A stretch of 64,000 nt of DNA, from the NCBI GenBank assembly GCA_964516425.1, contig CAZFAM010000004.1:8364-72363 (forward strand), given 5' to 3'. The DNA is from an uncultured Bacteroidales bacterium. Lineage in GTDB: Bacteria > Bacillota_I > Bacilli_A > ML615J-28 > CAG-698. The notes under the pieces are model-generated. The model worked only from the letters and a program-made list of their open reading frames with translations. It searched no databases and had not been told where the DNA came from. A program made the position numbers and the translations under genes. Within the stretch, counting starts at the first letter, position 1, and each line of letters starts with the position of its first letter. Below are positions 1 to 64,000 of this stretch, piece by piece.

Positions 1-89
1 CTCCGATACAACTTTAGTATTTTATCACTTATTATGACTTTTTGCAATACATTTTGACAAATATTAAAAAAGAGATAATATATTTTCAC
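1..89 (-). CDS. Partial CDS running off the left edge (MKIYYLFFNICQNVLQKVIISDKILKLYR...), product unknown
   Basis: AAGGAGGT RBS (99-106, minus) 9 nt before GTG at 89; frame open to position 1; lies downstream of the flavin reductase gene. Confidence 0.45.
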   Translation of the reverse strand, partial: MKIYYLFFNICQNVLQKVIISDKILKLYR

Positions 90-122
90 AAATATATTAC
101 CTCCTTATATTTTAAAATGGTT

Positions 123-674
123 TTATTTTATTGACTTACCTATACAAAAAGCTTGACCTACTTTTTTACCTAGTTTCACATATGAATGGGATGTTGGATC
201 ATATGAAATTAAATTCATTTTTTCAATATCAATATTACCCTTTTCATCTAAAACTTTTTCATCTGCAGAAACATTAACAATTTTACCTACTACTCTTCCG
301 TTATCATTATACTTAAGTTCACATTCTAATGATATTGGAAAATCAGTAAAAATTGGTGCATTTACAAATGAACTTTTTTCAACATGTAAATTAGCTTTAC
401 TAATTTTATTTGGTTCTTCGTTTCCAGATACAATTCCCACATAATCAGCTTCTGCCATATGTTCAAAATCTGCAAATGCTACAGTAAAAGCTTTAGTAAT
501 TTCTAAATTCTTGGTTGTTTTATGTTCTGCTAAATTAATTTCCACTTCATTATAATCCGCTATAGTTCCCCATGCTACATTCATAGCATTAGGAATATTA
601 TTTTCATCATATGTACCAATAATTAATACTGGCATTGGCATTAAATAAGTTTTGGGACCAAAATTTTTTCTCAT
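123..674 (-). CDS. Flavin reductase-like / flavoredoxin family protein
   Basis: PMPVLIIGTYD..PNAMNVAWG start, P..LEC motif typical of the Flavin_Reduct family; AAGGAG RBS. Confidence 0.85.
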   Translation of the reverse strand: MRKNFGPKTYLMPMPVLIIGTYDENNIPNAMNVAWGTIADYNEVEINLAEHKTTKNLEITKAFTVAFADFEHMAEADYVGIVSGNEEPNKISKANLHVEKSSFVNAPIFTDFPISLECELKYNDNGRVVGKIVNVSADEKVLDEKGNIDIEKMNLISYDPTSHSYVKLGKKVGQAFCIGKSIK

Positions 675-693
675 GTTTTTCTCCTTTGAAAAA

Positions 694-722
694 ATTATAT
701 CGCTTTTTGTTAATTAATTCAA
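694..722 (-). promoter_or_regulatory. SigA-type promoter for the flavin reductase gene
   Basis: TTGAAT (722-717), 17-nt spacer, TATAAT (699-694) on minus strand. Confidence 0.6.
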
Positions 723-2078
723 TGGTTCTGAATTTTCTTTTTTATCTTTTTTAGCATTGCATAAGAAGTTTACTAAAATACCTATAATTAATGCACATGC
801 AACTTCAGTAATTGTTATTTTACCAATTGATAATGTCATTTTTCCAACACCAACAATTAAAATAACTGCAACTACAAATAAGTTTTTGTTATCTCCTAAA
901 TCTACTTCTTGAATCATCTTTAATCCAGATACTGCAATAAATCCATATAATGATACACAAACACCACCCATTACACATGAAGGGATTGTTGATAAGAATG
1001 TAGAGAAAGGTCCAAAGAATGAAATTACGATAGCTAAGATAGCTGTTGTCATGATTGTAACAACTGAAGCATTACCAGAAATAGCAACACATCCTACAGA
1101 TTCTCCATATGTTGTATTAGGACATCCACCAAAGAAAGCACCTGCCATTGAACCTACACCATCACCTAATAATGTTCTATAAAGTCCTGGTTCTTCTAAT
1201 AAATCATGTTCAATAATTGTAGATATGTTTTTATGATCAGCAATATGTTCAGCAAATACAACAAATGCAACTGGTACATAAGCTACTGCTATAGTTCCTA
1301 AATATGCAAAGAACTCACCAGCACTTTCAAATTCTTTAATACCTTTAAATGCTTCTAAGAATGTAAATGTTGGAATCCATTCGATTTTTTCAAATTTTGA
1401 GAAATCAATAATTACTAATTCTTTTACATCAGCAACATTTCCAATCACTGTAAAGATTGTAGCTAATAAATATCCTGCTAAAATACCAATTACAAACGGA
1501 ATCATCTTAATCATTTTTCTTCCGTAAACTGAGCAAGCAATCGTTGTACCTAAAGTTACAAGACCACAAAGAATACCAATAAATACAGTTGTTGATGAAG
1601 CATCTTCTAAAAATGATCCTGTCATTAAATCGCTAACCGCATTTCCTGCTAATGATAATCCAATAATTGCAACTGTAGGTCCAATTACTACAGCTGGCAT
1701 TAATTTATCAATCCACTTAGTTCCAAATAGTTTAATTAAAACAGCAATTACTACATAAACTAAACCTGCTAAAACTGCACCAATAATTAATCCTAAATAT
1801 CCTACACTAGCACTAACAGCACCCGCAAATGCTGCACTCATAGATCCTAAGAATGCAAATGAAGATCCTAAAAATACTGGACTTTTAAATTTTGTAAATA
1901 ATAAGTAAACAATTGTTCCAACACCAGCGCCAAATAAAGCAGCTGACATACTCATTCCATTTCCAACAATTCTTGGAACAGCAATTGTTGCAGCCATGAT
2001 AGCTAAAAGTTGTTGAAGCGCAAATACTAAAGTTTGTCCAAATTTTGGTTTGTCATTAACATTAAAATACAATTTCAT
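714..2078 (-). CDS. uraA: NCS2 family uracil permease (UraA/PyrP type)
   Basis: LQQLLAIM, PVFLGSSFAF, AEHIADH and PNTTYGES NCS2 signature resembling UraA; many TM segments. Confidence 0.85.
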   Translation of the reverse strand: MKLYFNVNDKPKFGQTLVFALQQLLAIMAATIAVPRIVGNGMSMSAALFGAGVGTIVYLLFTKFKSPVFLGSSFAFLGSMSAAFAGAVSASVGYLGLIIGAVLAGLVYVVIAVLIKLFGTKWIDKLMPAVVIGPTVAIIGLSLAGNAVSDLMTGSFLEDASSTTVFIGILCGLVTLGTTIACSVYGRKMIKMIPFVIGILAGYLLATIFTVIGNVADVKELVIIDFSKFEKIEWIPTFTFLEAFKGIKEFESAGEFFAYLGTIAVAYVPVAFVVFAEHIADHKNISTIIEHDLLEEPGLYRTLLGDGVGSMAGAFFGGCPNTTYGESVGCVAISGNASVVTIMTTAILAIVISFFGPFSTFLSTIPSCVMGGVCVSLYGFIAVSGLKMIQEVDLGDNKNLFVVAVILIVGVGKMTLSIGKITITEVACALIIGILVNFLCNAKKDKKENSEPLN

Positions 2079-2104
2079 AATTTTTTTCTCCTTTTCCTTA
2101 AATA

Positions 2105-2133
2105 AAACATCAAGATTATTATTCTTGATGTTT
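2105..2133 (-). terminator. Intrinsic terminator-like hairpin between pbuG-like gene and uraA
   Basis: Perfect 11-bp stem AAACATCAAGA/TCTTGATGTTT, 7-nt loop, T-rich flanks. Confidence 0.7.
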
Positions 2134-2144
2134 AGTTTTTTTGA

Positions 2145-3644
2145 TTAAAATGATGTTGGTACAAAGAAATAAACAATAAACAAAATGCTTACAATTATAC
2201 AAACAACCGATACATCCCAAACTGGTTTAACGGCGTTTTCTTTATTCTTTGTAAAGGCATATTTAATTACTTCTACTACATAGCAGATAACAGAAATGAT
2301 TACATAAGTTAATAATCCAAATCCAATACCTGTTGTAATTGAATATGCAAGAGGCATCATAGCAATTGTAAAGAATGATGCAACAGCTTCTTTAACATTA
2401 GTGATTTTCAAGTTAACAGCTCCTTTTACCATTAAGCATCCCACAAATACTAAAGCACTAGATGCAGCAGCAGATGGAATAGATGCGATAACTGGCATAA
2501 TAAATATTGATAATAAGAAGCATAAAGCTGTAACTAAAGCTGTTAAACCTGTTTTACCACCGGCAGCAATACCAGATCCGCTTTCCACAAAAGTTGTAAC
2601 AGTTGAAGTACCAAAAACAGCACCTGCACAAGTAGCAACTGAATCAGAAACCATAATTTGATTATAATTTAAAGGTTTTCCTGTTTCATCTACTAAACCA
2701 ACTGGTGTACAACATCCAACAACAGTACCCATAGTATCAAACATATCAATCATACAGAATGTAATAACAGTCATAATAATAGCCATTACAGATGCACCAT
2801 GTTCTTTGGCAAAACTCCAATCAAATCCGTTAGTAAAAGCAGCTAGGAAGCCACCCTTATCTGGATCCATAGAGAAATAATCTTTAAAGTTTTGAATTAC
2901 ATTCCAACTAACATTATTAGGATTCCATGAAGTAATTCCTAGAGGAATACCTAAAATAGTGGCAGCAAGAATACCAATAATAACTGATCCTTTAACATGA
3001 AAATGTTCAAGAACAGCAATTACAATAACACCAAATAAACAAACAAGTGGTGCAGCAGGCGTAACAGAAAGACCATTCTTTACAAGCTGTTCTGCCCAGT
3101 CAGCAAAATTGATCAATGAAACTTGAGTATACTCATTAGCAATAATTAATCCGCAATTTTGAAAGCCAATATACGCAATGAACAAACCAATTCCAACAGA
3201 GATAGCTTTTCTAACAGATTCTGGAATACCATCAAAAACTAATTCTCTAATTGAAACACCTTTAACTGTCAATATAGATAACAATAAAAACAAAACACCA
3301 GAAATAAATACCATTAACATAGCATTTCCATATGTACATTGGAAAGCTCCCCATCCACCAATTAAGCCACCAACCATAGAATTCAATCCCATACCTGGAG
3401 CTTGAGCAAGAGGTAATTTTGCTAAAAAGGCCATTAATAATGTTCCAACTATTGCTCCTAATGCAGTTGCAATAAATACTGAAGACCATCTTTCACTTCC
3501 CATACCAGCAATTTGGTTTGGATTTACAGTAAGAATGTAAGCCATTGCTAAAAAGGTTACAATACCAGCAATGATTTCTGTAGAAACACTACTGTTTCTT
3601 TCAGAAATCCCAAAAAACTTGTCAAGTTTTGCTTTAAAACCCAT
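2145..3644 (-). CDS. pbuG: NCS2/AzgA-type guanine-hypoxanthine permease (PbuG-like); start reassigned to ATG 3644 (MGFKAK)
   Basis: EIIAGIVTFLAMAYILTVNP, AQAPGMGLN, DMFDTMGT, FVESGSGIAAGGKTGL motifs; upstream purine riboswitch; ORF-track start 3686 falls in the riboswitch terminator. Confidence 0.88.
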   Translation of the reverse strand: MGFKAKLDKFFGISERNSSVSTEIIAGIVTFLAMAYILTVNPNQIAGMGSERWSSVFIATALGAIVGTLLMAFLAKLPLAQAPGMGLNSMVGGLIGGWGAFQCTYGNAMLMVFISGVLFLLLSILTVKGVSIRELVFDGIPESVRKAISVGIGLFIAYIGFQNCGLIIANEYTQVSLINFADWAEQLVKNGLSVTPAAPLVCLFGVIVIAVLEHFHVKGSVIIGILAATILGIPLGITSWNPNNVSWNVIQNFKDYFSMDPDKGGFLAAFTNGFDWSFAKEHGASVMAIIMTVITFCMIDMFDTMGTVVGCCTPVGLVDETGKPLNYNQIMVSDSVATCAGAVFGTSTVTTFVESGSGIAAGGKTGLTALVTALCFLLSIFIMPVIASIPSAAASSALVFVGCLMVKGAVNLKITNVKEAVASFFTIAMMPLAYSITTGIGFGLLTYVIISVICYVVEVIKYAFTKNKENAVKPVWDVSVVCIIVSILFIVYFFVPTSF

Positions 3645-3686
3645 TTTAAAAATTTCCTTTCTAAAAATGCAGTTAAGAGTCCTCAT

Positions 3687-3711
3687 AAAAAAGAGACCAT
3701 AGTAGCCTCTT
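3687..3711 (-). terminator. Riboswitch expression-platform terminator
   Basis: Minus strand AAGAGGC-TACTATG-GTCTCTTTTTT hairpin plus U-run between aptamer and RBS. Confidence 0.75.
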
Positions 3712-3750
3712 CCCTTACTAAAAAACCTAATTAAAAATAATTAGAATTTA

Positions 3751-3818
3751 ATCGTAGTCCTATCATTTACGGTGACAGGGTAGAGACGTTCGAACCAATT
3801 ATCGAATTTATACGACTA
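3751..3818 (-). ncRNA. Purine (guanine-sensing) riboswitch aptamer
   Basis: Minus strand AGTCGTATAA-ATTCGA-TAATTGG-TTCGAA-CGTCTCTAC-CCTGTCA-CCGTAAA-TGATAGG-AC-TACGATT matches purine riboswitch P1-P2-P3; discriminator is C (guanine type). Confidence 0.95.
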
Positions 3819-3831
3819 TTAACTTACATAC

Positions 3832-3860
3832 ATTATACATTATTTTTATTATATAAGCAA
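3832..3860 (-). promoter_or_regulatory. SigA promoter upstream of the guanine riboswitch
   Basis: TTGCTT (3860-3855), N17, TG-TATAAT (3837-3832). Confidence 0.7.
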
Positions 3861-3945
3861 TCTTTTTTTTATGTTAAATGTTTTCATAAAATATCAATAC
3901 TTTACAAAATATTACATAATTATTAAAAAATTGCTTAGTATGTAA

Positions 3946-5337
3946 CTAAGCAACTTCTTCATTTCTAATTTTATAATTTAAAGTTTTAATAAATGATATA
4001 GCAAAGGGGATTGTAAACAAGAATGTCAAAAAGTCAGATAATGCTTGTGTTAATTCAACTCCTATTATTCCTACACCATTAATCATTGGTAAAAAGATAA
4101 TTAGGGGAATAAAAAATATTCCTTGCCTACATGTAGAAAGTAGTGTAGCCTTAAATTTTTGTCTTGTCGATTGAAATGTCATATTTGCAATAACATTTAA
4201 ACATAAGAACGGTAATGCGATACATTGAAAACGTAATGTTTGTTTACCAATACTTACTACACTTTGATTATCATCAATAAATACTTTCATTACTTCTTCC
4301 GCAAATATAAAGAAAAAGAAACAAAAAATAGACATCATAATTAAGCTAAAGAAATAAGTAAAAAACATTGCTTCTTTAACACGACTATATTTTTTCGCGA
4401 AATAATTATATCCACAAACTGGTTGATATCCTTGGCCTATTCCTAAACATATAGAGAAAATTACTGAGAATATTTTACTTACTATTCCCATTGCCGATAG
4501 TCCAGGATCACCACCATATTCACCAGCTTGTGTATTCAAAAGAATTGTAGCTATACTTGCTAATCCTTGTCTACACAATGAAGGAAGTCCAATTTTAATT
4601 ACTTCTAGATAAACATTAATATCAGTAGTAATTTTAAAAATTGATAAATGAATAATGCTTTTCTTAAAAACAAACATAGATAATAATATTAATGAACTAA
4701 TTACTTGGCTTATAAGTGTTGCAATTGCTGCTCCAGAAATCCCTAAATCAAAAGAATATATAAATATAGGATCTAAAATAATATTTAAAATACCACCTGT
4801 TGTTAAACCAATCATTGCTAATTTTGATTTTCCTTCAGCTCGTAATAAATTATTCATTATAAATGATGCAATCATTATTGGAAAACCAAATACAATATAT
4901 ATTGCATAATCTTTTGCATAAGGTAATACATTTTCAGTTGCTCCTAATAATTTCATTATAGGATTCATAAATATAATACAAATTATAGAAAAAATAACAC
5001 CTATTAAAATAGCTATATAAAATGCGGATGATCCAACTTGTTGTGCTTCTTCATCTTTCTTTTCACCTAATTTGGAAGATATTAAACTTCCAGCACCCAT
5101 TCCAAACATAAAACCAATTGCTTGAACAATTGCCATTAATGAAAAAACAACACTAACAGCACCCGAAGCAAATACTCTTTCTTCTTCTGTACCTATATTT
5201 GACACAAAAAATGTATCTGCTAAATTATAAATGGCGGTTACAAGCATACTTATAATTGTGGGTATTCCTAAAGTTACTACCAATTTTTTTGTGGGGGTTT
5301 GGGTCATCTTAATATATTGCTGTTCTTCGCTTGTCAT
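3946..5337 (-). CDS. MATE family efflux transporter
   Basis: PTIISMLVTAIYNLADTFFV, LRAEG, NIILDPIFI MATE motifs; about 12 TM segments. Confidence 0.9.
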   Translation of the reverse strand: MTSEEQQYIKMTQTPTKKLVVTLGIPTIISMLVTAIYNLADTFFVSNIGTEEERVFASGAVSVVFSLMAIVQAIGFMFGMGAGSLISSKLGEKKDEEAQQVGSSAFYIAILIGVIFSIICIIFMNPIMKLLGATENVLPYAKDYAIYIVFGFPIMIASFIMNNLLRAEGKSKLAMIGLTTGGILNIILDPIFIYSFDLGISGAAIATLISQVISSLILLSMFVFKKSIIHLSIFKITTDINVYLEVIKIGLPSLCRQGLASIATILLNTQAGEYGGDPGLSAMGIVSKIFSVIFSICLGIGQGYQPVCGYNYFAKKYSRVKEAMFFTYFFSLIMMSIFCFFFFIFAEEVMKVFIDDNQSVVSIGKQTLRFQCIALPFLCLNVIANMTFQSTRQKFKATLLSTCRQGIFFIPLIIFLPMINGVGIIGVELTQALSDFLTFLFTIPFAISFIKTLNYKIRNEEVA

Positions 5338-5346
5338 AATATCCTC

Positions 5347-6486
5347 CTACTTATCTATTTTAACCATTGTTTGTAAATTTAATACTTTTGAATTATTTCC
5401 TTCTTTTAAAATTATACAATATTTAATTATTTGATTTTCATTAGGTAATTTTATTAATTTACCATTATTATCTAAATATTCACTATTACTTTGAAATTCT
5501 ATTTCAATGCCTTCACTTAATTTTAAAATTTGATATTCATAATTAACCATTTGTAAAAAGTGATTCCATAAATTAGCATGACGCATTGTCATTGGACAAT
5601 CTTTGCCACTAAAGAAATGATGTGGTTTAACACGTTCTATATTTAAATTATTTGCTATTAATAAATGAGCAACAAGTTTAGCACATTTATGCCATGTTAA
5701 ATAAATATCAGATTCTTCATTAACCATTGTTTCAATACCAATACTATTTAAGTTTCCCCCTCTATTAGCAATGCATTTATAAGTAACATTATAATATGTT
5801 GGTCCTAAATAATATTCACCATCAATTAATTCGCATCTAATTCCTTGATCATTTATTGTTTTTAATGAATCATCAAGATATTCTTCATGTTCTAATGCAC
5901 CAATTGGTGCTTTTTTACTTTGTAGTATATTGTCACTAGCATAATATAATTCTTCATTATTTTTTTCAAATGTTACTTTTGGTATTAAAACATTACTTTC
6001 TATACCGTCAATATTGTATTTATTATTAACTATAGTAATTATTGGATTAAAAGTATTTCCCTTTACTCCTGTTTTTACTAAAGAGAATGGAACTTTTAAT
6101 TGATCACCAGCGTGGTATGCTATTTCATTATCAGGAATTTGATGATATATACCATCACTACCTACACTATAGTGCCAGCTTGTTCCACCACCACCATTAT
6201 ATACATATTTTGCATGAGCTAATGCATTAGCTGTTTTAGATGAAGATGCTGTGTCATGCACAACAATATATTGTGTAGATTCTTTCTTTGTTCCAGGACG
6301 ATTTTCATTTTCTAAAGGTGCGAAATAATCTATAACTTCATGTGAACCAAAATAATATTTTGAAACACTACCTAATAGTTGTGTTTGGTAATTAAATTGA
6401 TATCCATATACATCAATTGTTTTAACAATAATTTGTTCTTCGTTAGCTTCTCTAAATAATTTTTCCAATTGTTCTATGCGTTCCAT
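5347..6486 (-). CDS. N-acetylmuramoyl-L-alanine amidase (Amidase_2) with large internal insertion; start probably ATG 6486
   Basis: YIVVHDTA, SWHYSV, EIAYHAGD, GNLNSIGIE, PHHFFSGKDCP motifs; AGGAGG RBS before 6486. Confidence 0.8.
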   Translation of the reverse strand: MERIEQLEKLFREANEEQIIVKTIDVYGYQFNYQTQLLGSVSKYYFGSHEVIDYFAPLENENRPGTKKESTQYIVVHDTASSSKTANALAHAKYVYNGGGGTSWHYSVGSDGIYHQIPDNEIAYHAGDQLKVPFSLVKTGVKGNTFNPIITIVNNKYNIDGIESNVLIPKVTFEKNNEELYYASDNILQSKKAPIGALEHEEYLDDSLKTINDQGIRCELIDGEYYLGPTYYNVTYKCIANRGGNLNSIGIETMVNEESDIYLTWHKCAKLVAHLLIANNLNIERVKPHHFFSGKDCPMTMRHANLWNHFLQMVNYEYQILKLSEGIEIEFQSNSEYLDNNGKLIKLPNENQIIKYCIILKEGNNSKVLNLQTMVKIDK

Positions 6487-6580
6487 TATGATATACCTCC
6501 TATACAATACATATATTGTACCATTATTTTATAAAATAATCTATTTATATTTAACAAAAATAATGTTATAATATCGTGAG

Positions 6581-7105
6581 GTGAAAAATATGAATAATCC
6601 AAAAATTAAAATTATAATGGATGATGATTCTACAATTGTTTTAGAACTTTATCCTGAAACTGCACCACTTACAGTGGAAAACTTTTTAAATCTTGTTAAT
6701 GAAAGATATTTTGATAATTTATGTTTTCATAGAATTATTGAAAACTTTATGATTCAAGGTGGAGGATATTATGTAGAAGGAAATGAATTAAAAATTGCCA
6801 AAGAAACAAAAGCGGTTAAAGGAGAATTTTTGTCTAATGGTGTAAACAATCCGATTAAACATGTTCCTGGTGTTATTTCAATGGCTAGAACTAGTGATCC
6901 AAATAGTGCAACTAGTCAATTCTTTATTTGTTCGGCTAATACTCCTCATTTAGATGGACAATATGCAGCTTTTGGAAAAACAGTTGATCAAGAAAGTTTA
7001 GATAACGTAATGCGTTTATCCAAAGTTCCTACTGTCAATATTGGTGGTGGTATGACTGATTTCCCATACCCTATTGTTTTTATAAAAACTATTGAACTTC
7101 TATAA
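6581..7105 (+). CDS. ppiB: Cyclophilin-type peptidyl-prolyl cis-trans isomerase
   Basis: APLTVENF, FHRIIENFMIQGGG, SMARTSDPNSATSQFFI, HLDGQYAAFG. Confidence 0.92.
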   Translation: MKNMNNPKIKIIMDDDSTIVLELYPETAPLTVENFLNLVNERYFDNLCFHRIIENFMIQGGGYYVEGNELKIAKETKAVKGEFLSNGVNNPIKHVPGVISMARTSDPNSATSQFFICSANTPHLDGQYAAFGKTVDQESLDNVMRLSKVPTVNIGGGMTDFPYPIVFIKTIELL

Positions 7106-7108
7106 ACT

Positions 7109-7140
7109 AAAAGTACTCTGAATTTTCAGAGTACTTTTTT
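7109..7140. terminator. Bidirectional intrinsic terminator between convergent genes
   Basis: AAAAGTACTCTGAA/TTCAGAGTACTTTT 14-bp stem. Confidence 0.8.
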
Positions 7141-7681
7141 AATGACTTTCTGTTTTTGTTTCTGCAGCCGCTTTAAAAATCAATGAACAAACAATGAAGG
7201 CAATTCCCAAACCAATAGATAAATACTTTTCTCCATTAAATTCATAAAAATCAGGATTTACTGCATTAAAAATTCCATATACAATACTAGCAATAATTAA
7301 ACATATAAAAGGAATAACAATTGTATATATTCCTAAATTAAATAATTCCTTTGCTCCCTTTTGGGTAAATGGATGCCCTTCTGCTAATTCATTCACAAAA
7401 TATTGTTTAGCTGTTTTTGATAAAAAGCATTGACATCCAGAAATGATTATTCCATCAATTAAAACAAAATACATAGCAGGAGTTGATAAGTTAGCTTTTT
7501 CAGAAATTATTGTTTTCAAAGTTATACCATCTATCTCAATCGATACAAATGAAGGAAACAATACCATAATTATAATTCCTAACACGCAAAAACTTATTGA
7601 CACAATACTCATAATAAATACTATATGACATAGTACTTTTGCAATTTTTGATAGTGTTTGCAACACTTTTAAAGATTTCAT
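7139..7681 (-). CDS. DUF2975-like membrane protein
   Basis: Four TM segments, PFT...L..LG pattern, C-terminal LIFKAA. Confidence 0.6.
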   Translation of the reverse strand: MKSLKVLQTLSKIAKVLCHIVFIMSIVSISFCVLGIIIMVLFPSFVSIEIDGITLKTIISEKANLSTPAMYFVLIDGIIISGCQCFLSKTAKQYFVNELAEGHPFTQKGAKELFNLGIYTIVIPFICLIIASIVYGIFNAVNPDFYEFNGEKYLSIGLGIAFIVCSLIFKAAAETKTESH

Positions 7682-8886
7682 TTTTCCTCCCTAATCTTTG
7701 CTAAACCACCGATTGATGTTTCACGATATGCCTTATTTAAATCTTTTCCTGTTTCAACCATTGTTTGAATCGCATCATCAAATTTAATGTAATGATTACC
7801 ATCCGTCAATAATGCAAATTGTGCAGAATCAATGGCCCTTTTACATGACATAGCATTACGCTCAATACATGGTATTTGTACATAACCTTTGACAGGATCA
7901 CAAGTTAAACCCAAATGATGTTCTAATGCTATTTCTGATGCATATTCAATTTGTTTATTTGTTCCACCTTTAATATAAGTTAAGGCTGCAGATGCCATTG
8001 CACATGCAACGCCAACTTCTCCTTGGCATCCGACTTCAGCACCTGATATTGAACCATTTGTTTTAACAATATTTCCAATTAAACCACCCACTAATAATCC
8101 TTCAATTAGTTTATCGTAAGCAATTTTTTTATCAGGTATGTTGTAATAAAAATGATAATAGGCATATAAAACACCTGGCAAAACTCCTGAAGCACCACAT
8201 GTTGGAGCGGTAACAATAATACCACCTGAAGCATTTTCTTCACTAACCGCTAGTGCAGATGCGAATGCTAAAGTAGATAAACTAGGTTTTATTAAATATT
8301 GATCATAAAAAGATTTTGCTCTTCTTTTAATATGTAGTGTTCCTGGTAAATAATTATCATTTTTAATGCCTCGTTCAACACTTTGAAACATTACATCCAA
8401 AATATTTTGACCAAATTCTATTATTTCCGTTCCTTCTTTTTGAATAATATATTGCATTAAATCTACATTATGCTGTTCACAATAATTTTGAATTTCTTCC
8501 ATACTTTTTTCTTGGTAACAATCGTTATCAGAATTACTACGATTTTCATCAAGGTTTTTAATTTCTCCACCGCCTACTGAAAATACAAGCCATTCGTCAA
8601 CCACTTTATTTTCTTTTAAAGCAATTAACTTCATCGCATTTGGATGATAAGAAAAAGTCACAAGTGGCAAAAATTCAATTATAGTATTGTCCCCTAAAAC
8701 ATTACGAATAACCACATCTGTCAAATGACCTTTTCCAGTCAAAGCTAATGATCCATATAACTCTACTTTAAATTTTTCAGCAGTACTATTTCTTTCTTTA
8801 AAAATAATGGCTGCTTTTCTTGGACCCATAGTATGGGAACTGGAAGGTCCAGTTCCTACTTTAAATATTTTTTTTATCGATTGCAT
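7678..8886 (-). CDS. sdaA: L-serine ammonia-lyase, Fe-S dependent, single chain
   Basis: GTGPSSSHTMGP, YGSLALTGKGH, APTCGASG, AEVGCQGEVG, LTCDPV..VQIPCIERN. Confidence 0.95.
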   Translation of the reverse strand: MQSIKKIFKVGTGPSSSHTMGPRKAAIIFKERNSTAEKFKVELYGSLALTGKGHLTDVVIRNVLGDNTIIEFLPLVTFSYHPNAMKLIALKENKVVDEWLVFSVGGGEIKNLDENRSNSDNDCYQEKSMEEIQNYCEQHNVDLMQYIIQKEGTEIIEFGQNILDVMFQSVERGIKNDNYLPGTLHIKRRAKSFYDQYLIKPSLSTLAFASALAVSEENASGGIIVTAPTCGASGVLPGVLYAYYHFYYNIPDKKIAYDKLIEGLLVGGLIGNIVKTNGSISGAEVGCQGEVGVACAMASAALTYIKGGTNKQIEYASEIALEHHLGLTCDPVKGYVQIPCIERNAMSCKRAIDSAQFALLTDGNHYIKFDDAIQTMVETGKDLNKAYRETSIGGLAKIREEK

Positions 8887-9887
8887 TAATCTTCATCCTT
8901 TAATGAATTATTCATTAATTTTTCAATTGCTAATTTAGGTGATTGGTGTTCATATAAAACACTATATACAGCATCAATAATTGGTGTATATATGTGATAT
9001 TTTTTACTTGCTTGATATGCGGATATACAACTTCTTGCTCCTTCAACAACCATTGTCATTTTAGATAGTGTTTCCTCCAAATTATCACCGCTACCAATCA
9101 TGACACCTGCTTGATAATTTCTGCTTAAGTTAGATGTGCATGTTACAATCAAGTCACCAACACCAGTTAATCCTATTAATGTTTGTTCTTGAGCTCCCAT
9201 CGCAACGGCTAAACGTTTCATTTCAGATAAACCTCTTGTAATTAATGCAGCACGTGCATTAACACCAAAACCTAAACCTTCACTTATTCCACTCGCAAGT
9301 GCATAAATATTTTTTAATGATCCTCCAAGTTCTGCACCTATTAAATCATTTACTGTATATACACGAAAATATGTTTTATTGCTGAACATCAATTGAACTT
9401 TTTTAGCTAATTCCTTATTATCACTTGCAGCGGCTACTGCAGTAAGATTTTGCATTACAACTTCTTCCGCATGACTAGGTCCTGTTAATGCCACAAAACC
9501 TTCAATATACTGATTATCAATCTCTTCATAGACAATTTCAGAAATTCTTTTAAAAGTTTCTGGTTCAATTCCTTTAGATGCATTGATAAATACTTTTTTC
9601 TCTTGCACAAAAGCATTCATTTCTTTTAGTACACTGCGTACAACTGTTGTTGGAACAACTAATAAAATATATTTATTTTTCATAGCTTGTTCTAACGATG
9701 TTGTTCCGCTAACGTTTAAAGGTAATTTTCCATCTTTTAATTTCTTATTGTTTGTATGGAAAGTATTAATCTCTTCTATAGCATCAACATCTGTATCATA
9801 TAGTAGAACATTATTACCATTATCCCCCAATATCCTACCTAAGGCACATCCCCAACTTCCAGCACCTATTACTGTTATATTATCCAT
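8886..9887 (-). CDS. gpsA: NAD(P)H-dependent glycerol-3-phosphate dehydrogenase
   Basis: GAGSWG, SKGIE, GPSHAEEV, LKNIYA, GVGDLIVTC.S..SRN. Confidence 0.95.
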   Translation of the reverse strand: MDNITVIGAGSWGCALGRILGDNGNNVLLYDTDVDAIEEINTFHTNNKKLKDGKLPLNVSGTTSLEQAMKNKYILLVVPTTVVRSVLKEMNAFVQEKKVFINASKGIEPETFKRISEIVYEEIDNQYIEGFVALTGPSHAEEVVMQNLTAVAAASDNKELAKKVQLMFSNKTYFRVYTVNDLIGAELGGSLKNIYALASGISEGLGFGVNARAALITRGLSEMKRLAVAMGAQEQTLIGLTGVGDLIVTCTSNLSRNYQAGVMIGSGDNLEETLSKMTMVVEGARSCISAYQASKKYHIYTPIIDAVYSVLYEHQSPKLAIEKLMNNSLKDED

Positions 9888-9897
9888 AAAAATTCTC

Positions 9898-10116
9898 CTA
9901 ACGCTTATTTTTTAAAGACGGTGGGTCAAGAAAATATAATATTGTAAAAATAATAAACGTAATTGCGGAAACTCCCGCAATACTAAATAATATTATAATT
10001 ACTATCAAATTATCTCCACCTAAAATAAAATATATTAATATCACAATCATCATCACAAATGTTAATATTGCGAATAATGATGCAAATAAATTTTTATAAT
10101 CTTGTTTCTTTTTCAT
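9898..10116 (-). CDS. Small two-TM membrane protein, unknown function
   Basis: 72 aa, two hydrophobic segments, overlaps end of upstream gene and sits 10 nt before gpsA. Confidence 0.65.
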   Translation of the reverse strand: MKKKQDYKNLFASLFAILTFVMMIVILIYFILGGDNLIVIIILFSIAGVSAITFIIFTILYFLDPPSLKNKR

Positions 10117-11524
10117 TTTTAATAATCCTTTGCAACTTCATTGCACTAAATTTCCCTGTTATAAAACTATTAGTTATCCCACCAGTAGATGTTATTAAAG
10201 ACGAACCAATTAAAAGATTTTTTATTGGGTCAATAGTGTAATCCAATTCTATATTATGTCCTCTAGCAGTTACATAAAATCCACTTAGATATCCTTGATA
10301 ACAATTAAATTCCTTAGCAATATTTTGAGGAATAATAGTTTCAATATAACTAATCCTGATATTAGGAAATGCTTTTTTAATTTCCACTTCTATTCTATTA
10401 ACGATATCACCCACAATTTTTTTAATATTTTTTTCTTTATTAAGCAAAATATTTAAATAGTCATAATCATTTTGATTTTGAATAAATTCACAATATAAAA
10501 ATTGGTGATGTGTTTTAAAATATAAATAATTATATCTTTGTGTATTAAACCCAAACTCTTCAGTTTGAATAGCAAATTCATTCATCGGTAATTCATTATT
10601 CATTTTAAAGCAAATAATTATTTTATGATTTAAATGATAATCTAAAGAATTATCAAGTTTTAAAAATAATTTACGATCTTTATATTTATTTTCCAGTAAA
10701 ACATTATAAGTAAATATTGGGTCAACACAACTTATAAAATAGTCGCCATTAATAATACTGTCATCATCTAAAATAACACCTTCTATAATATTATACTTAT
10801 TTAAAAGTAATTTTTTCGCAGTTTTATTAAATAAATATTTCCCACCTAAACTATTATACAATTGATATAATTGACCAATAATATCACTATCAACAACCTT
10901 AATTTCCCCATTCATAAGACGTCCTAAGAAAAATATTAAGCTACTCATACTTGAATTTGCGGGCAATAAGCTACAAAATGTATTTCTAATTATTAAACTA
11001 TTAAATCGTTTAAAATATTCTTTTATAGAAATATTTTGATATTTTTTATTAATTTTTTCATTTGTGGAATATGCTTTTTTATATTTAGAATACTCAAAAA
11101 TATTAAAATAATCTTTAGGTTTTTGACAATTGATATAGTGTTTTTGACCCATTTTTAAAAGAGAAATAAAATCCATTATTGCTTTTTCATCATTTATAGA
11201 ATTTTTCAATAATTCAGATGTTAAAGAATCAATATCATTTTTAATTACAAAACTTGTATTATCATACTTATAAACATAAAAGTTTTCTTGATTATTAAAC
11301 TTTAAATTAACACCTAGTTCTTCAAATAAAGTAATCATTTTCTCATCACATAATATTCTTCTTGGATAATTGTCTAATATAGAAAATGCTTTTGAATGGC
11401 CACATTTACCGCCATAATAATTATTTTTTTCAATAATTTGTACATCATTCCCATTTTTTAAGCAATGAATTCCTGCACATAATCCCGATATTCCCCCGCC
11501 AATTATTATTATTGATTTACCCAT
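10094..11524 (-). CDS. FAD-dependent oxidoreductase, phytoene desaturase (CrtI)-like; start probably ATG 11524
   Basis: IIIIGGGISGL..G...EKN..YGG Rossmann start; C-terminal NLLIGSS...GG...SFITG; ATG 2 nt after the cls stop. Confidence 0.75.
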   Translation of the reverse strand: MGKSIIIIGGGISGLCAGIHCLKNGNDVQIIEKNNYYGGKCGHSKAFSILDNYPRRILCDEKMITLFEELGVNLKFNNQENFYVYKYDNTSFVIKNDIDSLTSELLKNSINDEKAIMDFISLLKMGQKHYINCQKPKDYFNIFEYSKYKKAYSTNEKINKKYQNISIKEYFKRFNSLIIRNTFCSLLPANSSMSSLIFFLGRLMNGEIKVVDSDIIGQLYQLYNSLGGKYLFNKTAKKLLLNKYNIIEGVILDDDSIINGDYFISCVDPIFTYNVLLENKYKDRKLFLKLDNSLDYHLNHKIIICFKMNNELPMNEFAIQTEEFGFNTQRYNYLYFKTHHQFLYCEFIQNQNDYDYLNILLNKEKNIKKIVGDIVNRIEVEIKKAFPNIRISYIETIIPQNIAKEFNCYQGYLSGFYVTARGHNIELDYTIDPIKNLLIGSSLITSTGGITNSFITGKFSAMKLQRIIKNEKETRL

Positions 11525-11526
11525 TT

Positions 11527-13065
11527 TTACATCAAAGGAGCAAATAATTTTAATATGCAAATAAACAATTTATATAACAAATGTGGATTATCATATACTT
11601 TTTTAGCGGGCATTTTTGATAATTCTTGTGTTTTTATAAAATCATTTTTTATATCTTGTATAACTGGATTATTAATTATTAAGCATCCACATTCAAAATG
11701 ATGAACAAAACTTCTATAATCTAAATTTATAGTTCCAATAATACCACATTTATCATCGGCTATCATTGATTTTGCGTGAATAAATCCAGGTGCATATTCA
11801 TAAATTTTAACACCTTCTTTAATTAAAGGTCCATAATTATTTTTTGTTATTACATTAACAATTTTTTTATCCGGAATTCCAGGTGTAATAATTCTTACAT
11901 CAACGCCCCTTTGAGCTGCACTACATAAAGCATTAGTAATTACATGATCAATAATCAAATACGGTGTAGTAATATAAATATAATCAGTAGCTTGATTAAT
12001 AATATTTAAATATGCATTTTGTCCAATATAATATTCATCTATTGGGAATGGTCCATCACCAAATGGTTGCATATAACCGATACCTTCTGGCTGTTTTTCC
12101 ATATATTTAGTATATACGTAATCTTTGTACTTTAATTTTTCTTGACCAAATATATTATAAGCTTTAATAAACATAAATGTAAATGACTCTACCGCTTCAC
12201 CATATAATCTAATTCCTGTATCTTTCCAATGACCAAATCGAGTAATATAATTGCAATACTCATCCGCAATATTAATGCCACCAGTATACCCGATATAACC
12301 ATCAATTACCGCAATTTTGCGATGATCTCTATTGTTATAAACAACACTCATTAATGGTCGATACTTATTGAACTTAATACATTGAATGCCCTTAGCTTTT
12401 AATTTATCTGGATAATTATAAGGTAATACTTTAATGCTACCTATATCATCATATATAACTCGAACATCTACACCTTGCTTAGCCTTTTCTTCTAAGACAG
12501 CTACAATTTCATTTAAAATTTTTCCTTTTCCTAAAATAAAATATTCAAGAAAAATGTAATGTTTAGCATTTTTTAAATCATCTAAAAGAGATGCAAAATA
12601 GTCTTCACCTGAGGAAAAATATTTACAATCAGTATTTTGATAGATATTTTCTTTGGCTGTTGTTTGAATATATTTAGCTTGTGATGCCATTACTTTATCT
12701 TCTTGTTCTAATTTTTTTATAACATCTTGTTTATTAGAACGAGCAGCTTCTTTCATATCTTCTTCACTTTGATATTTTCTTCTTAATTTTTTTGGCATAT
12801 ATATATTACCAAAAAATATATATATAACAATTGCAAGAGATGGAACAATACAAATTAATATAATCCATGGAATTTTATAATCAGGATTACCATGTTTATA
12901 AATAACACGCATTAAAATCAAAATACTTAAAACTTTACATGCAGTAGCAATATAAAAAAATGATTCTTCTAAATACATTAAAAAACCTACTGTAGCACCA
13001 ATTTGTAAAAGTATTAATAAAGATATTATTACCCAACGACTAAATATTGATTTAATTATTTTCAT
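11527..13065 (-). CDS. cls: Cardiolipin synthase
   Basis: Two HKD motifs (RDHRKIAVID, FIHAKSMIAD) and N-terminal TM/PLDc_N region. Confidence 0.93.
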   Translation of the reverse strand: MKIIKSIFSRWVIISLLILLQIGATVGFLMYLEESFFYIATACKVLSILILMRVIYKHGNPDYKIPWIILICIVPSLAIVIYIFFGNIYMPKKLRRKYQSEEDMKEAARSNKQDVIKKLEQEDKVMASQAKYIQTTAKENIYQNTDCKYFSSGEDYFASLLDDLKNAKHYIFLEYFILGKGKILNEIVAVLEEKAKQGVDVRVIYDDIGSIKVLPYNYPDKLKAKGIQCIKFNKYRPLMSVVYNNRDHRKIAVIDGYIGYTGGINIADEYCNYITRFGHWKDTGIRLYGEAVESFTFMFIKAYNIFGQEKLKYKDYVYTKYMEKQPEGIGYMQPFGDGPFPIDEYYIGQNAYLNIINQATDYIYITTPYLIIDHVITNALCSAAQRGVDVRIITPGIPDKKIVNVITKNNYGPLIKEGVKIYEYAPGFIHAKSMIADDKCGIIGTINLDYRSFVHHFECGCLIINNPVIQDIKNDFIKTQELSKMPAKKVYDNPHLLYKLFICILKLFAPLM

Positions 13066-13766
13066 TTTCTATGCTCCTTCCTTTGATTTTTAATTTGTTT
13101 TAATTTGTTTTTTTGTTCTTTTGTCACTCTTAATGAATCATTAATTTTACTTATAGTTTTATTAAAAGTAAAGTCATCTAAATTATTATTCATTAAATAA
13201 TTAATAATTAATTGTTCATCCTTAATATACATTATAGATAAAAGCCATGCAATCATCATTTTAACATAATAGTAATCTAATTTATTTTCGTCACATAATT
13301 TTAGTATTTCGTTAAAATATTCTTTTCTTCCTTTATTTATATAATAAGAAAGAAAACAACAAAATCCAATTCTTACTGTATACTCATTATTACTTTTAAC
13401 ATACTCAACTAAAATGGGAAACATTTCTTTATAATACTTATTAATAATTTTGAAAGTTGCAACAGGTTGATCACATAATGCCCAATTATCAATATATGGA
13501 ATATAATTATTTAAATTATCCACAAATTCATTAAAAGACCCTTTTAAATATCCAATCATCATTCCGTGTATTAAATATTCTTCAAAATAGTAATGTTCTT
13601 GTTTTAAATAATCACTTCCATAATTATTAATTAACATTTTAATAATGGATTTAATAACTGGTGTCTTAACTCCAATAATAGGATATTGGGATTTTATAAT
13701 AGTATTATTTAATTTTAAAGTTGTTTCTTCTTTATTATTTAATAATAGTTCTTTTACTGATTCCAT
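13062..13766 (-). CDS. DNA alkylation repair protein (AlkD-like)
   Basis: GVKTP, IDNWALCD, YYVKMMIAWLLS HEAT-like AlkD motifs. Confidence 0.8.
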   Translation of the reverse strand: MESVKELLLNNKEETTLKLNNTIIKSQYPIIGVKTPVIKSIIKMLINNYGSDYLKQEHYYFEEYLIHGMMIGYLKGSFNEFVDNLNNYIPYIDNWALCDQPVATFKIINKYYKEMFPILVEYVKSNNEYTVRIGFCCFLSYYINKGRKEYFNEILKLCDENKLDYYYVKMMIAWLLSIMYIKDEQLIINYLMNNNLDDFTFNKTISKINDSLRVTKEQKNKLKQIKNQRKEHRK

Positions 13767-13935
13767 AAGAATACTCCATAATCTAAAACATTATACCATA
13801 CTTTTATAAAACATTCCATAAAAATAAAGCATTATGCAATTTTCTTTTTTTATTTAATAACAAGCTTTTAAAATGCATATTCAGATGATAATATTCTAAT
13901 TAGTATCTTTCCTTATATTTTTAAACATAAAAAGA

Positions 13936-13979
13936 AGCCTCGTGTTATAATTAAATGTTAAAAATTATAACAAGAGGCT
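13936..13979 (-). terminator. Long-stem intrinsic terminator after the DUF523 gene
   Basis: About 17-bp stem AGCCTCGTGTTATAATT/AATTATAACAAGAGGCT (1 mismatch), followed on minus strand by CTTTTT. Confidence 0.65.
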
Positions 13980-14023
13980 CATATGAATATAATACCATAA
14001 TAAACTTTATACTGAAAATACTT

Positions 14024-14470
14024 CTAGTCATTTATTTTAAAATAATGTTTAAAATTAAATTCATTTAATACTGTGATACCATTATCCAAAAACAAGTCAG
14101 TAGTTACACCATTTCCTTCAACTAACGAACTTGTAAATGTCCCATCATAAATATATTCTTTTCCACATGATGGACTTTTAGACTTTAGAATTGCAATATC
14201 AATATTTTCATTTTTTAATATTTTTAAAGCTTTTAAAGCTCCTAAATGATAATTATTTGTAACGTCAATTTGTGATTTATTTATTACCTTATTGCCTATT
14301 CTTTCAGCAGGAATACGAGGTATTGGCAAGCCACCTAATACTTCTGGGCATATAGGTATTAACTCATAGTTTTCTTTCAACTTAACAATTGCTTCATTAT
14401 AATTTGAAGAACCATTATATTTGCAATTAATACCTAATAAACAACTACTTACGGCTATTTTCTTTGGCAT
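14024..14470 (-). CDS. DUF523 / 2-thiouracil desulfurase (TudS) family protein
   Basis: VSSCLLGINCKYNG, CPEVLGGL..PR, LKSKSPSCG, GNGV. Confidence 0.85.
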   Translation of the reverse strand: MPKKIAVSSCLLGINCKYNGSSNYNEAIVKLKENYELIPICPEVLGGLPIPRIPAERIGNKVINKSQIDVTNNYHLGALKALKILKNENIDIAILKSKSPSCGKEYIYDGTFTSSLVEGNGVTTDLFLDNGITVLNEFNFKHYFKIND

Positions 14471-14855
14471 TTTGTTCTTGTTCTAACTTTCTTTGCTCTT
14501 CAGCTGCTTGAACCTTTTTTTGATATTCTTCAATAAAAGCTTTAGTTTCTTCTTCTTCTTTTTTTAATCTTTCTTGTTCTTCTTTTTCTTTTTCTAATTT
14601 AATTCTTGCTTCTTCCTCATCCATTATCTTTTTTCTTTCTTCATAAGTTGTAAAAGCTTGAATCATTTTAATAAATAGGAATAAACAAAAAACAACAACA
14701 AATATAAATATAATACCAAATACTAAATATCCTGTTTTTTTGTCATTAAAATATGTTCCAAACATTGATATACATGCAATGGTAGCTACCAAAAACATAA
14801 TTAAATCGCCAAGCATCCAAGTTTTTAATTCTGATTTATTAGCTTTTTTAAACAT
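14445..14855 (-). CDS. Hypothetical membrane protein with charged coiled-coil tail
   Basis: Two TM segments then an E/K-rich helix; overlaps both neighbours. Confidence 0.65.
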   Translation of the reverse strand: MFKKANKSELKTWMLGDLIMFLVATIACISMFGTYFNDKKTGYLVFGIIFIFVVVFCLFLFIKMIQAFTTYEERKKIMDEEEARIKLEKEKEEQERLKKEEEETKAFIEEYQKKVQAAEEQRKLEQEQNAKENSRK

Positions 14856-15714
14856 CTTGTTCCTCCTTTGGAGTAATACTTATTAATTGTTTCTTTTCTT
14901 TTTCTTCTATTTTAGTTAATAAAGCAATATATTCCAATTGCAATTTAACAATATTTTCTAATTCTGAATTTTCCGAATAATCAGCTAAGGCAATATAATT
15001 AACTCTTTTATCACGTAATAAGCCTGCAACTTTATCTTTTTTTCCTTTTGGATAAACAGCAATTGATTTACCTTGCTTATCTTTTACTAGACGCATACAA
15101 GGAATATCTGTAATTCCATCACCTAAATATATCATATTGCGATATAATACTCGACGATCTTTTTCTGACATTTTTTCATTAACTATATTATCATCATTAA
15201 TTCTATCAACGCCTTTAGAAATACGAAATACAAATTGAGTTTTCATTGTATAGTTAATTGCTAACTTAGGCCATATAGCAACACCATTTTTATCATATAC
15301 ATACTCACATGCATATATTTTTTTAAACTCTTTCGCAATTTCAGACCCTTCAATTATATCTTTAATTCCAGAAGAAATAATATAGTGTTCAACATCTAAC
15401 CCTAAAGAAGCACCATAATCATTAATACGTTTAAACCAAGTTAAAACGCCTTTAAAATACTTAATTGATGGGCCCAAACTATGTAAATACTTTTTTGTTA
15501 AAGGGATTCCTTTTTCTTCAGCTTTTGTTACCATCATATACATATAAGCTAGTACTTTTTCCATATTTTGCTTTTCACCAAATATTGTGGTTTCAGTCCA
15601 AAATTGTTCTGGCGTCATCTTTAAATCTGGTATAAAAGCATAATTTTGCATATCTTCACTACATAATGTCTTGTCAAAATCATACATTAATGCAACTACT
15701 GGTCTTTTCTTCAT
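14848..15714 (-). CDS. HAD family hydrolase
   Basis: YDFDKTL motif I, ISSG motif II, GDGITD motif IV. Confidence 0.85.
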   Translation of the reverse strand: MKKRPVVALMYDFDKTLCSEDMQNYAFIPDLKMTPEQFWTETTIFGEKQNMEKVLAYMYMMVTKAEEKGIPLTKKYLHSLGPSIKYFKGVLTWFKRINDYGASLGLDVEHYIISSGIKDIIEGSEIAKEFKKIYACEYVYDKNGVAIWPKLAINYTMKTQFVFRISKGVDRINDDNIVNEKMSEKDRRVLYRNMIYLGDGITDIPCMRLVKDKQGKSIAVYPKGKKDKVAGLLRDKRVNYIALADYSENSELENIVKLQLEYIALLTKIEEKEKKQLISITPKEEQDV

Positions 15715-15859
15715 ATATTTTCTCCGTTTTTTATAATTATATCACAACAATTATTAAAAATCAATTAACATATTAATTTTCACTTTTTATGTTAGAAATA
15801 ATATTGCAAAATGCAAAAAAATATTATATAATATATTTAAATAATGAAAGGAGATAATT

Positions 15860-16093
15860 ATGAAAAATTTAGTAAAATCTTTAGAAAAATTACCTTGGAT
15901 TGTGCGTTTAATACTTGTAATTATTTGGGGCGCTTATGGTAACTTAATTAGATTATTTAAGAGTCTTGCTGCCAATAATGTATTAGGTACAGTTTTAGCA
16001 ATCATTTTATTAATCTGTGGTGGTTTTGTTATTTTATGGATTGTTGATTTAGTTTGTGTAATCCTTGGAAGACCTATTTGGTGGATTGATTAA
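15860..16093 (+). CDS. Small membrane protein, unknown function
   Basis: AAGGAG RBS, 77 aa hydrophobic, followed by bidirectional terminator. Confidence 0.75.
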   Translation: MKNLVKSLEKLPWIVRLILVIIWGAYGNLIRLFKSLAANNVLGTVLAIILLICGGFVILWIVDLVCVILGRPIWWID

Positions 16094-16107
16094 TATTAAT
16101 ATAAAAT

Positions 16108-16140
16108 AAAGGAATTTCTTTACTAGAAATTCCTTTTTTT
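16108..16140. terminator. Bidirectional intrinsic terminator
   Basis: AAAGGAATTTCT/AGAAATTCCTTT 12-bp stem with U-run. Confidence 0.8.
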
Positions 16141-17188
16141 ATATACTCTTTTCATATAATCTATAAACGTGAGATATTTCTGCACCTAAGCGTCTATAAA
16201 TTCGAATATTATAAGAATCATATTCATCAATTTTTCCAATTGCTACATCAGTAATATTTTCATCTTGTAACATTTCTAATAATTTAGCACATAAATAAAG
16301 ACCTATATCAGTATTATAATACTTAGATTCAATATGTAAATCAATAATTTTAATACTTTTAGAATGCTTCTTTAATAAGCCGTATTTTTTTATAATTTTT
16401 ACGTCTTTAGTATTTTTTTCATTGTGATTTGGCACACTAACAATGCATGCAATAGGATCTTGAGTTTCTTTGTCTATTGCAATTAATACATTATCGTAAT
16501 CAATTATTTTATTGAAGTAATTGTTATATTGTAAAGACGCCCTATTATGATTTATACTTTCGTAATATAATCTTTCCAAAATATCTTTTTTATTTTTTAA
16601 ATCACTAGCTTTACAAATTTTAAAATTATATCTTCTATTTATTGTCATCATTGTATTAGAAATATCTTTTTTTCTAATCATTTTCGGATTTATTTTTAAA
16701 TCCATATAATCTTTTTTCTTTACAAAACTTAAATTTTCTATGATATTTGCATAATAATCTTGATTATATGAACTAAATACTGATGGAGGAAAATCAAATC
16801 CTTGAACTAAAATACCATTATTATCTAGATTATCATTAGTCATAGGTCCAACTAATTTAATAACTTCATTAATAAGCATATCTTCCTTTATAAAATCAAA
16901 CAGTTCCTGAACTATCTTATCATTATTTATAAAGTCTAAATAGCAAAAGAAACAAACTTTTTCATTTTCATATACCCCATAATAATAACCAATTCTAGCT
17001 ACAATAACATTATTTTTTTCATATAGTAAACATTTTAATGTTTTATATTTTAAAACATTATTTTTTAATTTTGATAATAATGCTTTATTCTTTTCTATAA
17101 CATAATTAGCATCTTTATTATAAAGTTTCTTCGGAAAACTAATAAATTGCTTCAATAATTTCACTTTATCAACTACAATTATTCCCAT
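16139..17188 (-). CDS. Divergent YghO-like GNAT acyltransferase, paralog of 52880..54001
   Basis: FISFPKKLY, VARI, VGP, GILVQGFD, YNQDYY motifs shared with the 52880 gene. Confidence 0.7.
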   Translation of the reverse strand: MGIIVVDKVKLLKQFISFPKKLYNKDANYVIEKNKALLSKLKNNVLKYKTLKCLLYEKNNVIVARIGYYYGVYENEKVCFFCYLDFINNDKIVQELFDFIKEDMLINEVIKLVGPMTNDNLDNNGILVQGFDFPPSVFSSYNQDYYANIIENLSFVKKKDYMDLKINPKMIRKKDISNTMMTINRRYNFKICKASDLKNKKDILERLYYESINHNRASLQYNNYFNKIIDYDNVLIAIDKETQDPIACIVSVPNHNEKNTKDVKIIKKYGLLKKHSKSIKIIDLHIESKYYNTDIGLYLCAKLLEMLQDENITDVAIGKIDEYDSYNIRIYRRLGAEISHVYRLYEKSI

Positions 17189-17196
17189 TACTACAC

Positions 17197-17982
17197 CTAG
17201 TGATATTTTTTAATAATCATTCTTTCTTGAACTTGTAAGTCAAGATTTTCCGCAAACTCTATAGCACGCTTAATGTTTTCACCATGAAAATTCTCCACTA
17301 CATGTGCATCACTATTAATTAATATTTTTACATTGGGATATTCTTTCACAATTTCCCAAAATTCTTTTCTTGGATATTTTTCTTTTCCATTAGCATTTAT
17401 TTCCATATAAATATCATATTTTAAACATGACTCAATAATTCGTCTTGCAATCTTTTCATGAAATGGTGTAAATTCGTTAACTTTATATAAATACAAATCT
17501 GGATGTGCCAAACAATTATACCACCCTTTACTTAAACCTTCTTCTACTGCTAAAGCATATGCTTCCATTTGTTCATTAGTCATATCTTTATATGTATCTA
17601 TTATTCTATTATTATAATAAAAATAATGAACACCTAGATTAATGTAATCAAATTTTTCATAAAACTTTTCAAAATATTCATCATGTCCTGGAAGATATTC
17701 TGTTTCCAAACCTTTCCATATTTTAATATTAGGGTATTTTTTTATACAATAATTCAAATCTCTTAAATATACATTTTCTAATTCTTTCATTGTCATAAAC
17801 TGTTCAATCCAATAAAATTCTCGTTGGTCATTAAGAAAAAAGCTTAATGGCATAGGAGCATGATCAGAAATCCCTATTTCTTCATAATTCCATTTTATAG
17901 CTTCTTTTACATAATCTTCTACCGTTCCAACTGCATGTTTACATAAATATATATGACTATGATAATTACTAATTCGTCTCAT
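17197..17982 (-). CDS. PHP family histidinol-phosphatase-like protein
   Basis: NYHSHIYLCKHA, ISDHAP, GLETEY, LAHPD, INSDAH. Confidence 0.85.
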   Translation of the reverse strand: MRRISNYHSHIYLCKHAVGTVEDYVKEAIKWNYEEIGISDHAPMPLSFFLNDQREFYWIEQFMTMKELENVYLRDLNYCIKKYPNIKIWKGLETEYLPGHDEYFEKFYEKFDYINLGVHYFYYNNRIIDTYKDMTNEQMEAYALAVEEGLSKGWYNCLAHPDLYLYKVNEFTPFHEKIARRIIESCLKYDIYMEINANGKEKYPRKEFWEIVKEYPNVKILINSDAHVVENFHGENIKRAIEFAENLDLQVQERMIIKKYH

Positions 17983-18100
17983 TATTTCATCCTTCTTTTT
18001 TCCTATTATACCATATTTATAGTAAAAAGAAAACTATAAATTTTATAAAAAAACCATAAACTAAAGATATCAAAATCCCTAATTTATGGTTTAATTTGTA

Positions 18101-21100
18101 TTAATTAAATGAAATACTTATTGTCGCATTAGTGCTTGTAATAGCATCAACTTTTATTGTAGTTGCATATGATCCATCATACCAAGTTAATTTAATAGAA
18201 TCATTAGCTTGGAATAAATCAGAATCTTCACTATAGCCACCAGTTTCGTATACTGAATTTGATTCAATATCATTACGTCCATCAGCTTCAATTAACTTAA
18301 TTAACTTATGTGCTGTATAACTATTATCATATATTGTCATTTCCCATATCGAGTCCTTGGCACTATTTAATGTAGAATCAATATGATATATTCTAATACC
18401 ATTAACTGCAAACAATCCACTTGTTCCTTTCGAAGCAGCATTTAATCCATCACATGTATAGAAATCAATAATATAATATTCTCCAAAATATGAATTATCC
18501 CAGTCTTTTGCAACAATAATAGCATCCCCACTGGCACCAAATGAATTAAGTGTAGCCGTATAATTCTTATTTTGAACTATTGTTGGGGTAACCCAACCTA
18601 GAATAGTTTTGGAATAAGCATTATGATCACCAACGTTATAATCCATCATATCGCCACCACCAATACCTCCAAGAGGACCTTTACTTGCATCATAATCATA
18701 ATAGTCATCTAATCCTAAAGCATGTCCTGTTTCATGAATTACAGTTTGTGAATTAATATTTATATATTTATCTTGTTTTTCAGTTTCGCCATATATAAAT
18801 GCTTCATTGAAAAATTCATAACTAAAGAACATATAGAAATCAGTTGTTTTATTATCATATTTAGTAGGATTTTCATCTTTAGATGTAAAAGCCCACCAAA
18901 GACTATCACTATTTGTGGAATTATATGGAGCTAAGTAAACCAAATATATACAATCAATATAGCCATCATTATTAGCATCATAATCGCTGTAATCAATTTG
19001 TGAATCATAATATTCTAAAACTTCATGTAAATATTGTAAATCTAAAGCTGAATCATAATCTTTATTTGCATTATAATTATCATTTGTCTCATAAGCATCC
19101 ATAACAGTTGCTTGAATATTCAATTTACCATATGATGATTTTTGATAATACGTTTTTAAACTTTCCCAACCTGTTTCTTCACTTGTACCATTAAATCCTT
19201 TTTCAATTGTTGTTTTATAATCAGCGGGTACTTCTTTATTTTTAAAGCTTAATGGAAAGACTAATACATTAACATTTCCAGTTGAAGGCATTCCAACAGA
19301 AACATTATATTGTTTAGATACTTTTTCTAAAGTTAATGCATCATCTGATTTAAATGCATCCACTGGTGCTCTTTTCACAACAACTTTTAATTCTACTGTG
19401 CTTTCATTATATGAAATTGAAATAACATATGTTCCTGACACACTCTTATTATAATTTTTACTATCAATTGTACATTCAGAAATTGATATTTCTTTAGAGT
19501 TTCCTTCATGATAGAAAGTTAATGTTAAATCACTTAAGGCATCAGTTAATTCTGTTTCTAATTCTACAGTAACAACACTTGTAGATAAAACTAAACCAGC
19601 ACTTTCAGTAACCTCAGAACCATTAATAGCCATTAATTGAACACCGTTAAACCATGACACAACAAAATTCTTTAGTGATATTTTATCACCTTCCTTTAAT
19701 GCTTTTAATTGAGCATTAAAATTCTTTTCATTTACAGACTTAATAAAAATTAATAAATCATTATATCCATCTGTAACAGTAAATTTATAATCACCTTTTG
19801 TTCCACTTGGTGTGTACGTAGATGAAACTGTAACATTATTTAAATTTACAACTGTTCCTTGACTCACAACACTTGTTAGATTACCAATTGTATTTAATTC
19901 TACTGCAGAATATTGATGGAATTTTTCATCAATAACAGTTAAAAATGTTATTGTGGATACTTCTACTAATCCTTTATATTCTGTTTTGATACCTAATACT
20001 TCAATGTAATCACCTAATTCTAAGTCACTATATGTAACTTCTGAATTTTTATCAAAATACAATGTTAATGCCTGCGTTCCATTACTTATATAAACATAAT
20101 TACCTAACATACCAATAACATTTCCACCTGTATAAACTGATAAACCATTTTCTGTTTCATAAACTTCAGAAATTTCATTAATATCATCACTTGAAGAATT
20201 TTCTTCAGCATCTGGCAATGTGATATTAATTTCATCATGTTTTGTAAACTTCATTTCATATTTATATGTATAGACATAAGTTGCACCATTATAAATAATA
20301 GTCATAGTTGATTGTGTAATAATTTCTGTTACAACATCATTTTCTACTTTAACTTTAAATGTCTCAAAAACATCCTTTGTTGTTTCTTCTTCATCTTCAT
20401 AATCATAATCACCAATTACATATTTTCCAACACTTTGTAAGGCGTTAGATTTAACTACATAATAACCATCTTGATAATCAAAATCTTCATAATCCAAACC
20501 TTGGAAATATAAATCATCAAATTCACCTTCATAATAAATATAATTATAAAATTCATCATCATAATATGACACTTTAAAATATGAAGAACCATCTGGATAT
20601 AATCCATATGGATCATCATCATCCACAAAATAATATTTTAATCCTGCGCTTGTTTCCCAAGCAATCTTATTATCATCGTAATCATATGTAATTGTATATG
20701 TATCACTGTCATCTCCAGATAACGTAACTTTAACATCTACTCTAAAATTAAGTAATGATTCTAAAGCATTCTTTAAAGGTGTTAAATTTACTTTATCAAC
20801 TTTCTTAACAGTGAAGCTAACATTTTTATTAATGCTTGTATTATCTTTAACAAGTGTTACAGTAATTGTTACTTCTTGATCTGTTTCTTGTCTTGTTACT
20901 TTTCCTTCATTAGAAATTACATCTTGTTTATTTGAACTATAAGATATTGCCACCCCATCGATTGTTGATGGGAAAGATAAATCACTTGTTACATTTTCTT
21001 TGTCTACTCCCACAAATAATTTTGAGAATACACTTTCAAGTATTTGTGTAATATCAACAGCATCTTCTTTTAAAACAACAACTGTTATTTTCTTAACTAC

Positions 21101-21397
21101 TGTTACTGAATCTTTAATCATAGTAAGTGTAATTGTTACTTCTTGATCTGTTTCTTGTCTTGTAACTTTTCCATCATTATCTACTACGCTAGTATTACTA
21201 GAAGAGTAAATAACTGTTACTCCATCAATAGTAGTTGGAAAAGATAAATCACTTGTTACATTATTTTCTTCTATTGTTTCCACAATTTTTGAATAAGCAT
21301 CATCGATTAACTTTTCATTTTGTTCATTATCATTAGAACAACCAACTAAACTAAGTGTTAAAACTACTAATAAAATAAAACTCCAAATTTTTTTCAT
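18101..21397 (-). CDS. Surface lipoprotein with M6 (immune inhibitor A-like) metalloprotease, two Ig-like repeats and OB-fold-like modules; start probably ATG 21397
   Basis: Lipobox LSLVGC; HETGHALGLDDYY zinc motif plus DMMD Met-turn; two SDLSFP..IDGV..YSSS..GKVTRQETDQEVTIT repeats. Confidence 0.85.
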   Translation of the reverse strand: MKKIWSFILLVVLTLSLVGCSNDNEQNEKLIDDAYSKIVETIEENNVTSDLSFPTTIDGVTVIYSSSNTSVVDNDGKVTRQETDQEVTITLTMIKDSVTVVKKITVVVLKEDAVDITQILESVFSKLFVGVDKENVTSDLSFPSTIDGVAISYSSNKQDVISNEGKVTRQETDQEVTITVTLVKDNTSINKNVSFTVKKVDKVNLTPLKNALESLLNFRVDVKVTLSGDDSDTYTITYDYDDNKIAWETSAGLKYYFVDDDDPYGLYPDGSSYFKVSYYDDEFYNYIYYEGEFDDLYFQGLDYEDFDYQDGYYVVKSNALQSVGKYVIGDYDYEDEEETTKDVFETFKVKVENDVVTEIITQSTMTIIYNGATYVYTYKYEMKFTKHDEINITLPDAEENSSSDDINEISEVYETENGLSVYTGGNVIGMLGNYVYISNGTQALTLYFDKNSEVTYSDLELGDYIEVLGIKTEYKGLVEVSTITFLTVIDEKFHQYSAVELNTIGNLTSVVSQGTVVNLNNVTVSSTYTPSGTKGDYKFTVTDGYNDLLIFIKSVNEKNFNAQLKALKEGDKISLKNFVVSWFNGVQLMAINGSEVTESAGLVLSTSVVTVELETELTDALSDLTLTFYHEGNSKEISISECTIDSKNYNKSVSGTYVISISYNESTVELKVVVKRAPVDAFKSDDALTLEKVSKQYNVSVGMPSTGNVNVLVFPLSFKNKEVPADYKTTIEKGFNGTSEETGWESLKTYYQKSSYGKLNIQATVMDAYETNDNYNANKDYDSALDLQYLHEVLEYYDSQIDYSDYDANNDGYIDCIYLVYLAPYNSTNSDSLWWAFTSKDENPTKYDNKTTDFYMFFSYEFFNEAFIYGETEKQDKYININSQTVIHETGHALGLDDYYDYDASKGPLGGIGGGDMMDYNVGDHNAYSKTILGWVTPTIVQNKNYTATLNSFGASGDAIIVAKDWDNSYFGEYYIIDFYTCDGLNAASKGTSGLFAVNGIRIYHIDSTLNSAKDSIWEMTIYDNSYTAHKLIKLIEADGRNDIESNSVYETGGYSEDSDLFQANDSIKLTWYDGSYATTIKVDAITSTNATISISFN
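20862..21263 (-). repeat. Intragenic tandem duplication, 267-bp period (two Ig-like domains)
   Basis: 35-bp identical block GTAATTGTTACTTCTTGATCTGTTTCTTGTCTTGT at 20862 and 21129; AAGATAAATCACTTGTTACA at 20974 and 21241. Confidence 0.9.
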
Positions 21398-21534
21398 TTT
21401 TCTTCCTTTCATATTAACGTAATTGATTATATCATTTTTTTATTTTATTGTCGAGATTTTTATTGTAGATTGAAATTTTTTTTAGTTTCATATAAACTAT
21501 TTTTTATCACATAATAAAAGCAATAGCATTTTAT

Positions 21535-21563
21535 TTGACATTCTTAAAAATAAATAGTAAAAT
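21535..21563 (+). promoter_or_regulatory. SigA promoter for zupT
   Basis: TTGACA (21535-21540), N17, TAAAAT (21558-21563). Confidence 0.75.
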
Positions 21564-21568
21564 TAGAG

Positions 21569-21586
21569 AGTTAGCTAACGCTAACT
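21569..21586. promoter_or_regulatory. Palindromic operator, DtxR/MntR-like box
   Basis: AGTTAG-CTAACG-CTAACT between -10 and RBS; TTAG-N6-CTAA core. Confidence 0.55.
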
Positions 21587-21602
21587 AAATGGAGGAATAA
21601 TT

Positions 21603-22379
21603 ATGACTTATATTTATTGTATTATAATTCCCTTTGTAGGAACAATATTAGGTTCATTAGGTGTATACTTTATTAAAGGTTCTATACACCAAACTATTCA
21701 AAGAGCTTTAACAGGGTTTGCAGCTGGTGTGATGGTTGCAGCATCAATATGGAGTTTATTGATTCCTGCAATTAACGAATCGGAAAACTTAGGTAAACTT
21801 TCGGTATTTCCAGCTATTGTTGGTTTTTGGATTGGTATTTTATTTTTATTATTTCTTGATAAAATAATTCCCCATTTACATCAATATAGTACGGAAGATG
21901 AAGGAACGAAAAGCAACCTTAACAAAACTACTAAAATGATATTAGCAGTTGCTTTGCATAATATTCCTGAAGGAATGGCTGTTGGTATTGTATTGGCAAG
22001 TGTTTTTTCTGGAAATAGTGCAATTTCAAATGCTTCTGCCATTGCTTTAGCAATCGGAATTGCAATTCAAAATTTTCCTGAAGGTGCAATTGTTTCAATG
22101 CCTTTATATTCTGAAGGTATAAAAAAGAATAAATCTTTTTTAGGTGGTGTAATTTCAGGTGTTGTCGAGCCAATTGCTTGTATACTAACACTTTTTATGT
22201 CGCGATTAATTATTCCAGCACTTCCTTATTTATTAAGTTTTGCGGCTGGTGCTATGATATATGTAGTTGTGGAAGAACTAATTCCGGAAATGTCAACTGG
22301 TAAACATTCAAACATTGGCACTATTTTTTTTGCCTTTGGATTTACACTAATGATGGCTCTAGATATAATTTTAGGATAA
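21603..22379 (+). CDS. zupT: ZIP family divalent metal transporter
   Basis: GFAAGVMVAASIWSLL, LHNIPEG, IQNFPEG, FAAGAMIYVVVEELIPE. Confidence 0.9.
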   Translation: MTYIYCIIIPFVGTILGSLGVYFIKGSIHQTIQRALTGFAAGVMVAASIWSLLIPAINESENLGKLSVFPAIVGFWIGILFLLFLDKIIPHLHQYSTEDEGTKSNLNKTTKMILAVALHNIPEGMAVGIVLASVFSGNSAISNASAIALAIGIAIQNFPEGAIVSMPLYSEGIKKNKSFLGGVISGVVEPIACILTLFMSRLIIPALPYLLSFAAGAMIYVVVEELIPEMSTGKHSNIGTIFFAFGFTLMMALDIILG

Positions 22380-22386
22380 TAAAAAG

Positions 22387-22418
22387 AACCAAAAGACAAA
22401 TCTGACTTTTGGTTTTTT
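22387..22418 (+). terminator. Terminator after zupT
   Basis: AACCAAAAG/CTTTTGGTT stem followed by T-run. Confidence 0.7.
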
Positions 22419-22495
22419 ATTTAGTGTGTTACATTTATGTGTGATGTATATATACCTATAAAATAACTGAAAGACCTCCATTTTTTCAATCACAT

Positions 22496-23851
22496 TTATT
22501 TAATGCTCATATACTTTTGCCATTTATTACTTACATAATATATAAAATAGACTAGTAAACACAACATCCATGAAAGTGGATATGATGAATAAATTATATA
22601 TATATTATTGCCAAGTATTGATACCATTATTAATAAATAAATTATTCTGAATAAACAGATTGTAGAACCTGTTACAAACATTGCTTCAGTTGTAGCACCA
22701 GTTGCCTTAATGAAGCCACTAAACACTTCGATAAAAGCATATATAATAGTAAATGGTGCTATACAGTACATCATTTTGACGCCGTATTCAATTGCTATTT
22801 CATCATGTTTTGTGAAAATTGATATTAAAGGTTCCCCAATAAATAAAACTATAATAGCTAAAACTAATGTAATAATTACAGAACATAGTAATGCAACTTT
22901 CATTCCCTTTTTAGCTCTATCAACATTATTAATACTAATATTTTGACTAGCAAAAGTCATTGTGGCTATTCCAAAAGCATTAGAAGGCATGTATAAAAAA
23001 CCATCAATTTTGGAATAAGCTGTTTGGCCAGCCATAACATTTGATCCACAATCATTAATAAATCCTTGAATTAATAAATTAGAAACGGCAAAAAAAGCTG
23101 ATTGCAAACCGGCAGGTATACCAAATTTTAAAATTTGTATTAATTCTTTATTATCTATTTGAACTTGTCCTATATTTAGCTTATACACATCTTTGGTAAA
23201 AATAAGTTTTAAAATTACTAAAACCATCGATATAATTTGCGAAACAACAGTTGCAATAGCTACTCCCATTACCCCCATTTTGAATAACGCTACAAAAAGA
23301 ATATCTAAAATAATATTCGTAATTCCGCCAATTGTTAGATAAATTAGAGGATTTTTACTATCACCAACGCCTTGAAGAATTCCTGCTCCCATATTATAAA
23401 CTAACATTGGAATAGTACCAATAAAATAAATACGTAAATATAAAGTTGATAAACCTAATGTATCATCAGGGCTATTTATTAACATTAATAAACCTTTTGA
23501 TGAGGCTAATCCAATAATCATTAAAATTAAACCGCCCACAAATCCAATAGCTATACTAGTATGAACACATTTACTAAGTCTATCATTATGCTTAGCCCCA
23601 AAATGTCTTGCTATTACAGCACTACATCCTGTTGCTAAACCCAAAAATAAACCAACCAATAAACTTATTATTGGAGCAGTAGTTCCAACAGCAGCAATAG
23701 CTTCCGGTCCTTCTATTGCTCCAACAACAGCACTATCAACAGTGTTATATAATTGTTGAAAAAGATTACTAATAAAAATAGGAATGGCAAATTTTATAAT
23801 TATTTTATAAATATTACCTTCAGTCATTAATAATGTGTCATTAGAGTTCAA
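22496..23851 (-). CDS. MATE family efflux transporter
   Basis: FQQLYNTVDSAVVG, GDSKNPL, NIILDILFV motifs. Confidence 0.9.
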   Translation of the reverse strand: MNSNDTLLMTEGNIYKIIIKFAIPIFISNLFQQLYNTVDSAVVGAIEGPEAIAAVGTTAPIISLLVGLFLGLATGCSAVIARHFGAKHNDRLSKCVHTSIAIGFVGGLILMIIGLASSKGLLMLINSPDDTLGLSTLYLRIYFIGTIPMLVYNMGAGILQGVGDSKNPLIYLTIGGITNIILDILFVALFKMGVMGVAIATVVSQIISMVLVILKLIFTKDVYKLNIGQVQIDNKELIQILKFGIPAGLQSAFFAVSNLLIQGFINDCGSNVMAGQTAYSKIDGFLYMPSNAFGIATMTFASQNISINNVDRAKKGMKVALLCSVIITLVLAIIVLFIGEPLISIFTKHDEIAIEYGVKMMYCIAPFTIIYAFIEVFSGFIKATGATTEAMFVTGSTICLFRIIYLLIMVSILGNNIYIIYSSYPLSWMLCLLVYFIYYVSNKWQKYMSIK

Positions 23852-23867
23852 TTTAATCAGTCCTTAA

Positions 23868-25631
23868 TTATTCATGCATTAATTTATCTAATTGATCAAC
23901 TAAATCATCTAATCTTTCTACTACTGCCATAAATGTTTCTTTCTTAGTAAAATCTACACCAGCATCACGTGCTTCATCAACTGGATATTTACTTGAACCA
24001 GCTTTTAATAAATTAATATATTTATCAAATGCACCTTCTTTTCCTTCTTTTACATCTTTATAAATTTTAAAACTAGCCGCAAAAGATGTTGCATATTGAT
24101 ATACATAGAATGGAGTATAGAATAAATGAGGAATATAAGCCCATACAAATGATTTTACTTTTTCTTTTTTAATATCTAATCCATAATATTGTTTATATAA
24201 CTTCTCCATTATACCACATAACACTTCATAATTAATTGGTTGATTGTTTTCAGCTAATGTATGTGCTTCATATTCATATTGAGCAAATAATGTTTGTCTA
24301 TAGAATGTTGCCATAATTTCATCAATTGCTTTTTGTAATAAACCAATTTTTTCTTCTTTTGTTGTATTAGCATTTTCCATAAAATAATCTAATAAAACAT
24401 GTTCATTAAATGTGGAAGCTATTTCAGCTACAAATATTGTATAATTTTGTAATACCGTAGGTTGTGATTCAGCCGAGTACATTGAATGAATTGAATGTCC
24501 TGCCTCATGAGCAACTGTGAATACATCATCTAATGTATTAGCATAATTCAATAATATGAAAGGATGCAAATTAGACATACTTGATGAATATGCTCCACTT
24601 CTTTTACCATCTTGTTCATATACATCCACAAATCCTTCACGTAAAACTTCATGTGCTTTATCTTGAAAATCTTGTGGAAATTTTTTTATAGAATCAAAGA
24701 ACAAATTCTTAGCTTCTTCATATGTATATTTTTTATTTGAATGTGCTAATTCTAAAAATCTATCATATGAATAATGATGTTTTAAGCCTAAATATTCTTT
24801 TCTTAATTTAATATATTTCTTCAATGACTTATTATTCTTTGAAGCCACATTAACTAAATTCATAAATACTGAAGTAGGAATGTTATTACCGAATAAATGA
24901 CTTTCTAATACTGAAGAATATTTTCTAGCTTGGGCATTAGCAACCCCTGTTGCTAAAACGGTATTATAAATTTCCGCAAATGTATTTTTATGTTTATCAT
25001 AATCATCAAAAATAGCTTCAAATATTTTTTTACGATCACTTGCATCACTTGATTCCGCAATCAAACCACGCCAATTACCTTGTGTTACAGTTACTTTTTC
25101 TTTATTTTTTAATTTTACAGTAGTACTAACATTATCACTAACTGCAAGAGTACTATATAATTCGCTACCCTTACTAAATAGTGTTGAATAGTAAGAAATT
25201 AATTGTTCACTATTTGCATCTAATACATGTTCATTTTCATGGAATAATTGTTCATAAATAAATCTATATTGTTTTGTTTCGTTATCACTTTCCACAAATG
25301 ATATTACTTTTTCTTTTCCTAAAGCTAAAACTTCTGGATTAACCCAAGAGGTAGCTTGATTTAACTGTGTTAAGAAATTTCTTACTTTAGTAAAATTACT
25401 TGCATTTTCCACATGCTTTTTATTTAAGTCACTTTTTAAAGAAGCATATTGATATACTCTCTCAATTTTTTCTGTAATTTTTAAATCAAGTTTTAAATAA
25501 TTAACAAAGTTTTCTTGATTGTCTAATTTTCCTTGAAACTTCGCAACTTCTTCTAAAAAGTCATTACATTCATTCAATGCTTTTTCAAAATCTTCTGGTG
25601 TTTTAAATAAATACGTTAAATCCCAATTCAT
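23868..25631 (-). CDS. pepF: Oligoendopeptidase F (M3B)
   Basis: WDLTYLF start, KRSGAYS, HEAGHSIH, VAEIASTFNE, YVYQYATS. Confidence 0.93.
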   Translation of the reverse strand: MNWDLTYLFKTPEDFEKALNECNDFLEEVAKFQGKLDNQENFVNYLKLDLKITEKIERVYQYASLKSDLNKKHVENASNFTKVRNFLTQLNQATSWVNPEVLALGKEKVISFVESDNETKQYRFIYEQLFHENEHVLDANSEQLISYYSTLFSKGSELYSTLAVSDNVSTTVKLKNKEKVTVTQGNWRGLIAESSDASDRKKIFEAIFDDYDKHKNTFAEIYNTVLATGVANAQARKYSSVLESHLFGNNIPTSVFMNLVNVASKNNKSLKKYIKLRKEYLGLKHHYSYDRFLELAHSNKKYTYEEAKNLFFDSIKKFPQDFQDKAHEVLREGFVDVYEQDGKRSGAYSSSMSNLHPFILLNYANTLDDVFTVAHEAGHSIHSMYSAESQPTVLQNYTIFVAEIASTFNEHVLLDYFMENANTTKEEKIGLLQKAIDEIMATFYRQTLFAQYEYEAHTLAENNQPINYEVLCGIMEKLYKQYYGLDIKKEKVKSFVWAYIPHLFYTPFYVYQYATSFAASFKIYKDVKEGKEGAFDKYINLLKAGSSKYPVDEARDAGVDFTKKETFMAVVERLDDLVDQLDKLMHE

Positions 25632-25679
25632 AATTACTCTCCTTTTATTAAAAGGACATATCTAATATGTCCCTCGATT

Positions 25680-26558
25680 TTATTCAAATATATTTTCTTT
25701 TAAATCATCTAAACCGATGCAAGCAACACCTAAAATGCCACATCCGATATGAGCTCCAACAGTTGGTGTAATAGTAGTTACATCTAAATGGCAACAGTTA
25801 GTAGCTTTTTCTTCTACTTCCTTTGCAATTTTATTAGCATCTTCTAATCTACCAGTATGTAAAACTAAATATAATGCTTTATTATATTGTTTTCCTTTTT
25901 CTAGTGCTAATTCTATACATCTATTTACTGCTTTAGGATGTGTTCTAACTTTTTCATAAGTTAAAATTTTTCCTTCTTTACCAAGATTTAGAATTGGTTT
26001 AATCTTTGCTAAACCTCCAATAAATCCAGAAGCACCACTTAATCGCCCATTTTTAACTAAATATTTTAAATCATCAACTACAAAATAAGCATCTGTATTA
26101 TCTCTTACTTTTGCACATTCTTCAAAAATTTGTTCAACTGTATATCCTTTTTTTGCTAAAATTGAAGCATACTTTGCTTGATATCCTTCCATTAAGCAAG
26201 CTGTATTAGAATTAAAGATATGGATATTAATACCATCAACTAAATCATCACATGACATTTGCCAATTTTTGCCATAATCACTTAATCCAAATGAAATTGG
26301 AAAGTGAATAATATCAGTGCATCCTTCTTTTTTTAATTCTTCAGCGCGTTTTGTTATTTCACCAAATGAAGGTGCTGATGTTGAAGGAACAATATCACTA
26401 GCTTTTAATTTATCATAAAAAGCATCAGCTGTAATATCAACTCCATCTAATAATTCTTCTTCTCCAAAATGAATAGTTGTACGTGTAATTCTTACATCAC
26501 TTTCAAATGGGGCGTACTCAATTCCTGAACTGCAATCTGCAGTAATTCCTATTTTCAT
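25680..26558 (-). CDS. DegV family fatty-acid binding protein
   Basis: ITADCSS, PSTSAPS, VDDLKYLVKNGRL, IKPIL, GAHIGCG. Confidence 0.9.
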   Translation of the reverse strand: MKIGITADCSSGIEYAPFESDVRITRTTIHFGEEELLDGVDITADAFYDKLKASDIVPSTSAPSFGEITKRAEELKKEGCTDIIHFPISFGLSDYGKNWQMSCDDLVDGINIHIFNSNTACLMEGYQAKYASILAKKGYTVEQIFEECAKVRDNTDAYFVVDDLKYLVKNGRLSGASGFIGGLAKIKPILNLGKEGKILTYEKVRTHPKAVNRCIELALEKGKQYNKALYLVLHTGRLEDANKIAKEVEEKATNCCHLDVTTITPTVGAHIGCGILGVACIGLDDLKENIFE

Positions 26559-26632
26559 ATAAACTCCTTATATTAATCGCAAATTTTATATTACTTATTA
26601 TACCAAATTTAAGAATTATATTCAAGAATTTT

Positions 26633-27640
26633 TTATAATAAATGAATATTGTATTTAGCAAACATTTCAATATCTTCACTAGACCACGTTGATGCTTGAA
26701 CTTCTCCAATATGTGCCTTTTTTAACATATACATACACATACGCGATTGTCCAATACCACCACCAATTGTTAAAGGGAGAACTCCATTCATTACATCTTT
26801 TACATATTGATTTGTCATTTTATATGTTTCTTCCTTATATTCTAATTGTTTTACTATTGTTTCACTATTTACGCGAATTCCCATTGAAGATATTTCTAAA
26901 GCAATTTGCAATGGTTCATACCATAGTAATATATCGCCATTTAAATTCCAATCATCATAATCAGCAGCTCTTCCATCATGACTTTTACCATCTTTTAATG
27001 GCCATCCAATTTGATATAAAAATACAGCTTGATATTTTTTTGTTATTTCATTTTCTCGTTCTTTTCTTGTTAAATTTGGATACAAGTTTTCTAACTCGGT
27101 TGTAGAAATAAAATGTATATCATTTGGTAAACCATGATTCAATTGAGGAAATTCCGTAACGATAACTTGTTCAGTATCTAATAGTGCTTGATATATTTTT
27201 TTAACTGTTAAAAATAAGTAATCAACATTACGATTTTTTTCATTTATAATCTTTTCCCAATCCCACTGGTCAACATATAATGAATGAATATTGTCCAAAT
27301 CTTCAAATGGTCTAATAGCATTCATATCTGTATACAATCCTTTATTAGAAGCAAAATTATATTTGCGTAATGCATTTCTTTTCCATTTGGCTAGTGATTG
27401 AACAACTTCTAATTCCTTATTTAATTCTATTGATTTAAAACTTACTGCTTTTTCAATTCCACTTAAATTGTCATTTAATCCTGTTATTGGATCAACAAAC
27501 AATGGAGCAGAAACGCGGATTAAATCAAGTTTTTCGGATAATTTTCTTTCGAATGTGTCTTTCACTAATTTAATTGCAACTTCTGTTTCAATTAAATCTA
27601 ATGATGGCGAATAATTTTCTATAACTATATTTCTTTTCAT
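26633..27640 (-). CDS. asnA: Aspartate--ammonia ligase
   Basis: EVVQSLAKWKR, YVDQWDWE, HDGRAADYDDW, TIGGGIGQSR. Confidence 0.95.
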   Translation of the reverse strand: MKRNIVIENYSPSLDLIETEVAIKLVKDTFERKLSEKLDLIRVSAPLFVDPITGLNDNLSGIEKAVSFKSIELNKELEVVQSLAKWKRNALRKYNFASNKGLYTDMNAIRPFEDLDNIHSLYVDQWDWEKIINEKNRNVDYLFLTVKKIYQALLDTEQVIVTEFPQLNHGLPNDIHFISTTELENLYPNLTRKERENEITKKYQAVFLYQIGWPLKDGKSHDGRAADYDDWNLNGDILLWYEPLQIALEISSMGIRVNSETIVKQLEYKEETYKMTNQYVKDVMNGVLPLTIGGGIGQSRMCMYMLKKAHIGEVQASTWSSEDIEMFAKYNIHLL

Positions 27641-27657
27641 TACATATTCCTTTTCTA

Positions 27658-28485
27658 TTAAACATTTTCATCATAATTATCTAAATAATGATGTTTTTTA
27701 CCATTTTGTTTATACGCAATTAAAGTATCTAAATTTACATTATACATACTTCTAAATATATTAACATCAATATTAGGATATATCTTTTTTAGCGATGCTA
27801 TCAATTCTTTAATTTCTAAACGCTTAGAGTCACCTACACCATTTTCCACATTTTCAGTAAAGCGACATGCACAACGAATAAAATACAAATCATTATGAGT
27901 AGCCCAATTTTTAATATCCTTTTCTTTCACATAACATAATGGTCTTATCAATTCCATACCAGGATGATTAGTGCTTTTTAATTTTGGTAACATTCCTTGA
28001 ATTTGTGAACCATATAATATAGACATTAAAAGTGTTTCCACAATATCATCAAAGTGATGTCCTAAAGCTATTTTATTGCACCCTTTGCTTTTGGCATATT
28101 CATACAAATATCCTCTTCGCATTCTTGCACATAAATAACATGCATTACTTTCAATCTTTTCCACACTATTAAAAATTTCTGTGGAAAACATTTCAATAGG
28201 GATATTCATTTCTTTCGCATTATTAATGATTAAATCATAATTTTTTTGATTATATCCTGGATTCATAACAATATATATAACATCAAAATTTGTTTTGCTG
28301 TGTCTTTTAAGTTCTTGCATGCATTTTGCTAAAAGCATAGAATCCTTACCACCACTAATACATACTGCTATTTTATCGCCATCATTAATCATTTTAAATT
28401 CTTGAATAGCTTCCACAAACTTAGCCCATATTTGTTTACGATATGTTTTTATAATACTTCGTTCAATTTCTTGATATTTTTCCAT
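27658..28485 (-). CDS. ttcA: TtcA family tRNA 2-thiocytidine biosynthesis protein; start probably ATG 28485
   Basis: PP-loop ISGGKDS, CYLC, LGHHFDD, IRPL, CACRF. Confidence 0.85.
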   Translation of the reverse strand: MEKYQEIERSIIKTYRKQIWAKFVEAIQEFKMINDGDKIAVCISGGKDSMLLAKCMQELKRHSKTNFDVIYIVMNPGYNQKNYDLIINNAKEMNIPIEMFSTEIFNSVEKIESNACYLCARMRRGYLYEYAKSKGCNKIALGHHFDDIVETLLMSILYGSQIQGMLPKLKSTNHPGMELIRPLCYVKEKDIKNWATHNDLYFIRCACRFTENVENGVGDSKRLEIKELIASLKKIYPNIDVNIFRSMYNVNLDTLIAYKQNGKKHHYLDNYDENV

Positions 28486-28486
28486 T

Positions 28487-29686
28487 CTATATTTGTTCCC
28501 ATTTTGCATAAACTTTCATTGTACTATTAACTACGCTTACTGCGTTATTATCTTCATCAAACCATCCTAAAAATAGATAACCATCTCTTGTTAAGTTAGG
28601 TAATATAACCGGATTATCCAAATCACCAGTTGTTACAAAACTATTTTCTATTACTGATGGAATAACATCTAATGCCGTCTTAACACGACTTGATCTAAAC
28701 CAACTATATTTACTATTTAATGTATTACTTGTAAAATAGAAAAATTTACATGTATCCACAAATGATGCCCAAGAACTGGCAAAAAAATCATTACCCAAAT
28801 TTTCAGGATCATTATCTCCACCTGTATATCCTTCATCAGTTCGCCAATAAGCAAAAAAGACCATTAAATGTTCTAAAAACTCAAGATACTTTCCGTTTTG
28901 ATAGCAATAGCCAATAAAATATGAATCTGGCTGTTGGCTAATTGTTGTACCTGGTTCAGAATATAAATAATATTCTGAAAAGGCATCTCCTAATCCGGCC
29001 ATCTCACTTCTATTGTTTGCATCCCACGTCTTACAATATACTAAAAATTCATCTACATTATTTATACCATAGCTTAATAAATCACATGTTGTTTTTTCAA
29101 CTAAAAAATTATAAAAATCAGTAAAGTAACTTATATATAAATCATTTTTTGTTAAAAAAGATTCATATCCCAAATCATATGTAACTGTAAATTTATGAGG
29201 TGAAAACTGAGCATATAAAATAACATCCGATGTAATTTGTGTATTAAAATCAAATAATCTACCATGCATTTTTTTTGTAGACCAACCTAAAAAATCATAT
29301 CCTTCTTTAGTTACACTTGGAACATCTGTATATATTTGTCCTTTATCAATACTAGCAATTTTCAATGCTTGATTATTATAGTAAAAGATAATATTTACTT
29401 GCTCTTTATAAAATTTAGCATATATCTCTGTATCACTTGTTATTATATAATCCTTTATAAGTGGCTTTGTATATTCCTCATCTAAATACCAACCATTAAA
29501 TTTTAAATCATCATCTTCAGGGTCAACCAATAAATCATATGCGTAAGTTCCTGATGAAACTTCTAATCTTTCAACATCATCTAATATATAAATATATACT
29601 TGATAATTTTCATTTATTGTAGTAGTACATCCAGATAATACTAACATAAATAAAAACACAATTAATAATCTACCAATTTTTTTCAT
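28487..29686 (-). CDS. Lipoprotein with InlB B-repeat (Flg_new) domains
   Basis: Lipobox LVLSGC; three F.GW / EGY.FLGW / YAKW-type repeats. Confidence 0.8.
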   Translation of the reverse strand: MKKIGRLLIVFLFMLVLSGCTTTINENYQVYIYILDDVERLEVSSGTYAYDLLVDPEDDDLKFNGWYLDEEYTKPLIKDYIITSDTEIYAKFYKEQVNIIFYYNNQALKIASIDKGQIYTDVPSVTKEGYDFLGWSTKKMHGRLFDFNTQITSDVILYAQFSPHKFTVTYDLGYESFLTKNDLYISYFTDFYNFLVEKTTCDLLSYGINNVDEFLVYCKTWDANNRSEMAGLGDAFSEYYLYSEPGTTISQQPDSYFIGYCYQNGKYLEFLEHLMVFFAYWRTDEGYTGGDNDPENLGNDFFASSWASFVDTCKFFYFTSNTLNSKYSWFRSSRVKTALDVIPSVIENSFVTTGDLDNPVILPNLTRDGYLFLGWFDEDNNAVSVVNSTMKVYAKWEQI

Positions 29687-29784
29687 AGTAAATACCTCAA
29701 TATATAATAATTATATCATACTAAACTAGTAATTTCCATTTATATTTAATAAAAAATTATCCATAATAATAAAAAGGAGTTTTT

Positions 29785-29937
29785 ATGGCTAAAAAGAAAA
29801 AGATTAAACAAAGTGTACAAGAAAATTGCGATTATTTTTATCGCGACAATGAAATGTTTAGAACATCACTAGATGATATAGAACATGAATGTGATCCTAT
29901 TTTAACTACTAAAAATATTAATAAAACCAAAAAATAA
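29785..29937 (+). CDS. Small 50-aa protein MAKKKKIKQSVQENCDYFYRDNEMFRTSLDDIEHECDPILTTKNINKTKK
   Basis: AAGGAG RBS just upstream of ATG 29785, TAA at 29935-29937, terminator immediately after; below ORF-track length cutoff. Confidence 0.7.
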   Translation: MAKKKKIKQSVQENCDYFYRDNEMFRTSLDDIEHECDPILTTKNINKTKK

Positions 29938-29965
29938 AAAGACGTTATTCAAAAAGCGTCTTTTT
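29936..29965. terminator. Bidirectional terminator between small ORF and VanZ gene
   Basis: AAAAAGACG/CGTCTTTTT stem. Confidence 0.7.
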
Positions 29966-30412
29966 ATTATTAATTATTATTAAAAATGATAAACATATAA
30001 TTGTACCACTTAAATAACCTAATGAATCTATAAGCATATCTTTAAATTCGCAACTTCTGCCATCTGCAAACAATTGTAACATTTCTGAACAAATAGCAAC
30101 CCCTATACCAATAATCATTGTCCAGTATAATGCTTTAAGGTTACGAGATGTAAAACTATAAAATGTTAACAAACCAAAAATACCACATAATAGAAACAAT
30201 CCAAAATGACCAATTACTTTTCTTACAACAAAATGCACTTCATCATAACTAACATCTATTTCATCGTTTTTGCAAAACTCAATAACTTCAATTACAGTAT
30301 CCGTTACAACTGATGATTCATTTGCGGATTGATCACCATTTTGTAATGATGCACATAAAATTATAATAATTATTGATATATATACAGTAAGATAAAAATA
30401 TTTAATTTTCAT
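29945..30412 (-). CDS. VanZ family membrane protein; start probably ATG 30412
   Basis: VRKVIGHF..F, SEMLQLF..GRSCEFKDMLIDSLG. Confidence 0.85.
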   Translation of the reverse strand: MKIKYFYLTVYISIIIIILCASLQNGDQSANESSVVTDTVIEVIEFCKNDEIDVSYDEVHFVVRKVIGHFGLFLLCGIFGLLTFYSFTSRNLKALYWTMIIGIGVAICSEMLQLFADGRSCEFKDMLIDSLGYLSGTIICLSFLIIINNKKTLFE

Positions 30413-31304
30413 TTTTCTTACTCTTTTCAATTATATTAGGTAATAAAACAATAAAAGCACCAATAGCCATACACACTACACCAATGACATAACTTAAAGG
30501 GGAAGTATTAACTATAACATCATTATATTGTTTTATAACAGCATAAATTATTGCAAACGGAGATGCAACTAGAAGACCAAGAATAATTGCATATATTGTT
30601 CGAGGATGTTTTTCAAATAAATATTTTAAGACCTTTGAAATAAATACAATTCCAATCACTGCACCAATTCCAAATGACAAAACAATAAAAAATGGATTTA
30701 CAAAATTTTCAAAATTGAATGTTAATACAGATTCAATTAATATACCTATATTATCCATTAAAAATAAATAATATCCAAAAGCCATTAATACGAGTGAACC
30801 ACTAACGCCTGGCAATACCATTGCAGCAGCACAAACAGCACCTAATACAAACATTAATATTATAATCCCCATATTCACATTAGTAACCTGCGTATTATTA
30901 GAATTTAATAATGGCAAAATGACAATAACAGCCATTGCCAGTATAAAGAATATAATATCTAATACTTGCACTTTTTGATATGAAGCATAGCTTTGAAATA
31001 AATTAGGTATTGAACCAATTATTAGCCCCACAAAAAATAAAGATGTAGGAATAGGGAAAGTACTTAATAACTTGGTAATTGTTAAAATAGCTATTATTAT
31101 ACCTACTGCTAAGCCAATAACTACGGCCCATAAATCTTTTAAAGTTTTAATGGGTGACTTAAAGAAATTACTAAATCCATTAATAACTCTTTCATATATG
31201 TTTAGGATAACAGCCATCGTTCCACCACTAAATCCTGGAATAACATTAGCTACCCCTATACATACCCCTTTTAAAAAATCAATTATAATCTTCATTTTTT
31301 TCAC
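30402..31304 (-). CDS. DUF368 family membrane protein
   Basis: GVANVIPGFSGGTMA and AMVLPGVSGS motifs. Confidence 0.88.
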   Translation of the reverse strand: MKKMKIIIDFLKGVCIGVANVIPGFSGGTMAVILNIYERVINGFSNFFKSPIKTLKDLWAVVIGLAVGIIIAILTITKLLSTFPIPTSLFFVGLIIGSIPNLFQSYASYQKVQVLDIIFFILAMAVIVILPLLNSNNTQVTNVNMGIIILMFVLGAVCAAAMVLPGVSGSLVLMAFGYYLFLMDNIGILIESVLTFNFENFVNPFFIVLSFGIGAVIGIVFISKVLKYLFEKHPRTIYAIILGLLVASPFAIIYAVIKQYNDVIVNTSPLSYVIGVVCMAIGAFIVLLPNIIEKSKKNEN

Positions 31305-31327
31305 TCTTTTTCATTATATCATAATGT

Positions 31328-31810
31328 TTATTCATCTTCAATATTTTTCAATTTTTTTTCCATTCCAATTTTTTGGATTTCCATTCCTAATGATTTATAA
31401 AATTGTAACGCTTCATTATTGCCATTCCAAACGTTTAAAGTCACATTATAACATCCAATATTAGATGCATAATCTAAAACATATTGATATAATTTTGTTC
31501 CTATACCTTTTCCACGTGATAACCTATCAACACATAAATCGTCAATATATAAGTTTTTATATGGCATTAAAGAATTAGAATTTATATAATCAGTTATAAT
31601 GCAAAAAGCATATCCTTCAATAATATCTTTTTCCACAAATACAAATATTGGTTTATCGTTCGAACTAATAATATTTAGTAATTCTTTCTTATTATATTTT
31701 TTACAATCTTTTTTAAATAAATCAGGACGTATATTCACATGTACATCATGCACTTGATATAATAGTTGTTCTAATCTTGGTATATCTTCTACTTTTGCTA
31801 ATCGTATCAT
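31328..31810 (-). CDS. GNAT family N-acetyltransferase
   Basis: YIDDLCV...RGKGIG, LNVW..N..A..FY. Confidence 0.9.
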   Translation of the reverse strand: MIRLAKVEDIPRLEQLLYQVHDVHVNIRPDLFKKDCKKYNKKELLNIISSNDKPIFVFVEKDIIEGYAFCIITDYINSNSLMPYKNLYIDDLCVDRLSRGKGIGTKLYQYVLDYASNIGCYNVTLNVWNGNNEALQFYKSLGMEIQKIGMEKKLKNIEDE

Positions 31811-31819
31811 AAGTTGCTC

Positions 31820-31948
31820 CTATTTATATAATTTTTTATAACAATTTTCACATAATTGGCCAGCGCCTTGTACATAGTACTTGCGTTTGCCAATATGCAC
31901 ATTTTTATTCACATTGACATTTTTATGACAAATTACACATTTTTCCAT
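31820..31948 (-). CDS. Small 42-aa CxxC...CxxC zinc-binding protein MEKCVICHKNVNVNKNVHIGKRKYYVQGAGQLCENCYKKLYK
   Basis: AAGGTG RBS before ATG 31948; TAG stop overlaps the GNAT RBS; two CxxC pairs. Confidence 0.8.
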   Translation of the reverse strand: MEKCVICHKNVNVNKNVHIGKRKYYVQGAGQLCENCYKKLYK

Positions 31949-32151
31949 CTTTTTCACCTTATATATTATATGATGCATTTAGCAAAATAGAATAACATAT
32001 ATACCATTTTTTATAATATATAAGCGATGCAGTGATTAATAATAGTTTATCATATATCGCTTTTATTTTAAAGATATTAATTTAAACAATTATATAAAAA
32101 AGCCAATATCATATGACATTGACTTTTATTATTTTACATCGTAAATCAATT

Positions 32152-34014
32152 TTATTTAAGATCTGGTTTATATGTGGAAACAATATCCTTAATTAATAAT
32201 TTCATTTCATTTGTTTCTTCATATGCCGCTTTATATAACTTATCTAATTTATCAAAGAAATTTTGTTCTTCAAACTTTATGGGTTGACCAATATGAATTA
32301 ATTTATTTGGTGTTGAAGATAAGCCTTCTTCATCCATTAATATTTCTTCATATAGTTTTTCACCTGGTCTTAATCCAATAATTTCAATTTTGATATCTTC
32401 ATTAGGAACTAGCCCTGACAAACGAATCAAATTCAATGCTAAATCATATATTCGTACTGGTTCTCCCATATCTAATACAAATATTTCTCCACCTTTAGCA
32501 TAACTTCCGGCTTGCAAAACTAAACTAACAGCCTCTGGAATTGTCATAAAGTATCTTATAATTCTTTCATCAGTGACTGTTACAGGGCCTCCATTAGCAA
32601 TCTGTTTTTTAAACAAAGGAATAACAGAGCCATTACTACCAAGCACATTTCCAAATCTTACAGCAACAAATTCTGTTTTGGAATGTTTATTAATTGTTTG
32701 AACAATCATTTCACAAATTCTCTTTGTTGCCCCCATAACATTTGTGGGATTAACAGCCTTATCAGTAGATATAAGGATAAATCTTTTAACACCATATTTA
32801 TCACTAGCTTGAGCTACATTTAATGTTCCGAATACATTATTTTTTACAGCTTCATTAGGACTAGTTTCCATTAAAGGCACATGTTTATGAGCTGCAGCAT
32901 GAATTACAATATTAGGATGATACCTTTCAAATATTGTTTCGATTTTATTTTTATCCCTAACACTTGCTATTAAAACAACTAAATCTAAAGTGGGATGATT
33001 TCGTTTTAATTCTTGTTCAATATCATATGCATTATTTTCATATATATCTACAATAATCAATCTTTGTGGTTGACTTAATGCAATTTGACGACATAACTCA
33101 GACCCTATTGAGCCACCCCCACCAGTAACCATAACAACTTGATTTTTTAAATAACCATTGATTTCTTCAAGATTGACAAGTATTTGTTCTCTTCCTAGTA
33201 AATCTTTAATATCAACATCACGTACAGCACTAAGAGTTGGCGTTTTATTTAATAAATTATATAGATTAGGCATTATCTGAACTATGCATTTTGTTTCTTT
33301 ACAAATCTTTACAATACTAGATAATTCTTTAGCATCTGATGAAGGAATAGTAATGATAATACGTTGTATTTTATATTTATCTACATTTTCAATAATTTGT
33401 GTTCGATCTCCAACAACTTTAACATTTTCTACGCGTCTACCAATTTTATCTTTATCATCATCTATGAAGCAAACAGGATAATAATTATATAAAGAAGTAT
33501 TACGCATTTCTCTTATTAAAGTAACACCTGCACTACCAGCACCTACTAACATTACTTTTTCACGTACATCTTTATGCAAAAGATGAAAGATTTCTAAAGA
33601 TATAACTTTATATATGCGATAACAAAATCTAGAAATAAACGTTCCCACCAATTGGCATAATCCTGTTAAAATAACTAATCTAATAGGTACATAACTAACA
33701 TGATTCTCCCGTGTACATAATGCAACAATTATATTTATTAATGTTATTATTACAGTAGCAATAATTATTTTTGCTAATTCCATAATACTAGAATAACGCC
33801 ATATTGTATTATACAATCGAAATTCAAAAAACACGACAAGCGTTAAGCCTAATGTAATAATACTATATATTACTATATTATCGACATTACTTGTTTTATC
33901 CACAACTTCTTTAAAAAATATATATGATAAAAAGCACGATAGTCCCGCAATCACTAAATCCAATAAAACTATCAATAACTTTTTAAAAGGCAAATGTTTA
34001 ATAAAGTTTTTCAT
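32152..34014 (-). CDS. CapD/PglF/WbpM-type nucleoside-diphosphate sugar 4,6-dehydratase
   Basis: N-terminal TMs, VGAGSAG CoA-binding-like domain, TGGGGSIGSEL, HAAAHKHVP, STDKAVNPTNVMGATKR. Confidence 0.92.
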   Translation of the reverse strand: MKNFIKHLPFKKLLIVLLDLVIAGLSCFLSYIFFKEVVDKTSNVDNIVIYSIITLGLTLVVFFEFRLYNTIWRYSSIMELAKIIIATVIITLINIIVALCTRENHVSYVPIRLVILTGLCQLVGTFISRFCYRIYKVISLEIFHLLHKDVREKVMLVGAGSAGVTLIREMRNTSLYNYYPVCFIDDDKDKIGRRVENVKVVGDRTQIIENVDKYKIQRIIITIPSSDAKELSSIVKICKETKCIVQIMPNLYNLLNKTPTLSAVRDVDIKDLLGREQILVNLEEINGYLKNQVVMVTGGGGSIGSELCRQIALSQPQRLIIVDIYENNAYDIEQELKRNHPTLDLVVLIASVRDKNKIETIFERYHPNIVIHAAAHKHVPLMETSPNEAVKNNVFGTLNVAQASDKYGVKRFILISTDKAVNPTNVMGATKRICEMIVQTINKHSKTEFVAVRFGNVLGSNGSVIPLFKKQIANGGPVTVTDERIIRYFMTIPEAVSLVLQAGSYAKGGEIFVLDMGEPVRIYDLALNLIRLSGLVPNEDIKIEIIGLRPGEKLYEEILMDEEGLSSTPNKLIHIGQPIKFEEQNFFDKLDKLYKAAYEETNEMKLLIKDIVSTYKPDLK

Positions 34015-34088
34015 AGCTCCCTCGCTTCTTTAAAAATTGTATCATATTTAAATCAAATTAGCAAGTACACAATTTGTCTCTATCTAAT

Positions 34089-34895
34089 CTACTTATTTTG
34101 AATTTTCAAATTCCCTGAATTAGTTTTAACATTAAATGTCACTTTTTCACCATTAAACACATATCTATTATTTATTTGCGTATATTCTTTTTTCGTTACT
34201 AATTGTCCGCTTAGAGTATCAAATTGAATAGCAAATTGGTAATCAGTATTAACATACAATGAAATATCTCCGTTATCAGTTATAACATCAATTGTTTTAA
34301 TTGTATCATTAACGCTTAATCCAATACTAGCTTGCTTTGTTTTAATTAGAACATCTTCAAATTCATTATTAAATAATAGAATATCCTTACTTTCGGTAAT
34401 AATATTCAATTTTTTAACATTTGTTTTTGACAAAGATACATCTGCATTTACACCATTAATATTTAAAATTTCCAAATTAATATTATCACATTTTACTTCA
34501 GCGTTATGAATATTCATTTCAATTTCTTGTACATAACTTGGAACAAACAAATAAAGATTTTTCATTTTAAAATCATACTGTAAATTAGAAAAACTTTTTG
34601 TGAATTTCACATCTAAAGTATCATTTTGTAATAAATACCTAAATTTATAATCATCATTTAAAACTGTATCTTTTTCTTCTCTTACAATTAATTCATTATT
34701 ATCAGATTTTGTTACAATTATATTACCTACTAACCAGTCAATAGTTACTTTTGTTATACCTTCATTATTAAATGAAATATTTCCAAAAGAATAGTTAGAA
34801 TCATCATATTGATATTCTTGGTTGACTTCATTATTACTGCAAGCTACTAAAAAAACAATCATTAAGAATAATACTAAAATATTTCTCTTTTTCAT
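34089..34895 (-). CDS. DUF4097 beta-strand-repeat lipoprotein
   Basis: Lipobox FLVAC; repeated T..GDI / T.SG.L beta units. Confidence 0.7.
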   Translation of the reverse strand: MKKRNILVLFLMIVFLVACSNNEVNQEYQYDDSNYSFGNISFNNEGITKVTIDWLVGNIIVTKSDNNELIVREEKDTVLNDDYKFRYLLQNDTLDVKFTKSFSNLQYDFKMKNLYLFVPSYVQEIEMNIHNAEVKCDNINLEILNINGVNADVSLSKTNVKKLNIITESKDILLFNNEFEDVLIKTKQASIGLSVNDTIKTIDVITDNGDISLYVNTDYQFAIQFDTLSGQLVTKKEYTQINNRYVFNGEKVTFNVKTNSGNLKIQNK

Positions 34896-34903
34896 TATCT
34901 AAC

Positions 34904-35761
34904 CTATTTAATATATCCACTAAACATTTTATTAATATGATCTAATTTCTTGTTCTTTTGCTTAACAGTAATAACAGGTAATGTAGTTAAAGATTTAGTA
35001 ATATAAACAGAACTTCCGCTTGGTAATAAAAATTGTCCTTTACCATCAATAATTAAAGAATAATCACTACGATTTTTACATTGGATATTTATTTCCATAG
35101 TACTTGAATCAGAAACCACTAATGAAGGCATAATTCCTGATTGCGGACAAATTGGGGTAGCAATAAAACATTGTGCATTACCAATAACTAATGGTCCTCT
35201 AGCCGATAAATTATAAGCACTTGATCCTAATGTTGTGGAAACTAAAAGTCCATCAGCATAAAATGGATTCATATATCCATCATCAACACGAATTTTTAAT
35301 TTTATCATTTTTTGTGAAACTCCACGATGAATCACAACCTCATTAAAAACATTAATTCTTCTAGTATGATTATTATTAAAAAACTTCACTTGAATTAGAC
35401 GTTTATGAACTATTTCATATTCACCTTGAATTATTTTTTCTAAAACTCCAAAACAATCATCAGAATCGCATTCTGATAAATAACCAACTCTTCCACAATT
35501 AATTCCAAGACATGGAATTTGATAGCGATAATACTTGTGTGCAGCAGTTAGAAATGTTCCATCTCCACCTAAAACTATCATAATGTCTATTTCATCCACA
35601 ATGTTTTCATTAAAAACTTCATATCCGTCCCACATACTATCAAAAGCCATATTTTCACTAACAACAACTTCATGATTATTACTCACTAAGTAATCAATAA
35701 TCTCTTTTGTTTTTTTGAAATCTTTATCTTTTCCTATATTTGAACATATAAGTATTTTCAT
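34904..35761 (-). CDS. nadK: NAD(+) kinase
   Basis: LGGDGTFL, GINCGRVGYL, NEVV, DGLLVSTTLGSSAYNLSA.GP. Confidence 0.93.
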   Translation of the reverse strand: MKILICSNIGKDKDFKKTKEIIDYLVSNNHEVVVSENMAFDSMWDGYEVFNENIVDEIDIMIVLGGDGTFLTAAHKYYRYQIPCLGINCGRVGYLSECDSDDCFGVLEKIIQGEYEIVHKRLIQVKFFNNNHTRRINVFNEVVIHRGVSQKMIKLKIRVDDGYMNPFYADGLLVSTTLGSSAYNLSARGPLVIGNAQCFIATPICPQSGIMPSLVVSDSSTMEINIQCKNRSDYSLIIDGKGQFLLPSGSSVYITKSLTTLPVITVKQKNKKLDHINKMFSGYIK

Positions 35762-35770
35762 AATCTACCT

Positions 35771-36061
35771 CTAACATTCATAATCGACGGATACGCTTGT
35801 TAAACGTGCATTATGCATAAATTTTTTAACCACGTTTACATGATATGGGTCTTTTTGATATTTTTCCATATCTTCAAAAGAAGCAAATGTCATTTCTAGA
35901 ACAATGTCATAACTTCTTTCACTTTTCAAACAATCGATGCCAACTTCTATTGTTTGAAAATAAGGAACCTTATCAACCATTGACATTAAAGTTTTCTTTG
36001 TTAAAACACAATTATCTAAACTATTATCTTTTAATTTATAACAAACAATATGTTTAATCAT
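35771..36061 (-). CDS. Dabb family stress-responsive A/B barrel protein
   Basis: MIKHIVCYKLK, Y..DPYH, VSVDY. Confidence 0.88.
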   Translation of the reverse strand: MIKHIVCYKLKDNSLDNCVLTKKTLMSMVDKVPYFQTIEVGIDCLKSERSYDIVLEMTFASFEDMEKYQKDPYHVNVVKKFMHNARLTSVSVDYEC

Positions 36062-36069
36062 TTTATCAC

Positions 36070-39000
36070 CTAACTTAATAAATATTTTAAATCCTTATCT
36101 GACAACTTTTCAATCTTATCATCAGCGGAAATTAATGTATCAGCTATATCCTTTTTTATAGCTTGCAATTCAATAACTTTTTGTTCAATTGAATCTTGAC
36201 ATATAATTTTAATTACTTGAACTATATTTTTTTGTCCAATTCTATGGGCACGATCGGTAGCTTGATTTTCTGCCGCAACATTCCACCATGGGTCTAAATG
36301 AATGACAATATCTGCACCTACTAAATTTAATCCAGTCCCTCCTGCTTTTAAAGAACATAAAAAGACTTTTAAATTATCATCTTCATTAAAAGAAGTTGCC
36401 ATTCGCATTCTTTCATTGGCAGGCGTTTGCCCTGTTAATACACAATAATTAATATTTAATTCTTGTAACATCTGTTCAATTTTAGGGAAAGCAGATGTAA
36501 ATTGACTGAATATCAAAAGTTTATGACCTTCACAAATAAATTGTTCCATTAATTCTTTTAGCATTTCATTTTTACAACTATTGCCTTTATATGAATCAAT
36601 ATATAAAGAAGGATCAACACATGCTTGTCTTAAACGAGTTAAGCAAGCTAAAATATCAATTTTACTTTGACTACTTTTAATAATTTCTCTTGTTCTTAAC
36701 AATTCTGATTCATATATCTTTCTTTGATCATCACCCATTCTCGCATAATAAATATTCTCAACTTTTTTAGGTAATGACTTTAAAACATTTTCTTTTGTTC
36801 TTCGTAAAACAAAAGGTGTTATTTTTTTAATTAAATTATTAATTGTTTCGGGATCTTTTTCCACAACATTACGTTCGTATTTTGATTTAAAATCTTTAAA
36901 TTTATATAAATAAGAAGGCATTAAGAAATCAAAAATACTCCATAAATCTAATACACTATTTTCAATTGGTGTTCCTGTCAATACAAAACGATTTACAGAA
37001 TTAATCTTTTTAACCGATTGTGCTTTTAAAGTGTTATGATTTTTAATATATTGTGCTTCATCTAAAATCATATATCTAAATAACAATTTTTGATAGTAAT
37101 CTAAATCGTTACGCAAAGAATCATAAGATGTAATGTATATAACTTTCTTTTTTGCTTCTATTGCTTCTATTATTGTTTTACGATTAATATTTAATCCATC
37201 AATTGCTTGTACTTGATCATCAGGACTCCATTTTTTAAACTCATTAACCCAGTTATATACTAAACTTTTTGGACAAACAATTAATGATGGTAGTGCTGTT
37301 TGATCACCTTTGATAACCGATATAATTTCTAGTGTTTTTCCTAAGCCCATATCATCAGCTATAATACCGGAAAATCCATATTTAATTAATGTTTGGATCC
37401 ATTTATATGCTTCTATTTGATAATCTCGCATTACATTTTGCAAGCTTTCATCAACTGCATATTCACTAGTTTTATAATTTTTAATATCATTAAGCATTTG
37501 TTTCAAATAAGAATCCGTTTCAATTTTGACTAACGAATCGGCATCACCTATAACTTTTAAACTTTGATATAAAGGTTTGGATTGTGTTTCTTGTAATTTG
37601 TTAGTATTTAAATCGAATTCTTCAATTGTGGATAAAAACTTTTCTCCATCATTTTTATCAATTTCTAATATTGTATTATCTTTAAGTTTAACATATTTAA
37701 CTTTTTTCTTTAAACCACTAATAATAGCTTTTAATTCATCTGGCGAATATTTTAAATCAGAAAATGCAATATCAAGCATTCCTGTTTTGTAACTTAATTT
37801 AGCAGTTGGTTTAGTAAATTTCTTAATTTGCATTTTAGTTAAGGCTTCTGAAAGAAATACATCTGCATATTTTTTTAATTCTGTTAAATCTGCTTTTAAA
37901 AAACTCGTAACCTCTTCAATTGTACTAAGTTTATTATCTTTAAAACCAATATTATTAATAATAGAATTATATTTAACAAGTTTTTTAGATAAATATGATA
38001 TTTCATTAGCATGATCTAATGTAGTTTCTTTAGTATCTAAATAATATTTAGAATTTAATGTAATCTCATCATTTTCATAATTAAAATACGATTGTATTTT
38101 TAATTCTTTTAAAGGATTATTTTTTTTATATTCTTCATCAGCTGTAATTACATCATAAAAACGAGAATATATTTCTTGTGCAAAGCGTTTTTTAATTAGT
38201 GAGAAATTAAATTTCTTTTCATTAAATAAAAATATTTGTAAAGCACGTAATTCTTGATTTCCTGATATTGTATATAAAAAGCCATTATATCCTAAATAAT
38301 TGTGTACGTAACCTTCTAAAATAAAGAAACTATTAACATCATCTTCAAATAATAAGAAGTCGCCTTTAATCTTCATTTTCAAATCATATTGCTCATCTGT
38401 AATAAATAATCGATATAAATTATCTTGATAAAAAATGTTAATATAATCATTTTGATATATTTGCATTATTTTATCCACAAAAGAATGAGTAGCACAACAT
38501 GACCTATTATCTTTAGTTAAACACATACGATAAGAAGAAATTAATAATTGTATTAAATCACGACTTTTTTGATCAAATGAATCAAAATTATGATTAAATG
38601 TAAAAGTTTTTGAGTAACTAAAATTTGTTTTGTTTTCAATATTTAATAGCAATTCATCTATTCTTTTAACAACATATTTCTTTTCTTTACCAATTTTAAA
38701 ATTAACGTAGATATCATCTTTTTCTATTCTAATATATGGTTCTAATTGCACATCTCTAATAGGGATTATATCTTCATGTTTTTGAATTTGCCTTAATACT
38801 CGATCTAGTTTCTCATTTACTATTTTTCTATTTTTGGCAAGTTCTTTTTCTTGATAGTGTTTCACATTTTTATCAATCAATTGTATTAAATCATCATCAT
38901 ATAATATATTAGGAATTTCATGATTATTAATTTTTTCAATCATATATATTAAATGAGGACATAAATATTTTTCTTGATAGCACATTTCACATTGAAAATC

Positions 39001-39240
39001 TATAACTTTATTAAAATTACTTTCTTTATAATCTCCTTCAACAATCAAAGTCATTATCGGCTCTTCAAAAATTGACTTAGGAATATAAAATGTGTATACA
39101 ATACGAATACTATTCATATCCACCGCTATTTCTTGTTTAGTGGAAACTATTTCTATAAATTTATCACTATCTAAATAATTACATATACGATTATTGTAAT
39201 AATCATTCATTTTATTTTCATAAACTATTACTGTTTTCAT
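36070..39240 (-). CDS. SNF2/SWI2 family ATPase with N-terminal degenerate SWIM finger; start probably ATG 39240
   Basis: ADDMGLGKT, LDEAQYIKN, LTGTPIEN, GTGLNL, QATDRAHRIGQ; CEMC..CPH finger. Confidence 0.9.
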   Translation of the reverse strand: MKTVIVYENKMNDYYNNRICNYLDSDKFIEIVSTKQEIAVDMNSIRIVYTFYIPKSIFEEPIMTLIVEGDYKESNFNKVIDFQCEMCYQEKYLCPHLIYMIEKINNHEIPNILYDDDLIQLIDKNVKHYQEKELAKNRKIVNEKLDRVLRQIQKHEDIIPIRDVQLEPYIRIEKDDIYVNFKIGKEKKYVVKRIDELLLNIENKTNFSYSKTFTFNHNFDSFDQKSRDLIQLLISSYRMCLTKDNRSCCATHSFVDKIMQIYQNDYINIFYQDNLYRLFITDEQYDLKMKIKGDFLLFEDDVNSFFILEGYVHNYLGYNGFLYTISGNQELRALQIFLFNEKKFNFSLIKKRFAQEIYSRFYDVITADEEYKKNNPLKELKIQSYFNYENDEITLNSKYYLDTKETTLDHANEISYLSKKLVKYNSIINNIGFKDNKLSTIEEVTSFLKADLTELKKYADVFLSEALTKMQIKKFTKPTAKLSYKTGMLDIAFSDLKYSPDELKAIISGLKKKVKYVKLKDNTILEIDKNDGEKFLSTIEEFDLNTNKLQETQSKPLYQSLKVIGDADSLVKIETDSYLKQMLNDIKNYKTSEYAVDESLQNVMRDYQIEAYKWIQTLIKYGFSGIIADDMGLGKTLEIISVIKGDQTALPSLIVCPKSLVYNWVNEFKKWSPDDQVQAIDGLNINRKTIIEAIEAKKKVIYITSYDSLRNDLDYYQKLLFRYMILDEAQYIKNHNTLKAQSVKKINSVNRFVLTGTPIENSVLDLWSIFDFLMPSYLYKFKDFKSKYERNVVEKDPETINNLIKKITPFVLRRTKENVLKSLPKKVENIYYARMGDDQRKIYESELLRTREIIKSSQSKIDILACLTRLRQACVDPSLYIDSYKGNSCKNEMLKELMEQFICEGHKLLIFSQFTSAFPKIEQMLQELNINYCVLTGQTPANERMRMATSFNEDDNLKVFLCSLKAGGTGLNLVGADIVIHLDPWWNVAAENQATDRAHRIGQKNIVQVIKIICQDSIEQKVIELQAIKKDIADTLISADDKIEKLSDKDLKYLLS

Positions 39241-39241
39241 A

Positions 39242-40639
39242 TTATTGCACCACCGGTAATATATTATTTTCATTTAAATAAGATTTAAAGAAACGTATTG
39301 CTTCATAATTGTAATAATAATAGTATTTTTCTATTTCGCGATACATAAAAAATAAAATATACTTTCCATTACGCAAATTATGTAATTTAATAGTTAATTC
39401 TTTTGTATATTTATGATCATATTTATAATGAGTTGACAATTGGCTTCTCAATTCATTTTGATAAATAAATAATAAATCATTATTATATTCTTCTTTTAAA
39501 ACATCATATAATGAATCGATAGAACGAAACTCATCACAGTTATTTAAAATAACTGAAACCTTATTTTCTTGTTTGAAAAAATCCCAAATTGCATCTTTAT
39601 CATAATAATTATTGAAGAAATATAAATATATTTGGTCAGTAAACATATCTTTTAATAAATAAAATTTTTGTAAATCTTTATTTGTAACAATTAATGATAT
39701 TAAATCGTATAATTTTGATTGATTATCAAGTTCTTTTCTAGATTTAATATAGTAATATAGTGTATCAAAAACCAAATTTTTTTGATTATCAACAATTGAT
39801 TTTAATTCATTAAAATTTTTAATATCGTATAAATATTTTGCGTACCTTCCCACTTTATATTTATTTCTTTTGATTTTATCATAATTAACAGTTTTTAAAT
39901 CAAGATTATAAACTCCAATTGCCTTGCTAGAGCTAACATCAGCATAATAACTTTCTATAACAAAAGCACAATTAGACAAAAAACTAAATAATCTTTCATT
40001 AACTTTTTCATAATCAATGTATTCAACAATATCCTTTAACAAAGTAAAATTATGTTCTTCTTTCAATTGATTTACTAGATTATAAAAAGCATCACTATTA
40101 CAATCAATTTTTTCAAAAGCACTTAAAACATATAACGAAGCATTAGTATCATTCCTATATGAAAAGGCATTTAAAGCTTTATATAATTGTATTATGTAAT
40201 CTAACTTTAGTGTTTCATCACTTTCTTTTAATATTTCTTTAATTAATTGCTTAAGTGCATTTTCAAATAGAGGCGTATTTTCTTCATTAATAATTAATAT
40301 TCCATTCATTGCTCTAATCAATTTTAAAAGCATTGGTGATTTTTCAGAGTATAATGTATTATAATTATTCAACAAATAATATAACACAGCTGCAGCATGT
40401 TTACATGGAAAGTCACATTCACAAGTACATGATGTTTCTAGCTTATTATTTTCTATTTTAATGTTCACACTATAATTACGATTGCCTTTAACAATAGCAA
40501 CCACATTATTATTTGATAATATAGTAACATTTTTAACAAATCCGCGTTCAAAATAATTTTGTCCTCTTTCCGCAATTGTATAACGAAAATGCTTTACTAT
40601 TTTTTCATTTGTTAATTCATTAAAACTTGATAATTGCAT
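39242..40639 (-). CDS. SWIM zinc-finger protein
   Basis: RGQNYF..G.V, Y.V.I, CTCECDFPCKHAAAVL. Confidence 0.85.
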   Translation of the reverse strand: MQLSSFNELTNEKIVKHFRYTIAERGQNYFERGFVKNVTILSNNNVVAIVKGNRNYSVNIKIENNKLETSCTCECDFPCKHAAAVLYYLLNNYNTLYSEKSPMLLKLIRAMNGILIINEENTPLFENALKQLIKEILKESDETLKLDYIIQLYKALNAFSYRNDTNASLYVLSAFEKIDCNSDAFYNLVNQLKEEHNFTLLKDIVEYIDYEKVNERLFSFLSNCAFVIESYYADVSSSKAIGVYNLDLKTVNYDKIKRNKYKVGRYAKYLYDIKNFNELKSIVDNQKNLVFDTLYYYIKSRKELDNQSKLYDLISLIVTNKDLQKFYLLKDMFTDQIYLYFFNNYYDKDAIWDFFKQENKVSVILNNCDEFRSIDSLYDVLKEEYNNDLLFIYQNELRSQLSTHYKYDHKYTKELTIKLHNLRNGKYILFFMYREIEKYYYYYNYEAIRFFKSYLNENNILPVVQ

Positions 40640-40793
40640 AAAAATACCCCTTTAATAATTTATTTTATCATTTTTCTTACATAATTACAACAATTATTAA
40701 TAAGTTAAAAAGAATATTTTATTTATGTAAAAAAACGAAAATATTTGTCAAAAAACAATGAAAAAACTTTTTTATTTTCATAAAACAATTTCT

Positions 40794-40822
40794 TTGACAC
40801 TCATTATATCTTTTGATATAAT
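40794..40822 (+). promoter_or_regulatory. Consensus SigA promoter of nrdD with a possible single NrdR-like box in the spacer
   Basis: TTGACA (40794-40799), N17, TG-A-TATAAT (40817-40822); CATTATATCTTTTG at 40802-40815 only partly matches the NrdR consensus (box itself low confidence). Confidence 0.75.
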
Positions 40823-40847
40823 ATACAAATATAAAGGAGGCTAAAGA

Positions 40848-43214
40848 ATGTTAAATGTTAAAAAGAGAGATGGAAACATTGTACCTTTTGATTTGAAAAA
40901 AATTGAAAATGCTATTGAGAAAGCATTTAATTCTGTTAATAATTCTTATACTCATGATGTCATTGAATTATTAGCATTACGTGTTACTGCAAGTTTTAAC
41001 ACAAAAATTGAAAACAATACAATATCTGTGGAAGATATTCAAGATAACGTAGAAATTGTATTAATCCAATCTGGTTATGTAGATGTTGCAAAATCATTTA
41101 TTTTATATCGTAAGCAACATGAAAATATCAGAAATGCAAAAGCTACATATCTTGATTATAAAGATACAGTTGATAATTATTTACAAATTAATGATTGGAG
41201 AGTAAAAGAAAACTCTACTGTTACATATTCAGTTGGAGGATTAATTCTTTCAAACTCTGGGGCAATTACAGCAAACTATTGGTTATCTGAAATTTATGAT
41301 AATGAAATAGCTCAAGCACATAAAAATGCGGATATCCACATTCATGACCTTTCAATGTTAACAGGCTATTGTGCTGGATGGTCTTTAAAACAATTAATAA
41401 AAGAAGGTCTAGGTGGAGTACCTGGAAAAATCACTTCTTCTCCTGCCTCACATCTTTCTACATTATGTAATCAAATGACTAATTTCTTAGGTATTATGCA
41501 AAATGAATGGGCTGGCGCTCAAGCATTTTCATCATTTGATACTTATTTAGCTCCATTTGTGAAAAAAGATAATTTAACATATAAAGAAGTTAAACAATGC
41601 ATTCAATCTTTTATTTATGGTGTCAATACTCCATCTAGATGGGGAACTCAAGCCCCTTTCACAAATATCACTTTAGACTGGACAGTTCCTAATGATATGG
41701 CTGAATTAAATGCTATTGTAGGTGGAGTTGAACAAAACTTTAAATATAAAGATTGTGTTCAAGAAATGGCTATGATTAATAAAGCATTTATTGAAATCAT
41801 GATTGAAGGAGATGCCAATGGTAGAGGATTCCAATACCCAATTCCTACATATTCAATCACAAAAGATTTTGATTGGAGTGATACAGAGAATAACCGTTTA
41901 CTATTTGAAATGACAGCTAAATATGGTACGCCATATTTCTCTAATTATATTAATAGTGATATGGAACCAAGTGATGTTAGAAGTATGTGCTGCCGTTTAC
42001 GTTTAGATTTACGTGAATTACGTAAAAAGTCTGGTGGCTTCTTTGGAAGTGGTGAATCAACTGGTTCTGTAGGTGTTGTTACAATTAACTTACCTAAAAT
42101 TGCTTTCCTTTCGCAAAATAAAGATGAATTTTATAATCGTTTAGAAAAAATGATGAATATTGCAGCTCGCAGTTTAAAAATTAAACGTAATGTTATTACT
42201 AAATTTTTAGATGCCGGATTATATCCTTATACTAAGAGATATTTAGGAACATTTAACAATCACTTCTCAACTATTGGTTTAGTTGGTATGAATGAAGCTT
42301 GTTTAAATGCTAAATGGTTGCAAAAAGATTTAACTAATAAAGAATCTCAAGAATTTGCGAAAGATGTTTTAAACTTTATGCGTAATAAATTATCTGATTA
42401 CCAAGAACAATATGGTGATTTATATAATTTAGAGGCTACACCAGCAGAATCAACATCATATCGTTTAGCAAAACATGATAAAAAGAATTATCCAAGTATT
42501 ATTACAGCAAGTGAAGATAACAAAACACCTTATTACACTAATAGTTCACATCTTCCTGTTGGTTATACTTCAGATATTTTTGCAGCTTTAGATATTCAAG
42601 ATGAATTACAAACATTATACACTTCAGGAACTGTATTCCATGCGTTCTTAGGTCAAAAACTACCTAGTTGGCAAGCTTGTGCAACTTTAGTTAAAAAAAT
42701 TGCGGAAAACTATCGTCTTCCATATTACACTATTTCACCAACTTACTCTGTATGTCCAAAGCATGGATATATCGCAGGTGAAGAATATACTTGTCCTACA
42801 TGTGGTGAAAAAACTGAAGTATATAGTCGTATAACTGGTTACTATCGTCCTGTACAAAATTGGAATGATGGTAAAGCTGAGGAATTTAAAAATCGTAAAG
42901 AATATGATATTGAACATTCAATTCTAAAGAAAAAACAAGAATTACATAATGATTGTGAAGAAAAATCACAAAATGAAGAATTAAAAGAAATATTATTATT
43001 CACTTCACCAACATGCCCTAATTGCAAAATGGCAAAAATGCTTTTAGATAAGGCCAATATTAATTATAAACAAATTGATGCTTATGAAAACAAAGATTTA
43101 GCTATTAAATTTAATGTTCAAAAAGCACCAACTATGTTTGTTCCTAATAATGATTCTTATGATGTATATAGTAATGTTAGTGATATTAAAAAATATATAG
43201 AGGGATTAAAGTAA
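40848..43214 (+). CDS. nrdD: Class III anaerobic ribonucleoside-triphosphate reductase with ATP cone and C-terminal glutaredoxin-like domain
   Basis: VKKRDG..VPFD ATP cone; HIHDL; SMCCRL; YSRITGYYRPV glycyl-radical motif; CPKH/CPTC; terminal FTSPTCPNCKMAK. Confidence 0.93.
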   Translation: MLNVKKRDGNIVPFDLKKIENAIEKAFNSVNNSYTHDVIELLALRVTASFNTKIENNTISVEDIQDNVEIVLIQSGYVDVAKSFILYRKQHENIRNAKATYLDYKDTVDNYLQINDWRVKENSTVTYSVGGLILSNSGAITANYWLSEIYDNEIAQAHKNADIHIHDLSMLTGYCAGWSLKQLIKEGLGGVPGKITSSPASHLSTLCNQMTNFLGIMQNEWAGAQAFSSFDTYLAPFVKKDNLTYKEVKQCIQSFIYGVNTPSRWGTQAPFTNITLDWTVPNDMAELNAIVGGVEQNFKYKDCVQEMAMINKAFIEIMIEGDANGRGFQYPIPTYSITKDFDWSDTENNRLLFEMTAKYGTPYFSNYINSDMEPSDVRSMCCRLRLDLRELRKKSGGFFGSGESTGSVGVVTINLPKIAFLSQNKDEFYNRLEKMMNIAARSLKIKRNVITKFLDAGLYPYTKRYLGTFNNHFSTIGLVGMNEACLNAKWLQKDLTNKESQEFAKDVLNFMRNKLSDYQEQYGDLYNLEATPAESTSYRLAKHDKKNYPSIITASEDNKTPYYTNSSHLPVGYTSDIFAALDIQDELQTLYTSGTVFHAFLGQKLPSWQACATLVKKIAENYRLPYYTISPTYSVCPKHGYIAGEEYTCPTCGEKTEVYSRITGYYRPVQNWNDGKAEEFKNRKEYDIEHSILKKKQELHNDCEEKSQNEELKEILLFTSPTCPNCKMAKMLLDKANINYKQIDAYENKDLAIKFNVQKAPTMFVPNNDSYDVYSNVSDIKKYIEGLK

Positions 43215-44122
43215 TGTACGATATAATTATTATCGGTGGAGGAGCAGCAGGGATGACTGCTGCTCTTTATTCACTTAGAAGTGGAAAAACTGTTTTATTA
43301 TTAGAAAAGGAAAATGTGGGAGGACAAATATCTCAGTCACCTCGTGTTGAAAATTTTCCTTCCATTAAAGAAATTGCGGGAAGTGAATTTTCAGATAACC
43401 TTTTTGAACAAATTATTGATTTAGGTGCTCAATTTGAATTGGAAAATGTTTTAAATGTTACTAAGAAACAAAATATATTTACTGTTAAGACTGACTATAA
43501 TAGTTATGAAGCTAAAGCCATCATTTTAGCAACAGGTGTAAAGCATCGTCATATTGGGGTTGATGGTGAAGAGGATTTAATTGGCAAAGGTTTATCATAT
43601 TGTGCAGTTTGTGATGGAGCATTTTATTCTGGAGAAGATGTTGCATTAATTGGTGATGCTAATACAGCTCTACAATATGCTCTTCTACTTTCAAATTATT
43701 GTAAAAAAGTATATTTATGTACTTTATTTGATAAATTTTTTGGAGATGACACTTTAATTAAAAGTGTACTAAAAAGAACCAATATTGAAATCATTCATAA
43801 CATTTCATTAAAAGAATTTAAAAAAACTGATAGATTAGAAGGTTTAGTTTTTGAAAATACCATTGATAAAAACACAATCGAACTAGATGTAAAAGGATGT
43901 TTTATTGCTATTGGACAAATTCCTGAAAATGAAGCATTTCAAAATATTGTGGATATTGATAATAATGGTTACTTTATTGCGGATGAAAATTTAGCAACAA
44001 AAACGGAAGGCGTATTTGTAGCTGGAGATTGTCGAGCAAAAAAAATAAGACAACTGACAACAGCTGTAGCCGATGGTGCTATAGCAAGTGTTGGTGCAGT
44101 TGCCTATATTGATAAACTTTAA
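43214..44122 (+). CDS. trxB: Thioredoxin reductase
   Basis: IIGGGAAG, ATG, CAVCDG, FVAGD; TAATG overlap with nrdD. Confidence 0.9.
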   Translation: MYDIIIIGGGAAGMTAALYSLRSGKTVLLLEKENVGGQISQSPRVENFPSIKEIAGSEFSDNLFEQIIDLGAQFELENVLNVTKKQNIFTVKTDYNSYEAKAIILATGVKHRHIGVDGEEDLIGKGLSYCAVCDGAFYSGEDVALIGDANTALQYALLLSNYCKKVYLCTLFDKFFGDDTLIKSVLKRTNIEIIHNISLKEFKKTDRLEGLVFENTIDKNTIELDVKGCFIAIGQIPENEAFQNIVDIDNNGYFIADENLATKTEGVFVAGDCRAKKIRQLTTAVADGAIASVGAVAYIDKL

Positions 44123-44820
44123 TATCCTCTTAATTTTACATTAGTAATATATTTTTCAAGAAGGCACTTATATTCAAGTGCTTTTTTTTCATTCACTTCA
44201 TGTAGATTATTTTTAATACACGTTCCTTTGTCCACAAATTTTTGTAAATACAATGTTTTGGCTCCTTGTAATAATATTCCTAAATTGTGAATACTTTCTT
44301 CATTATGAAATTCTTTAACTAGTGTAGTTCGAAATTCATAGTCAATATGATTTTCTTTTAAATAATTAATTGTTTCTTCTACTTTTTTTACTAAATTATA
44401 ATTACTAATACCACTTGTTTCAAGATAACAATCTAAACTATTTTTAACATCCATAGCCACATAATCAATTAATTTTTCATTAACTAATGTTTGAATTACT
44501 GTTAAATTAGTGCCATTAGTATCTAACTTTATTAAATATCCCAATTGTTTAATTTCTTTAATACGCTCAATTAATGTAGGCAGTAGTGTAGGTTCTCCAC
44601 CAGTAATAACAACGGCATCCAAAATGCCTTGTCTTTTTTTAAAATATTCTAAATATTCATCTTTATTTAGTGTTTGAAAAGAATCATAATTTAATACTAA
44701 AGATGCATTATGACAAAATGGACAACGAAAATTACATTTACCTGTAAATAATGTTGCACTTACTTTCCCATCAAAATCAACTAATGATACTTTTTCTATT
44801 CCATAAAACTCAGTTTTCAT
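44119..44820 (-). CDS. nrdG: Anaerobic RNR activating radical SAM enzyme
   Basis: SLVDFDG, CNFRCPFCHN, VITGGEPTL, KLDTNG, EFRTT. Confidence 0.9.
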   Translation of the reverse strand: MKTEFYGIEKVSLVDFDGKVSATLFTGKCNFRCPFCHNASLVLNYDSFQTLNKDEYLEYFKKRQGILDAVVITGGEPTLLPTLIERIKEIKQLGYLIKLDTNGTNLTVIQTLVNEKLIDYVAMDVKNSLDCYLETSGISNYNLVKKVEETINYLKENHIDYEFRTTLVKEFHNEESIHNLGILLQGAKTLYLQKFVDKGTCIKNNLHEVNEKKALEYKCLLEKYITNVKLRGY

Positions 44821-44822
44821 TC

Positions 44823-47800
44823 CTATAACTTCCTATATTTCTTATCAAATATTGAATATAAATAAAGATTAATTGGCTTATCACTTTTACTTCTAATATA
44901 TTCTTTATAACCAGTTAACTGTTTATCATATGCTTCATCATCAATATGTTTTAATTTATAATCAATAATATCAATATGATTATCATATTCAATTAACAAA
45001 TCAATGCTACCATTTTTTTGATTTATTTGATCATAAAAAGCATACTCTTTATATATAGTTCCTTTTGTTTTATTTTTTAGTAAATCACTATTTAAAAAAT
45101 CAATTATATAATGATGATATTTAGATTCAAGATTAATGATATTAAAATCAGGTTTAATAAAATCGATTCTTTCTAATGCATTATGTAATTTAGTACCTAA
45201 CTCTAAAACTTTTGTTACATCATTAGATATTAATTCATTAATTTTTTTAGAAAATGAACTCTTTTTAATTTCCTCTTTTTTAATATTTAATTCTTGGATT
45301 GCGATATTTTGATTATTTTCCTTAATTGAAGCAATATTAGCTTGGGTTATTTCTCCATTTAAACTAACATAATGGTTTAATTGTTCTTCTGTTATTGGAT
45401 AGTTCTTTAAACCATCTAAATATGTTTCCACAAAATATTTAAATGATGATGGCGTCAAAGATGGTTTTAGTGTTTCATCTTTAGACACAAATATAATTTG
45501 TTCGCGCGCTCTAGTTAAAGCTACATAAAATACTCGAACCTCTTCACTTATTGTTTCTTGAATAGCTTTGTAATTAAGAATTTTTTTCATTATCGTATCA
45601 TGCTTGCCATTATCTACACTTGGAATAATAATACCATACTTATTATCAAATAAAAAATCTGTTTTAATATCTTCTAAATTGAAACGATTGTTTAAACCAG
45701 GAAAATAGCAAATACCAAACTCCAATCCTTTAGATGTGTGAATAGTCATAATTTTAACAGCATCATCAAACGATGTTAAATTATTTTTAAATTTAATAGA
45801 TAATGAGCTATCCATTACATCATCTAAATAATCCACAAATTGCTTTAAATCATAGCCAATATTAGATAACGTTTCTCCAAGTTTTGCGAAGAACTCTAAA
45901 TGTACTAATATTTTTTGGGTTTCGGTAATTAATCCCGACTTATCAACGATGGCAAATTTATCATTAATACGGTATATAATTTCTTTTATTGATATACTAT
46001 TAATATCTTTTCTTAAATCTTTAATCTTACTATATAATTCTGTATCATAATAACTATTATTACAATATATTTTATAAATTTCATCATCTGAAAACATATA
46101 TAAATATGAACGTAAAATACTAATAAATTCATACTTTTCATTAATTGTGAAGTTTTCAATATTTGGTGTAATTAATAATTTTAAAATATTAATTATTATT
46201 TTTATATCATAATCATCATTTAAAGTTTCATCTTTAAACACCGTTAAAGGAATTTTAAAAATATTAAAAATGCGTTTATATAACTGAAAGTTATTACTTC
46301 TATCAATCAAGATTACAAAGTCACTATATCGTACATCTCGTGCTTCTTTACTATCTTTATCCATTATTTGAAAATGATTATCAACTTTATTTTTAATATC
46401 TTCCGCAATTAAATATGCTTCTATTTCCGCATCTAATAAACTTTGATTATCATTTTGATATGATAAAACATATGCCGTATGATTATAATTAGCATTTACA
46501 TTATTATAATCAATATTTCCAGCTTTCATTATATGGTCTTCAATATATGAAGCATCACCGACTTCTTTAGTCATGCATTTCATAAAAATATTATTTATAT
46601 CAGTAACGACCTCTTTGCGAGAACGGAAATTGTTTGTTAAATCAATTTTTATTCCTCCATTATGAACTTTATAATTATCATACTTTTCACGGAATAAATA
46701 AGGATTAGCTTTACGAAAACGATATATTGATTGTTTAATGTCACCAACCATATAAACATTATTATTCGCAATCAAATTAACAAAATATTCTTGTATATCT
46801 GATGTATCTTGATATTCATCAATCATGATCTCTTTAAATGAGTTTTGCAATTCCAATTTTATATCTTCATGCTCTTCCACAATTTTAATTGCCATTTTTG
46901 CAATATCATTAAATGTATAAGTATTAGTTTTATATTTAAATTCTAATACTTTTTGATCTAATTCATTAATAATACGAATAATTGTATTAATATTGTCTAT
47001 TGTGCTTGCAACTTGATTAATTTTTGTTTCTTTTGACTCACTACCAATATATTCTTTAATTTTTTTAATTTCATTTGTAATTGCTTCTTTAAATAATTTA
47101 GTATCTTCATCTGTATTATTTTTTAATCTTGGCAAATTTAAGTCTTTGCCAAAATTATGAATATCTTCCTTTTTGGTAATGAAGGTTGTTAAATAATTTT
47201 GAAAATCTGATAAATCTATATCATAGTTTTGTAAAGAATATTGGTATAGCTTTTGAATTTTTTGAATACTTATATTTTCAAATTCTTCATAATATTTTGT
47301 AATACTTGATGAATTTATAAAAGCATGGTTTGCAAAATACTTATCTTTATCAACTAATAAATCAAGTTTTTTATAAATATTTAAAAGCCCTTCTTTAATT
47401 ACTTTATCATCTTTAATACAATAATCAGTAATTAAACGTGCAAAATCTTGATTATTTTCCGAATATAAATTATCCATAATTTCATCTAATAATTTTGATA
47501 TTTGTAATGTATTTACATTATCATCCATTATTGAAACATTAGAATCAATATTTAAAATATAATGATATTTTTTAACTATGGATAAGCTAAAGCTATCAAA
47601 TGTGCAAATATAAGCATTTGTAAGTAAATCTATTTGATTATTCATCCCTGCTGCAAGAATTTTTTTCCTAATTCTTTCTTTCATTTCTTGACTTGCCGCA
47701 TTTGTAAATGTCAAAATCAATAGCTGGTTAACATTTATTCCTTGCTTTATTTTTTCAATTACACGTTCACTTAAAACAGCTGTCTTACCACTTCCAGCCC

Positions 47801-47864
47801 CCGCACTAACAATTATATTACTACCACTTTTATATATTGCTTGTTCTTGTTCTTGAGTCCACAT
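44823..47864 (-). CDS. addA: AddA helicase/nuclease (UvrD-like plus C-terminal PD-(D/E)XK nuclease)
   Basis: AGAGSGKT, IDEYQD, VGDIKQSIYRFR, TIHTSKGLEF, YVALTRA, GSIDLL..IIDYK..Q..GY. Confidence 0.9.
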   Translation of the reverse strand: MWTQEQEQAIYKSGSNIIVSAGAGSGKTAVLSERVIEKIKQGINVNQLLILTFTNAASQEMKERIRKKILAAGMNNQIDLLTNAYICTFDSFSLSIVKKYHYILNIDSNVSIMDDNVNTLQISKLLDEIMDNLYSENNQDFARLITDYCIKDDKVIKEGLLNIYKKLDLLVDKDKYFANHAFINSSSITKYYEEFENISIQKIQKLYQYSLQNYDIDLSDFQNYLTTFITKKEDIHNFGKDLNLPRLKNNTDEDTKLFKEAITNEIKKIKEYIGSESKETKINQVASTIDNINTIIRIINELDQKVLEFKYKTNTYTFNDIAKMAIKIVEEHEDIKLELQNSFKEIMIDEYQDTSDIQEYFVNLIANNNVYMVGDIKQSIYRFRKANPYLFREKYDNYKVHNGGIKIDLTNNFRSRKEVVTDINNIFMKCMTKEVGDASYIEDHIMKAGNIDYNNVNANYNHTAYVLSYQNDNQSLLDAEIEAYLIAEDIKNKVDNHFQIMDKDSKEARDVRYSDFVILIDRSNNFQLYKRIFNIFKIPLTVFKDETLNDDYDIKIIINILKLLITPNIENFTINEKYEFISILRSYLYMFSDDEIYKIYCNNSYYDTELYSKIKDLRKDINSISIKEIIYRINDKFAIVDKSGLITETQKILVHLEFFAKLGETLSNIGYDLKQFVDYLDDVMDSSLSIKFKNNLTSFDDAVKIMTIHTSKGLEFGICYFPGLNNRFNLEDIKTDFLFDNKYGIIIPSVDNGKHDTIMKKILNYKAIQETISEEVRVFYVALTRAREQIIFVSKDETLKPSLTPSSFKYFVETYLDGLKNYPITEEQLNHYVSLNGEITQANIASIKENNQNIAIQELNIKKEEIKKSSFSKKINELISNDVTKVLELGTKLHNALERIDFIKPDFNIINLESKYHHYIIDFLNSDLLKNKTKGTIYKEYAFYDQINQKNGSIDLLIEYDNHIDIIDYKLKHIDDEAYDKQLTGYKEYIRSKSDKPINLYLYSIFDKKYRKL

Positions 47865-47865
47865 T

Positions 47866-50223
47866 TTATTTGTACTCCTTTAAAAATGTTAAATCAGATG
47901 GTTTACTTAATTTTTTTAAATCTTTTGGTTGCATAAAACACAAGTCTTTATATTTACAAAAACGACAAGAAATGTTTTTATAATCAATTTGTTTAGGATT
48001 TATTGGGAAATCACCATTAATAATTTTATTTCCTGCTTCAATTATTTTCTTTTCCACTAAATGCTCTAAACACTCAATTTGTTCTTCCGTTAATACTTTA
48101 CTTCGAGAATCAAAAGTACCATCTTTTTTACGCTTTAATCCTTGAATTAATAAACTATTATCTTCTGTATTATCAAAATGAATACAATCTTCATTTATAT
48201 CTAATGTATAACCTTGAAGCTTTAAATATGCTTTTTTCTTTTCTAAATAATCTTCACTATCTTCGGCTTTAATTTCATTTTGTAAAATAGTTTGATAATA
48301 GAAACCAGTAACATACACATTTTTTAATTTTGAACGTTTTGATAAATAAATATAAATAGGTAATTGTAAATTCAAACCATATTTACAATTATTAATAGCC
48401 GTATCAATACTACCTGTTTTATAATCCACAATAGCAACATAAGTTTTATCACCTTGTTCATGATAAAACATTTTATCGATAATACCTGTAAATATAATTT
48501 TCACATTATCATTAATCTCTATATTTACCTCATGTTCATATGCCTGTGATTCATAATTAATATATTGAAGTTGCTCATTGATAGCGTTAATTATAAATTG
48601 TAATTCATTTTTTAGACGATTTAATAAAAATATTTCTTTATTATTTATAGTTACAAAATATTCATTTTGAGCTTTGGTAAATGATTTATCAAAATCAAAT
48701 CCTTCAATAAAAGCTTCTTCCAATACTTGATGAAAAACAGAACCAATTTTGGTGGCAAATTTATCTTCATAAATATTTAATTTTAATACTTTCTCAACAT
48801 AATAACTAAATGCACATTCATTATATTTATTTAAACTAGTATATGATAATTGTACTTGATTATGCATTTTCTCCTTTAACATTTCTTTATTTATTCCTTT
48901 AAAAGAATTATCGTAACTATCATATTCTTTTGTACTATATAATCCTAATAAAATAGATAATGTTTCATTATAACTACCATACTTCTTATAATCATCCAAT
49001 TTGTTATTTAACAAGTATTTATTATATTTATTTGAATAATTACTAATACTTTCTTTTTCTATAATCTTAGTCATATTATATTCATTAATTATCGTAGATG
49101 GTTGTAATATAGAAAAAGTGGAAGCAAGAGAATATGACATATATAAATGATTAATTGTGGATAATTTACTAATCACTTCTTCTTTTTCACTTTTATTTAT
49201 TTCAATTGTCGTACTTAAGCCAATTTGAGCCTTTAAATCATCTGACAAATAATCTTCATCACTTATAATTTTAGGAATATTACCTTGATTTAATCCCATT
49301 ACATATATATAATCATTATCACTAATAACTAAATTATTAAAGTTTTCTACTCTAACACTATTTTGATATTCTTTGTTAATGTATGTATGCTTTAAATCAT
49401 TTACAAGCAAATCATAAATATCTGAGAAATCTTTTCTAAATGTATATTGATTTAATATATTAATTAATTTTAGAGAAATTTCTTTATCATAATTATTTTG
49501 TAAAAATGTATCAACTGTATTATCTTTAACAGCATTTAAAAATTGTTTACCAATATTCGTATCATATAAAGAAGTAGTATTAGGAATAGTAATTGGTAAA
49601 TGATACATATCACTAAATACTTGTAATAAAAAATGATAATCATTTGTTATTCCAGTAATTTTAATATGATTTATATCTACGCCTTCGTTTATTTTTAAAA
49701 TTATATCATTTATCACACCATTTATTTCTTGTTCAATTGTTTTATATTCGTGAACTGGCATATCTTTTTTTATTACTAATTCTTGTCTTATAATATCTAC
49801 ATGATTTAATTGTTCTATACATTTTTGATATTTTTTTTCTATAACAGGATATCCCATAACAACAATATCAAATGTATTATAATAATTAATATTGTTATCC
49901 GCATTAATAAAATGATTATTAATTAAATCTTGTTTAATATTAGATAAAAAAGAAATTTTATCACAATCACTAACAACAAACATTGTATCTTGAAGAGCTT
50001 TTAAGTATTTTGTGGCAACATCAACACTTATATTATAACGTTTTGTCACATAATAAAGCATTTCTTTAGTAATTGAAAATGTCAATGAATCAAAAAACTG
50101 TTCTAGTGACATTAGTTTTATTTGATATAATTTTTTTTCATTATCAATACATTTCAATATTTCTTTTTGCATATAAAAGGGTGTAATAACTAATTTATTA
50201 TTTAAATAATTTAAATCATACAT
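47866..50223 (-). CDS. addB: AddB-like PD-(D/E)XK nuclease subunit with Fe-S staple
   Basis: SYTSL..Y.ECAF.YY, GIIDK, VDYKTG, LQLPIY, CRFCKYKDLC. Confidence 0.85.
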   Translation of the reverse strand: MYDLNYLNNKLVITPFYMQKEILKCIDNEKKLYQIKLMSLEQFFDSLTFSITKEMLYYVTKRYNISVDVATKYLKALQDTMFVVSDCDKISFLSNIKQDLINNHFINADNNINYYNTFDIVVMGYPVIEKKYQKCIEQLNHVDIIRQELVIKKDMPVHEYKTIEQEINGVINDIILKINEGVDINHIKITGITNDYHFLLQVFSDMYHLPITIPNTTSLYDTNIGKQFLNAVKDNTVDTFLQNNYDKEISLKLINILNQYTFRKDFSDIYDLLVNDLKHTYINKEYQNSVRVENFNNLVISDNDYIYVMGLNQGNIPKIISDEDYLSDDLKAQIGLSTTIEINKSEKEEVISKLSTINHLYMSYSLASTFSILQPSTIINEYNMTKIIEKESISNYSNKYNKYLLNNKLDDYKKYGSYNETLSILLGLYSTKEYDSYDNSFKGINKEMLKEKMHNQVQLSYTSLNKYNECAFSYYVEKVLKLNIYEDKFATKIGSVFHQVLEEAFIEGFDFDKSFTKAQNEYFVTINNKEIFLLNRLKNELQFIINAINEQLQYINYESQAYEHEVNIEINDNVKIIFTGIIDKMFYHEQGDKTYVAIVDYKTGSIDTAINNCKYGLNLQLPIYIYLSKRSKLKNVYVTGFYYQTILQNEIKAEDSEDYLEKKKAYLKLQGYTLDINEDCIHFDNTEDNSLLIQGLKRKKDGTFDSRSKVLTEEQIECLEHLVEKKIIEAGNKIINGDFPINPKQIDYKNISCRFCKYKDLCFMQPKDLKKLSKPSDLTFLKEYK

Positions 50224-50300
50224 TTTATCTACCTCAAACTATAAATATTATACATTATTATAAAAATAAAAGCAAAATAAAAAACTCTTTTTAGAGTTTT

Positions 50301-50936
50301 TTATATACTATTTTGTAATTGTTTTAAAAGACGATTAAAAAATTTAATTTGAAATAATATTTTATCTTGCCACATATCATTGGCGGTTTTTGTTAAAAAG
50401 TTCATTAACTTAGCCTTTTTTAAATTTTTTATTGTTTTAACAACATAAATAATTTGTTCATCTAATGACAATCTATCAAAATGAATATGCTCCATATTAT
50501 CGTAAATACGATAAGTATCAAATCTATCTATATGATCACTTGCAACAATTGTATAAGAAAAAGGATTAATTGTCCCTTCAAAATCAGCTTTTTCATCTAC
50601 ATGAATAGCAATACCATAACACATATTTTCAATTAATTCTTTAGAATATCCTAATTCTTGTAAAAATGGGCGAACCATTTTTGCACTATTTCTTCCATGA
50701 TTAACAATATCTTCTTTAGTATTAAAATCAAGTGCATAACTAATATCGTGCAATAAACATGCTACCGCAATAGCTTCTTCATTTAAACCTTCTTTTTTTG
50801 CAATTACACGTCCAATATTTGCGCAACGAATGGAATGATTAATGCGATATTCCATTGACCAAGGTTTACGTTTAAAATATTCGCTTTCAAAATATTTTTC
50901 TTTTAAAAACTCTAAAGCTTTTTCGTAGTTTCCCAT
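50301..50936 (-). CDS. HD domain phosphohydrolase
   Basis: HSIRCA, LLHDIS, AIH, SDHIDRF. Confidence 0.85.
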   Translation of the reverse strand: MGNYEKALEFLKEKYFESEYFKRKPWSMEYRINHSIRCANIGRVIAKKEGLNEEAIAVACLLHDISYALDFNTKEDIVNHGRNSAKMVRPFLQELGYSKELIENMCYGIAIHVDEKADFEGTINPFSYTIVASDHIDRFDTYRIYDNMEHIHFDRLSLDEQIIYVVKTIKNLKKAKLMNFLTKTANDMWQDKILFQIKFFNRLLKQLQNSI

Positions 50937-51343
50937 ACTTGTTCTCCCTTTTCCTTTTTTTGTCTTTCATTGACAATTTTATTTTATCATATAATTATTT
51001 TAATGACAAGTTTTTTATTATTCGATATTTTGGAAGAATCCCAAAATTTGCTTCAGAATTGATTTTTACTTTTCAACTTTCAAGTTTACGTTTGAATTTT
51101 GAAAATATATTCTTATGGAAATAAACAGGTAAATTTTAAATAAATATGATTAACATTTTTTCGATTTTAATTTTTATATTATTATTCCTTATATTTATAT
51201 TTCTGATTCAAAATCTTTATATGACAAAGTAATATAAAAATTTAAATTTCATTTAATAATATAAGTTTTAAAAGTATAAACTAATATTAATTTTAATTTT
51301 TAAAAAACATTATTAATATTATTTTTTTATAAGGGGGTAAAAA

Positions 51344-51373
51344 AATAATCAATTCGTAATAGAATTGATTATT
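51344..51373 (-). terminator. Terminator after the DUF3737 gene
   Basis: AATAATCAATTC/GAATTGATTATT 12-bp stem. Confidence 0.7.
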
Positions 51374-51382
51374 CGTTTTAAT

Positions 51383-52231
51383 TTATTTTTTTTCAATAAT
51401 AGCGTTTAATGGATATTTGCTATTTTCTAAAATTATTTCACCACAATTTTCATATAAAATTTTACCACTTTTAGGATTCTTTATAGAATCAATTGTACCA
51501 ATCAAAGTCGCATTTACGTCACTATATTCGAATGCTAAATCGCAATTAATCATTTCACAATTAATTAATTTAAGATTTTCACAATAACATAATGGCTGTG
51601 TACCAATTATTTTACAATTGATTAATGTTAAATTATGAGAATACCAAGCTAAATATTCACCTTCAATAATAGAATTTTCTACAACAACATTATCTGTATG
51701 CCAAAATGCATCTTTTGTTTTTAAATAACTATTAGTAATTTTCATATTTTTAACATATTGAAAAGAATATTTTCCATTTAAGGTAAAGTTATTCAAATTT
51801 ATATTTTGACTTAATAAAAATAAATATTCGCTTTCTACAGTTACATTATTCATTGTAATATTATCATTTTTCCATCCAAATTCATTGGAGATGACAGATA
51901 CATTACTCATATTAATATTTTTACATTCTCTTAACGCTTTAATTCCGTGTAGTTTAGAATCACAAATAGTAATATCATTACTATACCATAAAGCTGCACG
52001 ACAATTAGGAGTTAATTCAGTATTATATATTTTTATATTATTATCATGCCAAAATGGATATCTTAAATCCATGTAACACCCATCCACAATTACATTACTA
52101 ACTTCTTTTAAAGCTGATTCACCATCTTCTTCACCTTCAAATCGACAATTTAAAATTTTAGCATCATCAATATTATATAATGCTCGTTCTTCGCCAAATC
52201 TTTTTCCTTCTATAATTTTCATTTTGTTCAC
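51383..52231 (-). CDS. DUF3737 family beta-helix protein
   Basis: GERALY, GESALKE, LRYPFWH, CRAALWY, TKDAFWH, GEYLAW, QPLCY. Confidence 0.9.
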   Translation of the reverse strand: MNKMKIIEGKRFGEERALYNIDDAKILNCRFEGEEDGESALKEVSNVIVDGCYMDLRYPFWHDNNIKIYNTELTPNCRAALWYSNDITICDSKLHGIKALRECKNINMSNVSVISNEFGWKNDNITMNNVTVESEYLFLLSQNINLNNFTLNGKYSFQYVKNMKITNSYLKTKDAFWHTDNVVVENSIIEGEYLAWYSHNLTLINCKIIGTQPLCYCENLKLINCEMINCDLAFEYSDVNATLIGTIDSIKNPKSGKILYENCGEIILENSKYPLNAIIEKK

Positions 52232-52260
52232 CTTATATATTATATTATGTTTTTTAATAA

Positions 52261-52281
52261 AAAACCCTATAAAGGGTTTTT
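52261..52281 (-). terminator. Terminator after mscL
   Basis: AAAACCCT/AGGGTTTT stem with A/T runs. Confidence 0.65.
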
Positions 52282-52864
52282 ATTTTGATAACTTTTCGTT
52301 TATTTCCATTAAAATAGCCAATTGTTTTTCTTCTAGTGTTGGTTCTATAGGTTTAGAAGCTTCTTCTTTAGCTTTGGCTTCTGCTTCTTCTTTTTCTTTT
52401 AAATAAGTATTTAATGCTTTAGTTTCTTTTTTAGATAATTTATATCCTTTTTCTTGTTTATATAATGCTCGTTTTAAGGTATTTTTCATTGTGGCATCAG
52501 CTTCTTTAAGTTGATTGAATGTTTTAATAATCACAAACAATACAAAAGCAACTAATAAGAAATTAATAACTGATGAAATAAATGCTCCCCAATCAATATA
52601 TATTGAATTTGTTAAATCTAAAACTTTTATTCCTTCATCATTTATAATATATTGAGGAACTAAAGGTGTATACATTTTGCTTAAAGCATCAGAATTACCA
52701 CCACAAACATAATAAATAATTGTATTAATTACAGGTTTTAATATTCCATTTGATAACGCAGTAACAATAGCTGTAAAAGCCGCCCCAACAATTGTTCCTA
52801 CAGCCATATCCATAACATTTCCACGTGATATAAACTTTTTAAACTCTTCTAAGAATTTTTTCAT
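52280..52864 (-). CDS. mscL: Large-conductance mechanosensitive channel
   Basis: EFKKFISRGNVMDMAVG..VGAAF, WGAFISSVINFLLVAF, L.EI. Confidence 0.92.
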   Translation of the reverse strand: MKKFLEEFKKFISRGNVMDMAVGTIVGAAFTAIVTALSNGILKPVINTIIYYVCGGNSDALSKMYTPLVPQYIINDEGIKVLDLTNSIYIDWGAFISSVINFLLVAFVLFVIIKTFNQLKEADATMKNTLKRALYKQEKGYKLSKKETKALNTYLKEKEEAEAKAKEEASKPIEPTLEEKQLAILMEINEKLSK

Positions 52865-52879
52865 ATTACTTCCCTTTCT

Positions 52880-54001
52880 TTAATGTAATTTTTTTATATA
52901 TAATCTACGACGTTTGTGTTGAAGACAATCAAAATTTTTCCAATTATTAATAATATGATAATTATCTTCTAAATTTAAATTCGTTTCTGCATACTCATAT
53001 TTACCAGTTGACAACATTTCCGAAATACTCGCAATCAAAGATGAACTTACACCTTTCATCTCATATTCAGGTAAAACGCCAATCAAGCCTAAATCAATTG
53101 ATTTAGCATGTTTTACCGCTCTTAAAACTTTAAATATTGTTGGCAAAGTCAAACGACCACCACTCTTTTGAAAAGCAGATCCTATTGAAGGAAATACTAA
53201 TCCAAAAGCAACTACTTTTTCATTTTCATCTAAGATTAAAGTAACATGCTCTGGTCTAACAATCAATTTAAAACTATTAATTAAATTTTTTTTCATTGCA
53301 TCAGTAAATGGAACAGTGCCATAGATTTTATCATATGTTACATCAATGATATCAAAAAAGGCATCTCCATATTTATTAATAAATTCGGAAATTGATTTTA
53401 CTGTCGAAAAATGTAAATTATATCTTTTTAACATTAAATCACTTAATTTTTTCAAACGTGGATTTGGGTCTTTTAAAGCTCTTAGTTGATGTTCTAACCA
53501 ATCAACTTCTTTAGTATAATTATTATTTTCAATTAATTTTTGATAATATGAATAATTATATTGCTCTTCAAATGTGGATAAATAATCAAATCCTTCAATT
53601 AACAATCCTTCTCTTTCTAAATCGGAAAAGCCTAAAGGGCCTACTACTTCTTCCATATTCTTAGCTTTAGCCCAATTTTCTACTGCCCCAAGCAAAGCAT
53701 CAGCAACTTCTTGATTATCAATAGCATCAAATCTTGTAAAACGAACTCTTTTTTGATTCCATTTTTCATTACTAGATTTTTGCAATATTCCTGAAATTCT
53801 TCCTACCATTTTTCCTTCTTGATAGGCATTATAATAAACTGCTTCTGAAGTTTCATAATAGTGATAATTGCTTTTAAATAATGCTTTTTCATCGCTATAT
53901 AGCGGTGGAACAAAATATGGGTTATTTTTATACAAGTTTAATGGAAAATTAATAAACTCTTTAATTTCTTTTTTTGTTTTTACTTCTTTTATTTCAATCA
54001 T
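52880..54001 (-). CDS. YghO-like / bacterial ceramide-synthase-like GNAT acyltransferase; start probably ATG 54001
   Basis: FINFPLNLY..PYFVPPL, VGRI, RFTRFD, VGPLG, GLLIEGFD, YNYSYY, GVLPEY..KG, ETNLNLEDN. Confidence 0.75.
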   Translation of the reverse strand: MIEIKEVKTKKEIKEFINFPLNLYKNNPYFVPPLYSDEKALFKSNYHYYETSEAVYYNAYQEGKMVGRISGILQKSSNEKWNQKRVRFTRFDAIDNQEVADALLGAVENWAKAKNMEEVVGPLGFSDLEREGLLIEGFDYLSTFEEQYNYSYYQKLIENNNYTKEVDWLEHQLRALKDPNPRLKKLSDLMLKRYNLHFSTVKSISEFINKYGDAFFDIIDVTYDKIYGTVPFTDAMKKNLINSFKLIVRPEHVTLILDENEKVVAFGLVFPSIGSAFQKSGGRLTLPTIFKVLRAVKHAKSIDLGLIGVLPEYEMKGVSSSLIASISEMLSTGKYEYAETNLNLEDNYHIINNWKNFDCLQHKRRRLYIKKLH

Positions 54002-54155
54002 AATTTCTCTCCAATAAGCATTGTATATATTACCATTTTTTGGGTCATTTGTCAAATTTTGTCTAACAAAGAAACATTTCTAAATTATTAATTTTTATAT
54101 TATCCGCATAATAAAAGTGCCCTAGATTAACTAGAACACTTCTTTTATTCATAAT

Positions 54156-55679
54156 TTATTCTGCGGAAGTTGCATTCAAGAAAGCTTGATAAGCTTCTTG
54201 TCTTGCTTCTTCAGATTTACATAAATTTGCATCTGCAACTACACCTGTACCAGTAACTGTTGCGGGAACTGCTTCTAATACATTGCCTGATGCATCTTTA
54301 TAAACATTGTAATCAAATACGATTTCTTTTCCATTACCAATACGTACAAATTTTGTAACCTTTTCAAATGTATTGTATTTTACAAAGTATTCTGCATCAC
54401 TTGCGGAAGCATCAAACCAACCAGGTAAATCTGATGGATCGCCTTTGAAGACATTATTATAAATATATGCATTTCCACTTCTTACTCTGAATAATGAAGC
54501 CATGCCGCTCACAACAGCACCAGCACCGGAAATATCAAAATCATTGCCGATAAAGTATAAATTTTTAGTTTTTGACTTTGAATCGAGCCATACAAAAAAT
54601 TGACCGATATCATAAACTTTACATCCTTCAACTCTTAATTGTGATTCATCTGATCCTTTACCTGTTTGATATTTAAAAGTTGTATTCATTTTATGAATAG
54701 ATGAATTTCTAAAAATAACAACATCAGTGGCGTCTGTATCTGCGAAATATACTCCACCACTAGATGATGACTGACTTCCTTCAATTTCTAATCCATCAAC
54801 TAAAAAGTAAGAACTATTAATTTTTACACTATCAGCAGCAACAACTACTTTTGATACATTTTCTTCAGCTCCTGTAGCTTTAATACCAGCATTAATTCCA
54901 TAAACAGAAACTTTTTTAGTAATACTCTTTGATAATGTCCATTCACCTTTATCAACATAAATAACATCATTATCTTCTGCAGCTTCAATAGCAGCATCTA
55001 AACTATTATAGAATTTAATACCAGCAACTTCTTTATCTTTCAATGTTGCATCAGCAACTACAGCTTTTGTAGCATGAAGTTCAAATGTTTTTGGATAGGC
55101 TTTTTCTTCACTAGTAAGCCATTTAGCAACTAATGTTACGTTATCTAAAATTTGAAATTCTGCAGCTTCATATATTTTTTCAGAAGAAATCCATCCAACA
55201 AATACCAAACCTTCTTGTGATGGAGTTGGAAGTGTAACTACTGTTCCATATACTTGTTCTTTCCATTCAACTTGTTGTTTTTCATCTTCTTACTTTCCAC
55301 CATTAGCATCTAAAGTTAATGTGTATTTATATTTATATTTCATAATAGTAGTTAAATCTAAAACATTTTCCCATGCCGAATCATCTTCAGTAGAGTATTT
55401 TTGTTGAAAAAAACCATTATATGTTCTAAAAACTAAATAATCTCCTGATTCACCTTTATCACCAACATCTCCATTAGGACCTTTTTCACCAACTGATCCT
55501 TGAGAACCATCGTCACCTTTGTCTCCTTTAAGACCTTTATCTCCTTCTTCCCCATTAAGTCCATTATCTCCTTTAGGACCTTTTTCACCTTGTTCACCAA
55601 CTGGACCTTGAGTACAGCCAACTAAAACAATTGAAGAAACTAGAAGTAATAAAGATAATAAAAATCTTTTAAATTTCAT
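54156..55679 (-). pseudogene. Collagen-like/InlB/beta-helix lipoprotein interrupted by a single in-frame TAA (55292-55290)
   Basis: Track ORFs 55290..55679 and 54156..55208 are in the same frame; reading through gives LDANGGK*EDEKQQVEWKEQVYGTVVTLPTPSQEGLVFVGW, one continuous InlB repeat. Confidence 0.85.
55439..55609 (-). repeat. Collagen-like (Gly-X-Y)19 repeat
   Basis: GPVGEQGEKGPKGDNGLNGEEGDKGLKGDKGDDGSQGSVGEKGPNGDVGDKGESGDY. Confidence 0.85.
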
Positions 55680-55890
55680 AACTTTCTCCTTTTTTTATTT
55701 TAAATAGATTTTATAAAAAAATCATCTATTTACTACTTTATTATACTAATACTACAAATGAATTTTTTATCAAATGTTTTCATTTTTTTAAAATCTCTTT
55801 TAATAAATATTATTGTGAATAGATAATTATTACAATATTTTTAAAACCTTTAAAAATAATCTATTTGAAAATTTCCTAGAAAATTAATAA

Positions 55891-55915
55891 AGGAGAAAAT
55901 CTTTGATTTTCTCCT
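55891..55915 (-). terminator. Terminator after frr
   Basis: AGGAGAAAATC/GATTTTCTCCT 11-bp stem. Confidence 0.75.
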
Positions 55916-55952
55916 CACCATAATTATTATTAATATTTTTTATTTTGTACAA

Positions 55953-56510
55953 CTAAAATGACATAATTGCTTTTTCTTTTTCTCTAATTGCTTCATCAAC
56001 TTTCACGATATATGAATCTGTCATTTTTTGTGTGTCATCCTCATGACGTTTAAGTTCATCTTCACTTATTGATCCTTCTTTTTGAAATTTCTTTAATTGT
56101 TCCATTACATCACGACGAATGTTTCGAATAGCAACTTTACTATTTTCAGAATTATTTTTCAAATCTTTAACAAGTTGTTTTCTAGTTTGTTCAGTTAGTG
56201 GTGGAAATACTAGTCTAATTACAGTTCCATCATTTTGAGTTGGTAAATTAACATCAGACATTTGTATTGCTTTTTCAATATCACGTAAGATACCTTTATC
56301 AAAAGGTTTAATCATTAATACTTGTGCTTCAGGAACAGTAATAGATGCAATTTGATTTAGTGGCATTGGTGAACCATAATATACAACTTGAACATTAGCT
56401 AATATATTAGGATTTGCACGCCCTGTTTTCACACTTTGTAAATCTTTCTTTAAAGATTCAATAGTTTTTTCCATTTTTTCTTTTCCAGTGTTAATAATTG
56501 ATTGTGGCAT
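55953..56510 (-). CDS. frr: Ribosome recycling factor
   Basis: TGRANP, YYGSPMPLNQIA, PPLTEQTR, KVAIRNIRRD. Confidence 0.97.
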   Translation of the reverse strand: MPQSIINTGKEKMEKTIESLKKDLQSVKTGRANPNILANVQVVYYGSPMPLNQIASITVPEAQVLMIKPFDKGILRDIEKAIQMSDVNLPTQNDGTVIRLVFPPLTEQTRKQLVKDLKNNSENSKVAIRNIRRDVMEQLKKFQKEGSISEDELKRHEDDTQKMTDSYIVKVDEAIREKEKAIMSF

Positions 56511-56527
56511 AGTTTTATTTCCTTTCC

Positions 56528-57256
<729 letters not shown>

Positions 57257-57258
57257 TT

Positions 57259-57282
57259 AAAAGGCACATTACTGTGCCTTTT
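57259..57282 (-). terminator. Hairpin/terminator between tsf and pyrH
   Basis: AAAAGGCACA/TGTGCCTTTT 10-bp stem. Confidence 0.7.
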
Positions 57283-57286
57283 ATGA

Positions 57287-58177
57287 CTACTTATTAACAG
57301 CTGCCATTACTTCAGCAACAAAATCATCCTTTTTCTTTTCAATTCCTTCGCCAACACCTAAACGAACATATAACACAATTTTACATTTATGATTTGCAAC
57401 ATATTGTGCAACTGTTTCATCAGGGTTTTTAACAAACATTTGATCTAATAAACAAACTTCTTTTAACATTTTATTAACACGACCTTCAACCATTTTTTCA
57501 ATAATTGCTTCTGGTTTTGGTTTTGGAGATTGTTTATTTTCATTTAAAGCTTCTTGTCTAATAATTTCAGTTTCACTAGTTAAGAAAGCTTGATCAACAT
57601 CTTCTCTTGATAAGTATTTAGGAGACATAGCAGCAATATGCATACATACATCTTTAGCAACTTCTTCATTATTTCCATCAAGAATTGCAAATGCTACAAT
57701 TTTACCACCCATATGAGAATATGCACCAAATACTTGGTTATCATTTTTTTCATAGAATGAAACTCTTCTTAATGTGATTTTTTCACCAATTGTTGCTGTA
57801 GCATTGATTAACATATCACTTACTTTTACGCCATTTAATTCAGCAGCTAAAGCTTCTTCATCATTAGAAGCTTTTGAAGCTAATATTGCTTTACCAACAT
57901 TTTCACTTAATTCTTGGAATAGAGGATTTTTAGCAACAAAATCAGTTTCACTATTTAATTCATAAACAGTTGCATAATTTCCTTCAACTGCAAAACTACA
58001 AACACCTTCAGCTGCGATTCTACTTTCTTTTTTAACTGCTTTAGCAATTCCTTTTTCACGTAACCATACAACAGCTTTTTCAATGTCACCGTTTGTTTCA
58101 ACAAGAGCTTTCTTGCAATCCATCATTCCGGCGCCAGTCAATTCACGAAGTTCTTTAACTTGTTGAGCATTAATCAT
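57287..58177 (-). CDS. tsf: Elongation factor Ts
   Basis: VKELRELTGAGMMDCKKAL, ELNSETDFVA, MHIAAMSP. Confidence 0.97.
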   Translation of the reverse strand: MINAQQVKELRELTGAGMMDCKKALVETNGDIEKAVVWLREKGIAKAVKKESRIAAEGVCSFAVEGNYATVYELNSETDFVAKNPLFQELSENVGKAILASKASNDEEALAAELNGVKVSDMLINATATIGEKITLRRVSFYEKNDNQVFGAYSHMGGKIVAFAILDGNNEEVAKDVCMHIAAMSPKYLSREDVDQAFLTSETEIIRQEALNENKQSPKPKPEAIIEKMVEGRVNKMLKEVCLLDQMFVKNPDETVAQYVANHKCKIVLYVRLGVGEGIEKKKDDFVAEVMAAVNK

Positions 58178-58192
58178 GTTTAAATCCCCCTA

Positions 58193-59110
58193 TTATTCTG
58201 CTGGTTTTTCTTCAGTAGCTGGAGCTTCTTGTACTGGAGCTTCTTCTTTAGTTTCTACTGGAGCTTCCTTAACTTCTACTGGAGTTTCTTCTTTTTTAAC
58301 TTTTGGTTCTCTTGGTTGTCTTGGAACAAATGGTTTATGTTGTCCTTTACCATCACGATTATTTTGACGACGTTGTCTTGGTTGTTCTTCAGCAACAGGT
58401 TCATCAGTGAATACAACTTCAATTGGTGTTCCACCATTTGCTTCAACAACAGCATTTGCTAATGTAGCAACAATTAATTTAACACTTCTAATTGCATCAT
58501 CATTTGCAGGGATAACATAATCAACATCTTCTGGATCACAGTTTGTATCAACTAATCCAAAAATTGGAATGTTTAATTTACGAGCTTCTAAAATTGCATT
58601 GTGTTCTGTTTTTGGATCTACTACAACTAATGCATCTGGAATTGAAGTTAATGTTTTAATACCACCGAAGTTTTTATTTAATTTTTCTTGTTCTTTCTTT
58701 AATAAAATAACTTCTTTCTTTGGTAAAACATCAAATGTTCCATCTTCTTCCATTTGTTCAATTTTATATAATTTTGCGATTGATTTCTTAATTGTTTTAA
58801 AGTTTGTTAAAGTTCCACCTAACCATCTTTGATCTACGTAGAACATATTTGCTCTAGTTGCTTCTTCTTTGATAACATCTTGAGTTTGTTTTCTAGTACC
58901 AACAAATAATACTTTACCACCATTTTGGGCAATAGTATATAAAGCTTTATATGCTTCTTCAACTAGTTTTTCTGTTTTTGTTAAATCAATGATATAAATA
59001 CCATTTCTTTCTTCATAAATATACTCTTTCATTTTAGGGTTCCAACGGCGAGTATTATGACCGAAATGAACTCCTGCTTCTAGTAATTGTTTTTTAGTAA
59101 TTACAGCCAT
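58193..59110 (-). CDS. rpsB: 30S ribosomal protein S2 with long C-terminal extension
   Basis: [40 protein letters not shown]. Confidence 0.97.
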
Positions 59111-59142
59111 TTTTCTTTCTCCTTTTTATTTTTATTTTGTTT

Positions 59143-59212
59143 TGGCCTCCACTATTGTCCACAAATGCCGCCCCAATAAAGTACATGACGACCTTCTCGA
59201 TAGTGTGTGTAT
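59143..59212 (-). ncRNA. rpsB (S2) autoregulatory leader RNA
   Basis: Minus strand ACACACACTAT...ATAGTGGAGGCCAAAAC; long-range CACTAT/ATAGTG pairing and GC-rich core just after the rpsB promoter. Confidence 0.65.
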
Positions 59213-59226
59213 TTTAAACCATACAT

Positions 59227-59255
59227 ATTATACCACATTTAACTTTCTTTTGCAA
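59227..59255 (-). promoter_or_regulatory. SigA promoter of rpsB-tsf
   Basis: TTGCAA (59255-59250), N17, TATAAT (59232-59227) with TG extension. Confidence 0.75.
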
Positions 59256-59332
59256 ACTATTTTTAAAAATAGAAATAAATAACTTTTTTTAATTTCAATA
59301 ATCTATTATTATTAAATAATTTCTTCCTATAA

Positions 59333-60295
59333 TTAATCTCGTTTAGCACGTGGAAATTTGTCCATATATTCCTTTCTTAACTGTTCATTTGAAATATGAG
59401 TGTATATTTGCGTAGTAGATAAATTAGTATGTCCCAATAATTCTTGAACGGAAACTAAGTCGGCGCCATTATTTAATAAATGAGTAGCAAAAGTATGACG
59501 TATCATATGCGGACTAATTTTAAATGTTTGAGCAGCTTTTTCCACAATTCTATTCAAAATATCTCTTACTCCTCTTGGTGTTAATGCACCACCATGATTA
59601 TTTAAAAATAAATATTCAGATATTTCATTTTTATTTTTCACTTGTAATTCTGTTCTAGAATACATTAAATACTTTTCTAAAGCTTCAATTAATAAATTAT
59701 GAAGTGGTAAATATCTTTCTTTTCCACCTTTTCCTAATACCTTTACTTTTCTATTAATATAATCCACATCATTCATTTTTATACTACATAATTCACTAAC
59801 ACGAACACCTGTACCATACATAAATTCAAGTATTGCGTAATCTCTTTGCCCAAGTATTGTTTCTGTATTAATACTATCAAATAACATTTCTATTTCTTCT
59901 TCATATAAAAATTTAGGCAATGTTTTATCAAGCTTAGGAGATGAAACATTGGCAAACGGATTAAAGGTAATATAACATTCACGAATACAAAACTTATAAA
60001 AACTTCTTAAAGAACTAAGTTTTCTAGCTACACTTCTAGGTTTATTATAATGTTCATTTAAATGTGATGTGTAATATCTGCTAGCATTATCAAAAGGATT
60101 TAATAAATTTCCAAATTTATTAAAAGATAAAAACTCTTCAAATTCTTCAATATCTTTTTTATAATTATATACTGTATATTCAGAATACATTTTTTCATTT
60201 TGAATATACCTAATAAACTCACCTTTAGCTTCTTCAATTTTCAAATCTTTTTGTTCTTCTTTAGCTTCACTTAAGGTTTGATTTTTTTTACTCAT
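59333..60295 (-). CDS. xerC: XerC/CodV-type tyrosine recombinase
   Basis: [48 protein letters not shown]; directly after trmFO as in Bacillus gid-codV. Confidence 0.88.
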
Positions 60296-61598
60296 TTATT
60301 GCCTCACAAATTTCTTTTATTGCTTTCAAACTACGAACAGAATATAATTCTTTTCTTTCTTTTTTTCGCATTCTTTCAGTAATAATTAATTCATTAAATA
60401 AACAAAAATTAGCGTTCATTGGGATAAAGTTTGAATTAGGAGTAGCAATATAATTAGCAAGAGCTCCAATAGATGTATCACTTGTAAAATCTATCATTTC
60501 TTTTCCTTGGATTAATCTTGCCATATTAATTCCTGCTACCATTCCACTGCTTGCACTTTCTAAATACCCTTCTACTCCTGTTATTTGACCAGCAAAAAAC
60601 AAATCTCTTCTTTTTATTGTTTGGTAATATTTATTCAATACTTGCGGACTATTCATATATGTGTTTCTGTGCATTACTCCATATCTTACTATTTCGCAAT
60701 TTTCTAATCCTGGTATCATTTGAATTATTCGTTTTTGCTCTCCCCATTTTAAATGCGTTTGAAATCCAACAATATTATATAATGTTTTTTTAGCATCATC
60801 TTGGCGTAGTTGTACTACCGCATATGGTTGAACTAATGTTTCTGGATGTCTTAATCCTACTGGTTTCATTGGACCAAACAGTAAAGTTTTTTCTCCTCTA
60901 ACAGCCATATCTTCAATAGCCATACAGCCTTCAAAAACTTTCAATTCAAAATCATGGGGTATAACTTTTTCAGCATGAATTAATTCATTATAAAAATTAT
61001 CAAACTCCTCTTTAGTCATTGGGCAATTATAGTAAGATGCTTCACCTTTATCATATCGAGATTTTAAATAAGCTTTTGATTTATCAATTGATTGTTCAGT
61101 AATGATCGGGGCAACAGAATCATAAAAATATAAGTAATCATTACCACATAGTGCTTGAATATCTTTACTTAATGTTTCGCTTGTTAAAGGTCCACTAGCT
61201 ATTATAGTGTAGCCATCAGGAATTTGTGTAACTTCTTCATTGACAACTTCTACTAATGGATGATTTTTTAAATAATTAGTTATATAATCACTAAATCCCT
61301 CTCTATCGACTGCAAGAGCCCCTCCAGCTGGAGTTTCATTTTTATATGCTGCTTCCATTACTAAAGATCCTATTTGATTCATTTCTTCTTTTAATAAACC
61401 AACCGCATTTGTTAAGGCTTTTGCTCGCAATGAATTACTACAAATCAATTCCGCAAAGCCATCCGTTACATGGGCTTCTGTATTTCTTTTGCCACGCATT
61501 TCATATAGTCTTACTTTAATTCCTCTTTTAATTAATTGATAGCAAGCCTCGCTTCCCGCAAGTCCTGCACCTATTACATTTACTACTACATTTTCCAT
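60288..61598 (-). CDS. trmFO: tRNA (uracil-54) methyltransferase TrmFO (Gid)
   Basis: [50 protein letters not shown]. Confidence 0.96.
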
Positions 61599-61867
61599 AT
61601 CTATACCTCTTAAAAATATTATACAACATTTTTTAATGTTTTGAAAGAAAATAATAAAAAGTAACTAATAAATGATTAGAAGTACTTCAATTTTAATGTT
61701 AGAACTTGTATACCAATCCCCATCTTTTTAAGACATATCAATTTACTATCACGCGTTAGTTCTATGTAACTAAATGTATTGATGCACCTTTGTACTGCGT
61801 AAATAACAAAAAAATTATGGTTAATAAATGAAGAATAAAAAAATTATTATTTAAACCATTTTTATTA

Positions 61868-63243
61868 CTAATTCAGTTTAACTAACGACGCATATGGAGT
61901 ATTGATATTTAATAGATTAGAATACTTCCAACCATTTAACAAACACTGTAGAACTGTAATAACACCACTATGAGTTATTATTAATATTTTCTTTCCTCTA
62001 TATTTATTTAAAAGTTTAATAAAAGCATCTTTTATTCTATTGTAAAAATCAACCGGTGATTCTCCATTAGGATAAGCTTGGCTCATACTTAATGTATTAT
62101 AATACAGACCAGGATATCTTTTATTAAACTCTTCTTTTGTTAAATTCTTTAAATCGCCATTATTGATTTCCCTAAAGTGTGCCTCAAATACTATTTCTTT
62201 CGATAATTTAGAAGATATTATGTCTGCAGTTTCTTTAGTTCTAACTAAGTCACTAGAAATTATTAGATCATAATCTTTATCTAAAGAATAACACACATTT
62301 TCTATTTGTTTAATTCCAGTAGTAGTTAAGTGATTATCACTCCATCCACCAAGTTTATCTTGATCATCTTCGCCATGTCTTAATAAATCTATATGAATTT
62401 CACTTAAATCTATTTTATTATTAAACTCTATATGTCTCACGACGTTCAAAATAACTTCTTTGCAAACTTCATAACGAAGAGAATTTGTAAATTTATTTTT
62501 ATTTACGTAATTTGCAAATAACTCTTTAATCCGAATAGATGATAAAATACCTTCAGTTTTAATATAAATATCAGAAGTTAATTCCGTATTTCTAACATTA
62601 AATGTATTAATAATTGCACTATTAAAAATATCATTGTTATAGTTTTCTTTAGATAATAGATATATATCAAATAAATCTTTTGACCTAGAGTTTGATTCGC
62701 CCTTAGAAATTAATGTTTCAATTTTTTCAGCAAGTATTGTTTCTATAGAATAAGCTAAAATATCAAAACAAGTTTCATTAATATTTGATTTATAGTTATA
62801 CCAAATAGGATTAGGAGTAACAACATCGCCTTTAGCAACATCAACACTAAATGTTTTTTGTATACTATAATATTTGGCTTTAATTCTAACTGACTTTCCA
62901 GTATATTTCTTTTCTTTTGTTATTTCAGATATATCTAATACTATATATTCTATTTCATCTTTTAAATCCACTTTACAAATTTCATTGAACATATTTAGCA
63001 ATACTTTGTCATAAAAATTAATACCTACATATTTTAAATCAAATCTAATGTTGTCCTTTGTTCTATCCCTACAATACTGCCTAAAAGAAATCCTCCTTTG
63101 AAAACAAAGTTATTTTTATATTTTGAATTTGATAAACGATTTAAAAAATTTTCAAAAAAGAACATGTCCCATAATGTTTGATTTGCAACATTATGTACTT
63201 TAGCTAAATTATCTATGTTATTTTTTATTATTCCTAATCCCAT
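61868..63243 (-). pseudogene. abiEii: AbiEii-type nucleotidyltransferase toxin fused to a histidine phosphatase, split by a 1-nt frameshift near 63041
   Basis: N-part VFKGG..RTTLD; second frame continues DLKYVGINFYDKVLLNMF, AEKIETL, RSKDLFD; C-domain LLRHGE, SSDLVR, FREI, THSG. Confidence 0.82.
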
Positions 63244-63812
63244 AATAACACCTCAAAAATATTTTTTATATCTACATAAACATTCAATTTTTTTGCGTAT
63301 TCGTATAATTTATTAATATCTAAATATTTATTTTTATATTCTTTGATGGCATATGCTTTAACTTCTTCATCGCAAAAATCGAGCATAAATATATTACATA
63401 TACATCTTTCTTTATCATAGCAAGGCACTAAATTCCCCATTGGCGTTAATACATATTCCTTACCTAATTCATATATCATTTTATTTCTTAAAACTTTATA
63501 ATCTAGATTTTTTACATTTGAAACATTTTTTCCATATAAAAAATTCACTTGATAATGTTCAAATTGTTTAGGTGTTAATTCTTGTAAATATAATGCTGTA
63601 TTATTGGTATAAATTAAATCTTTATTTTTAAGATAATTTATATAAAAATCATCTTCTATAAAATCAGATAAAATATATACACCACTTGCAATTTTTTTTA
63701 TTAATCCCTGTTTACAAAGTCTTGTTAGATAAACAGTTGGTATATTCTTTTCTTTTAATGATTTGGCAAATATATATCCATTTATATTTAAATTTTTAAT
63801 TTTTTCAAACAT
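63234..63812 (-). CDS. abiEi: AbiEi family type IV antitoxin / transcriptional regulator
   Basis: N-terminal wHTH (LTRL...GLIKKIASGVY), TALYL, YDKERCIC; 10-nt overlap with the toxin start. Confidence 0.85.
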   Translation of the reverse strand: MFEKIKNLNINGYIFAKSLKEKNIPTVYLTRLCKQGLIKKIASGVYILSDFIEDDFYINYLKNKDLIYTNNTALYLQELTPKQFEHYQVNFLYGKNVSNVKNLDYKVLRNKMIYELGKEYVLTPMGNLVPCYDKERCICNIFMLDFCDEEVKAYAIKEYKNKYLDINKLYEYAKKLNVYVDIKNIFEVLLWD

Positions 63813-63828
63813 AAAAAACGTTCCTTTC

Positions 63829-63857
63829 TTGCTAACATTATATCATATTGTTAGTAA
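63829..63857 (-). promoter_or_regulatory. Inverted repeat flanking the extended -10 of the abiE promoter (putative autoregulatory operator)
   Basis: TTGCTAACA (63829-63837), 11 nt, TGTTAGTAA (63849-63857); minus-strand TG-A-TATAAT at 63845-63837. Confidence 0.6.
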
Positions 63858-64000
63858 AAAAACAACATATTTACTTTTTTTCAAAAATACATTTTTATTT
63901 TTTTAACTATTTTATGTCAGTCGCACTAAGATAAAGACTAATTATAATCATAATACCATTTTGATTAATTTTACCTCTACATCCAACAATAATTATAAAT

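Follow-up and report, generated by a model that had tools for sequence, protein, structure and literature searches.

From where does a class III ribonucleotide reductase (RNR) that carries its own redoxin domain draw its electrons? The question is raised by a locus in a 64,000-nucleotide stretch of DNA (hereafter the window), in which a gene for such a fusion, nrdD::redoxin, is followed by one for a thioredoxin reductase (TrxB)-like flavoprotein (Table 1). The initial annotation read the pair as a self-contained chain of the Neisseria bacilliformis type, running from NADPH through TrxB and the fused redoxin to NrdD and using thioredoxin instead of formate. From that interpretation we retain the double-cysteine class III RNR, the redoxin and the linked flavoprotein; we part with it on NADPH, on the N. 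bacilliformis type, on the exclusion of formate and on self-containment. The variant of redoxin-dependent class III RNR that the locus encodes is real and uncharacterised. On balance, we favour the reading that it forms a redoxin-dependent module in which electrons would pass from the flavoprotein to the redoxin and on to NrdD, and whose donor is probably not NADPH.

Table 1. Features of the nrdD::redoxin locus, in window coordinates
Feature	Position	Strand	Details
Consensus sigma-70 promoter	40794..40822	+	TTGACA, 17 nt spacer, TATAAT, extended TG
nrdD::redoxin fusion gene	40848..43214	+	788 aa; ORF call, Pfam, NCBIfam
ATP-cone, allosteric on/off domain	40854..41123	+	aa 3–92; PF03477, E 1e-23
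C175, beta-A cysteine, in TGYCAGW	41370..41372	+	equivalent to T. maritima C125; alignment to 4coi
Finger-loop MCCR, M380-C381-C382-R383	41985..41996	+	motif class per PMC9669993
E529, active-site glutamate, in NLEATP	42432..42434	+	equivalent to T. maritima E495 by alignment
Glycyl-radical domain zinc site, C636-x2-H639 ... C649-x2-C652	42753..42803	+	CxxH...CxxC pattern conserved
Glycyl-radical motif R-I-T-G664-Y-Y	42828..42845	+	
Acidic variable linker	42906..42983	+	about aa 687–712, ~26 residues; single Cys, C703
C-terminal thioredoxin-fold redoxin domain	42984..43211	+	about aa 713–788, 76 residues
TrxB-like FAD-dependent disulfide reductase gene	43214..44122	+	302 aa
nrdG, radical-SAM activase of NrdD	44119..44820	-	TIGR02495 NrdG2, 181 bits vs cutoff 131

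The fusion enzyme and its locus

The nrdD::redoxin and trxB-like genes are predicted to form one transcript. As initially annotated, they meet in a TAATG junction (43212–43216), where the nrdD stop TAA (43212–43214) and the trxB-like ATG (43214–43216) have one base in common; no terminator was seen between them, and the second gene has its own Shine-Dalgarno sequence, GAGGGA, 9–14 nt 5′ of its start. The promoter lies 25 nt 5′ of the nrdD start, matches the sigma-70 consensus at 12 of 12 positions and is the sole perfect site within 40500–45000. Matches to the NrdR-box consensus were not above chance and none lies 5′ of nrdD. Directly 3′ of the trxB-like gene sits a convergent nrdG that the initial annotation did not mention; the stops of the two genes overlap by 4 nt, and a gap of 2 nt separates the addA stop from the nrdG start. 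A Cys-motif scan found no ferredoxin, flavodoxin or thioredoxin gene in the window.

Judged by its sequence, the fusion protein belongs to the double-cysteine class III RNRs, with matches to Pfam NRDD PF13597 over aa 121–686 (E 1e-192; 642 bits vs cutoff 26), NCBIfam NF006126 (1142 bits, cutoff 548) and TIGR02487 (528 bits, cutoff 326). The adjacent cysteine pair reported in the initial annotation is indeed present in SMCCRL (aa 379–384), and C381-C382 align with C329/C330 of Thermotoga maritima NrdD. Together with E529, this pair corresponds to the third finger-loop Cys and active-site Glu that define the NrdD2 subtype, some members of which also have the Met (Wei 2014, as described in PMC4493059). 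The ‘thioredoxin-only’ double-Cys subclades of Burnim et al. 2022 have the Glu and lack the finger-loop Met, their motif being SCCR (PMC9669993); the loop here, S-M-C-C-R-L, places the window enzyme outside them. The initial annotation overlooked that MCCR keeps the Met found in loops of the MGCR type. According to Burnim et al., MCCR is the majority double-Cys form and holds the parts for formate or thioredoxin, and the finger-loop Met is linked to formate chemistry (PMC9669993). The use of thioredoxin in place of formate is therefore not established for a loop of this kind. Similarity to T. maritima NrdD (RNRdb NrdDh), a structurally solved relative, was low at 146 bits. The sole published Grx:NrdD fusion, the TWA4 entry, is a single RefSeq case listed without analysis, under subclass NrdDd (PMC6187632).

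The earlier assignment of the C-terminal domain is borne out: it is a genuine redoxin, with a thioredoxin fold and a CxxC pair. It matches Pfam Thioredoxin (aa 708–776; 29.5 bits, cutoff 23.5) as well as Pfam Glutaredoxin PF00462 (32.3 bits, cutoff 22.9, covering only aa 715–750), and it has the redox pair C723-P-N-C726 (aa 723–726; nt 43014–43025) and a cis-Pro motif A-P-T (aa 760–762). Its AF2 model, with a pLDDT of 90.8, adopts a beta-alpha-beta-alpha-beta-beta-alpha fold. In Foldseek, Trx and NrdH structures matched the model at TM 0.6–0.74; the values for NrdH structures, 0.66–0.72, denote fold likeness only, and Trx, NrdH and Grx relatives were not told apart. Glutaredoxins bind glutathione through TVP and GGxdD motifs; in the window domain the cis-Pro context is A-P-T, a GG.D motif is not visible and no NCBIfam Grx equivalog comes anywhere near its cutoff. 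The hallmarks of NrdH-redoxins are CVQC and WSGFRP. Here the pair is CPNC, WSGFRP is absent and TIGR02194 gives 22.9 bits vs 85.75, which leaves the domain outside that family. The linker that tethers the redoxin is conserved among fusion loci in neither length nor sequence, and it is enriched in Cys (3.9% vs 1.8% for the whole protein).

Spread and conservation of the gene pair

With each species represented by one genome, a scan returned at least 593 matches, the best 80 of which were analysed as loci. All 80 have the NrdD::redoxin fusion, which is not rare. The beta-A Cys, SMCCRL, the active-site Glu and CPNC are kept in every one of these best 80, and RITGYYRP is likewise found in 80/80. 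Wherever the ORF covers the site, TGYCAGW is identical bar one SGYCAGW, SMCCRLRL is identical and the Glu of NLEATP is conserved, the latter also in distant fused representatives; TCPNC and the cis-Pro are invariant among fusions. Such recurrence of the architecture and its invariant residues in 80 loci is far beyond chance. At 50% clustering, the full-length fused representatives are all of the MCCR + Glu type. Some of them read ‘HQCCRL’, and an origin from NrdD3 (QCCR) was considered and rejected: these sequences have insertions exactly at the M|CC junction, and on alignment the underlying motif is MCCR with the Glu present. The residues that flank the insertions resemble intein ends.

In 65 of the best 80 loci (of at least 593 matches), a TrxB-like gene with the same orientation follows directly 3′, which gives the chain from a TrxB-like protein through the fused redoxin to NrdD, already proposed in the initial annotation, good comparative support. 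The arrangement occurs in Bacilli, Clostridia and other lineages, and two metagenome contexts, sampled independently and with different outer flanks, show the same gene order. In 12 of the 80 loci a TrxB-like gene is missing from the 6 kb around the fusion, and linkage to the reductase is thus not obligatory; the same distance includes nrdG in 67. Neighbour clustering across the 80 loci recovered nrdD::redoxin, the trxB-like gene and nrdG as the only conserved neighbours, and no conserved ferredoxin, flavodoxin or thioredoxin gene nearby. The earlier description of the chain as self-contained was thus an overstatement, because the cluster encodes no electron source for the flavoprotein. In the searchable literature we found no description of the spread of the NrdD fusion (at least 593 matches), of its MCCR + Glu context or of the linked TrxB-like gene.

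The linked flavoprotein and its NADPH signatures

The product of 43214–44122 is a low-Mr thioredoxin-reductase (TrxR) homologue that aligns over its full length to TrxR structures (best solved relative PDB 4zn0, E 9e-63). It has the FAD motifs GGGAAG (aa 8–13) and GDCR (aa 271–274), the redox pair C130-A-V-C133 (43601–43612) and the GKG/Phe thioredoxin-binding features; SYCAVCDG, which holds the CxxC, is invariant in 121/121 sequences. NCBI names its homologues ‘FAD-dependent oxidoreductase’.

NADPH had been placed at the head of the chain, with the loss of both NADPH signature motifs overlooked. Where NADPH enzymes have GGGxxAxE (GGGNSA in 4zn0), the window protein has GDANTA (43652–43669, within GDANTALQ), and in the alignment to 4zn0, TLFDKFF (43721–43741, within VYLCTLFDKFF) stands in place of the HRRDxxR of VxxxHRRDxxR. 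The loss holds in 120/120 homologues (65–95% identity) and in 37 further loci, and TIGR01292 scores 302.3 bits, under its cutoff of 343.45. Published work recognises non-NTR enzymes by the absence of the NADPH signatures (PMC10880999, PMC5627308), and by its sequence motifs the TrxB-like protein is to be classed among them. The conservation of the changes throughout the clade makes NADPH an unlikely donor to the flavin. Motif loss speaks against NADPH without naming another donor.

Low-Mr TrxRs that work independently of NAD(P)H have been described as FFTR, DTR and TRi (PMC5627308, PMC8154056, PMC10880999). Like the clostridial FFTR (6gna–6gnd), the cyanobacterial FFTR/DTR (5j60) and Desulfovibrio vulgaris TRi, the window protein combines the TrxR fold, FAD and CxxC with lost NADPH signatures, and the change to GEGxxAxN in TRi resembles the GD[GA]xxAxQ of the window clade (PMC5627308). 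Membership of these groups was nevertheless rejected on sequence scores, which are 104–123 bits vs 215 for NTRs (4zn0 215; ferredoxin-dependent 6gnc 123 and 6gna 109). The replacement motif TLFD[KRH]F.F also differs from those of FFTR, DTR and TRi, and, unlike cyanobacterial FFTR, the window protein has no aromatic tail at its C-terminus. The nrdD-linked TrxBs fall into three motif classes, namely canonical NADPH (HRR), TLFD and QNLP (QNLP[YHF]L.TGE), and form one clade apart from three NADPH-dependent TrxR outgroups in an NJ tree. It appears from these sequences that the NADPH signatures were lost independently inside an nrdD-linked TrxB lineage.

Electron route, alternatives and precedents

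In the route that we favour, NrdG would set the radical on G664, as its family membership implies, and the radical would move to a finger-loop Cys, C381 or C382, to start NTP reduction. C175 and the remaining finger-loop Cys would supply two electrons, E529 would relay the proton, and an active-site disulfide would be left; the residues are in place, and the chemistry would be analogous to that of N. bacilliformis NrdD. The tethered C723/C726 pair would then re-reduce the disulfide by way of the flexible acidic linker, a function suggested by the fusion itself, and C130/C133 and FAD of the TrxB-like protein would in turn re-reduce the redoxin, as gene coupling and conservation suggest. The flavin probably does not receive its electrons from NADPH here, both pyridine-nucleotide signatures being replaced in a clade-conserved manner; the most likely donors would be a low-potential carrier (ferredoxin, flavodoxin) or possibly NADH.

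An alternative, which we consider unlikely, is that NADPH (or NADH) feeds the same chain because the altered motifs still bind pyridine nucleotide. The nearest solved relatives, 4zn0, 7aaw and 5uwy, are NADPH-dependent TrxRs, and the sister class B TrxBs (Clostridia, 13 adjacent loci) keep GGGxxA and HRRxxxR, so that in the NJ tree the ancestral gene pair was most likely NADPH-dependent. GxGxxA also persists, as GDGNTA, in ~60% of class A homologues, and some low-Mr TrxRs that lack HRR use NADH (PMC5627308). On the other hand, the three 2′-phosphate-binding basic residues have become T, L, F and F, fixed in the clade, and the second glycine, of the pyrophosphate loop, is freely swapped for Ala, an alternation seen only in class A of the linked TrxBs that indicates relaxed constraint. 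No acidic residue, as NADH specificity would presumably demand, occupies the HRR positions, and neither NADPH nor NADH reduces D. vulgaris TRi, whose changes (GEGxxAxN, TQGK) are comparable (PMC5627308).

The invariance of M380 raises a different issue, since it means that a formate route may also be retained. Formate could even be the main reductant, acting through an M380/C175 thiosulfuranyl route as in Escherichia coli and leaving to the redoxin and TrxB-like protein the upkeep of three reduced active-site Cys, for instance as repair after oxidation, or regulation of activity. M380 is present in all 80 fusions (the best 80 of at least 593), MCCR suits either reductant, Met-containing forms look ancestral (PMC9669993), and 12 of the 80 do without a linked reductase. 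Yet the Glu, for which an essential part in reduction without formate has been proposed, is equally invariant; a tethered, stoichiometric redoxin, conserved across lineages and usually with a coupled reductase, is costly for occasional repair; and fused redoxins were seen only on double-Cys + Glu enzymes, in a search seeded from this clade. We give formate as the catalytic reductant a low probability. The TrxB-like protein, for its part, could be the general thioredoxin reductase of the cell, or a YumC-type ferredoxin/flavodoxin reductase feeding NrdG, with a position not specific to the redoxin. In small-genome uncultured Bacilli one reductase may serve all clients, nrdG adjoins the trxB-like gene, and a TrxB-annotated Lactococcus lactis protein is a flavodoxin reductase required for ribonucleotide reduction (PMC4626851). 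The YumC type was rejected in view of the invariant CxxC, which YumC-type FNRs lack, and of scores of 63–76 bits for FNR structures vs 215 for TrxRs. A general role is countered by the clade that the nrdD-linked TrxBs form and by the gene context of class A homologues, every one of which, where examined, lies directly 3′ of an nrdD::redoxin gene. Such a non-dedicated reductase is, in our judgement, improbable.

Coming back to the flavoprotein–redoxin–NrdD chain, a bolder version can be entertained tentatively, as possible though doubtful. Here dNTP synthesis would run on ferredoxin or flavodoxin through a new reductase family, GD[GA]N[TS]A...TLFD[KRH]F.F, independently evolved, NAD(P)H-independent and dedicated to the NrdD-tethered redoxin. 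The Cys-rich acidic linker would shuttle electrons like the C-terminal Cys pairs of class I/II RNRs, and the occurrence of the gene pair also with canonical NADPH or QNLP[YHF]L.TGE motifs would record repeated donor switching.

The NrdH-redoxin of E. coli belongs to a class Ib system and is recycled by thioredoxin reductase. Like it, the window redoxin is glutaredoxin-sized, serves an RNR and would depend for its recycling on a TrxR-type flavoprotein, not on glutathione; unlike it, the window redoxin is fused, has CPNC and sits on a class III enzyme. Methanosarcina barkeri NrdD3, the subject of work by Wei et al. in 2015, reportedly has an NrdH-like redoxin, encoded in its operon, along with a [4Fe-4S] ferredoxin:disulfide reductase, and ferredoxin is reported as the presumed source of its electrons. 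The shared theme would be a dedicated small redoxin and an NADPH-independent disulfide reductase encoded with nrdD. The M. barkeri enzyme is said to differ in its QCCR loop, with neither Met nor Glu, in a redoxin that is a separate protein and in a reductase of the iron-sulfur FTR type, not a TrxR-family flavoprotein. To our knowledge, SCCR and QCCR enzymes are the only double-Cys forms that have been assayed.

With N. bacilliformis NrdD2, as described in PMC9669993 and PMC4493059, the window enzyme shares the finger-loop double Cys, the beta-A Cys and the active-site Glu, together with a proposed chemistry in which a thioredoxin-fold protein, itself recycled by a flavoprotein, re-reduces an active-site disulfide. 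These sources provide the precedent of thioredoxin reducing a double-Cys NrdD (Wei 2014), and they describe an SCCR loop without Met, RNRdb subclass NrdDh3, a free thioredoxin and an NADPH-dependent TrxR. The window locus has instead MCCR with an invariant Met, a covalently fused redoxin and a reductase without NADPH motifs, and ‘N. bacilliformis-type’ is thus not an apt name for it. A redoxin on the RNR polypeptide itself, with its own CxxC, is known from Facklamia ignava Grx::ATP-cone::NrdB, where experiment showed the fused Grx to be the reductant of this class I RNR; that enzyme differs in class and in having a glutathione-dependent CPYC-type Grx at the N-terminus of the radical-generating subunit (PMC6187632).

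As to which reductant MCCR + Glu class III RNRs use, strong genomic evidence for the redoxin comes from its natural and widespread fusion to such an enzyme, usually with a reductase gene next in line; with its partners identified and their stoichiometry fixed, the locus also lends itself well to experiments. The TLFD and QNLP classes are candidate additions to the few thioredoxin reductases known to work without NAD(P)H, and the three motif classes suggest repeated re-plumbing of the electron source for anaerobic DNA-precursor synthesis in gut anaerobes. Since the hosts are abundant uncultured Bacilli and Clostridia of gut and rumen, the module bears on how these organisms couple fermentation to replication.

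Anatomy of the nrdD::redoxin locus

Two overlapping plus-strand genes, nrdD and a trxB-like gene, are embedded in a long run of minus-strand genes in the window, which explains why the GC skew is positive only in this region. The first encodes a class III ribonucleotide reductase (RNR) whose C-terminal domain scores above the Pfam thresholds for both Glutaredoxin and Thioredoxin, and the catalytic residues were placed by alignment to the T. maritima NrdD structure (4coi/4u3e) and by motif position. All particulars observed in the initial annotation (the SMCCRL loop, the CPNC domain and the TAATG overlap) were found in place.

Features of the nrdD::redoxin locus, with nucleotide positions in the window and residue numbers in NrdD unless noted
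Feature	Position	Strand	Details
nrdD::redoxin ORF	40848–43214	+	788 aa
ATP-cone	aa 3–92		Pfam
Class III RNR core	aa 121–686		Pfam NRDD, E 1e-192; NCBIfam NF006126, 1142 bits (cutoff 548)
Beta-A cysteine	C175		T. maritima C125
Finger loop	M380-C381-C382-R383
Glutamate	E529		T. maritima E495
Zinc site	C636/H639/C649/C652
Glycyl-radical motif	RITG664YY
Acidic variable stretch	42906–42983 (aa 687–712)		between RNR core and redoxin
Redoxin pair	C723-P-N-C726		plus cis-proline motif A-P-T
trxB-like ORF	43214–44122	+	302 aa; low-Mr thioredoxin-reductase homologue; FAD motifs; C130-A-V-C133 (own numbering)
nrdG	44119–44820	−	convergent with trxB-like gene; stop codons overlap by 4 nt

The trxB-like start codon sits on the final base of the nrdD stop and has a separate Shine-Dalgarno sequence; no terminator was found between the two genes. 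A perfect sigma-70 promoter with an extended −10 element lies 25 nt upstream of nrdD. Neither a recognisable NrdR box in the nrdD leader (40640–40847) nor an nrdR gene within the 64-kb window was seen, and nrdD may be regulated by the ATP-cone alone. On the opposite strand, nrdG starts 2 nt past the addA stop in the order addB-addA-nrdG (44119–50223, minus strand), so that the RNR activase and the AddAB helicase-nuclease seem to share one transcript.

The stretch from nrdD to a Dabb-domain gene is occupied by two minus-strand genes (36070–40639) with a 32-nt overlap. One encodes a 465-aa SWIM zinc-finger protein, the other a 1067-aa bacterial helicase of the SNF2 family (domains SNF2_assoc, SNF2-rel_dom and Helicase_C). 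In two related contigs (L081 and L082) the Dabb gene is ~200 nt upstream of nrdD with nothing between, and the pair therefore looks like an insertion in the window.

The fused domain was modelled with confidence by AlphaFold2 (aa 706–788, pLDDT 90.8) as beta-alpha-beta-alpha-beta-beta-alpha, a thioredoxin fold of glutaredoxin/NrdH size. Foldseek matched this model to thioredoxins and NrdH-redoxins alike (TM 0.6–0.74) without discriminating between them, and none of the NCBIfam redoxin equivalogs came near its own cutoff against the fusion protein. On this evidence, the domain is probably a separate type of small CxxC redoxin, distinct from both classical glutaredoxins and NrdH.

Spread of the fusion and of its linked reductase

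The nearest database relatives are hundreds of 786–794 aa proteins of identical four-domain architecture from metagenome-assembled genomes (MAGs) of uncultured 'Bacilli bacterium', named 'ribonucleoside triphosphate reductase' by NCBI. An exhaustive search of a 50%-identity clustered library, using the glycyl-radical domain plus the redoxin as query, returned ~25–30 divergent clusters that match via the redoxin, all with T-C-P-x-C and A/V-P-T. When the redoxin-domain pattern was scanned across one genome per species (GTDB), at least 593 matches were confirmed from 600 stretches listed; fusion status was verified for the best 80 of these, and in every one the redoxin forms the NrdD C-terminus. 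The hosts of these 80 loci comprise gut and rumen Bacilli and Erysipelotrichaceae MAGs, many Clostridia (Oscillospiraceae, Acutalibacteraceae, Christensenellales, Lachnospiraceae) and Sphaerochaetaceae, with two isolates, [Eubacterium] hominis and Acutalibacteraceae SVS042. Throughout the set, TGYCAGW, SMCCRLRL, L[YF]NLEATP, RITGYYRP and TCPNC are invariant or almost so, and linker length and sequence vary freely. This argues for a fusion that arose long ago and was kept by selection in one NrdD clade, and against an assembly artefact.

Several fused homologues in the 50%-identity library carry large insertions (P0291, P0252, P0249, P0266), as do fused representatives of 1000–1600 aa (P0255–P0259, P0264, P0290). 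The insert of P0291, ~230 residues, falls exactly between the M and the CC of MCCR and ends in THQ immediately before CC; those of P0252 and P0249 end in THN before C at the same finger-loop position. These finger-loop inserts look like inteins at the catalytic cysteines, in which case the enzyme would be active only once spliced. Another library protein, P0352 (836 aa), seems to join an NrdG-like radical-SAM region to the C-terminus of an NrdD, the 271-residue tail holding a CPWC compatible with the radical-SAM cysteine motif; it would represent another kind of RNR fusion.

In 65 of the 80 loci nrdD is followed directly by a TrxB-like gene in the same orientation; such a gene is farther off in 3, and none occurs within 6 kb in the remaining 12. 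Clustering of all neighbouring ORFs in the 80 loci left nrdD::redoxin, trxB-like and nrdG as the only conserved neighbours. Moreover, two homologues of the window's TrxB-like protein, picked by sequence alone (66–68% identity, same motif class), both directly follow an NrdD::redoxin gene, in contexts whose outer flanks are unlike the window's. A neighbour-joining tree, indicative only as it carries no bootstrap, places the nrdD-linked TrxBs together and separates them from three NADPH-dependent thioredoxin reductases (TrxRs) of solved structure.

NrdH is recycled by TrxR. Together with this precedent, the translational coupling, the retained CxxC and the thioredoxin-binding GKG/Phe features are good comparative evidence from which we infer that the TrxB-like flavoprotein recycles the tethered redoxin. 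The initial annotation's chain from a coupled reductase through the redoxin to the active-site disulfide thus gains comparative support.

Electron donor of the linked reductase

The same chain had been proposed to start from NADPH, and here the motifs point the other way. Aligned with M. mazei TrxR (4zn0), the window protein has GDANTA for GGGNSA in the pyrophosphate loop and CTLFDKFFG for VHRRDHLKA in the 2'-phosphate motif. Because GD[GA]N[TS]A plus TLFD[KRH]F.F (the TLFD class) is a fixed pattern in 120/120 homologues at 65–95% identity and in 37 of the 80 species loci, random decay is an improbable origin for these replacements. The second glycine of GxGxxA swaps with alanine in the TLFD class only, an alternation which argues that dinucleotide binding is less tightly constrained. 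Absence of GxGxxA and HRRxxxR serves as an operational criterion for non-NADPH TrxRs (PMC10880999), and comparable replacements (GEGxxAxN, TQGK) occur in D. vulgaris TRi, an enzyme that neither NADPH nor NADH reduces (PMC5627308). The window protein reaches 302 bits with TIGR01292, under the 343-bit cutoff, and its relatives are named 'FAD-dependent oxidoreductase' by NCBI. With both signatures replaced clade-wide, NADPH is an unlikely donor in this organism.

Membership of a known NAD(P)H-independent group was ruled out on sequence scores: clostridial FFTR gave 109–123 bits and cyanobacterial DTR 122 bits against the window protein, compared with 215 bits for an NTR.

Two further motif classes were found. 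GGGxxA and HRRxxxR are kept in 13 adjacent loci, mostly from Oscillospiraceae-like Clostridia, and two more canonical HRR genes lie 1.4–2.8 kb from nrdD. The other class, of 11 loci (L035, L049, L050, L053, L056, L064, L066, L069, L074–L076), keeps GGGNSALQE and has QNLP[YHF]L.TGE in place of HRRDxF.RGE. In the neighbour-joining tree (no bootstrap), TLFD and QNLP sequences each make up a monophyletic group and leave the HRR sequences paraphyletic, so the nucleotide site seems to have been lost or altered twice inside one dedicated TrxB lineage. The NADPH chain is plausible for the organisms of these other classes, but not for this one. In TLFD loci nrdG is usually convergent and downstream of the nrdD/trxB-like pair; for the HRR and QNLP classes its place is upstream of nrdD, in the same orientation.

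The donor would most plausibly be a low-potential ferredoxin or flavodoxin, by analogy with clostridial FFTR, and NADH is less likely; the locus has no linked ferredoxin or flavodoxin gene, either in the window or among the neighbours across the 80 loci.

The linker between glycyl-radical domain and redoxin is enriched in cysteine (3.9% vs 1.8% for the whole protein), often as CxC, CC, CCCC or CxxC clusters in acidic surroundings. At least one linker cysteine occurs in 36/38 TLFD-class loci (including the window, which has one, C703), 4/13 of the HRR class, 5/11 of the QNLP class and 1/12 without a linked TrxB. These cysteines could relay electrons, as the C-terminal cysteine pairs of class I/II enzymes do, form a metal site or reflect a lineage effect.

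Finger loop and proposed mechanism

The finger loop reads MCCR here, with Met in 80/80 fusions, whereas N. bacilliformis and T. maritima have SCCR. Most double-cysteine class III enzymes (83%) have MCCR, its Met is the residue implicated in E. coli formate chemistry, and the thioredoxin-only prediction is limited to small SCCR subclades (Burnim et al., PMC9669993). The residue-based NrdD2 definition of Wei (recounted in PMC4493059) comprises a third Cys and a Glu, with Met in some members; since both residues are present, the window enzyme qualifies as NrdD2 on that definition. In the narrow sense, however, the description 'N. bacilliformis-type' does not fit it. Given the invariant Met, the enzyme may use formate.

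In the most likely mechanism, which we infer for every function, NrdG would generate the G664 radical, which would be transferred to a finger-loop cysteine; C175 and the neighbouring finger-loop cysteine would then deliver two electrons, with E529, and form a disulfide. Family membership and the residues present argue for these steps. The tethered redoxin (C723/C726) would reduce the disulfide and be re-reduced by the TrxB-like flavoprotein (C130/C133, FAD), as suggested by the fusion, the gene coupling and the conservation. Finally, the flavin would accept electrons from a donor other than NADPH, a negative argument from the replaced motifs.

Redoxin-dependent class III RNRs are already known from N. 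bacilliformis and M. barkeri. A class I NrdB with a functional fused Grx has been described, and Table S1 of the same paper lists, uncommented, one RefSeq 'Glutaredoxin:NrdD' from Lachnospiraceae bacterium TWA4 (subclass NrdDd) (PMC6187632). Our literature search, outside which two primary papers of the Stubbe laboratory lay, found no account of the spread of NrdD::redoxin, its MCCR+Glu restriction, the linked TrxB-like gene or the motif classes. Through this fusion, the question of which reductant the largest double-cysteine group uses can be tested directly. The linked reductase also shows an apparent switching of donor.

Follow-up and report, generated by a model that had tools for sequence, protein, structure and literature searches.

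What does a histidine phosphatase do at the C-terminus of an AbiEii toxin? In the window (the whole 64,000-nucleotide stretch of DNA that was analysed) an abiEi gene overlaps an AbiEii gene, which runs in frame into a complete phosphatase domain. The original prediction had described this arrangement, and its coordinates, Pfam domains and all motifs were confirmed. The region is very probably a mobile AbiE cassette of the S. agalactiae type; its two genes encode a COG5340 antitoxin/repressor and a DUF1814/AbiEii toxin with a C-terminal His_Phos_1 domain. The AbiEii-His_Phos_1 architecture appears to be undescribed. Our literature search found no paper joining AbiEii/DUF1814 with histidine phosphatase, phosphoglycerate mutase or His_Phos_1, and the fusion is not mentioned in Makarova 2009.

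Gene layout and the lesion in the toxin gene

The features of the cassette are as follows:

63812..63234, minus strand: abiEi, an intact ORF of 192 amino acids
63243, minus strand: ATG start of the toxin gene, with GAGGTG close upstream; overlaps the abiEi stop by 10 nt (63243-63234)
63034..63243, minus strand: 5' part of the toxin gene (AbiEii residues 1-67), an ORF of 69 amino acids ending in RTTLDLI and a stop, matching Pfam AbiEii positions 2-37; it holds motif I KGG, R63, T65 (63051-63049) and D67 (63045-63043)
63040..63043, minus strand: site of the 1-nt deletion within motif II, from DNA comparison with relatives
63036-63034, minus strand: premature TAA after the frameshift, closing the 5' toxin ORF
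63001..61868, minus strand: downstream toxin ORF of 377 amino acids, with AbiEii (E 1.7e-19) and His_Phos_1 (E 1.9e-37) Pfam matches
62399..63040, minus strand: rest of the AbiEii nucleotidyltransferase (NTase) domain in the shifted frame, restored residues 69-282 (Pfam AbiEii E 1.7e-19); it holds D135, D140, E173-K174 (motif III), R187-x-K189-D190-x-x-D193 (motif IV), NTF..R218 and the C-terminal helices
61871..62398, minus strand: His_Phos_1 domain, restored residues 283-458 (Pfam E 1.9e-37)
62380-62372, 62242-62240, 62170-62168 and 61972-61970, minus strand: phosphatase catalytic codons R289-H290-G291, R335, E359 and H425, respectively
61870-61868, minus strand: TAG stop codon of the toxin
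63813..63920, minus strand: putative abiE promoter/operator region, read by eye
63865-63860 and 63845-63837, minus strand: putative promoter, TTGTTT and, after a 17-nt spacer, an extended -10 TGaTATAAT (by eye)
63827-63822, minus strand: abiEi ribosome-binding site AAAGGA (by eye)
61755..61811, minus strand: conserved element of about 57 nt just 3' of the cassette, with two AGTTACATAGnACT direct half-sites, located by BLASTN and alignment

Within the 377-residue ORF the AbiEii and His_Phos_1 domains share one frame, with zero stops between them. Two repeats are found upstream of abiEi at 63852-63909, one inverted (imperfect, 27 nt) and one direct (22 nt), and the putative promoter region is about 83% conserved at the nucleotide level with L086 and L087, as far as the window end. 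Since a consensus promoter scan did not call the abiE promoter and saw no enrichment, this promoter is proposed only as a candidate. Promoter and terminator scans across the locus were uninformative; the DNA is AT-rich. The element of about 57 nt downstream accompanies the cassette in other genomes and occurs once within the window, against zero copies expected.

The toxin gene carries a frameshift, and insertion of one base restores a reading frame of 458 amino acids, the length that had been predicted. At this site the window reads GAT-TT-GAT and the relatives compared (L086, L087, L088, L001 and L007) read GAT or GAC followed by ATT-GAT, encoding L-D-I-D-L-K; the simplest lesion is therefore a deleted A in GAT(A)TTGAT, not a length change in a long homopolymer. 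Programmed frameshifting was rejected because all relatives are in frame here. The deletion parts D67 from D69 within the catalytic DxD motif and splits motif II, so the toxin as encoded in the window is without the complete AbiEii motif set. Judged from its sequence, this toxin copy is inactivated by the 1-nt deletion and AbiEi is still intact. The frameshift is probably a real mutation, the alternative being an assembly error, and it would be recent, because dN/dS is still low. Toxin-inactivating lesions recur (in the window, L006 and L076), and five of 92 clusters carry substitutions at catalytic residues. These recurrent lesions, together with the defence-island and prophage context, give indirect hints of toxicity, of neutralisation by AbiEi and of phage protection.

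The cassette is common to different flanks at 83-84% nucleotide identity, and in the closest species it is absent at the trmFO locus. Abi_2 and SLFN genes adjoin it, and in L187 it is located inside a prophage, between the holin gene and serine integrases. Besides abiEi, nothing was specifically linked to the fused toxins in the neighbourhoods examined.

The two halves of the toxin and their antitoxin

Residues 1-277 of the restored protein form a full-length AbiEii which is homologous to that of S. agalactiae (PDB 9HLO_B) and aligns end to end with its 287 residues. In the family profile's match to 9HLO_B (E 5e-74), T65, D67 and D69 fall on the same residues of the S. agalactiae protein. The NTase motifs are KGG (49-51), R63-T-T65-L-D67-x-D69, E173-K174 and R187-x-K189-D190, and all four DUF1814 motifs, namely I (hGG), II (R..DhD), III (EK/K) and IV (+DxxD), are kept across the fused family. 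Conservation was scored on an alignment of 92 full-length relatives, among which the NTase motifs and the phosphatase catalytic residues are invariant or nearly so. The residues shared with S. agalactiae AbiEii include, besides motifs I-IV, R63, T65, D67, D69, K174, D193 (D192 in S. agalactiae) and R218 (R220 in S. agalactiae). That toxin loses toxicity when residues of motifs I-IV are mutated, and D67A and D69A each abolish it (PMC3985639). Both AbiEi and AbiEii are recognised in the cassette by PADLOC.

T65, at the position of the Ser/Thr phospho-acceptor two residues before the DxD motif, is found in 92/92 fused sequences. It aligns one to one with the phospho-site of S. agalactiae AbiEii, also T65; the corresponding phospho-acceptors in MenT3 and MenT1 are S78 and T39. 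The literature agrees with the earlier statement that toxins of this type are silenced by phosphorylation beside the DxD motif. S. agalactiae AbiEii is silenced when AbiEi induces its autophosphorylation at T65, its activity returns in vitro on treatment with the PP2C phosphatase SaSTP, and reactivation by phosphatases is named as an open question by the authors (bioRxiv 10.64898/2026.01.19.700257).

The phosphatase half shows the motifs RHG (289-291), SSD..R (330-335), RE (358-359) and TH(S)G (424-427), and scores 129 bits against a Pfam His_Phos_1 cut-off of 21.7. Among the 92 relatives R289, R335, E359 and H425 are invariant and H290 is present in 91, and the domain is catalytically complete and apparently active. 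Its best PDB matches are CobC (an alpha-ribazole-5'-phosphate phosphatase), PspA (a phosphoserine phosphatase, second best) and PhoE, and Foldseek, with matches to GpgP, CobC and PspA, confirmed the fold. The nearest relatives of known function are thus phosphatases of small molecules. With these branch 1 enzymes (CobC, PspA, PhoE and GpgP) it shares the RHG...R...E...H set and a short phosphatase-type C-terminus; unlike them it is attached to a toxin, has its own GGWSD signature and scores below the cut-offs. The NCBIfam bit scores against the equivalog cut-offs are 104 vs 163 for CobC (TIGR03162), 21 vs 74.5 for SixA (TIGR00249), 64 vs 261 for GpmB and 53 vs 350 for PspA. Being below every curated equivalog cut-off, the domain is placed by these profiles outside the named CobC, SixA, GpmB and PspA subfamilies. 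The M. tuberculosis Rv2228c-type RNase H/acid phosphatase (NF005567) likewise joins a nucleic-acid enzyme to a CobC-like His_Phos_1 domain, and its phosphatase half matches at E 2e-20. It differs in its partner domain and in having no toxin-antitoxin system, and the whole-protein score is 73 bits against a cut-off of 326. The histidine phosphatase superfamily also includes the protein phosphatases PGAM5, Sts-1 and SixA. An AlphaFold2 model of the restored toxin (pLDDT 92, pTM 0.89, confident linker) is consistent with the NTase and phosphatase forming a fixed two-domain body.

The abiEi product matches PADLOC AbiEi over its full length (E 2.5e-41) and, over residues 11-190, the S. agalactiae AbiEi structures 6Y8Q and 9HLO_A (E 1e-22); the Pfam AbiEi_4 match is weak (21.8 bits against a cut-off of 25). 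By these profile matches it is a COG5340-type antitoxin and transcriptional regulator, with a winged helix at the N-terminus and an antitoxin domain at the C-terminus, and its dN/dS against L086 is 0.07. In S. agalactiae AbiEi the loop D85-E86-I87 enters the toxin active site, where it touches T65, and without it antitoxicity is incomplete. The aligned loop of the window AbiEi is P-K-Q. AbiEi partners of fused toxins have [ST]-[NPLQ]-[KR]-Q, with no acidic residue, the positions aligned with D85-E86-I87 being [NPL]-[KR]-Q in the partners compared with S. agalactiae. This T65-contacting loop is acidic in 62 of 67 AbiEi partners of unfused toxins, and never in the window's AbiEi and 10 other distinct partners of fused toxins that were compared. 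The altered loop may be a mere clade signature, resulting from a single evolutionary event.

The S. agalactiae AbiEi-AbiEii pair (9HLO, 6Y8Q), an AbiE system lately reclassified as Type VII, has the same overlapping bicistron of an AbiEi of about 195 amino acids and a DUF1814 toxin. The present system differs in the C-terminal His_Phos_1 domain of about 175 amino acids and, in the window, in the frameshift of the toxin. M. tuberculosis MenT3 shares the fold of the NTase half (Foldseek 8XHR and 6J7S, probability 1.0, target TM-score 0.74), and MenT1 and MenT3 have the equivalent phospho-acceptor position beside DxD. With their MenA antitoxins, these two are DUF1814 tRNA nucleotidyltransferases silenced by induced autophosphorylation, and for MenT3 reversal by the cellular phosphatase PstP is discussed in the literature. 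The Men systems differ in their low identity (about 13%) and in that their phosphatase, if any, is a separate PP2C-type enzyme, none being fused.

The fused toxins as a family

A search for further proteins joining AbiEii (PF08843) and His_Phos_1 (PF00300) yielded more than 100 clusters of intact fusions of 457-479 amino acids from metagenomes and MAGs, ranging down to 37% identity, which refutes the proposition that no others exist. Because these intact fusions are independent, coming from different samples and assemblers and including contigs of 78-92 kb, chance stop-codon loss is excluded. For an artefact, a mis-assembly of this particular contig included, it can be said that the window copy is itself damaged and that two database "fusions" with other N-terminal partners were rejected as chimeric scaffolds: P0102, whose N-terminal half differs in GC content and uses TAG for Gln, and, by analogy, P0104, which has the same junction and an unrelated N-terminus. 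Against so many intact examples, the probability that the fusion is an artefact of either kind is negligible.

In a rough neighbour-joining tree the fused toxins form one clade, and it is very likely, jointly with the identity of the cassette, that the fusion arose once and has since diverged to about 37% identity. An overlapping abiEi of about 195 amino acids lies upstream in all 14 fused loci checked, an order shared by 70 homologous loci whose toxin is unfused. Both halves of the toxin are under purifying selection, with dN/dS of about 0.22-0.24 for the NTase (0.24 against L086) and 0.15 for the phosphatase; mean pairwise identity is 0.45 and 0.52, respectively. The fusion is confined to uncultured low-GC Bacilli-like lineages from gut, rumen and wastewater and to at least one prophage. 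Among 72,556 plasmids and 50,697 phage records no place covered at least 80% of the query. "Split" systems, in which an unfused AbiEii gene stands beside a His_Phos_1 gene, were seen at just two of about 70 loci (L043 and L076); this is no evidence for them since it is near the chance expectation from a rough estimate of His_Phos_1 frequency.

In several relatives one of the two halves has decayed. P0087 and P0091 lack the phosphatase catalytic residues and keep an intact NTase and AbiEi, which suggests that toxicity is modulated by the phosphatase and does not require it. In P0087 omega is 0.32 for the NTase vs 0.93 for the phosphatase remnant, a contrast which argues that toxicity does not depend on a phosphatase step. 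The reverse is seen in P0135 and P0136, a maintained sub-lineage in which the NTase is degenerate, lacking DxD, T65 and RxKD, and AbiEi is absent. Its phosphatase is fully intact; the domain therefore has, or can acquire, a T65-independent substrate. An Exo_endo_phos gene is next downstream of P0136.

Standalone phosphatases also occur. P0143, a close relative, is set in a NUDIX-HIT-NUDIX gene cluster, and the tree places P0122 and P0133, neither of which has toxin-antitoxin neighbours, inside or close to the fused clade. Neither of the latter is a split system, the gene upstream of P0122 encoding a lipoprotein with no NTase profile match and the genes around P0133 having no AbiE-related Pfam hits. 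IleRS-like tRNA synthetases and a CCA-adding enzyme contain insertions of more distant members of the phosphatase subfamily, and others of these are fused to NUDIX and GrpB. The synthetase and CCA-enzyme insertions were rejected as sister groups and offer only a loose analogy, because the domain tree places them a long way from the AbiEii-fused clade.

Possible roles of the fused phosphatase

We favour, tentatively, a phosphatase that acts as a built-in eraser of phospho-T65, because T65 silencing in S. agalactiae is phosphatase-reversible in vitro and T65 is invariant here. The following scheme is perhaps the likeliest working of intact members, although we hold it at less than even confidence. 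The NTase domain would add nucleotides to tRNA 3' ends, whereupon translation would stop, and binding of AbiEi would induce autophosphorylation of T65 and silence the NTase, both steps being transferred from S. agalactiae AbiEii (about 45% identity). The fused phosphatase would take off the T65 phosphate, in cis or across the dimer. Silencing would be reversible, with the toxin off only under continuous AbiEi, and loss of AbiEi through phage shut-off or element loss would leave the toxin active again without new synthesis. It is possible, though we would not call it probable, that the phosphatase erases the inhibitory phosphate within its own molecule or dimer. Counted in favour of such an eraser were the non-acidic AbiEi loop of the fused partners, P0087 and P0091, and the presence of a phosphoserine phosphatase among the PDB relatives; counted against it were P0135 and P0136, the small-molecule relatives, the context of P0143, and P0122 and P0133 in or near the fused clade. 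A constitutive cis-phosphatase working against the antitoxin would also be an NTP-burning futile cycle unless regulated. The built-in reactivation switch of the original prediction thus fits the 2026 preprint, but the variants with a dead NTase and an intact phosphatase, and the small-molecule relatives, speak against an exclusive role on phospho-T65.

The phosphatase may instead act on the RNA or nucleotide side, either removing 3'- or 2'-phosphates from tRNA or RNA ends and thus widening the targets of the NTase, or acting on a nucleotide-like ligand that controls or feeds it. Such a role is rather unlikely, yet RNA-end preparation, which had been offered as the second option, is still a live rival because variants with a dead NTase keep the phosphatase and the relatives are of the small-molecule or nucleotide type. 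The best of these act on nucleotide-like or small phospho-esters, as the TIGR03162 score (104 bits) and the match to the RNase H/acid phosphatase half would have it, and the closest standalone homologue examined, P0143, has NUDIX and HIT neighbours. The insertions in IleRS-like synthetases and the CCA-adding enzyme and the fusions to NUDIX and GrpB point the same way, but the synthetase and CCA-enzyme fusions are far away in the tree. In the AbiEi-less descendants, one of them followed by the Exo_endo_phos gene, the dead NTase fold could bind RNA or a nucleotide. On the other hand, the AbiEii/MenT substrates known so far are tRNAs whose CCA ends carry an ordinary 3'-OH and call for no end-healing, and in P0087 loss of the phosphatase catalytic residues is tolerated while the NTase is still selected. 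We know of no His_Phos_1 enzyme that acts on RNA 3'-phosphates, which also weighs against this role.

Two further explanations would uncouple the halves. The phosphatase could be an independent second effector directed at a host or phage protein or a metabolite, or a sensor of a phospho-ligand that triggers the toxin, the halves not acting on each other. This would agree with the conservation of both catalytic centres, the setting in defence islands and a prophage and the persistence of phosphatase-only descendants. Against it, no target or ligand suggests itself, the relatives are small phosphatases of a generic kind and the neighbourhoods show no specific link except abiEi; we regard this as quite improbable. 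Lastly, a housekeeping enzyme might have been fused and carried along as a functionally irrelevant passenger, as the ordinary metabolic contexts of close standalone relatives and the decay of the domain in P0087 and P0091 would allow. This is very doubtful, given that the fusion has persisted across relatives of 81% to 37% identity, that its catalytic set is invariant and its linker conserved and confidently modelled, and that the phosphatase has both the lower dN/dS and the higher pairwise identity of the two halves.

Work from 2020-2026 has established that the DUF1814 toxins MenT1, MenT3 and AbiEii are switched off via antitoxin-induced autophosphorylation. How toxins silenced covalently in this way regain activity is the field's stated open question, for which "cellular phosphatases" have been suggested, and a natural toxin-phosphatase fusion encoded with AbiEi is a compact system in which to test it. 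If the phosphatase does remove the phosphate from T65, the fusion would be the first known case of a toxin equipped with an enzyme for its own reactivation. The one-way catalytic neutralisation of Type VII would become a reversible switch reporting the current AbiEi level, and phage shut-off or element loss could re-arm a pre-made toxin pool within minutes. If the phosphatase acts instead on RNA ends or nucleotides, it would represent a new accessory activity for tRNA-targeting toxins, and would give a first clue to what the related phosphatase domains inserted in tRNA synthetases and the CCA-adding enzyme do.

Gene layout and identity of the cassette

The cassette lies on the minus strand of the window and contains three open reading frames (ORFs), which are given below together with associated features.

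Features of the cassette and its surroundings (window coordinates)
63812-63234, minus strand: abiEi ORF, 192 amino acids; weak match to Pfam AbiEi_4
About 63575-63561, minus strand: AbiEi loop T-P-K-Q-F, aligned to S. agalactiae residues 84-88
63243-63034, minus strand: 69-amino acid ORF ending in RTTLDLI and a stop codon; start of Pfam AbiEii
63001-61868, minus strand: 377-amino acid ORF in a different frame from the 69-amino acid ORF; Pfam AbiEii (E 1.7e-19), then His_Phos_1 (E 1.9e-37)
61755-61811, minus strand: conserved element of ~57 nt
60288-61598, minus strand: trmFO, directly downstream of the cassette
59333-60295, minus strand: xerC/codV-like tyrosine recombinase gene, after trmFO

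The 192- and 69-amino acid ORFs share 10 nt. As the original prediction had held, AbiEii runs into the phosphatase without an intervening stop in the 377-amino acid ORF; the motifs that it named, including RHG at 62380-62372, were all located at the positions it gave, and insertion of one base in GATTTGAT regained its 458-amino acid protein, to which residue numbers here refer. In close relatives the frameshift site reads GAC/GAT-ATT-GAT (L-D-I-D-L-K), so the lesion is most simply explained as loss of an A between the catalytic residues D67 and D69. Since the site is not in a long homopolymer, a real mutation is a likelier cause than an error in sequencing.

A family profile was compared with the 287-residue S. 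agalactiae AbiEii chain (PDB 9HLO_B) and matched it over residues 1-277 (E 5e-74), with R63, T65, D67 and D69 in register. The window AbiEi matched S. agalactiae AbiEi (6Y8Q, 9HLO_A; 195-196 amino acids) over almost its whole length (E 1e-22), and PADLOC called both window proteins as AbiE components. These matches point to an S. agalactiae-type AbiE pair in which the toxin is ~175 residues longer at its C terminus, the extension being, by homology, a histidine phosphatase. The closest sequence relatives of this domain in the PDB are CobC, PspA phosphoserine phosphatase and PhoE, and its top fold matches are GpgP, CobC and PspA; it falls below every curated NCBIfam equivalog threshold and thus lies outside all named subfamilies. 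Its operon layout, its two protein families and every sequence motif assign the module to the AbiE family, from which it differs in the fused His_Phos_1 domain and a changed antitoxin loop.

The window allele is, as far as its sequence tells, a pseudogene from which no toxin can be made, since motifs I and II are stranded on the 69-residue peptide and either D67A or D69A alone abolishes toxicity of S. agalactiae AbiEii (PMC3985639). The nearest GTDB copy of the fusion (L006 835-2213; 84% nucleotide identity) is a pseudogene too, interrupted by a frameshift and two nonsense codons, and at L076 (4143-6110), where an unfused AbiEii gene has a separate His_Phos_1 gene downstream, a stop stands right before the RST-DxD motif. 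Otherwise invariant nucleotidyltransferase (NTase) residues are substituted in 5 of 92 clusters, versus one of 92 for the phosphatase histidine. Such repeated inactivation appears to be the pattern expected of a toxic NTase.

Conservation and distribution of the fusion

The original prediction allowed that no other intact fusions might exist; a protein search instead recovered more than 100 clusters that carry the two Pfam domains (457-479 amino acids), identity falling from 81% to 37%. Two database proteins, P0102 (locus L167) and P0104, have unrelated N-termini joined to the phosphatase domain at the identical junction. P0102 was rejected as a true fusion: in its N-terminal part TAG codons stand for Gln and GC content is raised, a pattern that fits a scaffold chimera involving a stop-recoded phage, and P0104 was judged a probable chimera by analogy. 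That the AbiEii-phosphatase fusion itself is an artefact has, in our estimation, a negligible chance of being correct.

Among 92 aligned full-length members, K49, R63, T65, D67, D135, D140, E173, R187, K189, D193 and R218 of the NTase and R289, R335, E359 and H425 of the phosphatase are invariant, while G50, G51, D69, K174, D190 and H290 are each missing in a single cluster. The AlphaFold2 model (pLDDT 92, pTM 0.89) has a confident linker, which is compatible with two domains held in a fixed arrangement. A neighbour-joining tree built on the NTase domains places the fused toxins in a single clade apart from 70 unfused AbiEii proteins, a grouping which fits one ancient fusion event. Between the frame-corrected window and L086, dN/dS is 0.22 (NTase), 0.15 (phosphatase) and 0.07 (AbiEi); both toxin halves are, by this measure, under purifying selection, and the window frameshift must therefore be recent. 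NCBI names these proteins solely "histidine phosphatase family protein" or "AbiEii/AbiGii toxin family protein", so that the fusion is present in public databases under generic names only. No searchable paper mentions it; in the first reading the architecture was not recognised among described systems.

A 192-219-amino acid gene overlaps the toxin upstream in every fused locus examined, as it does in unfused loci. The window, L006, L086 and L087 have in common a ~2.1-kb cassette (83-84% nucleotide identity) with dissimilar flanks. The nearest species found, an uncultured gut "Bacilli bacterium" MAG (TrmFO 86% identical), has no abiE cassette upstream at its trmFO locus (L092); the window's trmFO and codV-like pair matches the conserved Firmicute trmFO-codV arrangement. 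At other loci Abi_2 and SLFN/AlbA_2 genes are among the neighbours. In IMG/VR UViG_3300026290_000626 (L187 1-9291) the cassette lies in a prophage, with tail and holin genes on one side and two large serine recombinases/integrases on the other; the holin-integrase interval is the usual site of prophage-borne defence genes. At L186 the fused cassette adjoins a serine integrase fragment. No record in the annotated plasmid and phage collections carries the fusion. Full-length matches occur in only about nine GTDB species representatives, all MAGs, two of which (L043, L076) have an unfused AbiEii gene followed by a phosphatase gene of its own.

Directly 3' of the cassette is the ~57-nt element with two AGTTACATAGnACT direct half-sites, conserved in several genomes whose flanks are otherwise unrelated (L006 2324-2380; L086 4568-4621; L087 4479-4535 and 626-683) and present once in the window against zero copies expected. 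Because the second L087 copy is upstream of the adjoining Abi_2 gene, the element may mark a cassette or island border or serve as a regulator or recombinase site. A purine riboswitch aptamer (3735-3835, minus strand; RF00167, 81.6 bits) was the sole gathering-level Rfam match in the 64-kb window, where no tRNA genes were found.

Possible roles of the fused phosphatase

MenT1 and MenT3 are silenced through antitoxin-induced autophosphorylation (PMC11375011), and S. agalactiae AbiEii is silenced in the same way at T65 (2026 preprint, bioRxiv 10.64898/2026.01.19.700257). The same preprint reports that the PP2C phosphatase SaSTP dephosphorylates T65 in vitro with return of NTase activity, and that the AbiEi loop D85-E86-I87 touches T65 and is required for full antitoxicity; its authors regard a phosphatase role in in-vivo reactivation as still open. 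T65 is invariant across the fused family, and packed against the toxin is a phosphatase that looks active; as the most economical interpretation we therefore tentatively favour a fused domain that is a built-in phospho-T65 eraser. Neutralisation would then be reversible, and silencing would hinge on continued AbiEi supply. The AbiEi loop is the acidic [ST]-[DE]-[RE]-x-P in 62 of 67 partners of unfused toxins, whereas in the fused-toxin partners compared (the window and 10 other distinct sequences) it is [ST]-[NPLQ]-[KR]-Q-x, acidic in none and lacking the conserved Pro, a change compatible with T65 dephosphorylation. In P0087 (L168 5001-6242; L169; L170) and P0091 the phosphatase has decayed in frame, RHG and the second His being gone, and dN/dS in these lineages is 0.93 for the remnant versus 0.32 for the NTase; the NTase is intact and AbiEi is kept (75% identical to the window's). 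That both outlive the phosphatase is expected of a modulator, not of an essential catalytic step, and is likewise compatible with an eraser. We think it highly improbable that the domain is a passenger.

Other observations count against the eraser reading. The fusion descendants P0135 (L176 6001-7188) and P0136 (L177 5367-6575, L178 1729-2937) show the reverse decay: DxD, T65 and RxKD are gone from the NTase and there is no neighbouring AbiEi gene, while the phosphatase catalytic set is complete and the ORFs persist in two clusters that share less than 50% identity. This pattern implies that the phosphatase can act on something other than T65. That the domain is an independent effector or sensor seems improbable to us. 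An Exo_endo_phos family gene is found 40 nt downstream of P0136. Two standalone phosphatases without toxin-antitoxin context are placed within or beside the fused clade, and a constitutive phosphatase in cis would run a futile cycle against the antitoxin. Action on RNA ends or nucleotides is a possible, if rather unlikely, alternative to T65 dephosphorylation: the nearest characterised phosphatase relatives have small phospho-esters as substrates, some of them nucleotide-like, and a close standalone relative sits in a NUDIX-HIT-NUDIX cluster. Related His_Phos_1 domains, 30-43% identical to the window's, are inserted, sometimes in 2-4 copies, in IleRS-type class I synthetases (P0151, P0201, P0207, P0208, P0238, P0239, P0245, P0258) and in a PolyA_pol/HD CCA-adding enzyme (P0164), and are also fused to NUDIX/GrpB domains (P0148, P0247). 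All of these branch far from the AbiEii-fused clade, and to our knowledge none is a known architecture. The chief interest of the fusion is that it makes the question of how phospho-silenced toxins are re-armed directly testable.
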